Shown here in pieces: positions 1 to 64,000 of a stretch of DNA of 64,000 nt (position 1 is the first letter of the stretch; each line of letters starts with the position of its first letter). Under the pieces are notes generated by a model. That model saw only the letters and a program-made list of their open reading frames with translations. It was not told where the DNA came from and ran no database searches. The translations under genes were made by a program, and so were the position numbers. Source of the DNA: Dendrobates tinctorius (lineage: Eukaryota); contig NW_027361677.1 of the NCBI RefSeq assembly GCF_039654945.1, positions 19,964,001-20,028,000 of the forward strand, read 5' to 3'.

Positions 1-2366
1 CTGAGGTACCCTGACAGCAAGAGGAAGAGGAGATGACGTGGAGCCAGAGAACAAAACACTGAAGGAGCGGTCAGAGAGATAGGAAGAGAACCAGGAGAGT
101 GCAGTGTCCTTAATGCCTAGTGACTGGAGCCTAGAGAGTAGGAGATGGTGGTCAACAGTATCGAAAGCTGCAGATAGGTCAAGAAGAATGAGCAGAGAGT
201 GGTCACCATTACGTTTTGCTGTCAGAAGGTCATTGGTCACTTTGCTGAGTGCAGTTTCAGTCGAATGTAGGGGGCGGAAGCCGGACTGTGAAGGGTCTAG
301 AAGGGAGTGAATGGAGAGGTAACGGGTAAGGCGGGAGTAAACTAGGCGTTCCAAAAGTTTAGAGATGAAGGGGAGATTGGAGACTGGTCTGTAGTTGTTT
401 GTGCAGGATGGGTTGAGAGCAGGTTTCTTTAGTAATGGAGTAACGATGGCGTGTTTGAAGGAGGATGGGAAAATGCCCGAGGAGAGGGAGAGATTAAAGA
501 TTGTAGTTAGGTGGGTTGTGACGACTGGAGAGAGAGACTGGAGGAGATGTGAGGGAATGGGGTCGGTAGTGCATGTAGTCGGATGAGAAGAAGAGAGGAG
601 TCTGGAGACTTCTTCTTCTGTGATGGGATCAAATGTGGAGAGTGAGCCAGGGGAGATGTAGGAAGGGATGGGAGTCACAGCACTTGGTGGTTGGGAGCAG
701 ATTTCTTGACGGATATTATCTATTTTTTCTGTAAAGTGGGAGGCCAGGTCATCAGCACAAATGTCTGTGATAGGGGCTTGTGCTTTTGGCCTGAGGAGGG
801 AGTGAAAAGTGTCAAAAAGTTTCTTGGGGTTGTTGGCTAGTGAGGAGATCAGGGTGGTGAAGTAGGTCTGTTTGGCAAGGTGAAGGGCAGCGTTATAGGT
901 TCTTAACATAAATTTGAAGTGGATGAAGTCTTCTGGTGTGCGGGTTTTTCTCCATAGGCGTTCAGCACTCCTGGAGCATCGCTGGAGAAGTTGAGTTTGC
1001 GATGTGAGCCAGGGCTGTTTTACTCTGTGTTTGGAGGTTCTGAGGGTGAGGGGAGCTACTTGGTCAAGGGTGCTTCTAAGAGTGTCATTGTAGTGATGAA
1101 CAGCCAGATTAGGACAGGAAAGAGAGGAGATTGGGGACAGAGATGAGTGTAGGGAATCTGAAAGTGTCTGAGGGTTAATAGCTTGTAGATTTCTGACTGT
1201 GTGGTAGGTAGGAATGAGCTGGGGTGGGCGAGGATTTGTGAGCGTGAAGGAGAGAATGTTGTGGTCAGAGAGTGGAAGCGGTGAGTTGTTTAGGTGGGAG
1301 ATTGAACAGAGCCGGCAAAAGACCAGATCAAGGGTGTTACCATCCTTATGTGTCTCAGAGGTTGAAAGCTGTGAGAGGCCTAGAGAGGTGGTTAGTGATA
1401 GAAGCTGGGATGCAGATGTGGAATTAGGGCTGTTAATGGGGATGTTGAAGTCTCCCAGGATGAGGGTTGGTAGTTCTGAGGACATGAAGTGTGGCAGCCA
1501 GGCTGAAAAGTGGTCAAGGAAGTGGGTGGGTGAGCCTGGGGGCCGGTATATGACCGCTACCCTGAGGGAGAGGGGACGGAAGAGCCTGATGGTGTGGACC
1601 TCAAAAGAAGGGAATAAGAGTGATGGGACTGGGGGATGACCTGGAAAGTGCATTGTGGGGAAAGGAGTATGCCAACTCCACCACCAGGTCTGTTTGTGGG
1701 TCTCGGGGAGTGAGAGAATTGTAAGCCACCGTAGGAAATGGCAGCAGGAGAGACAGTGTCAGAATCCTGAATCCAGGTTTCAGTGAGGGCCAACAGATTA
1801 AGAGAGTTGTTCAGAAAGTAGTTGTGTAGGAAAGGAAGCTTGTTACAAGCAGACTGTGGATTCCAGAGGGCACAATTAAAAGATTGAGATGAGGGAGTGC
1901 AAGTAATGTTAATCAGATTATTGTGGTTTCGATATGAGGTAGGGTAGGGGTTGAGGTTGGGGGATGGTGGACCAGGGTTGGGGAAGATGTCCCCTGAAAT
2001 CAGTAGGAGAAGGAAGATAAAGAGCCAATAGTTGTTTGAATTGTAAGTAGTTTTTTTCTGCGATGTGTTTGGGCAAGATGGGCTGAGGTTTCTCAGGAAG
2101 GTGAGGAGTGCATGGGAGCTGTACATGGGAAAGGGAAGTATAGAGGGGCTGATGTGTATGAGTCGTGATGGAGGGGGGATGGGGTGGTGAATGTGGATGG
2201 CAAGGGAACACAGGAGGATAAAAATAAAGCACATGGTTAAAGGGGAAGGCAAAGTGTGGGTTACCTGACTCCTGCCCTGATTAACTGCCATGTATAACTG
2301 CCGTTTTGCTGGATGCTTATCTTCTGTGATGCTTTGCTTATGGGATGCTTGCGTGCTGTACCCCAC
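1..2366 (-). mobile_element. L2/CR1-group non-LTR retrotransposon ORF2 (APE endonuclease plus start of RT), frameshifted, continues past window start
   Basis: Minus-strand translation gives APE motifs ([62 protein letters not shown]) and RT motifs near 150-290 ([30 protein letters not shown]). A 1-nt frameshift lies near 1630 in a G-run. Confidence 0.92.
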
Positions 2367-2667
2367 ACTGCGTGCTTCCCCTTAGCAACTACTACAAATA
2401 TAGGCCACACTACAGGGTCAGGAGAGAGGGATTGTGGGAGATGGTTGGGTATAATTTGGCAGCTGGGGCCAGCACACCAGGGGATGGTTAGATGATCAAA
2501 GGCACTAGACCAAGATGTGGCAAAATGCTATAGCACCTTCCACCTGATAAGATCTAGAAAGGCCCCAGTCACAGATCTAAAGCAGTAAGTATTACATACA
2601 GTGCAACAAATGAATTATACCAAAGCTTTAGCAAGCACATTTAAATATGCAGCAAAATGGTAAAGCA

Positions 2668-4560
2668 TTAAAAACACATGTGACATGCACAATGTGAACA
2701 AGTCTGTTGGACCATGTTCACTCCACCCTGACTGAAACACAAACAAAAAGCACAGAATGACAAATGTGCAAAAATACCTTGCAATAAGACATATAACAGT
2801 AGTCAGCAAGTGCTGATAAAAGGTAATAACAAACACAGGGTATTTAGTCTATACGTTTTTTTGCAAAAAAATGTATACCAAGCTGCCTCACCAACGTCAA
2901 GGTAACCCGTATTGAAGCAGTCCCTATCTAATGTATTTAATACCTGAACATATGAACTGTGTCTAAATGAGCAGGATTAAGACAGGCGCTTTCTGGTATG
3001 GGCACGTGATGCAAGACAGCTCCTTATGTGCATGTCACACAAGAGAGGGGTGGGGTCTCTCAAATCATGCATAAGCATGAAAAAAACTGGATTAAAAACA
3101 CATGTGACATGCACAATGTGAACAAGTCTGTTGGACCATGTTCACTCCACCCTGACTGAAACACAAACAAAAAGCACAGAATGACAAATGTGCAAAAATA
3201 CCTTGCAATAAGACATATAACAGTAGTCAGCAAGTGCTGATAAAAGGTAATAACAAACACAGGGTATTTAGTCTATACGTTTTTTTGCAAAAAAATGTAT
3301 ACCAAGCTGCCTCACCAACGTCAAGGTAACCCGTATTGAAGCAGTCCCTATCTAATGTATTTAATACCTGAACATGCATGCATGATTTGAGAGACCCCAC
3401 CCCTCTCTTGTGTGACATGCACATAAGGAGCTGTCTTGCATCACGTGCCCATACCAGAAAGCGCCTGTCTTAATCCTGCTCATTTAGACACAGTTCATAT
3501 GTTCAGGTATTAAATACATTAGATAGGGACTGCTTCAATACGGGTTACCTTGACGTTGGTGAGGCAGCTTGGTATACATTTTTTTGCAAAAAAACGTATA
3601 GACTAAATACCCTGTGTTTGTTATTACCTTTTATCAGCACTTGCTGACTACTGTTATATGTCTTATTGCAAGGTATTTTTGCACATTTGTCATTCTGTGC
3701 TTTTTGTTTGTGTTTCAGTCAGGGTGGAGTGAACATGGTCCAACAGACTTGTTCACATTGTGCATGTCACATGTGTTTTTAATCCAGTTTTTTTCATGCT
3801 TATGCATGATTTGAGAGACCCCACCCCTCTCTTGTGTGACATGCACATAAGGAGCTGTCTTGCATCACGTGCCCATACCAGAAAGCGCCTGTCTTAATCC
3901 TGCTCATTTAGACACAGTTCATATGTTCAGGTATTAAATACATTAGATAGGGACTGCTTCAATACGGGTTACCTTGACGTTGGTGAGGCAGCTTGGTATA
4001 CATTTTTTTGCAAAAAAACGTATAGACTAAATACCCTGTGTTTGTTATTACCTTTTATCAGCACTTGCTGACTACTGTTATATGTCTTATTGCAAGGTAT
4101 TTTTGCACATTTGTCATTCTGTGCTTTTTGTTTGTGTTTCAGTCAGGGTGGAGTGAACATGGTCCAACAGACTTGTTCACATTGTGCATGTCACATGTGT
4201 TTTTAATCCAGTTTTTTTCATGCTTATGCATGATTTGAGAGACCCCACCCCTCTCTTGTGTGACATGCACATAAGGAGCTGTCTTGCATCACGTGCCCAT
4301 ACCAGAAAGCGCCTGTCTTAATCCTGCTCATTTAGACACAGTTCATATGTTCAGGTATTAAATACATTAGATAGGGACTGCTTCAATACGGGTTACCTTG
4401 ACGTTGGTGAGGCAGCTTGGTATACATTTTTTTGCAAAAAAACGTATAGACTAAATACCCTGTGTTTGTTATTACCTTTTATCAGCACTTGCTGACTACT
4501 GTTATATGTCTTATTGCAAGGTATTTTTGCACATTTGTCATTCTGTGCTTTTTGTTTGTG
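2668..4560. mobile_element. Non-coding retroposon-like insertion: about 1.7 copies plus about 2.8 inverted copies of a 424-bp monomer, with a 14-bp TSD
   Basis: Period of 424 bp (GAGACCCCAC at 3391, 3815, 4239). Inversion junction at about 3375-3378. AAAATGGTAAAGCA at 2654-2667 and 4561-4574. Confidence 0.85.
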
Positions 4561-4591
4561 AAAATGGTAAAGCAGCAGAAGTATGGAGTTG

Positions 4592-5284
4592 TACCATTTG
4601 GATATATTACAGCAGAGAATAGAGGCAGCAGAGGTGGGAAGTTGTATCATTCAGGCTGCTTGCTGGCAGTGAATGGAGTAAATACATGCAGGGTGGCTCA
4701 GTTGATTACCATTTGGATATATTACAGCAGAGAATAGAGGCAGCAGAGGTGGGAAGTTGTATCATTCAGGCTGCTTGCTGGCAGTGAATGGAGTAAATAC
4801 ATGCAGGGTGGCTCAGTTGATTACCATTTGGATATATTACAGCAGAGAATAGAGGCAGCAGAGGTGGGAAGTTGTATCATTCAGGCTGCTTGCTGGCAAT
4901 GAATGGAGTAAATACATGCAGGGTGGCTCAGTTGATTACCATTTGGATATATTACAGCAGAGAATAGAGGCAGCAGAGGTGGGAAGTTGTATCATTCAGG
5001 CTGCTTGCTGGCAGTGAATGGAGTAAATACATGCAGGGTGGCTCAGTTGATTACCATTTGGATATATTACAGCAGAGAATAGAGGCAGCAGAGGTGGGAA
5101 GTTGTATCATTCAGGCTGCTGCTGGCAGTGAATGGAGTAAATACATGCAGGGTGGCTCAGTTGATTACCATTTGGATATATTACAGCAGAGAATAGAGGC
5201 AGCAGAGGTGGGAAGTTGTATCATTCAGGCTGCTTGCTGGCAGTGAATGGAGTAAATACATGCAGGGTGGCTCAGTTGATTACC
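4592..5284. repeat. Tandem repeat, 6 x 115 bp; probably the 5' end of the L2 element
   Basis: TACCATTTGGATATATTACAGCAG... recurs at 4592, 4707, 4822, 4937, 5052 and 5166. Confidence 0.9.
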
Positions 5285-6760
5285 TGTCGTTCGTCACACT
5301 TACGGGCGACTAACGGGGGTCCCGCTGCCACCAAAACGCGACGGACAGCGGACCCTGTGTCACCACTATGTCACGGTCCCACCACTGACACGGGTGTATC
5401 AGCGGACGGAGGGACGAGACACAATGCCGGCACACGGCTATCACAGGCGCAGTTGGGGCTTATCTTAGTTATCCCACCAGTGGCACCATGTGACAAAAAT
5501 ATCCAGCAAGCTACTCTCGCTCTACAATTTGCCGCAGGGGGAGTTTAATTTGGATGCCCCACCACTGCTATCAATCTTCCAAGTACTGCGGGGATTTATG
5601 TATATCCCACTTTCTCAGTTCCACTTTGGAACTCGCAGCTCTCCGGCGCCCCCCTTACCCTCAGGTCAGTCAGGGAACTGCACCTAGGATAATTAGTCGC
5701 CGGACGGACTGCCTGTTGTGAACCGGCAATTGGGCTTCTGCAGTAAGGGAATTATCAATGCTGTGGCCGCAGCCCCTTATTCAGCAATATAAGACCCTTC
5801 TGTACTGCCAGCAAGCCGCAATAGCCATACACAACGCGCTGCCACCTGTCACGGTTACTTAATTCACAGTGTTAAATTAAGAGGGTCCGTGGCAAACCCC
5901 TTGAATTAGTAGCGATTATCTATCAAAGGCGTATAGTTCGATTCTTAGAGCATAGAGACAGAACTAAATAATTTTATCATTTATTTTCCGAAAGAGGACA
6001 GTGATTACAGATCAAAGTTGCTATAAAATTGAGACATAAAATATGTACATTAGACAAGTATAAAGCAAAGTGGATGAAAGAAGAAGGTACACTCACATTT
6101 AGTCAATTGTTGTTAGGCATCCCATGTGGCTTTAAGGGGGGTGGAGGCGGAGCTGCACGTCTCCACTCATCTGGGTTCTGCTCAGCACAAGGATTGGAGC
6201 TCTTCTGTCTGTCAATACATATTACCAAAGACATATCACACTCCAAATAAGGAGGGGTCTCATACATTACAAAATCCTCCTTCACCCTCTCAGATAAACC
6301 TTGTAAAACCTGGCTTTTCAACTCTGGGTCATTCTACTATGTACCTGTGGACCAGCGCCGAAACTCAGCACAGTAATCCTCTGCCGCTTGCTCGGTCCCC
6401 CTGGTGCAGAGAATGTATCTTAAACTTGGCCATTGATGCTCTGAGGATCATCATAGATGAGCCCGAGAGCCGAGAAAAATCTGTCCACTGTCAAAAAAGA
6501 CAGGTAATTAAACAGAGGAGTGGGGTCAAAGACGAAAATACAACTTACACGCTTCTCTGAAAGTAATAAACCAACCGCGCTCCCCCAAAAATCTCAAAGA
6601 GGAAGCTTGGGTTCCAGAGCAGATACATCTTGTGTATCAGACTGAGATCACTGCTGAATCTCCTCCTTTAATTCAGAGACCTGTAGAGACCAAGCCTGCA
6701 TTTGGCTCACAAGAGCCGTATCCTGTTCCATACTGAAGTGTAGGGAAAAGAATGGCCAGC
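5285..6760 (-). mobile_element. LTR-retroelement fragment (leader, PBS-like site and LTR); right boundary uncertain
   Basis: The minus strand reads ...CCGTGACA|GGTGGCAGCGCG at about 5847, like an LTR end followed by a TGGTGGCAGCG-type PBS. A second GCTGCCACCA lies at about 5323. No coding remnant recognised. Confidence 0.35.
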
Positions 6761-7577
6761 AGTAATGTCACGGTGTGACTACAGGATAGCAAATGTGTAC
6801 CTATACTGACCCTCGCTATAGCTGTCCCCAAGATTACCCCTGAAGGTTGGGATGCCTGGACCTCGTTCCTTACTATGCTCCTAAGTAGCACTAGTCGGTG
6901 CAGTGTATGGGGGGAATACAAACAAGACAGACAGGGCAAAACAGAAGCACCGTCAAACAGCACTCTCCCAGGGAAACATACAAAGGAATATAAATTGTAA
7001 AGCCTGAGAGGAAACAAAGCAATATAAAGATAACTAGGGAAAAGGAAAGGATTAACCAAACACAAACTTTTCAAATAACCACTAATAACCGGGATATGTC
7101 CACCTCTCCAGACCCAGATAGAGAAACTATTGGAGACATTAACTGAGCCAGTTTAAATTGAGAAAGAGCAGGCATGACTGGTTCTCTCACAGCATGTGCC
7201 CAAAGGCAAGTAATAACCTCAGCCCAGCGACTTAACTCTTACCTGCATAGGAGCTTCAGCTCTAAGACTCAATGCCCTAGTCACCAAGCGCTGATTATAA
7301 ATAGCAACTACATGGAGGCCCGATGCTATTGCATCGGGAGGGCGGTAATGTCACGATGGGGGCAGGCTTTACAGCATTGAGAATCTCTTGCCCCCCCCAT
7401 GTGCTCACCCACCTATTCACTCTCTTTCCCCATGTGCTGACTTCTCCCGTCTGTGCTCTCTTCTTTGACCTGTCTACCCCATGTGCTATCCCCCTTGTCT
7501 GCTGCCTGTGCTGTGTTCTCCCCTCATGTGCTGTCCCGTTTGAGCTGTCTCCCCCCTGTGCTCTGTCTCTCTCACCC

Positions 7578-7868
7578 CTGTGTCTGACCGTGCACTGAAC
7601 ATACCACAGCTCCTGGGCAGGGGAGGAAGCGAAAGACAATACTGACATTACAGCAGGCGATCGCAGAGGATACATTTTGTAAGGTAAAATATTGTTTAAA
7701 AACAGTCAGTGAAATATTTTACTGCACAAAATGAATCCTCTGTGATCCCCTGCTGTAATGTCAGTATTGTCTTTTGCTTCCTCCCCTACCCAGGAGATGT
7801 GATATGCTCCTTACACGGTCAGACACAGACAATTTTTTAAATGAACTTTCGTTCGTGGGAAAACCCCT
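7578..7868. mobile_element. Palindromic MITE (T2/Kolobok-like), left end degraded
   Basis: Long internal inverted repeat; ends ...AAACCCCT-TTAA; same family as 23379-23939. Confidence 0.6.
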
Positions 7869-10800
7869 TTAATGTGACCAGCTTCCTCTGCCTGTAGACA
7901 CGTCGCGCATCTGCCGCCGGGATCAGCTGAATGATTCACTGCACCTGCGCGGAATTTGCGCAGGCGCTAGTATAGACACTAGATGCTAACTGTGTGTATG
8001 ATGATGGATGTATGGACTTGCAAATGACTCATTATGATTCCCCTCCCTCTGATATTACGTATGTGGACAGGGAACTAGTGTTAGAGTCAGCGCCAGTCAG
8101 TGGCACGTTACAGGCCACGGTCTCCATCTTCACAGTGCTAGCGTCCGGCAGTGCGCCTGTCCGGGCATTGTCGTATTGTGGCTAGTTTAGTCGCCGCGCT
8201 GCAGTCAGCAGCAGTTGGGGCGTTCGCGGTAGCAACGCCGCACGCACGGTAGGTCAAGACGGACTTTGACCCAGAGTCTAGGGCCTAGTCCTGTGACCTT
8301 TTACCGTGTGCACACCGCCGAGTCCTGTGAGGTCGACAGGCTTCGGTATTCATGTTTATGTTTAAAGCGTTTCTGTGATTCAACAGAGTACGCTCCGCAC
8401 ACAATGGGTGACGTTCAACCCGCGTGCGTTATACCGCCATATAGCGCGTCTGCCATTAGCAAGCAGCGGTGTAACACCTACTGCACGGTGGACCCCGGGC
8501 GGCGAATACACTTATTTATTTATTTAGTGCGCTCCGCCATCCTTAACAGCTAAACTCTGTATTTCCAAAAAAAAATAAAAAATCCCTCCCGACGCATTTC
8601 TACCTCAATATCGAGGAGTTATCAGGTAAGTGTAGATGTTTGGGGGGGAAACCTAGTGGTCTGAAAGTAGGTGGTGATTTAGACTTGCGCCACATTGGGA
8701 ATATCACAATTTTATATATAATAATGAAAGTTATGTTTTAACATGCAATCTGTTTTTGCTGGTTGCTGACTATTTTCTGATAGATTTACAGTATATCTGA
8801 CAATACGGAACGGTTGTTTATTGCTGTAGCTCCTTAGATCGGATCTGCCTATTCTTTGCTCTCCACACACATCATTGACCCTTGGACACCCATGTCGTTG
8901 TCGCACGGTCACCATTTTACCTTCCTTGGTCTACTTTCGGTAAGCACTGACCACTAGATACCAAAAACACCCCACAAGAGCTGGAGTTTTGGAGTTGCTT
9001 TACCCATTCATTTTGACGTCATAGCTTCACTCTACCCAAAGAGCCTCAGTTCCTTTCGTTTGCCCATATCTCCTGCTTCAAGTACTGACTGTTCACTTGA
9101 TTCCTGACATTTCCGACCCTTTGACAAAATAATCAATGCCATCCGCTCTACCTGTAGTTTTATTGTAATTGAGGAGCACTGACGATTTGATGGCAGTTCC
9201 ATGTTTACGGCTGCTTTAGATATGACAAATGTTTGGCCAAAGTTAACGAGTAACCACTTTATTGTAAGTCCACGTGATGGTTCCATCATCAATGTTTTAT
9301 TACTGTATCATCTATGAGATAAAGTGATAATTATAATCTGTCAGTGGTATAGTCACCGCTTCTCATCTATCAACAGAACACTCAAGAAGAATATGATTTC
9401 AAAGAGTTTCTCCATGCAAAGGGCCACAGACAGAAGAAGACCCCTGGGAAAGAACAATATAGGTGCTGTTTGCTGTACAATAGTACCTCATAACGCACAA
9501 TTCCATATGTTTTGGAGATCGTAGTGACCCCCTTAGCTCCTGGGCCCTTGTGAGGCTGCACAAGTTGTACCAATCATATGTCGGCCCCTGAAGAGGCCAT
9601 TAGTGGTCCTCTAACACTACGTACAGGTGCCAGAGTCAGCAAGCAATGTCTGATAATAATGATGTCTTTGTACTCCTGTAAATCATCCTACAATCCATCC
9701 CACAGGTTGGGGTCTTGTAGAGTTTGCCAGCCACTGATTACAGAACAAAGAAAATCTTTTAGCCTTTTCGAAATCAAGAAAATCAGAAAATAAACACAAA
9801 AACTTGATTTAAATACTAGGTTGTCTTCTGGAGATACATTAATTTTGACCCATTAATGACCAGATTGGACTATCAATCTAATTCTCCATTGCATATACAC
9901 ATTAGGGGCACCTTTCTACAAAGCCAAATAATCCTACCAGGAAGATGGCAGCTACTCAACAGTCAGTTTTCTTTTTCTCGTGAAGTGATGCCTTGGAATT
10001 TTCCAGAGACTATCTTGACTGTGTCAAGTTATAGTCATAAAAGCATGAATTGCTTTTTTGGTTCCAAGAGAAACATTGTGACATAGAGAAATGTTCTGTT
10101 TATGTTCAGCCTGAGAACAATCTCCACTCATGTCGTCGCGTAAAGTCAAGTTAATTTAGACTTTGTGTCTATTCTTCTTCTCAAGATTTAGTTCACACAT
10201 GGCATATTTTTGCAGAAATGTGTGCGTCTATGCCATTTTTGCAAACATAGTTTGCACAAATCTACATGCTTGTAAATAAACTACCCTGTTCAGATGAGCA
10301 AACCTGATATCCAAACTTCTGAATCAAATCATCCATGTGTGAATTCCCTTGAAATTATGGATGTGGTAGGTGGAGGATGATCCTTTAAATATAATGTAGG
10401 ATATTGTGACCCTTGTGGAAGGACAGAATCGCTCACATGGAGCCATGAACTTGGTGGTTACAATATTACAGAAGGCGACGCGCTTGATGGTTTCAACAAT
10501 CCCAAAAGAGACAGGGGGTTGACTTTGGACACTTTGCTGACTTTTCTGAAAATGACACTTGTTGCTCATCCTCCTGAAGTTTGGTGTGATAGTAGGTGAC
10601 CCATTGGGCACGCAGGGCGGTACAATGTGCCTTTCACTTGATATGTAAGGTTATGTGCCCACAGAGTTTTTTTGAAAAGTTTTTAGAGCAGAAACTGAGC
10701 GGAAACTGTCCAGAATCTTCTAAAAAATTTGGAGTTTCTGCTCCAAAAAAGATGTTTCACGCACATACCCTTAAAAAAGGGGTTTCCTGAGATTTTATAG

Positions 10801-11249
10801 AAACACTCCGAAAATAGAAAATATTACCAAATGCTCAGCTCCAATGTTTACTGGTGGTCCCCGCTAGCCCTATATTGATAATACCCCTGTCTCATTCATG
10901 TGGTCGCTGCTACCAAAGATGGGTATACATATGCATGTATGGCTCTTGCCTTTGACATCAGTGATGGACTGCAGCGGTCACTTGAATGAAGGAAAGGAAG
11001 TCATTACTACCGGACAGGCTGGGACCACTAAAGCATTGGGGGATTCGACTAGTAAGCACTGGTTATTTCTTTATATTATAACATTCCCTTCTCTTGATTT
11101 ATAAAATCTTTGAAACTGGTGTGATTGATAGAGTGGGGTCCTGAGACCCTATATGACAGCTGTATACCTTAATAAGTTTCATTGATAGTGAAGCTTCAAT
11201 CATAGTCTATGTGCACAGAATGATCTATTACGGATCGTTTATAGGGGTA

Positions 11250-11782
11250 TCAAATATAGCGTGGCACTACCGCAGGGTGCGCAAGTAGGTTACCCAGACC
11301 AAAGTGAATAATAAAGTAACTTGGCACTCAACTGAATAATCCTTTGCAAATTAGATTTATTTTATAATTTATTGCAGTCCTGGAAACGTTTCGGCCTATT
11401 ATCGGCCTTCCTCAGTCTGCCGACTGCTATCGCGAAATACTAATCCGGTACCCAGCTGACGAGCGGGGGAATACCGCGTCCCACCTGTGTATGCCACCTC
11501 CATATCTAAACAAGCTTCATATGGACCCAATTACCTCCTGGACTATACAGCACTAGTTTCAAACAGATTAAGCGTCCATGATACCTCCAAGGAGATTTAT
11601 ACATTTCTCTATGTATGGTTAGATATTCCTTTTTGCAAGGCATTTAAATCAGTATATCCACTCTTATAATAATAGGAGATACCATTTAGATCAACATGAC
11701 ATTCTGAAATCTCCATAGGAATCCTTACTTGGGTACCGGATTAGTATTTCACGATAGCAGTCGGCAGACTGAGGAAGGCCGA
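11250..11782 (-). mobile_element. Short Penelope-like (PLE) insertion with an inverted terminal segment and a 16-bp TSD
   Basis: ATCGTTTATAGGGGTA at 11234-11249 and 11783-11798. The segment at about 11731-11782 is the reverse complement of about 11402-11453. Contains a hammerhead motif. Confidence 0.75.
11374..11427 (-). ncRNA. Minimal type I hammerhead ribozyme (Penelope-type)
   Basis: Minus strand: GCAGTC-GGCAGA-CTGAGGA-A-GGCC-GATAATA-GGCC-GAAA-CGTT-TCCAG-GACTGC. This has the CUGAnGA core, stem II, GAAA and a palindromic ACGU stem III. Confidence 0.7.
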
Positions 11783-12473
11783 ATCGTTTATAGGGGTAGT
11801 CTTATGTCAGACGTTCGTGGCTTATCCACAGGATAGGCACCAGTCCCATGTTGGTAAATATCCAGGCAGAACTTAGTCCTCTGTAGCCGCAGTTGAAGTG
11901 GCGCAAGACTTTATGACCACACTTGGCGATCATTGTGTTGGGATCATATTTTTGATACTCATTTTATTGCAATTGTTAGAACTAATCACAAGTTCCTGAG
12001 AAGCACCGAGTTCAACACCAATACTTGATGGGGATCTTCCTTTTCCATTAAGTTTTTACTTTGACTGTAGTTTGTTATAAAACAATGAACCGCAGCATAC
12101 TCTACTTACTCGGGTCCACCGGCGAGCCTCTGCCACGGCTCTAAGTGTTTGGGTCTGGCAGTGGCTTTAGCACTGATGTCCTGGTCACAGTACAGAAGCC
12201 AATCAGTGAGCTCAGCGGCTCTTAGAAGGGTGTTCTGTCTACACTTGCAGAGCCGCTGACCTCACTGATTGGCAGGCGCACTGTCAAGGTGACGTCAGTG
12301 CCAAAGCCAATGCCAGACATTGGAAGAAACAGCATAGAAGGAGCAGCCGGGGTACAACCCTAATTCAAAGGGAACAACCCTTTCTAAGGAAATCTGTCTA
12401 ATAGAAAATGGAGTCCAAACTGAAGGTTTTAAAGCAAGAAGACACAATCAGACTGTATGGTTTTGTAGGAAAA

Positions 12474-12713
12474 TATTATTATTATGCATTTATATAGCGC
12501 CATTTATTCCATGGCGCTTTTACATGTGAAAAGGGGAAATATAGACAAGTATAATAAACATGTGTAAGACTAGGGACACACAAGTACATAAGGAGAGGAG
12601 ACCCTGCCCGCGAGGGCTCACAGTCTACAGGGATGGGTGAGGATACAGTAGGAGAGGGTAGAGCAGGTCGGGCGGTGGTTCAGTAGACCGAGGATCATTG
12701 CAGGCTGTAGGCT
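12474..12713 (-). mobile_element. L2/CR1 LINE 3'-end fragment
   Basis: (ATT)n tail followed by ...TATATAGCGCCATTTATTCCATGGCGCTTT..., the typical 3' stem-loop and (AAT)n tail of L2 elements, in reverse. Confidence 0.55.
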
Positions 12714-14344
12714 TCAATAAATGGTATCATTTCTTCATTTTAATTGCGAATTTCGGACGCAGGAATCCATTAGATTAGATTAGTAGGACCGCCCACTGGA
12801 CTCCTATTCCTTATGTGTTGATATGTAAGAAAAAATGTGGAAGCGACAAATAAAAAACAATCTTGGATAAAACGAGACACAAAAATTGATGTCTCAGCAT
12901 TATAACTAGAAAATAAAGGATTGTATGCTGCTGTGAAATATATGCGGAATTAAAAGTAAAATCACAAAATCTAATTTTTGTCTTACCAGATGGTGAGTGA
13001 AGGGGAGCGGAGACGAAACTTCACTTTACCAGTCATTGCAACTTTAGTTATTGATAGGCAGTAATAGACATGGTGTTTGGGCCATGAAACAGTCTCCCTA
13101 ACACCCCAGGAAAATTACGGACCACCGCGCTTCTGAGGTTATAGATTGAATGGATTTTTGCCTGCCAATTTTGAGACTCAGTTGGTCAATGAATATATTA
13201 CAGAATTGGTGAAGTGATAAAGGCCACTTTTGGTCAGCTCTTAAGGTGGCCATACTACTTAGATAGCTGTTGGCTGAACAGGTACTCTTCTTTTCCCATA
13301 GTAGATTGGGAATATGCCACAACTTGACATGTACCTTGTGAACAGAAGGATCAGGTATGCAAATTTAACCCTCCTTTATCCTGACATCTGCCATTGAGAC
13401 CCTCCCATAGAAATCGGTCAATCTTATGAAATATGCATATTTGTCGAAAGTTGGTCTCATATGTATAGCCACCTTTAAGAACTTGAGGATTATACCAGAA
13501 ATACATTTATACACAGAACACCAACCAGTTAAGACTTGTCCAATCTTATGTGATCAACCAGTTACGGTAGATCTAATTTTTCAAATCTGATGTTAATCTG
13601 GGATCCTCTTTCTAACTTTTGCCTATTTATCTCCGCAGGTACCAAAGTTAATGAACTATGAGCTGGTATGATCTGGAGCATCTCAATGTGATCCACTCTC
13701 TTGTAATTTCTTTTTTATAGTTCCAGATTTATTTATGTAACAATGCTACTCACTTGGGAGCGATATGAGGTATCACAGGAACTATTTCTATTTAAAAGTC
13801 CTGCTGGTTCATTTCAGTCCCCAGAAGCCACATCACCGGAAAACTCAAATACAGCCCTTGTCCGGCACAAAGTGAAACATAAACAAAAAAAAAAGTCCTT
13901 ACAATAGTACAGGTTCGCCCACTTGAGTTATAGTCCAGCTTATGGTCCTTTAGCAAATGCACACAATTCTGGAGGTCTGCACACCTCCAGACACAGACAT
14001 GTGTGAGACAAACAGGTCTCATTTTACAATGTAAACCACACCAAGGGGTGGGAGATATGGTGAGCAGCTGTCCCGCCCAACTCTTCAGCTTCTCACATTA
14101 AAATCCAGCCCTGTCATGGCTGATTAAGCCCTCGTAGTGCTATGTTTGCTAGAGCATTACGCCAGGTTTTATATCACAGAGGACATCTACCTCTTTGATT
14201 CATATCTCCCATTCACTATGTGTCCGGTAGCCACCTTACAGCCTATAAATATAGGGCCATCATATTCCACAGCACTTTACAGACCCAATCCTAACTGTCC
14301 CTATCAAGTCTCACAGTCTAAATTTCCTATCAGTAGGCCTTAGA

Positions 14345-14460
14345 GTTTGGGAGAAAACTGCAGAACTCGGTGGAGAACATACAAACACCTTGCAGATGTT
14401 GGTCCTTGGTGGGATTTGAACCCATAACCCTAGTGTTGCAAGGCTACAGTGCTAACCATG
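14345..14460 (-). mobile_element. tRNA-derived SINE (V-SINE-like) 5' fragment
   Basis: Minus strand TGGTTAGCACTGTAGCCTTGCA...GGGTTCAAATCCC (B box) followed by the V-domain-like ACATCTGCAAGGTGTTTGTATGTTCTCC. Confidence 0.6.
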
Positions 14461-15754
14461 TAGACTATTTGCTACTTACCATAACACCAGAATCTTACAA
14501 ATATAGAATATTTCTCAAAACTGCAGTATTTCGGAAAATTGCAGAACTATAATCACTGCTAAATATCTTTCTTCGATGTGTCCTAACTTGATTCAAGTGG
14601 ATAACTGTAATGTCACAGCAAGGGTTAACACTCTCTGTGGCCATTTCACAATTCACTCTTCCTTTCATTATGAATATATTTACTCTGTGGTTGACTAATC
14701 AACAAGTGAAGAAGTGGCAGGTACCGTCTACAATGGACACACCTTGCAATGATTCCTTATGGCAATCGGGAGCATAATAAATCAGCAGCGAAAAAAGAAC
14801 AAGACATTTGGGTGAATACAAACAACACCAAAGACTTCCTTCTTCAGGATCTAATAGAGGATTACAAAGTTCTAAAATCGGGTCTACGAAGGACTGACAA
14901 AGTGAGTATTGTCTTAACGTTCACCTATCATTTTATTTAGAAATTTTACATTGCAATATACTGTACGTACAGTACATTGTAGAGAATGAGGGTTTAATAA
15001 AATGTGTCTGCGGTTTCCAAAGCTCGGGTGTAATAGAGATAGCCCAAAGTGCACAATTCTGATTTTAATAAATCCAACTGGGATTTTGTAGATATGTTGG
15101 TTGACATCTATCTTCGAATTTACCAAACACACGGAGAAGTAAAACACTGTGAGACATTTCTGGGAGAAGTCGTACCGTATCTCCTATAAGTACCAAAGGG
15201 TTGGTCATCGACAATCAACATGTCTAATCCTTTTTTTTTCCAACATTGGATATCCGGCTAAGGTTAGGGTGTCCCGATACTTAGCAGATGGTCAGTTGGT
15301 CCCATTGTGGGCTGGGACTACTTCTGTGTGTATGGAAGCCTTCAGTATGTTAGGTTAGTGGCATAAACCACTTAAAGTTATAAACACTTTTACAAAAATG
15401 TGCACATGTCAATGCCAAAAAGACCTTTAGTCTTCTTGCCAATAAGGAATAATGTAGTTTGTCAGACAACCATAAATGGGTAGGAAAATTTTGGGAAAAA
15501 GTGGTTAAAATTGGGTCTCATGTTAAAGGTCCCCTACTACAGTAGAACGTTAGAGATGGCCACAGACGGAAGATGTTTGTTGGCCAGTCTGCCAATACTC
15601 TAATCGATGGCTCACCCTTGACATTATGTTGTTAAGAGATCATAAGAAAAAATTAGTTGAATTTGACATCTCATACAGTGATGCTATATTACTAGGATAT
15701 TCCATCACTTCATGATCTCTAGGGGTCTGACCTCTAAAATCCTTAATGACTCCA

Positions 15755-16385
15755 TTCTTTGCAGTGACGGATCACACTTCTCTATCCAATGTCTGATAGA
15801 TGAGTTTGAGTTTGCTGAATGCCAAGAGTATGTTACCTGCCTGACTGCCTTGTGCCCGCTCTACAGTTTGGTGGGTGAGGGATAATACTATGGGTTTGTT
15901 ATCAGTGGTCGGCATTGGGCCCTTAGTTACAGTAAAAGGAAGTCTTAATACTTCAGCACAAAACATTGTGGACAGTTGTAGCTTGCAACTTTGTGGGAAC
16001 TGTTTGGGTTAGGCCTTTTCTGTTCCCCGAGTTGATGTCCAGTACACAAGGTTCATACAGACATGGTTGGGGGAGTTTGGTGGAAGAACATGACCAGCCG
16101 CACAAAGCCCCATCCAACACTTTTGCCATGAACTAGAAAGGGGATTACGTGGCCAACCTCTCCCCAACATTGGGGGGGTCTGACCTCACAAATGGATGAA
16201 TTAGCAAAAATTCTCACAAACACCTCCAAGTTCTTGTAGCGATCCTTCTCAGAAGACCAGAAGCTGTGATTGCTGCAGAGGGGGCCGACTCCATATTAAT
16301 CTCTGTGAATGTAAGATGAGAGGCCAGAAAAGCACCTGGAGGTGTAATGTGGGGGCGCTCCAATACTTTACTCCATATCGTCTGT
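15755..16385 (+). mobile_element. Degenerate Tc1/mariner transposase remnant
   Basis: GCAGTGACGGATCACACTTC (WSDESRF-like) and CCCCATCCAACACTTTTG (PIEHLW-like); homologous to 17040-17710. Confidence 0.5.
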
Positions 16386-17039
16386 TGGTACATTTCTTGC
16401 TCTCTATTAATGATAGCAATGTGCTTCTGATGACACCATTCCAAAATCTATCTGTGGTCTGACTTTTCTGATTTTCTAAAGTCTCTACATAATGGTTCCA
16501 AACTGATTGGTATATCTTCTCCAAGGAAAAGAAGATGATAAACTATGATAACCTTGAGCTTGAGATCTAAAGTCAGGAAGATCATTGTTGGGTCATCCAG
16601 TTCTTATCTATTATGGCATAGTGCTTATCTTTATGTTTAGATATATATGCACCCTTGTACTTAAATAGTTTAATTACCCCCAATAAACGGGATGAGATTT
16701 AGAGGAAAAAGTCTGCGTTCATGCTGTGACCCTAATTGATGGCTTCAAAGAACCAATAAGGTTTAAAGTTTAACACTTTCATTACAGGAAACTTATCACT
16801 GTTAATCTTTTTTTTTTCTGTGAATTGCAATGATATTGTCAGAAAAAGTAGTTTGGATGTAATTGCCCCATCCTTTTATTATCCTCATAGATAAGCTGCT
16901 GCCAGATGGAGCTTACAGATGAGGACTGAGGAGTTTGGGAGCAACTTTCTCCCGTATTCTCATGCAGAATACATGTATGATCAGCTAAGCTGATCATAAG
17001 TGGGAGTCAGAAAATAGATCTGTCAACTAAATGAGCGTT

Positions 17040-17710
17040 TGCTCAGAAGCTGGTATAATCGGAGGTACCCTAAGACCACTTTATAGAGTACTTGCCATTT
17101 CTCCCAGAACATCCGAGAAGCGCCCATAAAAAGCCCCGGCATCCAGATACTTTCTCCGTGAACTAAATGGCCGAGCACCTGCATGCAGCCGTACATCACC
17201 AAGCACAATACAGAGCGTCGGATAGAGTGGTGTAAAGCTGCCACCCCTGGACTCTGCAGCAAACGTGTTCTGTGCAGTGACGGATCACGCTTCGCTCTCT
17301 GGTGCCTAATGGACGAATCTGGGTTTGGTGAATGTCAGGAGAACGTTACCCCCTGACTGCATTGTGCCTGCTGTACAGTTTGGGGGAGGATAACGTTATG
17401 GACTTGTTATCAGAGGTCGGCCTCTGCTCCTTAATTCTAGTGAAGGGAAATCTTAATACTTAAGGACAAGACATTGTAGACAATTGTAGCTTCCAGCTTC
17501 GTGGGAACAGTTTTGAGGAAGGCCCCTTTGTGTTCCCCATGACTGTGCCCGATACACATGGTCCATACAGTTATAGTTGGGGAAGAACATGACCACAGAC
17601 GTCAGAACCCAGACCTCAGCCCCATCCAACACCTAGAGCGGAGGAGATTGTGAGTCCGAACTCTTCAAAACATCAGGGTCCGATCTCACAAATGTTCTTC
17701 TGCATGAAAG
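17040..17710 (+). mobile_element. Degenerate Tc1/mariner transposase remnant
   Basis: VL-CSDGSRF-like motif at about 17270, TVQFGG-like motif at about 17375, PDLSPIQHL-like motif at about 17610; many stops and indels. Confidence 0.55.
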
Positions 17711-18011
17711 GGAAAACAAATCCCACAGACACAACCCAATTCTGCCACCAGTGGATCTTCCTCCAGAACTCATTCCTCTTGAGTATATGATTACATGTGA
17801 TGATGAACAAAGGCCGCGCTGGCTCTTATCCAATCATTGTCTCAGTTACTTATTAATTTCCTCGCGTATAGGACGTATAAAAGACATCGCTTACATCGTC
17901 TTCTAATAATTTACCAGGTATATGGGCCAACTAAAGACACTAGATAAGATCCCGGGTCATCGACTCCAACACTGAGGATCCTTACCCAAAGAAATCACCT
18001 GGAAAAATACT

Positions 18012-18127
18012 ATGGGCACCAAATACACAATGTCGCTTTTTTGGTTATTTACTCTTCTTGTCTATGGGGTCAACTCCAACAGGGATGAAGCCTTGAGGAT
18101 AATGGAGAAGACTCCCGTCATTGATGG
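18012..18127 (+). CDS. DPEP1: DPEP1 coding exon 1
   Basis: [39 protein letters not shown]; donor GTAAGT; alternative start ATG at 18030. Confidence 0.9.
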
Positions 18128-21100
18128 GTAAGTGTTGCCCAAGGTTATAGGTAGACCTGATGTAGCAGTGTTATTTCTATCCATAGCCTTGTTGCACTAT
18201 TAATTGCTGAATGAGTTAACTGTGAGATCCCGTCAGTAAGCCCGCTCTGAAGGTCTTACGGGACAGTTTTGAGATATTTTGTATGTCTTTTTCTGAGCTC
18301 TCCTTAGCTGATTTATGAGCATGTAGAGCTGTAAGAGCAAAATTTCTGATGAAACTCAATTGCAAAAATGATTTTTAGCCCCCAAACATATGAATTTGTG
18401 CAATGAAAAAAATCCTCAAAGGTGGAAAATCCCTTTAATGATCAAAAGGAACCCCTCCTGTTAAAGAGGATCTCCACCTTGGAAAATCCTGACACGTTAG
18501 GGTATTTTGAGAATAAACTGATAATAAATTGTCTCCGTGTCAAGACCCCCGCCGATCACTGTGAGGAAACCCAATAGTAGGAGTTATATTTCCCAGCAGC
18601 ACCACCCACAGGAAAAATAAAGCATTTCATTGTGCTCATCTTAATCAGTGGACTGTCTGTCCAGAGAAAGAGACACTTTTGAAGCACTCTGGTCAAAAAA
18701 TGGGCATCCTGAACAGGTGACCCCTATATTAAAGGGGTTCTCCACTAAAATACTGCACTTTACTAATGGTCCCATGGTGATTCTCACCTATCATATTCCC
18801 ACTGTTCCTCTGCACCGCTGGCTGTGTCCTTCTCTGTTCTATTTGCTTCCTCTTGCTGCGGTGGATCCCGTATGACCACTGCAGCCAATAAGTGGCCATT
18901 GATTGGCTGCAGCCTTGAGCTGGGAAACTGTGTCCTATAGCTGACATGGGATGTTACCGCTGCAGTCAATGACTGCTTACTAGCAGGAAGCAAAGAGAAT
19001 GGCAGGGAAAACGTCCAGCGGTGTCCAGGAACAACGTGGCCATTGTAGGTCAGTATATGTTATTTTTTTCTTTTTTCGACCATCATCAGCCCATTAACCC
19101 CTTTGTCTGAATTCCCTGATGGAAATGGCTTTCATAAATCGGACCACTCATTTACGTAATAATAAATCCCCTGTCTTCTCTCCATAGGCACAATGATCTG
19201 CCCTGGCAGCTACTGATTGCATACAATAACCAGCTGAGTAAGGTGAACCTTAGTACGCTGAGTACTACTCACACCAACATTCCTAAACTACGAGAGGGAA
19301 AAGTTGGGGGACAGGTGAGTGCGCAGAGACCCAACTATATATGGGAAATTATCACTAAAAAAAAAAATTGTATTATTTTGGTAATTAATATGTAAGGCTG
19401 GTTTCACACTTGCGTTTTTTTGCGCTGTATTTTAGCACTAAAAAACGCATGCGCTTTTTCCCCCCTATATTTTGCATGGGATGCGCTTATGTGCGCATAC
19501 ACATGCGTTTGTATGCGTTTTTACGCACATGCGTTTTTTGTGGTGTGCGCTCAGGCACACAAAATGCATCCTGTTGCATTTTTTGGGCGTCCGACTTGCC
19601 TCAAAAAAACGCATGCGTGCGCAATGCGTTTTTTTTACAGCAAGACACCCATTATAAGTCTATGGGTGCGCATATGTGAGCATTAGCATGCTTATGTATG
19701 CGTTTTTTTGCACATGCGTTTTTTTGTTGACCATTGGTTAGACAATGGAAATTAGGGGTTTGGGTTAGAGTTAGGGTTAGTTAAGGGGGTTTAGGGATAG
19801 GGTTTGGGTTAGGGTTAGTATGGTTTGGTTAAGGGTTAGGGTTTAGGGTTAGTTAGGGTTTAGGGTTAGGGTTTGGGTTAGTAGGGTTTGGTTAAGGGTT
19901 AGGGTATGGTTTGGTTAAGGGTTAGGGTTAGTAAAGTCATGGTTAGGGTTAGTAAAGTCATGGTTTGGGTTAGTGTGAGGGGCCAACTAATGTTGGAAAA
20001 AAACGCAAACGCGGTAAAAACGCATAAAAACGCTGCGTTTTTTTCATGCATGCTCATAAAAATGCTTGAAAAAAACGCAGCGTTTGTATGCGTTTTTTCC
20101 ATGCGTTTTTTTGCGGGAAAAACGCGCTGCAAAACAAAGCAAGTGTGAAAGTAGCCTAACCTAAAACTTTTCCAAACTTGTGGCAACAGCTTATTAAGTA
20201 ACCAAATCCTTCATTTCTTTGCCAACTTCCAGCCTAGACTGACGCAATACAACCAAATCTGCTTATTCACTAGTACAAAGGGAACGATTTATTATTCTGA
20301 GCCCATATTATCTTCGACATAAAATTTACGTAAAAATTTACGTAAATTTTTTGCACAATTGGTTGCAAATTTTCACATCTAGTTTTAGGCCTATGAATTT
20401 ACTATTTGTGCCTTATTCAAAAGGGTGCTTGGCTTGTATTATGGCAAAAACTCTTTAAAAAAAAATCCATCGTGACATCTCATATTTCTTGGCAGAGAGT
20501 AGTCTGTTTTCAACCATTGCAAACAAGTACTCGCAAGTTTATTCTGCGTATATGTGGATCTTAAAGGAGTTTTAACATGCTGATAAAAGAAGCCAGAAAT
20601 CCACTCCCTGCACCAGCGCTGCCACTTCACAAGTGGGCGAAAGTGGTAACGTCATCAACACCAGACACCTGCCTGCTGCGGCCAGTGATTGACTGCAGGG
20701 TCAGGAAACTGGTGGTTGGTCGAGATGTCATGGTGGAAATCTTGGGAGCGGATTAATGGGGTGGGTATGGCTCCTTTACTTTTTTTTTTATCTGGATGGT
20801 TTCCAGAAGTTTTTTTCTTTTTTTAAAATATAAAACTTTGCATTAAAAAAGTTTTAGAAGAAGTTAAAGATGCTATAAGTAAAGGAAACCTAGATTAGTA
20901 ATCCTCGCCTACGGGCAGTGGCTACACATCATTTTTATTATTCTTTTATCATGTAAATTTGCTTTCTTATATTTTCATCCGGTACTTTATTTGTACGTAG
21001 TTCTGGGCCGCCTACGTTCCCTGTGATACTCAAGGCAAAGATGCTGTTAGAAGGACCTTGGAGCAGATAGATGTCATCCATCGGATGTGCCAAAAGTATC

Positions 21101-24100
21101 CCGATGACTTCCTGTGCGTAACCACTGCCGGAGGTGAGGACTGATGGGTGGTGGATTAGGAGGGATGCCGCAAGGGTAGAAGTAAAGTCAAGGAGCTTGG
21201 ATATGTTTTCTAGTACAGAAAGGCCCAGGAATATGTTACAGTGGGGAAAAAAAGTATTTAGTCAGTCAGCAATAGTGCAAGTTCCACCACTTAAAAGGAT
21301 GAGAGGCATCTGTAATTTACATCATAGGTAGACCTCAACTATGGGAGACAAACTGAGAAAAAAAAATCCAGAAAATCACATTGTCTGTTTTTTTTTTCAT
21401 TTTATTTGCATATTATGGTGGAAAATAAGTATTTGGTCAGAAACAAAATTTCATCTCAATACTTTGTGATATATCCTTTGTTGGCAATGACAGAGGTCAA
21501 ACGTTTTCTGTAAGTCTTCACAAGGTTGCCACACACTGTTGTTGGTATGTTGGCCCATTCCTCCATGCAGATCTCCTCTAGAGCAGTGATGTTTTTGGCT
21601 TTTCGCTTGGCAACACGGACTTTCAACTCCCTCCAAAGGTTTTCTATAGGGTTGAGATCTGGAGACTGGCTAGGCCACTCCAGGACCTTGAAATGCTTCT
21701 TACAAAGCCACTCCTTCGTTGCCCTGGCGGTGTGCTTTGGATCATTGTCATGTTGAAAGAGCCAGCCACGTTTCATCTTCAATGCCCTTGCTGATGGAAG
21801 GTTTGCACTCAAAATCTCACGATACATGGCCCCATTCATTCTTTCATGTACCCGGATCAGTCGTCCTGGCCCCTTTGCAGAGAAACAGCCCCAAAGCATG
21901 ATGTTTCCACCACCATGCTTTACAGTAGGTATGGTGTTTGATGGATGCATCTCAGTATTCTTTTTCCTCCAAACACGACAAGTTGTGTTTCTACCAAACA
22001 GTTCCAGTTTGGTTTCATCAGACCATAGGACATTCTCCCAAAACTCCTCTGGATCATCCAAATGCTCTCTAGCAAACTTCAGACGGGCCCGGACATGTAC
22101 AGGCTTAAGCAGTGGGACACGTCTGGCACTGCAGGATCTGAGTCCATGGTGGCGTAGTGTGTTACTTATGGTAGGCCTTGTTACATTGGTACCAGCTCTC
22201 TGCAGTTCATTCACTAGGTCCCCCCGCGTGGTTCTGGGATTTTTGCTCACCGTTCTTGTGATCATTCTGACCCCACGGGGTGGGATTTTGCGTGGAGCAC
22301 CAGATCGAGGGAGATTATCAGTGGTCTTGTATGTCTTCCATTTTCTAATTATTGCTCCCACAGTTGATTTCTTCACTCCAAGCTGGTTGACTATTGCAGA
22401 TTCAGTCTTCCCAGCCTGGTGCAGGGCTACAATTTTGTTTCTGGTGTCCTTTGACAGCTCTTTGGTCTTCACCATAGTGGAGTTTGGAGTCAGACTGTTT
22501 GAGGGTGTGCACAGGTGTCTTTTTATACTGATAACAAGTTTAAACAGGTGCCATTACTACAGGTAATGAGTGGAGGAAAGAGGAGACTCTTAAAGAAGAA
22601 GTTACAGGTCTGTGAGAGCCAGAAATCTTGATTGCTTGTTTCTGACCAAATACTTATTTTCCACCATAATATGCAAATAAAATGAAAAAAAAACAGACAA
22701 TGTGATTTTCTGGATTTTTTTTTCTCAGTTTGTCTCCCATAGTTGAGGTCTACCTATGATGTAAATTACAGACGCCTCTCATCTTTTTAAGTGGTGGAAC
22801 TTGCACTATTGCTGACTGACTAAATACTTTTTTCCCCACTGTATAAGATGATTCAGGACCAGGCCGATAATTGGCTGCAGCAGTCATAGAACATTGTTTG
22901 TTTTTTTTTATCACCGGGGAACATAGTTGTTGAATTCCTCATACAGGGATTGCTGAAGCTATCCGGACTAAGAAGGTGGCCAGTCTGATTGGCGTGGAGG
23001 GTGGACACTCCATCGACAGCAGCTTGGCAGTACTGCGGACCTTTTACCACCTCGGGGTGCGATATATGACCTTGTCTCACAGCTGTAACGCCCCATGGTA
23101 AGATCCGTCACCACAGTTGGAATGATAGGATTATGCTTTTATTTGCTTTGACTGCCAACAAGGGGGCATCAGATAAGTTTCTCCATGACGCTGGCGCCAA
23201 AATCATCATTTTGTACTAGTGGTGATGGGATTATACCTCTCACGTAGCAAATCCTATGTGGGGATCAGAGGCAACGGCAAAGCTGCAAGGGGTACAAATG
23301 TCAGAGATCTGCCAAAGGCTCTGGTAGTCAACGACCCAAAGGGAATCAATAGCAATGGCACCAGTTAGTGAGCATAAAAGGGGTTGTGCCACAAAGTGTA
23401 TTTTAATTAATAGATCTTGGAATAATAATTATTTCCACAATTGGATGTGTTAAGAAAAAATGTTCCTGTGCTGAGATAATCTTATAAATGTTCCCCTGCT
23501 GTGTACTGTGTAATAGCTGTGTCTGCAGGAACATGGTCGGATATACCATATATCCTGGGCAGGGGAGGACACAAAAGAGAATATACAGACATTAAAGCAG
23601 AGGGATCACAGCTGATTCTTTTTCTCAGGTAAAACATTTCCTTGCCTGTTTTTAAGCAATGTTTTGCATCAAAGAAAGAAATAATCAGCTGTGATCCCTC
23701 TGCTGTAATGTCTGTATACTCTTTTGCTCCCCCCCCTTCCCAGGAGCTGTGGTGTGATCAGACCATGTTCCTGCAGACACAGCCATTACACAGTACACAG
23801 CAGGGGAACATTTATAAGATTATCTCAGCACAGGAACATTTTTTTTTTAAACACATCCAATTGTGGAAGTTATTACTATTCCAAGATCTATTGATTAAAA
23901 CATTTATTAAAATTAACTTTGTGCTTGGGAAAAAACCCTTTAAGTCCAAATAACTTAAAGCTCTTGGACGCTGTTCATGGAATCGCGGGTATTAAATATG
24001 CTTTAATATAGATTATACCTCTTGGTTTCTTAACAGGGTGGATAACTGGCTAGTGGATACAAATAAAGATCCAGCTAAAAGCAACGGCTTGTCTGAATTT

Positions 24101-27100
24101 GGAAAGGTGAGTACGTAAATGAGCTCTCCGCCAGCAGGAAGGAAACTATCTCTCTAGTGCCACCGATAGTCAGCTATGAGTAGTCACCCATCCAGAAGAG
24201 GTAAAAATATTGGGGTGCTGAGGAATATCAGTGATTGTAGGTTCTATTTGGTTCTATTACTTATGGGATTTTTCATAAATAATAAATGTTAATACTGCTG
24301 TGTAATTAATTACCCAAACTTGGGAAATTTTCAAGATCTGACCTTTCTTTATATACACAAGTTAAAAATTAATTTGATAGAATATACTGTAATCACCCCC
24401 CCCCCCCAACAATCCTCAGAAGTTGTCACTTATGCTTTGGATACTGATAACTTTTTTAATTTTGGCTATAAACTTTTATGGTTTGGATTTTGATAACTTT
24501 TAATTTCGGCAATAAACTTTTAAAGGCATAAAGACCTCCCTACCCTAGTAGGTTCAGATTGTCTGTGAAGTAGTTTAGTGGCGCTAACTCCCAACTGAGG
24601 TTATGGCTTCCATGACATCCTGGGAGTTGGAGTCTTTAAAACAACTGAAGAAAATCAGATTGGAGACCACAGCTATACAGCAATGGCCGGACCTGCCTTC
24701 ACATCACTTTGACATTCCAACTTTCTCTGATCATCTAAACTTTGAGGGTATTTTCTCCAAGAAGTGATGACATAAAGTTTTCCAAGACACATCAAACACT
24801 TTTTTGCAGATTTTCTTTTTTTCTAACAGTGTAATTATGTTTTCTGGAACAAATAATATGTTTCATGCTCGGGTTAGAATACGTTACATTGACGCCCCCG
24901 ACTTGCCACACTTCAGCCATATTTGCCCACCCTGAATTTTTTTGTTTTTCCATGACCTCACAGTCCCGACTGCTCAATTAAGTCAAGAACCACCCTGAAA
25001 AATCTGTAAATCATTAAATATTGGAGGGATATGAACTTTTCCAGGCAGTCGGATGACTTTTTAGGATGCCAGACAGGGACATTTACCTAATAAAATTACC
25101 CATTAGTCCAATACATAGTGATAATGATAAGATCAATATTGTATAAAGTCATCTACTGATATTTGGACGGATCCTGACTTTGGATGCTGCCATATTTGGT
25201 CCACAGCTGATGGCTTTGTATCTGTTGCAGAACTACAACTCTCATGATCCAATGTTCCCCATCAGCTGTAAGGACAATTTCTAGCTTTATATCTATAGGT
25301 TGGAGACCTTAAAGGGTTATTACCAAAATATGTAATTTGCCTCCATCTTTTGGGATTACGCAGCAGTCGGCATAGATTATGAATGAATGGAGTGGAGGTC
25401 GAGCACCATTCAAGATGGTCCTCGAAGTCCCTGCAACCATTTCACATCTGGACTTACTATCTTCATACAGAAAGTCATCTTGGAGATGAATCGCCTTGGA
25501 ATGATGGTGGATTTAGCTCATGTTTCGGAAAAGACGATGAGAGACGCCCTACAAGTCTCTGTGGCCCCCGTCATATTCAGTCACTCATCTGCCTTCCATC
25601 TATGCAATCATGCCAGGAACGTGAAAGATGACGTGCTCACAATTGTGGTGAGAAAATCAGAAAGTCTTGTAGGACTAGAATAAGACTGAAGGTGAAAATC
25701 CACGCCCAGGCTCTCCCCTTTCTAAAGTCTTCCCTTCACTGTGTGACCATTGCTTATCTTGGCTCAGGCAGTACATAGACTTGTTCACCTTCATCCACTA
25801 GAATATTTCAGCACAGATGCAGGTCTCTCTGCTTCTGCCTCCTCCTCCATAGACTTCAATGGATAGCTGTAATCTGATCCCTCAGTAAACTGGCAGTCTG
25901 TCTTTTTTTTTATCAATTTGGATTTTGCATGGCATGATACATGACAGGGCTTCCAGCAGTCATTGGAGCAGGCTTTGATTATTGCTATTTAAATCACTTA
26001 AATGCCGCTATCAGTCTTTTACAGCTTAATTTAACTACAGTATTTTTTATTTTTTTTGTTGCATTTTCTTTATTTTTGGATGGGGGAAAGGGTAACACCA
26101 TGGCACCCCGGGTTAGTACAGGTGGCCGGATGGGCTCCTAAAACTATATTTCTGGTTCTTGAATAAAGGGGAGGAAAAAGCGAATGCGGAAAATTGCAAA
26201 ATTGGCCGTAGCGGGAAGGGGTTAAATTGATCAATGGCTACTGAAAAGTTGCCATGATATAAGAGAAACTCCACAAAACCTCCTGACATCCTCTGTTTCT
26301 CAATACAGAAAGAAAAGAAGGGTCTGGTGATGGTGAACTTCTATAATGACTATGTCACATGCAAAACAGCTGCCAATCTGTCTGATGTGGCCGGTAAGTA
26401 GTGATCTGATAGTATGGAGTCCATGTTCTGTCTCCTATAGGACCATCAGCCTAGTAATGGGTGCGATATTAAAGTGTTAATTCTGAATCCATTGCCTCTG
26501 ACCTGTCATGGAGTCCTTAGATGCAGTTTTGCCTTTTTTTTTTTTTTTGCATCATTTACATTTATGTTTATCTTTCCATAGATCATTTTGATCACATTAA
26601 AAAAATTGCTGGATATGAATGTGTTGGATTTGGAGGTGATTATGATGGAGTCCCCAGGTAAGCTGGATAAAAACTACTCCTTTAGAAATAATACAATTCT
26701 AGCTTCTTGCAGCCACCACTAGAGGGAGCACACTGCATACACTCTAAAAAAAAAAAAATAATAATAATTATGCTCCCCCTGGTGGCTGTAGACGGAATTG
26801 AATCAGGAAATTTTACATTTTTTCCATTAGATTTGGACAGAGCGTGGGACATAGCAGGTCATTTTATACTTGGGCAAAAAAAAGGCCCTCTGATCAGTAT
26901 GCAAAACAATCAATTAAAATAGCACATTAGGTCACTTAAATGCATATAATTAAAGCTAAAAATTAATTTTTTTTTTTGCAGTTGGATTTCATTAAATATG
27001 TCGCACCATTTGCTTCTATTTCCTGTGTTGTGCTGACTATTGCTGTCTGCCGAATGAGTTAACTTAGAATCGGTCAGCGAGCTCGTTCTGACGTCTGATA

Positions 27101-28707
27101 GGAGAGCAACGTAACTCTTTTATCCCGCTTTTTTCCGAGCTCCTCTCATCTAATTTATGGCCACAGACTACATCAAAGTTCAAAGCAGATTAACCCCTTC
27201 ACTTCTCGGACGAGTCTTCGCCTTTTGTTTTTTTATCTACTTCTTCCCAGAGCCATAACTTTTTTTTTTTTAATTTTTACAGCCATATGAGGGCGTTTTT
27301 TTTTTTTTTTTTGGGGCGAGTTGTATGTTTGAATGACACTGTTCATTCTGCCACGTAGTGTACCGGAAAATGGGACAAAAAAAATCTAAGCATGGTGAAA
27401 TTCCAAACAAAAAAAAGGTGCAATTCCACAATGATTTTTGTTTCTTTTTTATTTACCATGTTCAATATATGATAAAACTGACCTGGCATTATGATTCCCC
27501 AGGTCCGTACGAGTACACAGATGCCAAACCTGTATATGTTTGGTTTTTTTTTAAATTTAAGTGGTGAAAAAAAATTCCAAAATTTGTCCAAAAATTTTTT
27601 AGCTTTTGTTGCCATTTTTTGTGACCCGTAACATGTTCATTTTTCAGGATTTGGGGCTGGGTGAGGGCTTATTTTTATGCTCTGAGCTGGTGTTTTTACT
27701 GATACATTTTTGGGGTAGATAAAATGTTTTGATGGTCTTTTATTGCAATGTTGTGACAACCAAAAAAATGTAATTCTCGTGTTTATATTTTTTTTCTCGT
27801 TATGCTGTTTACCAGTCGGATTAATAATTTATTTTATATTTTGATCGATTGGACATTTCGGAACCAAATGTGTATTTTTTTTTTTTAATGGGGATGATTT
27901 TTGTTTTTTACTGTATTTAGTAGTCCACTTAGGAGAGTTGAAGCTGCCATAGTTCGATCGCTTGTGATATGCACAGTAGCATATATAGAAAAATCACTAT
28001 CTCCTATGAGGATCGTAATGACAGGTACAAGGGTCTTCAGCAGACCCCCCAGCTGTCAGGACAACACATCGGCGATCACATGACTGCATGCCAGGGTGAC
28101 AACCCATAAAGTCTCTGTTACAAAACATATCACCCAACTTTCCTAAAGATCTGAAAAATACATCTGCCATGGTCTGGGGGCTTTTCTTCCTGTTCAGGAC
28201 TCTAGTAAAGCCACATGACTATGCTGTCCCATAACATAGCATACATATCACCCAGCGTCCCATAATCAGAATATAATGCATGCATGGGGCACGTGTTCAT
28301 TATCTTATTATCTTAGGGTACCGGATGGTCTGAAAGATGTATCCAAGTACCCGGACCTTGTGGCGGAGCTGCTACGGAGAGGATGGACGCAGACAGAGCT
28401 TGAGGCAGCCCTGACTCATAACCTCCTTCGTGTCTTGAGCGAGGTGGAGCAGGTGAGCTCCTGCGCGGATTTAATGGCGGCCATTGGGCCGAAGCTTGCC
28501 CTGAATATAACGTCTTCTCTTTCTTCCTAGACAAGTATCAACATGAATTCTGAACAGCCCCTGGATGAACCCATAGATTACAAGGAGATTAAGGATGACT
28601 GTCGCACCAGCTATGGCTACGATATATCCACCGGTACCGCCATCCTTCCACATGTTGGCAAAGGGCTTCTTCTTCTCATGTGTCTTTTTTACCCTTTGTC
28701 CCTTTAA
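18012..28707 (+). CDS. DPEP1: Dipeptidase 1 (renal membrane dipeptidase, M19, GPI-anchored), 10 coding exons, 415 aa
   Basis: Spliced exons give a signal peptide, [50 protein letters not shown], the dimer Cys in CRTSYGY and a hydrophobic GPI tail. All introns are GT-AG with matching phases. Syntenic with CHMP1A and CDK10. Confidence 0.96.
19188..19314 (+). CDS. DPEP1: DPEP1 coding exon 2
   Basis: [16 protein letters not shown]...[15 protein letters not shown]. Confidence 0.95.
19396..20156. mobile_element. PIF/Harbinger-type MITE with internal telomere-like repeats
   Basis: TAA-GGCTGGTTTCACACTTGC ... GCAAGTGTGAAAGTAGCC-TAA; sub-terminal AAAACGCATGCGTTTT repeats; degenerate (GGGTTA)n at about 19752-19975. 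Confidence 0.75.
21001..21133 (+). CDS. DPEP1: DPEP1 coding exon 3
   Basis: [34 protein letters not shown]. Confidence 0.95.
21239..22841 (-). mobile_element. Full-length Tc1-like DNA transposon (IR/DR type) in a DPEP1 intron
   Basis: TA-CAGTGGGGAAAAAAAGTATTTAGTCAG... about 205-bp near-perfect TIRs, TA TSD at both ends, 1603 bp. Confidence 0.97.
21456..22475 (-). CDS. Tc1 DD34E transposase, uninterrupted 339-aa ORF
   Basis: HTH region, GAPRK (GRPR-like), [24 protein letters not shown]; 34 residues between the second D and the E. Confidence 0.95.
22947..23097 (+). CDS. DPEP1: DPEP1 coding exon 4
   Basis: [42 protein letters not shown]. Confidence 0.95.
23379..23939. mobile_element. Palindromic MITE (T2/Kolobok-like, TTAA target)
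   Basis: AGGGGTT... to ...AAACCCT-TTAA; nearly the whole element is one inverted repeat. Confidence 0.75.
24037..24106 (+). CDS. DPEP1: DPEP1 coding exon 5
   Basis: [23 protein letters not shown]. Confidence 0.95.
25471..25647 (+). CDS. DPEP1: DPEP1 coding exon 6
   Basis: [19 protein letters not shown]...PVIFSHSSA...RNVKDDVL. Confidence 0.95.
26309..26393 (+). CDS. DPEP1: DPEP1 coding exon 7
   Basis: [28 protein letters not shown]. Confidence 0.95.
26582..26657 (+). CDS. DPEP1: DPEP1 coding exon 8
   Basis: [25 protein letters not shown]. Confidence 0.95.
27191..28100. mobile_element. AT-rich non-autonomous piggyBac-like fragment; right boundary approximate
   Basis: Starts TTAA-CCCCTTC; a related end GAAGGGG-TTAA lies at about 26215-26225. 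Confidence 0.4.
28317..28452 (+). CDS. DPEP1: DPEP1 coding exon 9
   Basis: [24 protein letters not shown]...[11 protein letters not shown]. Confidence 0.95.
28531..28707 (+). CDS. DPEP1: DPEP1 coding exon 10 (GPI signal, stop)
   Basis: [21 protein letters not shown]...[17 protein letters not shown]. Confidence 0.92.
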   Translation, partial: TSINMNSEQPLDEPIDYKEIKDDCRTSYGYDISTGTAILPHVGKGLLLLMCLFYPLSL

Positions 28708-30319
28708 ACCCTACAACTTCCCTCAAAATCCCATTATATTTAGTGTGGCACGTGTATCACTATGCAAATAGTGGCTGAAGAATGGGCACATTACATTTAT
28801 GGGTGCCATACTGAAAAAAAAAATACATTAGCCTTTTATAAGGTATTCAATATGCAATGCGAGCGCCACACCGTGTTATACTCCCTGGTATAAAAGTCCT
28901 TACTCCTTACAGTCTGCACCCGTGACCGTGCACTTTACTACTGTACATGTGGGACTAATGACAATTATGGAGTCACATCAGGCCCCCCATTATATAAAAT
29001 AGATATTTTTTTGTATAAAGCGTCTTTGTCTGCAATTTCTCCTACATAAAGATAGAACACCAGTGGGAATATGTATCATTGAGAAAAATAAGTGGCTCCT
29101 AGAAGGTTTTGAAGTGCGGACCTCCTATTTGGCACAATTCTCTTTCTCTCCTGTTGCTGAATTGAATCTATATATCTGTGGTCCAATTAAAGGCCCCGTA
29201 TCCATTGGAGGAAAGGAGGTCAAAGCCGCTGACTACAACAGGACCGGTCAACCAAGGATCAGGCAGGTGGAATTTTAGAGCCCGATGCTTTTATTTTCAG
29301 ACAGCAGCTTCCTCCTTTCTCCCCATCGAAAATGCATATGGGGGAGTCAGGAGGGAGAGCGGTCTGCTGGACGGACATATATCCCTTCCACCTAGTCGTT
29401 CATCCCTTCACTTTTTCAATCCAAGAGTATGCAATATGTATACCAGGACTCCACTCGCCAAACAGATGCCAAAAGATTGCCGTTTTGCCCTCGGTCAGAA
29501 TGGCTTGTTCTGCCATAACTCCACCCCCCCCCCAACTAAAAGTTCCCAATAAATAAAAACGAGCAGATATTTCGAAGATTGCAAAGAACTGATATAAGTT
29601 TTCCAGAATACTTTCTATAATATAAGACTGAGCTCTAACATTGGATGCTGATAGAAAAAAAAGGACACTTTGTAGCATGACCCGCGGCAGAAAATAGACA
29701 AATATAAAATAGTAACGAGCTTTATTAATTTATATTAGTATGAATTCAGAAATAGGAGTCACACATGGGAACAGCGGCATCTTCATAACATACCCATAGG
29801 TAACGGGGCCATCTCAGTAGTGCTAATATCTTGTCCATCCCTTTATATGTCTAGAGAGATCGGTGCAGACGTGCACTTTATTATATATTAGTAATCTATA
29901 TATATTGTATTTGGCATTATTTTTTTATAACCTCTCTGTTCCTCACCCTTAAGATTCCTCCCTTCAATGTGTGTCTTTTTTTTATGATTTTTTTATATTA
30001 TGAATTAATAAAGATTATTACTATTTGATATTATTTGTGACAATGCCGGTCGTTCCATAATAAATATGTTCAGGGTCCCATAGCCATGTCAGTGAGGTCT
30101 ACAGGGGTATTCAATGCAAGGGAAGCTGGATTTGTGGATTATTCAGGATATGTAAATATTAAGAGTGTTTCTAAGCAAAAAAAAATTACCATATATGTAT
30201 ACTTTATGTAATACATTTATGTATAATATACACACACGTGTATGTAATATATATTATATAGATATATATATACACACACACACACACACGTGTATACACT
30301 CATACATACCGTATATACA

Positions 30320-31778
30320 CAGGTGTGTGAAATTGTTTGCCCCTTTCTGTTTTCCTATTCTTTTGCATTTTTTTGCTTCACTTAAATGTTTCAGATCAAC
30401 GAACAAATGTAAATATTATACAAAGATAACACAGGTAATCACAAAATGCAGTTTTTAAATGAAGGTCTTTATTATTAAGGGAAAAAAGAAATCCAAACCT
30501 ACTGGGCCCTGTGTGAAAAGTGATTGTGGTTTATCACGTTTGAGAAGCAGAGTAAAAATTCCCTAGCCACACCCATTCCTGATTACTGCCACATCTGTTT
30601 TCAATCAATAAATCACTTAAACAGGACCTGCCTGACAAAATGAAGAATAATCAAACGTTACTCAAAAGCTAGACAACATGCTACGATCTGAAGAAATTCT
30701 GGAACAAATGAAAAACAAAGTAATTGAGATCTATCAGTCTGGAAAAGGTTATAAAGCCATTTCTCATATTTTGGGACTCCAGCAAACAACAGTGAGAGAC
30801 AATCATCTACCAATGGCCGCACTTGCCTCAGTTAAGGTCAGTGTTCATGACTTTACCATAATAAAGAGTGTGGGCAAAAATGGCCAGCATGGTAGAGTTC
30901 CAAAATGAAGACCACTGCTGAGCAATAAGAACATCAAGGATTGTCTCAGTTTTGCCAGAAAACATCTTGATGAGCCCCAAGACTTTGGGGAAAATACTCT
31001 ATGGACTGATAAGACAAAAGTTCAACTTTTTGGAAGGTGTACGTTCCATTACATCTGGCATAGAAGAAACACAGCATTTCAGAAAAGGAACATCATACCA
31101 ACAGTAAAATATGGTGGTGGTAATGTGATGCTCTGGGCTGTTTTGCTGCTTCATGACCTGGATGGCTTGTTGTGGTAAATGGAACCATGAATTCTGCTGT
31201 TTACCAAAAAATCCTGAAGGACAATGTCCAGTCATCTGTTCGTGACCTCAAGCTGAAGCACACTTGGGTTATGCAGCAGGATAATGATCCAAAACACACC
31301 AGCAAGTCCACCTCTGAATGGCTTAAGGAAAACAAAATTAAGACTTTGGAGTGGCCTAGTCAAAGTCCTGACCTTAATCCTTTTGAGATCCTGCGGAATG
31401 ACCTTAAAAAGGCGGTTCATGCTCAGAAACCCTCCAATGTGGCTGAATTACAACAATTCTGCAAAGATTAGATAGCCAAAACACCTCCAGAGCGTTGTAA
31501 AAGACTCATTGCCAGCAATCACAAGTGCTTGATTGCAGTTGTTGCTGCTAAGGGTGGCCCAACCAGTTATTAGGTTTAGGGGTAATGACTTTTTCACGCA
31601 GAGCCCTGTAGGCTTGGATTTCTTTCCCTCAATAATAAAGGGAAAAAAAAACTGCATTTTGTGTTTACTTGTGTTACTTGTCTAATATTTACATTTGTTT
31701 GGTGTATGAAACATTTGTGTGACAAACATGCAAAAGAATAGGAAATCAGGAAGGGGCAAACACTTTTCCACACACCTG
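30320..31778 (+). mobile_element. Degenerate Frog Prince/Txr-like Tc1 transposon
   Basis: TIRs CAGGTGTGTGAAATTGTTTGCCCCT / AGGGGCAAACACTTTTCCACACACCTG. Fragments KVIEIYQSGKGYKAIS, ASVKVSVH, QQDNDPKHTSKST and [10 protein letters not shown] match the Frog Prince-type transposase. Internal deletion, stops and frameshifts. Confidence 0.85.
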
Positions 31779-31942
31779 CATGTTATATCTAATTCGCTGG
31801 CAAAGTGCTGGAGAGGAGATATGTTTCACAGAGGCTATTTGCTTCAGTGATGTGAACCCAGAAGTTTCCTCCAGCACATTAAAATTTTTTAAATGTGTAT
31901 ATTTAAAAATATATTTAAGTGTGTGTATATGAAATCATACAC

Positions 31943-32600
31943 ACGTATGTAAATGTTTAGGCACCCATGGTCAAAATTACTGTTATTGTGAACAGTTAAG
32001 CAAGTTGAAGATAAAATGATCTCTAAAAGGCCTAAAGTTACAGATGACACATTTACTTTGTATTTTAGGAAAGAAAAATATTTATCTTTTACATTTTAAA
32101 AATTCCAAAAAGGAAAATAGGCCAATGCAAAAGTCTGGGCACCCTGCATGGTTAACACCTAGTAGCACCCAGTTTTGTAAGTATCACAACTTGTAAACTC
32201 TTTTGTAGCCAGACAAGAGTCTTCTAGTTCTTGTTTGAGGGATTTTCATCCATTCTTCCTTTGGAAACTTCTTCCAGTTCTGAGAGATTCCTGGGTCTTC
32301 TTGCATCCTCTGCTATTTTAGCAGATTTTCAATGATGTTTAGATAAGGGGACTCTGAGGGCTATTATACAAACTTCAGCTTGCGCTTTTTGAGGTCGTCT
32401 AGTGTGGATTTTGATGTGTTTAGGATCATTATCCATAACCCTAACAGGCTAATTAAGGTCTGAAGCCTTGGTCAAGGTTATCTGGACACACAAATCTCCA
32501 AGGTTACCCAAAAGTTTGCATTTGAGCATTTTCATTTTAGTAATTTTTAAAATGTAAAAAAAGTATATTTTTTTGCCTAAATAACAGTAATTTTGAATAT
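31943..32600 (-). mobile_element. Internally deleted Tc1-like remnant
   Basis: TIR-like AAAATTACTGTTATT / AATAACAGTAATTTT; the minus strand retains DNDPKH-like and EEWMKIP-like transposase C-terminal motifs. Confidence 0.5.
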
Positions 32601-33754
32601 ACACATACACGGCCAATTTTACAAGTTTTCCCACCATGCAAGATCTCACCTCATGGGGTAAGAATGATTCTGAGAATGGTCAGGAATCAGCCCAGAACTA
32701 CACGGGAGGACCTGGTCAATGACCTGAACAGAGCTGGCACCACAGTCTCAAACATTACCATTAGTAACACACCACACCGGCGTGGATTAAAATCCTGCAG
32801 GGTGACCAAGCTTTTACCCTTCGCCACGACAGCACCCACTTGGAGAGAGGGATCCGCCCATAGGAACAGGAAACCTACAGAGATAAAAGAGGGCGGTCCA
32901 CCTCTCCCCCTCAGTTGGTTTCCTGTTCCGATGGGGAACCGCAGGATACGCTACAGCTTACCTGGGCCAAGGAACCGCCTGTGCAGTGTCTGCGAGAACG
33001 GCAGGGGTTCTGGTCCAGAGGCAGCGACGGGGGAGTGCTGGAATCCGGCTCCCTCCTCGGCTGGTATGGAGTGCAGAGACACCGGTACCGGGTGGCGCCG
33101 ACCGGGGTCTGTCTGGGGTAACATGACACCGGGCAGGAGGATCCATTCCGGTCCATGTGGGGGCGCAGGAACCGGAGGAAACGGCAACCTCCGGCGTTCC
33201 TAGAAGGCTTCAGCGTCCAGGAGGACGCACATGCAGAGCGGCAGGATGTGGTAAGGAGGAACTTCCGGGTTACCGGAGGTTCCTCGACTCACAGCGCACG
33301 CGCGGATGGGCGGCACCGCAGGCATAGAGGCGCTCCCCGCCCCCTCCAGCAGAAAAAAAAAAAAAAAAAAAGAGAGAGCGATTCAATCTGCGCAAGCGGC
33401 TAGTGTCAGCGCTGATGCGCGTACTAATGAGCCGCAAATAGGCGCACCTGGAGGGGGAGGTACCAGGTATGAAGGGGCTTACAAAAGGCCTGGGGCACAG
33501 AGATATGGCGTGCAATCATGTCTTCACCGAGACAGGACACGCATCCCCAGGCAGGCGACGCAGTAGCAACCAAGGACCATACAAGACGAGGGTCCTCGGA
33601 TCGTAGCCACAGAAGCCACGCCAACAAGCCTCCTTCGCAGCCTGAGCCGGTACCTACAGCTTCCCTGGGTGAGTGGACGTCGCTCTGCCTATCAAGCTGA
33701 TAAAATGTCTCTCTCTCTCTCTCTACTCTCTCCCCTGCCGTCATCATATCTCAG

Positions 33755-34960
33755 GCAAAAAGGAAGGAAAAATCAAAAAATAAAGAGTGCGCCCTGTGTG
33801 CACGTCCGTTACCGGAATCTTACACAAAAAGGCTATGCAAAAAATGCATTAATGAGACGGCAAAACAGGCATCAGCCGTAGACATAAGGGCCATAATTAG
33901 GGAAGAGCTACAGGCCCTAAACCAGAGCAGGCCTTCTAATATCGAAACTACCAAACCAGCGGTTGTAGACACCGATGAAGGCGAAGTAGTCTCAGATAGT
34001 TCCAACGCATCCACATCAGCATCCTCCTCAGAGATGGAGGGCCGCTGCTGTTTTCCTTTAGATCACATGGATAATCTAGTCAAATCCGTGAGGAATACAA
34101 TGGGATGCACGGACACAAAGGAGCCGCAGACGACTCAAGAAATCATGTTTGCAGGTCTGACGGACAAAAAGAGGAGAGTTTTTCCAGTTATTCCAGCAAT
34201 AAAAGCGCTGGTTAAGAAAGAATGGGAGAGACAGGACCAGAGAGGGTATCTTCCCTCAACCTCAAAAAGAAGGTACCCCTTCGACGACGAAGAGTTGTCG
34301 ACATGGGGTAAGGTCCCAAAGGTAGATGCGGCAGTGGCCTCCGCCTCAAAGCAAACGGTCTTACCAGTGGAGGACACGGGCATTTTAAAAGACCCGCTTG
34401 ACCGCAAAGCTGACGCCTCTTTGAAGAGGGCATGGGAAGCAGCTACCGGCACATCTAAACTGGCAATAGCTAGTACCTGCACAGCTCGTTCTATGCTGGT
34501 CTGGATCGATCAACTGGACCAGCAAATAGACCAGAAGATCCCTAGAGACAAACTACGAGCCACCATACCACTAATCCGCGGTGCAGCAGCATATATAGCG
34601 GATGCTTCGGCTGATTCCTTACGTATGGCAGCCAGAACAGCGGGGTTGGCTAATAACGCCAGGCGTAGCCTGTGGCTTAAAAGCTGGAGAGGTGACACTC
34701 AGTCCAAAGCAAAACTGTGTACCATTCCTTGCGAGGGTGAGTTCTTATTTGGAAGAGCCTTAGATGAAATCCTTACGAAGGCAAAAGAAAGGAAAAAAGG
34801 ATTCCCTAACCCTCCTCTCCCATTTTATAGGAGGGCGTTTAGGAGAAGACCCTTCGGCCGGGGAAGATCAGCGGAGAATCAAAACCGCTGGGCCACAAAG
34901 GAAGGAAAAGGCAAAGGTGCCATCTTTAGGGGATCCTCCTTCCGCAGGGACAGGAACTGA
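33755..34960 (+). CDS. DIRS gag-like ORF (CxxC...CxxC knuckle plus LAP2alpha-C-like domain)
   Basis: Open frame from 33755: ECALCARPLPESYTKRLCKKC, then PKVDAAVA...KDPLDRK...RRSLWLKSW...GEFLFG. Confidence 0.85.
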   Translation, partial: AKRKEKSKNKECALCARPLPESYTKRLCKKCINETAKQASAVDIRAIIREELQALNQSRPSNIETTKPAVVDTDEGEVVSDSSNASTSASSSEMEGRCCFPLDHMDNLVKSVRNTMGCTDTKEPQTTQEIMFAGLTDKKRRVFPVIPAIKALVKKEWERQDQRGYLPSTSKRRYPFDDEELSTWGKVPKVDAAVASASKQTVLPVEDTGILKDPLDRKADASLKRAWEAATGTSKLAIASTCTARSMLVWIDQLDQQIDQKIPRDKLRATIPLIRGAAAYIADASADSLRMAARTAGLANNARRSLWLKSWRGDTQSKAKLCTIPCEGEFLFGRALDEILTKAKERKKGFPNPPLPFYRRAFRRRPFGRGRSAENQNRWATKEGKGKGAIFRGSSFRRDRN

Positions 34961-36854
34961 GGAGCCGGTCCCTCCAGTAGGAGGGAGACTAAAAAAATTT
35001 TTCCGAGAATGGGAGAAAATTACAGCTAGCCCTTGGGTCCTAGGCATTATCAAGGACGGGTTAAAAATAAGATTCCATCATGTACACCGTAATTCTTTGA
35101 TCATAACATCCTTCAGCTCACCAATCCAACAGCAGGCCCTGGAAGCTGAGATTCGGAATTTACTGGACAAAAAAGTTTTGGTCCATGTGCCTAAGGGGCA
35201 AGAAGGGAGAGGATTTTACTCCCCTCTCTTTCTGATATCTAAACCAGACGGATCGTTCCGGACAATAATCAACCTGAAAAAATTAAATTCATTCATAATA
35301 AATCATAAATTTAAGATGGAATCCATAAGATCCACGATTAAGCTCCTCTTCCCCAATTGTATGATGGCAGGCTTGGATCTGAAGGATGCTTATTATCATA
35401 TTCCCATCCATTCCAGATATCAGAAATACCTCAGAGTGGCGGTCCTTCTCGATGGCAAGATACAGCATCTCCAGTTCACAGCCATGCCATTCGGCATTTC
35501 CATCGCACCACGAGTATTTACAAAGGTGATGCTGGAAGTGATGGCTTTTTTACGCCAGAAGGACACACTAATAGTACCCTATCTGGATGATTTTCTGATA
35601 GTGGGAAATTCATCTCGACAATGTAGTGATCGAGTTGCTGATACAATCTTGTCCTTACAGGCCCTAGGGTGGATAATAAACTTCAAAAAGTCCAGAATCG
35701 AGCCGCAGTCTGTTCAGTCTTTCCTGGGTCTCGAGCTAGATTCCTTAAGCCAAAGGTGTCTGCTGTCGCAGGTAAAAATCTCAGCAATTAAAAAGGTTAA
35801 GATGGCGATACGTCGGCCACACATGTCTTTAAGGGAAGCAATGTCCCTTCTGGGATCCCTTACTGCCTGCATCCCGGCAGTTCAGTGGGCCCAGTTCCAC
35901 ACGAGGACGCTACAATACCAAATTCTTTTAGAGGAGTCCCGTGACCGAGGGAATCTGACAAAGAAAATCACGCTGTCCCAGGAGGTCCTAACCTCCCTTG
36001 CGTGGTGGCTAAAGGACGATAACCTAACGGCGGGAGTACCTTGGGTTATAACACCCTCCCGTATAATTATCACGGACGCTAGCCCCACAGGATGGGGAGC
36101 CTATATGGGGAATAACTTTGCCCAAGGCCTATGGGATATAGGTGAAGATAAGGATTCGTCAAATTTAAAAGAGCTAAAGGCAGTTTATCATGCATTATTT
36201 CATTTTCTTCCACAGTTACAAGGGGAGGACATGAGAATCCTTTCGGACAACACCACCGTAGTCGCTTATCTGAACAGACAAGGCGGAACTCGATTGGTCA
36301 CCTTAATGTCTTCCGCAAGAAGAATTTTATCCCTAGCAGAAGAACATTTGTTGTCTCTCTCAGCCCTCCACATAAGGGGAAGAGACAACGTGGAGGCAGA
36401 TTTCCTAAGCCGCCATACACTGCGGCAAGGGGAGTGGTGTCTAAACCGGGGAATATTCACACACATCGTGTCGCTTTGGGGTCTTCCCCAAATAGACCTC
36501 TTCGCCACCAGAAAAAACAGGCAAGTGAAGAGGTTCGCCTCTTCAAATGTGTCAGACAGTCCGGAAATTCTGGATGCCCTCCAGGCCCCGTGGCAATTCA
36601 AACTGGCATATGCGTTCCCACCAATCATACTACTACCGCAGGTGATCAGGAAAATCAGAGCAGAGGAAGCACGAATAATCCTAATACCACCATTCTGGCC
36701 CAGGAGGCCGTGGTTTTCATACCTGCAAGCGATGTCAGTAACAGATCCGTGGGTGCTTCCCTCAACCCCCAGGCTCCTCTCACAGGGACCTTTTTTCCAT
36801 CCTCAAGTGGGCAGTCTCCACTTGACTGCCTGGAACTTGAAAGGGAAATGTTGA
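34764..36854 (+). CDS. DIRS pol: reverse transcriptase, RNase H and methyltransferase-like domain; uninterrupted
   Basis: VGGRL, GFYSPLFL, DLKDAYYHIPI, MPFGISIAPRVFTK, YLDD, TDASPTGWGA, SDNTTVVAYLNRQGGT, IDLFA, YAFPP. Confidence 0.93.
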   Translation: MKSLRRQKKGKKDSLTLLSHFIGGRLGEDPSAGEDQRRIKTAGPQRKEKAKVPSLGDPPSAGTGTEEPVPPVGGRLKKFFREWEKITASPWVLGIIKDGLKIRFHHVHRNSLIITSFSSPIQQQALEAEIRNLLDKKVLVHVPKGQEGRGFYSPLFLISKPDGSFRTIINLKKLNSFIINHKFKMESIRSTIKLLFPNCMMAGLDLKDAYYHIPIHSRYQKYLRVAVLLDGKIQHLQFTAMPFGISIAPRVFTKVMLEVMAFLRQKDTLIVPYLDDFLIVGNSSRQCSDRVADTILSLQALGWIINFKKSRIEPQSVQSFLGLELDSLSQRCLLSQVKISAIKKVKMAIRRPHMSLREAMSLLGSLTACIPAVQWAQFHTRTLQYQILLEESRDRGNLTKKITLSQEVLTSLAWWLKDDNLTAGVPWVITPSRIIITDASPTGWGAYMGNNFAQGLWDIGEDKDSSNLKELKAVYHALFHFLPQLQGEDMRILSDNTTVVAYLNRQGGTRLVTLMSSARRILSLAEEHLLSLSALHIRGRDNVEADFLSRHTLRQGEWCLNRGIFTHIVSLWGLPQIDLFATRKNRQVKRFASSNVSDSPEILDALQAPWQFKLAYAFPPIILLPQVIRKIRAEEARIILIPPFWPRRPWFSYLQAMSVTDPWVLPSTPRLLSQGPFFHPQVGSLHLTAWNLKGKC

Positions 36855-37867
36855 GATCAAGAGGGTTCTCGGAGGGACTAGTCAATACACTCCTACAAAG
36901 TCGGAAAATAACAACGACGAGAATTTATACCAGAGTATGGAGAAAATTCCTAGAGTCCCACACAAGGCCTGAGTCTGGAGGAATCCTGATTACGGCGATC
37001 CTAGAGTTCCTACAGAAAGGAAAGGAATTAGGGCTAGCTGTCAACACACTAAAAGTTCAGGTGTCAGCTCTAGGGACCCTCTATAGCTATAATGTGGCAG
37101 GCAATAAATGGATAAGCAGATTCATCGCGGTATGTGAGCGGAGCGAGCCAGTACACATACCTAGAGTCCCTCCTTGGGATCTGAACCTGGTTCTGTAGGC
37201 CTTAACACGTCCGCCTTTTGAATCCTTAGATTCAATTTCCCTTAAACACCTATCCTTCAAAACAGCACTGCTAGTTGCACTAACCTCAGCCAGAAGAGTT
37301 AGTGACATACAGGCACTTTCAATAGATCCCCCTTTTTTAGTGACGTTACAGGATCAGCTAATATTAAAACCAGATCCCTCATACTTACCAAAAGTAGCAG
37401 GGAGGTTTCATAGGTCACAAGAAATCCATCTCCCTTCATTTTTTAGTAACCCTTCTACTCCAGAGGAAGAAAGATTCCATACACTAGACGTTAGAAGAGC
37501 AGTATTACAATACATTGAAAGGTCTAGCAGCTGGAGGAAGAGTAGGGCTCTATTTGTTTCTTTTCAGGGCCAAAAGAAGGGATGTGACGTTACAAGGGGT
37601 ACCCTGTCTCGTTGGATCAGAGACGCGATTGGGCTGGCATACTCAGAGAGCAATGAGAATCCTCCGGAGGTTATCAGAGTACATTCAGCCAGAGCTATGG
37701 CTTCCTCTTGGGCAGAAAGGGGAGACGTCGCAATCGAATCTATATGTAAGGCGGCAACCTGGTCTACACCCTCTACTTTTTATAATCACTATAGGCTTGA
37801 TTTATCATGCTCATCTAACCTAGCCTTTGGTAGAGCGGTCCTCGGCACGGTGGTCCCTCCCAGGTGA
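36434..37867 (+). pseudogene. DIRS tyrosine recombinase with a single in-frame TAG at 37196-37198
   Basis: ORFs 36434-37198 and 37340-37867 are in the same frame; motifs PPWDLNLVL, SARRVSDIQAL, LDVRRA, HSAR, ATWS and FYNHY are present. Confidence 0.9.
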
Positions 37868-38335
37868 AGGTCTCTGAAAGTCTCTCCAAGTGGGTGCTGT
37901 CGTGGCGAAGGGTAAAAAGCCGGATTACTTACCGGTAATGCTCTTTTAATGAGTCCACGACAGCACCCGTTCACTAACCCTCCCTAGAAGTTAACATAAT
38001 GTATATACACCTTCTTAGTTGTGAAGTTAATAACTTAGAATAATTGGATAATATAATGGCCTAATATTTAGCGGTCCTCCTGGTACTCTGAAATCCAACT
38101 GAGGGGGAGAGGTGGACCGCCCTCTTTTATCTCTGTAGGTTTCCTGTTCCTATGGGCGGATCCCTCTCTCCAAGTGGGTGCTGTCGTGGACTCATTAAAA
38201 GAGCATTACCGGTAAGTAATCCGGCTTTTCGCTGCTCAAGCCAGCACATGTCCAGGCTCGGTTGAAGTTCGCCAATGACCATCTGGATGATCCAGAGGAG
38301 GTATAGGGGAAGGTCATGTGGTCAGATGACACCAA

Positions 38336-41300
38336 AAACAGAGATTAGACCTACCGGTAATGTTATTTCCAGGAGTCCATCCTGACAGCACCATGGGGTT
38401 GTCCTTCCTTCATCACAGGGACAGGAAATGCACGAGAGGTTAAAAGGTCCCTTCCCACTCTCAGACTCCAGTGATTTTCCAAGTACCACACCAGTATGGA
38501 TGCAATTAATATTTATTTAGATTTAGTACAAGCATATTACCAATACAAATCGGGAGGGAACTACCAGTGCTGTCAGGATGGACTCCTGGAAATAACATTA
38601 CCGGTAGGTCTAATCTGTTTTCCAGGACGTCCTATCCTGACAGCACCATGGGGAATACCAAAGTAGGAATTCACTTTGGGTGGGACTACTGCTTTTAGCA
38701 TCTTACGACCAACCGAAGGTCGTCTGGCTAGCTGCTACCGTGTCCAATTTGTAGTGTCTACAGAAAGTGTCTAGTGTAGACTAAGTGGCGGCCCAGTATA
38801 GATGCTCTACTGAGGCTCCCGCCTTCTCTGCCCATGACGTTGCTATCGCCGTAGTGGAATGAGCTCTAAGCTCCTTGGTAGGTAATCCCTCAGTGTTGTA
38901 TGCTGAGGAGATAATTGACTTATCCACCCTGCCAGGGTGTGCGTAGATGCACCTTTATCTTATTCTACCATTGTATTAGATAAACAATTCTATGTCCTGT
39001 AGCCACTCCTTTGTGGCCTCTAAGTAGCATGTGACCGCTCGTCTGACGACAAATGAGTGAAAGAATCTTACTCCGTTTTCCGTGAATGGCAGAATGAGGG
39101 TAGGACTATCTCCTGGTTTAAATTCTGGGGAGATACTACCTTAGGGAGGAATCCTGGGTTCCGTTTTAGTATTATGCAATCGTTGAATGTAGAAGTTCTG
39201 GACTGACAGGGCCTGGCTTTTACCCAGCCGCTTGGCTGAGGAGATCTATACCAAAAGGACGTTTTTTTCTTTTTTTTTGGTAAGTCTTGTGACATTTATC
39301 TCTGATATTGGCTCGTATGGGGGTCTGCGTAGAGCGGTAAGTACCAGATTTAGGTCCCCCAGAGCACTGTGGGTAATCTCTGTATGGCCTTTGTAAAACG
39401 AGCCATCCCTGGATGAGAGGCCAAGGTGAATTAAAGTACTCCAAGCTCCTCTCTGAACTTCCAATGTGCTTTGGACTCAGACCTTTATTAAATCCTGCCT
39501 GGGGATAGTCAAGGATTTGAGAGATATCTGGGCGAGATGAATCTAAGGGGATACTACCACCTTCTGAGCAGAACTTCTCCCAGATTTATGATAGATTGCC
39601 CTCGTAACGGGCTTACAGCTGGTCTGCATCATTGAGATCACTTTGTCGGAGAGACCTCTGGATCTTAAGATCACTCTCTCAGGATCCATGCTGCCGACTG
39701 TAGGTTCCCCAGATTTGGGTGCCGAACTGGGCCTTGGGAAAGTAGAGCTTCAGGCGTTGGTAGATGGCGCGGTCCTTCCTGAGCCGTCTTCTTCCAGAGG
39801 TGGAGCCAACGTCGCCTGGGCCCGAAGAGTAATACTAGGGTCACTCGCCTTTTCCCTGGATCTTTCTGAGGCCTCTCGGTATTATAGGAATAGGGGGAAG
39901 CCATAAAGCAGTCCCCCACTCAATCTCTGATTCAAGGAGTAGACCCCTTTTTTGGATGGTCTGCTGGACCGAGAGAAGAATATCTTTAGCTTGTTCTTCC
40001 TTGTCGCGAAGAGGTTTAGCTGAGGGTTTCCCCACTGATGGTGTAAGCCTATGAATGTCTCCTTATTCACTTCCCACTCGGTGGCTCAGACTTCTTGTCT
40101 GTTCAAATAGTCGGCTATGTTGTTCCTGGGCCATGCAGGTGTATCACTGATATGGAGCGAACCCTGTTCTCTGCCCAGGTGAAGATGTGGGCTGCCAGGT
40201 CCTGAAGCTTTCCCCCTGGTGGCGTAGGAAAGATACTGCGGTTACAATGTTTGACCTGGCTTTCCTAAGTTGGCCCTGTGGACTCGACCGGCTTCATTTA
40301 AGTGTCTCCCAACTGCTCGTAGCTCTCTGTAGTTTGAGGACTGTGAACTGAAGCTTCCCGGCCATGTCCTTGAAAGTACCTTCCAGATGGGCCCCCCTTT
40401 CCTGCTGGCATCCGTGATGATAGTCTTGTATGGTGATAGGATCCGAGGTCACCCAGGGCTGATGGATCTTGTGACCGGTTCCCTGCCTCGGAGATGATTT
40501 TAGGGCTGGGGACGGTCGAGTCTCTTTGTCCAGAGCGGTCTGCTGTTGTCCTATTTGACTGAATTTCCTTGTAGACTCCTGTGTGAGCCTGGTTCCACTT
40601 TACGCAGGGTATGCCTGCTGTCAGGGTCTCTAGGACCTTTAGTGCAGTCTTTTGGATATTTGATCTCGCCATAGCTGACGAACCCTGTTCCTGATGGCCT
40701 CCTTTCCTTCTTCCGATAAACAAGATTCTTGTTTTGAGATCTATCAAGACTCCCAAGAATTTTTCCCGGGTACCGGCCTGCATTGTTCAGGATCCAAACC
40801 TAGGTTTCCGGGCGTGGCGATTACCCCGTCGAGTTGTTTTCTTAGCTCTGATGCTGAGAAAGTCCTACAGGTGTGGCAGAATGGTTATACTGCCTCTTAA
40901 GTGTGCCCTGATCTTGGCGATCGGCTTCGTAAACCCCGGGTGCTAAAGCTAGGTCGAAAGGCAGAGCCTGAAACTAAAATGGTAGTATCCGCTTCCCATT
41001 TCCAGTGCGAACCGCAGGAACCTCTGAGGGTGAGGGTGGATGGGAACGTGATAGTATGCGCTTCTGGATCTATTGTGCCTGTTGTGGCGATCTGATCTAT
41101 TCGGGAAATGGTGGTTTCAGGACTCCATTCGAAATTTTGTATCGGATCCCTTGGTTTAGTGGTTCTAAATTATAATGGTCCGGCTCCACCAGAGGTGTTC
41201 CTAGAACCGGGACCATTACTTCTTATCTTAGATCTATTACGTCTGCCCATATATTGTCTATAAGGGTTTTGGGCTGGGATTCGTAACTACAAACCGTGCT

Positions 41301-42100
41301 GGGGGGGTTATAAATTTGCGGGTATAGCACTGGGAACCTGTATTCAGGATCCACTGGTTCTGGGGGATGAGCCCTTGGTTCCAGGAAGTGTTTTGAGGCG
41401 CCACCCACCCAGTATGGTGTCACTGCCTGTTGAGGACCTTTGTCCTGAGCGAGAAGGGGGATCCTACTCTTCCCCCCTTTTGGTGATACCAGCGAGTCAA
41501 TTTACCCTCTTTCTATCTTCCTGCCTTTGGAAAGGACGGGACCTCTGAAGGGAAAACCTTTGCTTTCCCACGGGACCGTTTTTTAATGTCAGTGGCATTC
41601 TTCCGTGTTGTATCTAAGACCGGTCCAACTACGTTCCTGTCTGAAAAGGTATGGCACCTAACTTATTTTTCAACTGGTAAACCCCTGACCAGATCTTCAT
41701 CCATAAGGCCTGGCGAGCCGTTTTGGGTAAAGAATTATTCCTAGCCGCAAACACACCGGTACGGCCGAAGCGTCCAACAGGAATTCAGCTGCAACTCTTC
41801 CAGGGAAAGGTCCTCTAAGAAATCACTTCTAGGGGTTTCCCCCTGTAACTTGTCGGACCTCAGAGCATGGGCTTGTCTCCCATTCAGGTCCCAGCCCACG
41901 CTCACGCCCAGCCTAGAATGGCTGGTAACTTCTCTTGGATGCCGCGGCTATCTTCCTCTGCGGCGCTCTCGTGTCTGTCCTTACAGGGACATGAAAAACA
42001 CTGGAGTCTGAGGGGACCTTTTAACCTCTTGTGCATTTCCTGTCCCTGTGATGAAGGAAGGACAACCCCATGGTGCTGTCAGGATAGGACGTCATGGAAA
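38336..42100 (-). mobile_element. Second DIRS1-type element (different family), degenerate and internally deleted
   Basis: ITRs ATCCTGACAGCACCATGGGGTTGTCC... at about 38379-38473 and inverted at about 41996-42100; ICR at about 38567-38652. Frameshifted RT/RH/MT/YR fragments (NLFATRKN, DLNLVLTAL, FLPKVVS). Confidence 0.9.
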
Positions 42101-45100
42101 TAGAACTTTTTGGTATCAACTCCACGCGCCGTGTTTGGAGAAAGAAGGACAAAAGTACAACCCCAAGAACACCGTCCCAAACTTGAAGCATGGTGAGGGA
42201 AACATCACTTTGGGGGTGCTTTTCTGCACTAGGACAAGACAACTGCGTCGTATTTAAGGCAGGATGGATGAGATCATGTATCGTGAGATTCTGGCCAACA
42301 ACCTCCTTCCCTCAGTAGGAGCATTGAAGATGGGTCGTGGCTGGGTCTTCCAGCATGACAATGACCCAAAACACACAGCCAGGGCAACTAAGGCGTGGCT
42401 CTGTAAGAACCATCTCACGGTCCTGGAGTGGCCTAGCCTGTCTCCAGACCTGAAACCAAATTTTTGTTTGGAGGGAGCTGAAACTCAATGTTGCCCAGCG
42501 ACAGCTCCGAAACCTGATAGATCTAGAGAAGATCTGTATGGAGGAGTGGGCTAAAATCCCTGCTGCAGTGTGTGCAAACTTGGTCAAGAATTACAGGAAA
42601 CGTCTGACCTCTGTAATTGCAAACAAAGGTTTATATAACAAATAATAAGTTCTGTTTTTCTATTGTATCAAATACTTATTTCATGGAATAAATTGCTAAT
42701 TATATATAAATCCTACAATGTGCTCTACTGGTTTTTATTTAGATTCTGTCTCTCAAAGGTGAAGTGTACCTGCGATAAAAATTACAGACCACTCCATTTT
42801 TTGCAGGTGGGAAAACCTGTAAAATCATCAGTTTATCAAATGCTTCTTTTCTCCACTGTAAATATTTCTAGATAATTATATTTTCAATAAATAAGTGTAT
42901 TTTATATATATATCTATGAATCACACAATTTCATCCATGAGATCCACAGTGGGGGGGGGGGTATGCAGTGTAAAGGACTGACGTGCACATTTATTAAGAC
43001 AGCCATGAGTAGATCCACCCAGTCTGTTCACAAAACCACAAGTAGACAACAGAACGATTAGGAAATCTGTTGCAGACGCATGTGATGTACATGTACCTTG
43101 TGGTATTTACTGTGGCAATGTTTTAGGAAATGAACCAACATCCTGGGAAGCGTCAGGCTGATATATCAGATTCAGCACACGCACTTTATAAATGGTTCCT
43201 GAACTTGTTTTTCGAGGACATAACGTTTTTAACAGCCGACTCATCACCAGATTTCAGTCAGCATAACATTATCTTAGACCTGTTGAGGCTGATGTATTTA
43301 CCTTTAAAATCCATATTTTTTTTGCATAGACGTGTCTAAGATGTTGGCAGGTAGGAAGCTGCTCACAGGACTACTGGTTGGCTGATACTGATGTGAAAAC
43401 TTGAAAATCTATTCACTCATCTCTACTCACAAGTGCAATTGTATTCAGTCTTTGCCCAGTCTGATAGCTGCAGCTTGTACTAAGCATTGAGAGACTTCAC
43501 CAGGAAGCAGGGACCCTGAGGAGCCAGCAATCAGGCCAGGTGGGGAAGAGAGTAAGTTAAACTTTTACAGACGATTATACAGCCTTTCTGAGATGGATTT
43601 TCAGAGTAAACATCACTTATCAGGTCCAAGATCCATGTAATGTTATGCAGTGTGCATCATGAAGGTTACACACAGATTTACTATACCAACATTTTTACCA
43701 CTGCAGGCCAGAGGGAGAGAATGAGTTACATGCAACACTATGGACTGCAGAGGTCACCCAGACCCCCCCACCAAATCAGTTGTACGGCTGCAACTACTGA
43801 AGCAACACATCAGCCCCATTCAGGGTAATCTACTATAACGGAGACATCCACGTGTGGTGTGTATCAGGTACTGTAGTAAAGGGGGCGGTCGTGCTCCAGT
43901 AAACTAGTATGGTTTGAGTATTCAGACCTTGCTCCTCCAAATTTATGGGCCCACCCTAAGGAAGGTGCAGTCATTTGTGCATAGTTTCTTCACTTACTGG
44001 CACCTGTGTCCGCAACCTTCTAACATGTTAACATAAATCTAATACCAGACAGGTAAGAATTACCAGAATTTATTTGGAAACGTAAATACAAACATTTCTT
44101 TACAGATAAATTACACCCAAGAACAAAAAGACAGTGGAAAAAAACAGAGGCAAATTGGTAAAAAGGAAAAAAAAAAAATAATGCACCAAATTTACATTTG
44201 GGAAAAAGTATGCTGGGAGAAGAGGTGGCACAAACCATATGGGGGAAGAGCAGGACCAACTGGATATCAGAGGGAAAGAAGGGCTACGGTACTTTATTCC
44301 AAAAATAGCACCTTTTCTTTCTGCAGGATGTAGATAGTATAGCAGTTCAGTCCTAAAAAAATAAAACAAGCTGCAAAACCAGACACAACCTGTAGGCGGG
44401 TGTGACACTGCTAGTAAAAGAAAGCAGCCATGTTTTTCTAACCCTGGACATTTCCTCTAATTATTTGCATTGGGCACCAACCACTGGGAAAACATAAGCA
44501 GGGGCCATATGTAGTGTTGTTTTATAGGACATATCCCCTGAAAGAGAGAATACCTGTAAAACAGAAATTCCTGAGTTTCTGCTTGTGTGAAGTAAGTTTT
44601 GAGAAAATGATCGACTAAAAAAAAATATAAATAAATATAAGGTTTGCGGGACCCTGATCAAGGGGACACGGTGGTGGTTTATGGCACCCGGAGCACTCCC
44701 ACCTGTGACAGTCTTGTGCCTCTTATCATTAGTAGGTCCCCCTGATGTCATGCATCTCGGTCTACTAATCAGGAGGGCCAGAAATGCCGGCAGGTAGGAG
44801 GGCTCTAGTTTGGAGGTCACAACTCCTGCAAGTAACCAGTATGGCCACTATTCCAACTTCCACAGCAATCAGAAAAAGCTGACGAGAACCATGATTACTA
44901 ATAATTTTTATGTAAATTTCAGGGGGAGATGTCTTTTATGAAGCAAATGGCACATCCCACCTGCATCACCACCTGGATATGTATGAAGGCCTTAATGGTC
45001 CTATGAACTACCACAGCGAGCATGGCATTGCCCCCAGCATATTAAAGGTTAACAGGCACAAGACATAAACCCATTCTGCACAAGAGGTTAGAGCAATAAG

Positions 45101-45701
45101 CAGACAAGCCCACACGGGTGCAAGTTTAGGATTCGGGGATCATACCCTGCTTCACAATTATTACAAAAGCACATATACAGTCATTACGTTTACAACCTCA
45201 CACAGACTTTTTGATCTTGTGAGAGAACGCGAGTATGGGGAGAGATGTAACAACGGGCACTGTATTGTGTCTCTGGCACATATAGAATATGGATAGGTCT
45301 TCTTTTAGGATGTAAGGGCAGCAAGTAAAATACAAGCTTTAGTGTGGGAGGAAGCACTTAATATAGAGCCATTTCTGAGATCTCCCCAGATGTGATTATC
45401 AGCGGCCGGTGCGTCCCCTGATCACTAAAATTCTCTAATTCCCAGCAAGGCGTCAGGAAGAATAAGAGAAAAATATATTTCTATATTATCCCTCCATATG
45501 AAATGCTAATCCTGGGCTGAAATCCATGCATCGAGGCCACCGACATGGCGGCTTCAGCTTCTGAGACTGCTGAGAAACTAAAAAGGCATTAGCAGCGCAA
45601 TCTCGGGGGCCCAAGATTCTCCTATTAATTATTGGTGAAGGCCACATGTGATAAAGTGACCCCAGTGTACCCCAGGCAGGAGAGGGCAAAGCAGCGAGAC
45701 T

Positions 45702-52394
<6,693 letters not shown>

Positions 52395-52429
52395 CCCGAG
52401 CTCCTCTCGCCGCAGCAGCAGAACACCAG

Positions 52430-52615
52430 CGACACTTCCGGGTTCTGTCAGCTGCGCTCCCTCCCAACTCGCGCGATGAGATGACGTCACTCGCTTCCAG
52501 GGACTTGGTCACGTGAGCTCAGCTTCCCGACAACGGATCACATGACCTGCCTCATAGTCACGTGGTCACAGCCTGAGCCACTTCAGGGCCTGGTAATTAC
52601 GTATGACGTCACCAA
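52430..52615 (-). promoter_or_regulatory. CHMP1A proximal promoter: ETS, two CREs and CLEAR/E-box motifs
   Basis: ACTTCCGG at about 52434; TGACGTCA at 52482 and 52604; GTCACGTG at 52508 and 52557. Confidence 0.6.
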
Positions 52616-52624
52616 GCGACATTT

Positions 52625-52822
52625 ATGGGGCCCTCACACTCTGAGGGGCCCCTCACTGCCCCAGGGGCCCATTCATAGCCACAGGGGCCCTCATACTCGC
52701 AGGGGCCCATTCATAGCCACAGGGGCCCATTCACAGCCACAGGGGCCCTCATACTCCCAGGGGCCCATTCACAGCCACAGGGGCCCTCATACTCCCAGGG
52801 GCCCCTCACTGCCCCAGGGGCC
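52625..52822. repeat. Minisatellite of about 20 bp (CAGGGGCCC core)
   Basis: Alternating CACAGGGGCCCTCATACTCC and CAGGGGCCCATTCACAGC units. Confidence 0.8.
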
Positions 52823-54342
52823 ACTCTTCTGTCACCATTTTTCCTTTTCACCGTCTTGTGGCTGTACAGTTGTATCCGGGGCTTTTTCTCTCCCACACGC
52901 GCAGGATTTTCTATTGCCACCATTTTGGGGTCCGCACGACGTTCTCATCTATTTTAATTCCAGTTTTTTTTTTTTTACCAAAAATTTTCATTTCTGCCAT
53001 TTTTCGTCCGTTTCGGCGTGCACCGTAATCTCTCACTATTTTGGATGTGTCCGCACGCTGCGATAACAAATATGCCATTTTTTAAAATATTTTATTAGTT
53101 TTCCAGGAACACCGGCACTGGTAAAGCCCCAAACAAAACAGGGGGACCCCGGTATATAACACGACCGGCCTCTCCTGGAGTATCAGTCACCAATGGGTGT
53201 CGGACGGTCGCCTTCCGCTCAGTCGGCAGTGGCGTCTCTCCTCGCCTAATATCAGATGGGGCAGTAATGTACGACTACACAGGGACTGAGCTGCAGTACC
53301 GCATACAGCCTCATGGACACAAGTGGCGCTGTGCACTGAAGGTGCTGCAGACAGGGGGACACATCTGTGCACCAGTCACATCAATGTAAAACCCAGCTAA
53401 AAGGCAATCGTGAAATAATTGTGGGATTCTGAAGGAATCCTGGCACGCAGGGGGCTACTGGAGACCTTCATGTGTCGGCCATGGGTGCACATCAGCCACT
53501 GGCTGGGCTTCATAGGAGACTGATATTACAATACTTGATCATAGTAATAAATCAGATTCAGGTCCCCAATGGGGGGGACCAACAAGAAATAAAAAATATA
53601 TATATTAAAATATTATTATATAGTTCTTATTATATAATTATAGATATAAATATATTAAAAATGGTAAATTTCACCTCGAAAAATAGAAAAAAATCTAAAA
53701 AAACAAAAACATTTGGTCTCGTCGTGTGCATCTCCCTCTCCGGACTAATAGAAGTGAACGCCAAAGCGAAAAATTAGAAACGACAGAAACACTGTTTTTT
53801 TTTTTTTATTTCTTTGCCTCCTGAAAACTAGATTAAAAAAAGATCAGAAAGTTATATGGAGGCAAAACAGCAAGAATAAAAACTGCAGCTTGTACCGGAG
53901 AGACCTGGATACAGCCGTATGGACCGGAAAATGACACCGTTATATGGCCCGATGATCAGGTTTGGACATGTTTTGCAATTTTTAGTGTTTTTCGTCTGTT
54001 TTTCATTAGCGCCAATTCTTTTATTCTATATTTATATTTAATTTTCTCCATATATGTTGGGCAGCTTATTCATCGTTTGCCACTTTTAAAAGAGTCATGC
54101 AATTTGTTGCAAATTTACACCACCCCCTGCTTTTATTTTGACTGTTTTCGCTCTAAAAACTTGCAAAAACAAAATTCATTACCCCCTGTGCACCATTTTG
54201 AAGAATATGGCTCCAAAGTGTTAGTATATGGTATCTATAAATAAACACTATCACATATTATATACAGCCACGCTCCCACCAGTGTCCCCCAGTAGATGCA
54301 CTGGTTGCTGCTTTCTTCCAGTGCCCCTGTAATTACTACTTG

Positions 54343-54361
54343 CAGCCACCAGAGGGCGCTC
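54343..54361 (+). promoter_or_regulatory. CTCF consensus site upstream of CDK10 exon 1
   Basis: CAGCCACCAGAGGGCGCTC matches CCASYAGRKGGCRS. Confidence 0.55.
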
Positions 54362-54455
54362 GCATTCCATCTCTTCCTTACTTCCCGGAGCGCACAGGCC
54401 GCAGAGCCTCGGACTTTCCTGCAGGCCCGAACCGTGTAAGCTCGTTCCGTGCACA

Positions 54456-62481
<8,026 letters not shown>

Positions 62482-63037
62482 GTAAGACGTTTGTCACTCA
62501 ACTGCTTTGAATGTTAATCTTACTGAGTCAATGTTTTAATGGGTTATTTTCCCCTAAATTTATAAGTTATCCACTGCCCTTATCCTTCCATACGGGTTCT
62601 GTGGATCTCCGTCTGAGGTGGAGCAGAGGTGGACGCGCTCGACATCCGCTCCGTGCTTCGTCTATGGGAATGCCAGAAAAGTCCCACTAAAGTCCCATTA
62701 AAAGATTGTAGTGGAGGTCCAGCATCTAGAGCCCGGGTCACCTATGGGTAGGGGATAACTTAGGATTTAGGGAAGTGACTGCAAGTAGTATTCTCACAAA
62801 TGAGGAATATTAACACATAGTGTAGTAGGAATGACAGAACGTTTTACTGTACGAAGAACGCAGGGATTATACAGTGCGCCATTTCTGGTATATTCTGGAC
62901 TTTTATTTTCCCTGGTACTGAACAGGTTAACCCTCAGATGTGTTGGCACCATGCTGTCATAACCTTCACCAATGCTACTGGGAGTCGTGCCGCCCTATGC
63001 CAGAGGGTACTCTGTAATTATATTGTGTGTGCTCCAG

Positions 63038-63625
63038 TCCTATAGGCTGCACACGGGGCACTCCCTATAGACTGCACACGGGATACTCCCTATAGACTTC
63101 ACACGGGATACTCCCTATAGACTGCACGCGGGGCACTCCCTATAGACTGCACGCGGGGCGCTCCCTATAGACTGCACACGGGGCGCTCCCTATAGACTGC
63201 ACACGGGGTGCTCCCTATAGACTGCACACGGGGCGCTCCCTATAGACTGCACACGGGATACTCCCTATAGACTGCACACGGGGCACTCCCTATAGACTGC
63301 ACACGGGATACTCCCTATAGACTGCACACGGGGCGCTCCCTATAGACTGCACACGGGGCGCTCCCTATAGACTGCACACGGGGCGCTCCCTATAGACTGC
63401 ACACGGGGCGCTCCCTATAGACTGCACACGGGGCGCTCCCTATAAACTGCACGCGGGGCGCTCCCTATAGGCTGCACGCGGGGCGCTCCCTATAGGCTGC
63501 ACGCGGGGCGCTCCCTATAGGCTGCACACGGGACGCTCCCTGTAGACTGCACGTGGGACGCTCCCTATAGGTTGCACGTGGGACGCGCTCTATAGGCTGC
63601 ACGCGAGACGCTCCCTATAGACTGC
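63038..63625. repeat. 25-bp VNTR (about 23 copies) in CDK10 intron 12
   Basis: Unit CTCCCTATAGACTGCACACGGGGCG. Confidence 0.95.
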
Positions 63626-63744
63626 ATTCGGCGGACCCTCACTCTATAGTCTCCTTCCATCCAGCACGTTATCTCTGCCCCATGATTTTATCTTGAGCTT
63701 CTCCAGAGTAAAACACTTTGTTGTAGGCTGGTCCTGCATCCAGG

Positions 63745-64000
63745 TCAGACCTTTATGGCAAATAGTAACTTGGCACTCAACTTGAATGATCCTTTTTGAA
63801 AGAAAATTTTATTATGTGCAGTCTCAGAAACGTTTCGGCCCACAACAGGCCTTCGTCGGTCTGCCGACTGATGTCACAGTATGGTGACTAAATGCAGATC
63901 CAAAATTTTGGCTGTCATACAAGCGGTGGATACCGCGTTTTGATCTACACACCCCAAACCGACCTCCACAAGCTTTAGGGGATACCACTACATTGATTAC
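63745..64000 (-). mobile_element. Penelope-like fragment related to 11250-11782; left boundary approximate
   Basis: Shares GTAACTTGGCACTCAAC..GAAT.ATCCTTT, the hammerhead block and ATACCGCGT with the 11.3-kb element. Confidence 0.65.
63819..63870 (-). ncRNA. Minimal type I hammerhead ribozyme variant (core U4 to C)
   Basis: Minus strand: CAGTC-GG-CAGA-CCGACGA-A-GGCC-TGTTGTG-GGCC-GAAA-CGTT-TCTG-A-GACTG; stem I pairs apart from a small internal loop. Confidence 0.65.

What the first reader, a model, noticed from the sequence alone, without database searches (positions are those of the whole stretch)
2668..4560. TSD-flanked tandem and inverted array of a structured, non-coding 424-nt monomer: candidate retrozyme-like element without a recognisable ribozyme
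Seen: a 1.9-kb insert made only of near-identical 424-bp monomers, about 1.7 copies in one orientation and then about 2.8 in the other. They join at a CATGCATGCATG palindrome and are bounded by a 14-bp direct repeat (AAAATGGTAAAGCA). Both ends fall mid-monomer. The monomer is packed with stems: TGTGACATGCACA / TGTGCATGTCACA (13-bp long-range complement), GTGAACA..TGTTCAC, GAGAG..CTCTC, TGTCT..AGACA, TATAC-ATTTTTTT-GC-AAAAAAA-CGTATA, and a G-U-rich hairpin GGGTTACCTT-GACGTTGGT-GAGGCAGCTT that pairs well only in the right-arm (+) sense. Known: animal retrozymes and Penelope pLTR arrays are TSD-flanked multimers of structured monomers that normally contain a hammerhead and derive from circular or multimeric RNA. 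Inference: this is a non-autonomous retroelement copied from a circular or multimeric RNA. I find no CUGAnGA...GAAA core on either strand, so it may use another or undescribed self-cleaving motif. This is the best candidate for something new in the window.
Basis: partly seen in the sequence, partly recalled or inferred. Interest (0 to 1): 0.75.

Follow-up and report, generated by a model that had tools for sequence, protein, structure and literature searches.

The report
Tandem-inverted retro-insert without a ribozyme
A very young 1.9-kb insertion in a poison-frog genome consists of identical copies of a 424-base non-coding unit; its layout matches insertions made by Penelope-type jumping genes, but it has no self-cutting RNA motif, and nothing shows a new one.

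Summary
Window 2668-4560 is a 1,893-bp insert made only of a 424-bp unit. It has 1.67 copies in minus sense, 2 untemplated bases (GC), then 2.79 copies in plus sense. All copies are 100% identical, and a perfect 14-bp target-site duplication bounds the insert. The two arms lie head-to-head, so any target-primed model needs the T-rich (+) strand as the RNA template. There is no poly(A) and at most 1 base of primer-template homology. The junction is a (CATG)3 palindrome.

This matches published Penelope-like element (PLE) insertion: partial tandem, inverted 5'-truncated copy, palindromic junction, both strands nicked and extended, and internal, non-homologous RT starts. An L1-style twin-priming event on a poly(A)-less RNA is the main rival.

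No hammerhead core and no Rfam ribozyme were found on either strand. There is no ORF. Folding is only moderately better than shuffles, and on both strands.

Earlier unchecked notes of this scan list similar inserts elsewhere in this genome, with and without hammerheads.

Verdict: a real, probably PLE-mediated retro-insert of a circular or multimeric RNA. The 'new ribozyme' idea is unsupported.

The parts
2654..2667 (.). Left copy of the 14-bp target-site duplication AAAATGGTAAAGCA. Its last A could also be templated by monomer position 406 (1-nt ambiguity).
2668..3375 (-). Left arm: 708 bp, 1.67 monomers, the reverse complement of monomer positions 122 to 405. The (+)-sense 3' end faces the left flank. 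This is the inverted, 5'-truncated 'head'.
3376..3377 (.). Two bases (GC) templated by neither arm. They are filler at the head-to-head joint.
3373..3384 (.). (CATG)3 palindrome across the joint. Both cDNAs ended at an AUG of the template, so both 3' ends read ...CAT.
3378..4560 (+). Right arm: 1,183 bp, 2.79 monomers, positions 1 to 335 after two full turns. The (+)-sense 3' end faces the right flank.
3378..3801 (+). Reference monomer: 424 nt, 39.6% G+C, T-rich in this sense. The longest stop-free stretch is 70 codons. There is no hammerhead core and no Rfam match.
3411..3423 (+). 13-nt TGTGACATGCACA. It pairs with 3759-3771 (TGTGCATGTCACA), and this long-range stem closes about 335 nt in both strands' folds.
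3573..3600 (.). 28-nt near-palindrome TATAC-A/T7-GC-A7-CGTATA, once per monomer.
3729..3756 (+). Stem-loop GTGAACA...TGTTCAC (monomer 352-379) with an AC-rich loop. It lies between the two inferred RT start sites (monomer 335 and 405).
4561..4574 (.). Right copy of the 14-bp target-site duplication.

Best explanation
This is a very recent insertion made by reverse transcription, most likely by a Penelope-like element (RT plus GIY-YIG endonuclease) acting in trans on a 424-nt-periodic non-coding RNA.

Shown: the target was cut with a 14-bp stagger. Each arm has its (+)-sense 3' end at an outer boundary and its 5' end at the centre. The copies are identical. There is no poly(A) and at most 1 nt of primer-template homology.

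Inferred: both nicked target strands served as primers on the same T-rich (+) RNA. One cDNA started at monomer position 335 and ran 2.79 units. The other started at position 405 and ran 1.67 units. The two cDNA 3' ends (both ...CAT) were joined with 2 extra bases.

The template was either a 424-nt circle copied by rolling-circle reverse transcription or a multimeric transcript of a perfectly homogeneous tandem source. The sequence alone cannot separate these. The unit has no ribozyme, and none is needed for this mechanism.
For: Architecture: (tandem plus inverted head-to-head arms, 14-bp TSD, 2-nt filler, palindromic joint, different mid-monomer outer ends, 0 mismatches in 1,467 redundant positions).

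Published PLE hallmarks match:
- Partial tandems with an adjacent inverted 5'-truncated copy and an optional tail (PMC8557442).
- Palindromes at the inverted junction, head-to-head as the usual form, TSDs of 8-10 bp, and trans-mobilisation of unrelated sequence (PMC3846280).
- A purified vertebrate PLE protein nicks and extends BOTH strands, starts RT internally at sites not homologous to the target, prefers AT-rich targets, and does not need hammerhead cleavage (PMC11167929).

The target here is 66% A+T. The 70-nt offset between the two outer ends resembles the PLE 'tail', and it brackets a stem-loop with an AC-rich loop.

The left outer end (405) lies 19 nt upstream, modulo 424, of the right arm's inner end (position 1). 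This fits two polymerases on one template; the chance of a gap of 19 nt or less either way is about 0.09.

All seven amphibians sampled by Li et al. have PLEs and small tandem PLE dependants averaging 316 bp (bioRxiv 10.64898/2026.07.22.740005). Unchecked notes of this scan report bona fide PLE palindromes with 14-bp TSDs and hammerhead retrozymes with the same layout in this genome.
Against: No PLE sequence, hammerhead or RT/GIY-YIG ORF lies in or near the insert, or anywhere in the 64-kb window. How a PLE protein would recognise this RNA is unknown, and the Anolis enzyme needs a motif from its own ORF.

The 70-nt offset is longer than the published 30-40-bp tail. The RT start regions are GU-rich in template sense, whereas the Anolis start site is AC-rich. 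The 14-bp TSD starting AAAA (bottom-strand nick TTTT/G) and the inversion with a small internal gap fit L1 twin priming just as well.

Only one locus was seen. There are no reads, no transcript and no second copy, so both the enzyme assignment and the RNA intermediate are inferred from anatomy.
Confidence: 0.55

Rival explanations
1. L1-type (APE-endonuclease LINE) twin priming on a poly(A)-less circular or multimeric RNA. This would be a frog counterpart of the mammalian circRNA-derived pseudogenes.
For: The TSD is 14 bp, the mean for L1 twin-priming loci (7-20 bp, PMC2837659), and human L1 gives 15-bp TSDs (PMC4245944 abstract). The TSD begins AAAA, so the first nick would be 5'-TTTT/G, close to the L1 TTTT/A preference. 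The layout of two inverted fragments of one RNA within one TSD, with a 19-nt internal gap, is the definition of twin priming. CircRNA-derived pseudogenes have few or no 3' A residues (PMC4897178).
Against: There is no poly(A). The T-rich primer has no complementarity to the RNA at the start site (UUUCAG follows position 335), although an A7 run exists at positions 211-217 and was not used. I found no L1 precedent for a retrocopy holding several full tandem units in both arms. PLE insertions routinely look like this.
Confidence: 0.17
2. A genuine propagating family: a hammerhead-less 'retrozyme' whose 424-nt RNA is circularised by an unknown ribozyme, by back-splicing or by a tRNA-ligase route, and is regularly mobilised by PLEs.
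For: The unit size, low G+C (39.6%), non-coding nature, tandem layout, long TSD and above-random folding all match animal retrozymes (PMC7229834). Perfect identity of 4.46 units favours one small template read repeatedly. An unchecked note reports a 415-nt hammerhead-less unit retroposed as a 5.4-mer in the same genome, and its follow-up called that repeat very abundant.
Against: The defining hammerhead is absent, and no other Rfam self-cleaver scores even at E<=10. The structure signal is equal or stronger on the non-template strand, with only about 60% of bases paired. No second copy, transcript or relative was found by any route that worked, though none of those routes can see frog DNA. This reading overlaps the best explanation and adds only untested claims.
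Confidence: 0.12
3. DNA-level event: a small extrachromosomal DNA circle (microDNA size), amplified by rolling-circle replication with a strand switch, captured at a staggered double-strand break.
For: The 424-bp size lies just above the 200-400-bp range of microDNA circles (my own knowledge). Identical concatemers with an orientation switch are typical rolling-circle products. There is no poly(A) and no RT signature in the sequence itself.
Against: End-joining capture does not normally give a clean 14-bp TSD. The strictly head-to-head polarity, the near-adjacent start and stop positions (19-nt gap) and the match to PLE biochemistry are not predicted by this model. Similar inserts in this genome are reported to carry hammerheads, which are RNA-level elements (unchecked).
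Confidence: 0.07
4. Assembly artefact: a mis-joined or chimeric long-read consensus created the inverted arm or inflated the copy number.
For: PLE-type tandem/inverted structures are known to trouble assemblies (PMC8557442). Perfect identity of the copies makes copy number hard to assemble. I could not inspect reads.
Against: A perfect 14-bp TSD lies exactly at both edges. The flanks are compositionally continuous. The arms are asymmetric with a 2-nt filler, not a mirror-image chimera. At most the copy numbers could be wrong, not the insertion or the inversion.
Confidence: 0.04

Closest known systems
Penelope-like element insertions (Poseidon/Neptune clades of vertebrates) and sequences they mobilise in trans
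   Same: Partial tandem, adjacent inverted 5'-truncated copy head-to-head, palindrome at the inverted joint, TSD, unequal outer ends ('tail'), RT start internal and non-homologous to the target, priming from both strands (PMC8557442, PMC3846280, PMC11167929).
   Different: No RT/GIY-YIG ORF, no pLTR similarity shown, no hammerhead. The offset between the outer ends is 70 nt rather than 30-40. The whole insert consists of one 424-nt unit.
Animal non-LTR retrozymes (Cervera and de la Pena 2020; Li et al. 2026 preprint)
   Same: Small (51-972 bp, amphibian mean 316 bp) non-coding tandem units, G+C below 50%, TSDs longer than 4 bp, thought to be copied as multimers from circular RNA by PLE enzymes.
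   Different: The type I hammerhead that defines and names the class is absent on both strands. Expression as circular RNA and family status are unknown.
L1 twin-priming insertions and circRNA-derived pseudogenes
   Same: [quoted passage not shown] A head-to-tail (non-colinear) junction and lack of a poly(A) tail, as in circRNA-derived pseudogenes (PMC2837659, PMC4897178).
   Different: No poly(A) or A-rich priming site was used. There are several full turns in each arm. No parent gene or exon content is recognisable.
Non-autonomous Chlamys/Naiad PLE derivatives (for example MRC1 of Chlamydomonas)
   Same: PLE dependants that lack canonical hammerheads yet give pLTRs and multicopy head-to-tail insertions (PMC8557442).
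   Different: Those clades were not found in any vertebrate sampled by Li et al. (Naiad only in the coral). Those elements also share 3' sequence with an autonomous partner, which could not be checked here.

Membership tests
Animal non-LTR retrozyme | Type I hammerhead ribozyme in each monomer | tested here: not met
   No CUGANGA on either strand of the circularised monomer. The 1-mismatch sites lack G8 or a helix II. No Rfam hammerhead family scores at E<=10 over 2400-5400 or at E<=1 over the window.
Animal non-LTR retrozyme | Short non-coding tandem unit, G+C below 50%, TSD longer than 4 bp | tested here: met
   424 bp, 39.6% G+C, longest stop-free stretch 70 codons, 14-bp TSD.
Animal non-LTR retrozyme | Expressed as linear and circular RNA of unit length | not testable with these tools
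Animal non-LTR retrozyme | Dispersed multi-copy family related to a PLE pLTR | not testable with these tools
   No frog genome or repeat library is searchable. The unit is unique within the window. The protein-word, exact-ORF, k-mer and earlier-findings look-ups were blank but cannot see frog DNA.
PLE-type insertion architecture | Partial tandem plus adjacent inverted 5'-truncated copy, head-to-head, inside one TSD | tested here: met
   2.79 direct and 1.67 inverted units, (+)-sense 3' ends outward, 14-bp TSD.
PLE-type insertion architecture | Palindrome at the inverted junction | tested here: met
   (CATG)3 at 3373-3384.
PLE-type insertion architecture | 30-40-bp 'tail' at one end, the sequence between two RT start sites | tested here: inconclusive
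   The outer ends are at monomer 335 and 405, so one arm carries 70 extra nt. This is longer than published tails, and with a single locus recurrence cannot be judged.
PLE-type insertion architecture | RT start not homologous to the cleaved target; AT-rich target | tested here: met
   0 and 1 nt of possible pairing at the two ends. The target is 66% A+T over 44 bp.
Autonomous Penelope-like element | ORF with telomerase-like RT and GIY-YIG endonuclease | tested here: not met
   No ORF over 91 aa overlaps the insert. The only RT in the window belongs to a DIRS-like element about 30 kb away.
L1 twin-priming retrocopy | 3' poly(A) annealed to a T-rich nick | tested here: not met
   The right arm ends ...GTTTGTG directly at the TSD. 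The template continues UUUCAG.
L1 twin-priming retrocopy | 7-20-bp TSD, TTTT/A-like first nick, inverted fragment with small internal deletion | tested here: met
   14-bp TSD, inferred nick TTTT/G, 19-nt gap modulo 424.
circRNA-derived pseudogene | Non-colinear junction of exons of an identifiable parent gene | not testable with these tools
   A head-to-tail junction is present, but no parent locus can be searched. There is no coding frame. A GTGAGG...polyY-CAG pair on the (+) strand (182/341) is no more than expected in T-rich sequence.
Viroid-like / delta-like circular RNA agent | Self-cleaving ribozyme(s) and rod-like or highly paired fold | tested here: not met
   No ribozyme. About 60% of bases paired and a branched fold. 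No match in viral or metagenome collections.

The most novel reading that the evidence does not exclude
The 424-nt unit is a propagating circular-RNA retroelement without a hammerhead. It would be circularised by an undescribed self-cleaving motif or by a host pathway (back-splicing or tRNA ligase) and copied by rolling-circle reverse transcription by PLE enzymes. That would be a new, ribozyme-independent branch of the retrozyme lifestyle in vertebrates.

A milder version is also not excluded: it is a single-copy host RNA that became tandem only during retroposition. That would show that PLE tandem arrays arise at the RT step.
Probability: 0.12. Interest if true: 0.75.

Novelty: new variant of a known kind. 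Interest (0 to 1): 0.4.

Why it matters
How Penelope-like elements and their dependants acquire tandem/inverted structure is still unresolved. The candidates are rolling-circle copying of circular RNA, multimeric transcripts of tandem masters, and template jumping.

An insert with the full PLE signature but no hammerhead and no PLE sequence separates the integration mechanism from the ribozyme. It agrees with the in-vitro finding that hammerhead cleavage is dispensable.

One genome-wide search would be informative. If the unit has a non-tandem parent, tandemisation must happen during reverse transcription. If instead it is one more satellite-like PLE dependant, the locus is an ordinary young insertion, useful mainly as a clean, undecayed example of both-strand priming.

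Tried and rejected
Expression, circular junction reads, insertion polymorphism and raw-read support for the inversion remain untested.

2. Relatives. All of these were blank, and none holds frog genomic DNA, so the blanks say nothing about copy number:
- word search with the longest monomer ORF (its length filter would also hide long proteins)
- exact look-up of ten ORFs in and around the insert
- two k-mers each in viral and metagenome collections
- earlier-findings look-ups by sequence and by relatives

3. Known ribozymes and RNAs: Rfam over the region at E<=10, and over the window at gathering score and at E<=1, plus a regex for the hammerhead core with one mismatch. Nothing was found.

4. 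Coding origin: no frame stays open beyond 70 codons. The putative 264-nt 'exon' left by a GTGAGG...CAG pair is closed in all frames. I rejected it as evidence for an exon-intron circle.

5. Simple snap-back hairpin: rejected, because the inner ends of the arms are at different monomer positions (122 and 1).

6. (-) strand as template: rejected for any target-primed model, because it would put the 5' ends outward.

7. Adjacency to a PLE: none in the window.

8. The large HMMER search, structure prediction and complex prediction were not used, because there is no credible protein.

Full report
**What is there**

Window 2668-4560 is a 1,893-bp block built only from one 424-bp unit. Tandem Repeats Finder reports period 424, 2.8 copies and 100% matches at 3378-4560. 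The repeat finder shows further direct copies at 2667-3375, inverted arms of up to 709 nt at 100% complementarity, and a 14-bp direct repeat, AAAATGGTAAAGCA, at 2654-2667 and 4561-4574.

I set monomer position 1 at window 3378 for exact mapping:
- The right arm reads positions 1 to 335 after two full turns (2.79 units, + sense).
- The left arm is the reverse complement of positions 122 to 405 (1.67 units). The last base of the left TSD could also be position 406.
- Bases 3376-3377 (GC) belong to neither arm.
- Across 1,467 redundant positions there is not one mismatch. The insertion is therefore very young, and the template units differed by less than about 0.2%.
- The unit occurs nowhere else in the 64-kb window.
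- The flanks on both sides share a strong G>C skew that the A+T-richer insert interrupts.

**What the unit is not**

It has no hammerhead. CUGANGA is absent from both strands of the circularised unit, and the three one-mismatch sites lack essential core bases or a helix II. Rfam 15 gives nothing for any ribozyme or other family, either at E<=10 over 2400-5400 or at E<=1 and gathering score over the whole window.

It is not coding. The longest stop-free stretch is 70 codons, of T-rich nonsense.

It folds better than dinucleotide shuffles, but only moderately and on both strands:
- Linear folds: z = -2.5 (+) and -3.6 (-).
- Circular folds: z = -2.5 and -3.3, with about 60% of bases paired in a branched shape.

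This is what DNA-level inverted repeats give (a 13-nt long-range pair and a 28-nt palindrome). It is not a rod-like viroid fold. One small G-U hairpin is better in the (+) sense, at -7.1 against -3.4 kcal/mol.

**Polarity and mechanism**

The right arm is (+) on the top strand and the left arm is (+) on the bottom strand. So the (+)-sense 3' ends face outward and the 5' ends meet in the middle. In target-primed reverse transcription the cDNA is covalently continuous with the nicked target strand. Only a (+) RNA template gives this head-to-head layout. A (-) template would give tail-to-tail.

The two inferred RT start points are positions 335 (right) and 405 (left). The primers had 0 and 1 nt of possible pairing with the RNA at those points. 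No poly(A) is present, although an A7 run was available elsewhere in the unit.

The right-hand cDNA stopped at position 1. That is 19 nt downstream, modulo 424, of where the left-hand cDNA started, as if one polymerase ran into the other on the same template. The chance of a gap of 19 nt or less in either direction is about 0.09.

Both cDNAs ended opposite an AUG, so both 3' ends read ...CAT. They were joined with two extra bases, which creates the (CATG)3 palindrome. A simple snap-back is excluded, because the arms are not mirror images at the joint.

**Which enzyme**

The anatomy matches what is published for Penelope-like elements:
- Insertions are partial tandems, often with an inverted 5'-truncated copy at the 5' end and a short tail at one end (PMC8557442).
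- Inverted junctions commonly carry palindromes, head-to-head is the usual form, and unrelated sequences can be mobilised in trans with TSDs of 8-10 bp (PMC3846280).
- A purified Anolis PLE protein nicks and extends both strands, unlike R2 or L1. It starts reverse transcription at two internal sites that are not homologous to the target, prefers AT-rich DNA, and does not need hammerhead cleavage (PMC11167929).

The target here is 66% A+T. The two start sites lie 70 nt apart and bracket a stem-loop with an AC-rich loop. That is only a loose parallel to the Anolis start site and tail.

Li et al. found PLEs and small tandem PLE dependants in all seven amphibians they sampled (bioRxiv 10.64898/2026.07.22.740005).

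Earlier notes of this scan identify the genome as a poison frog's. They list, on other pieces of it, PLE palindromes with 14-bp TSDs and hammerhead retrozymes with inverted heads and 11-13-bp TSDs. They also list two hammerhead-less cases: a 415-nt unit and a 494-nt exon-plus-intron unit. I could not check these notes, so I use them only as leads. They did shift my preference from L1 towards PLE.

**Main rival**

The main rival is L1-style twin priming. The 14-bp TSD equals the L1 average. The TSD starts AAAA, which implies a TTTT/G first nick. 'Two inverted fragments of one RNA with an internal deletion inside one TSD' is the definition of twin priming (PMC2837659). CircRNA-derived pseudogenes without poly(A) tails are known in mammals (PMC4897178). 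Against this rival are the missing poly(A), the lack of any primer annealing, and the several full units in each arm.

**Circle or multimer**

The perfect identity of 4.46 units and the two different mid-unit start points fit a 424-nt circle read repeatedly. They fit equally well a multimeric transcript from a perfectly homogeneous tandem master, which is how the Anolis study pictures PLE RNA. The sequence cannot decide between them. I put roughly even odds on the two.

**What could not be done**

No collection open to me contains frog DNA. The protein-word search, exact-ORF look-up, k-mer scans and earlier-findings look-ups were all blank. These blanks carry no weight for copy number. The following all remain open:
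- whether the unit is a family
- whether it is transcribed or circular
- whether it is related to a PLE terminal repeat
- whether raw reads confirm the inversion

**Verdict**

The feature is real. It is best read as a recent retro-insertion primed from both target strands, with the Penelope signature (about 0.55 for PLE specifically, and about 0.8 for target-primed reverse transcription of a (+) periodic RNA by some enzyme). It resembles an animal retrozyme in everything but the defining hammerhead, so it should not be filed as one.

The suggestion of a new self-cleaving motif has no support, and the mechanism does not need one. The locus is interesting mainly as an undecayed example that separates PLE-type integration from the ribozyme. 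A single genome-wide search could make it informative about how PLE tandem arrays arise.

Noticed in passing
window 4592-5284: A 115-bp unit repeated 6 times at 99% identity starts 18 bp after the right TSD. The insert sits at the edge of this array. An earlier unchecked note reports 116-bp tandem monomers at the 5' ends of L2 elements in this genome, but no LINE ORF follows here (no Pfam hit in ORFs at 5200-10600).
   Followed up: partly
window 1-2400 and 4400-5200: Both flanks of the insert have a strong G-over-C skew on the + strand (0.3-0.58). This suggests one compositionally distinct block that the insertion split.
   Followed up: no
monomer positions 335/336 and 405/406 (e.g. window 3712/3713 and 3782/3783): Both inferred RT start points lie immediately 5' of a YCAG (UUUCAG and UCCAG) and just 3' of a U5-containing GU-rich run. 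With one locus this may be coincidence.
   Followed up: partly
window 19756-19974: An interstitial, degenerate vertebrate telomere repeat, (TTAGGG)n, of about 200 bp.
   Followed up: no
window 21456-22475 (-): An uninterrupted 339-aa Tc1/Sleeping-Beauty-type transposase ORF (HTH_Tnp_Tc3_2, HTH_SB and DDE_3 domains). It is possibly a young copy.
   Followed up: partly
window 34034-36854 (+): A DIRS-like element. Its 308-aa gag-region ORF matches the Pfam LAP2alpha domain (E = 5e-22) and is followed by an RT/RNase H ORF. This fits the reported origin of the mammalian LAP2alpha domain from a DIRS gag (from my own knowledge).
   Followed up: partly
window 50604-51907, 54916-56654, 58740-59363, 63039-63626: Four long GC-rich minisatellites: 68 bp x19, 34 bp x53, 26 bp x24 and 25 bp x23.5. 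They account for the long spurious ORFs in that part of the window.
   Followed up: no
window 23572-23726: A roughly 150-nt hairpin that scores below the gathering threshold against plant miRNA models (MIR393, MIR529) on both strands. It is most likely a MITE-type palindrome, not a miRNA gene.
   Followed up: no
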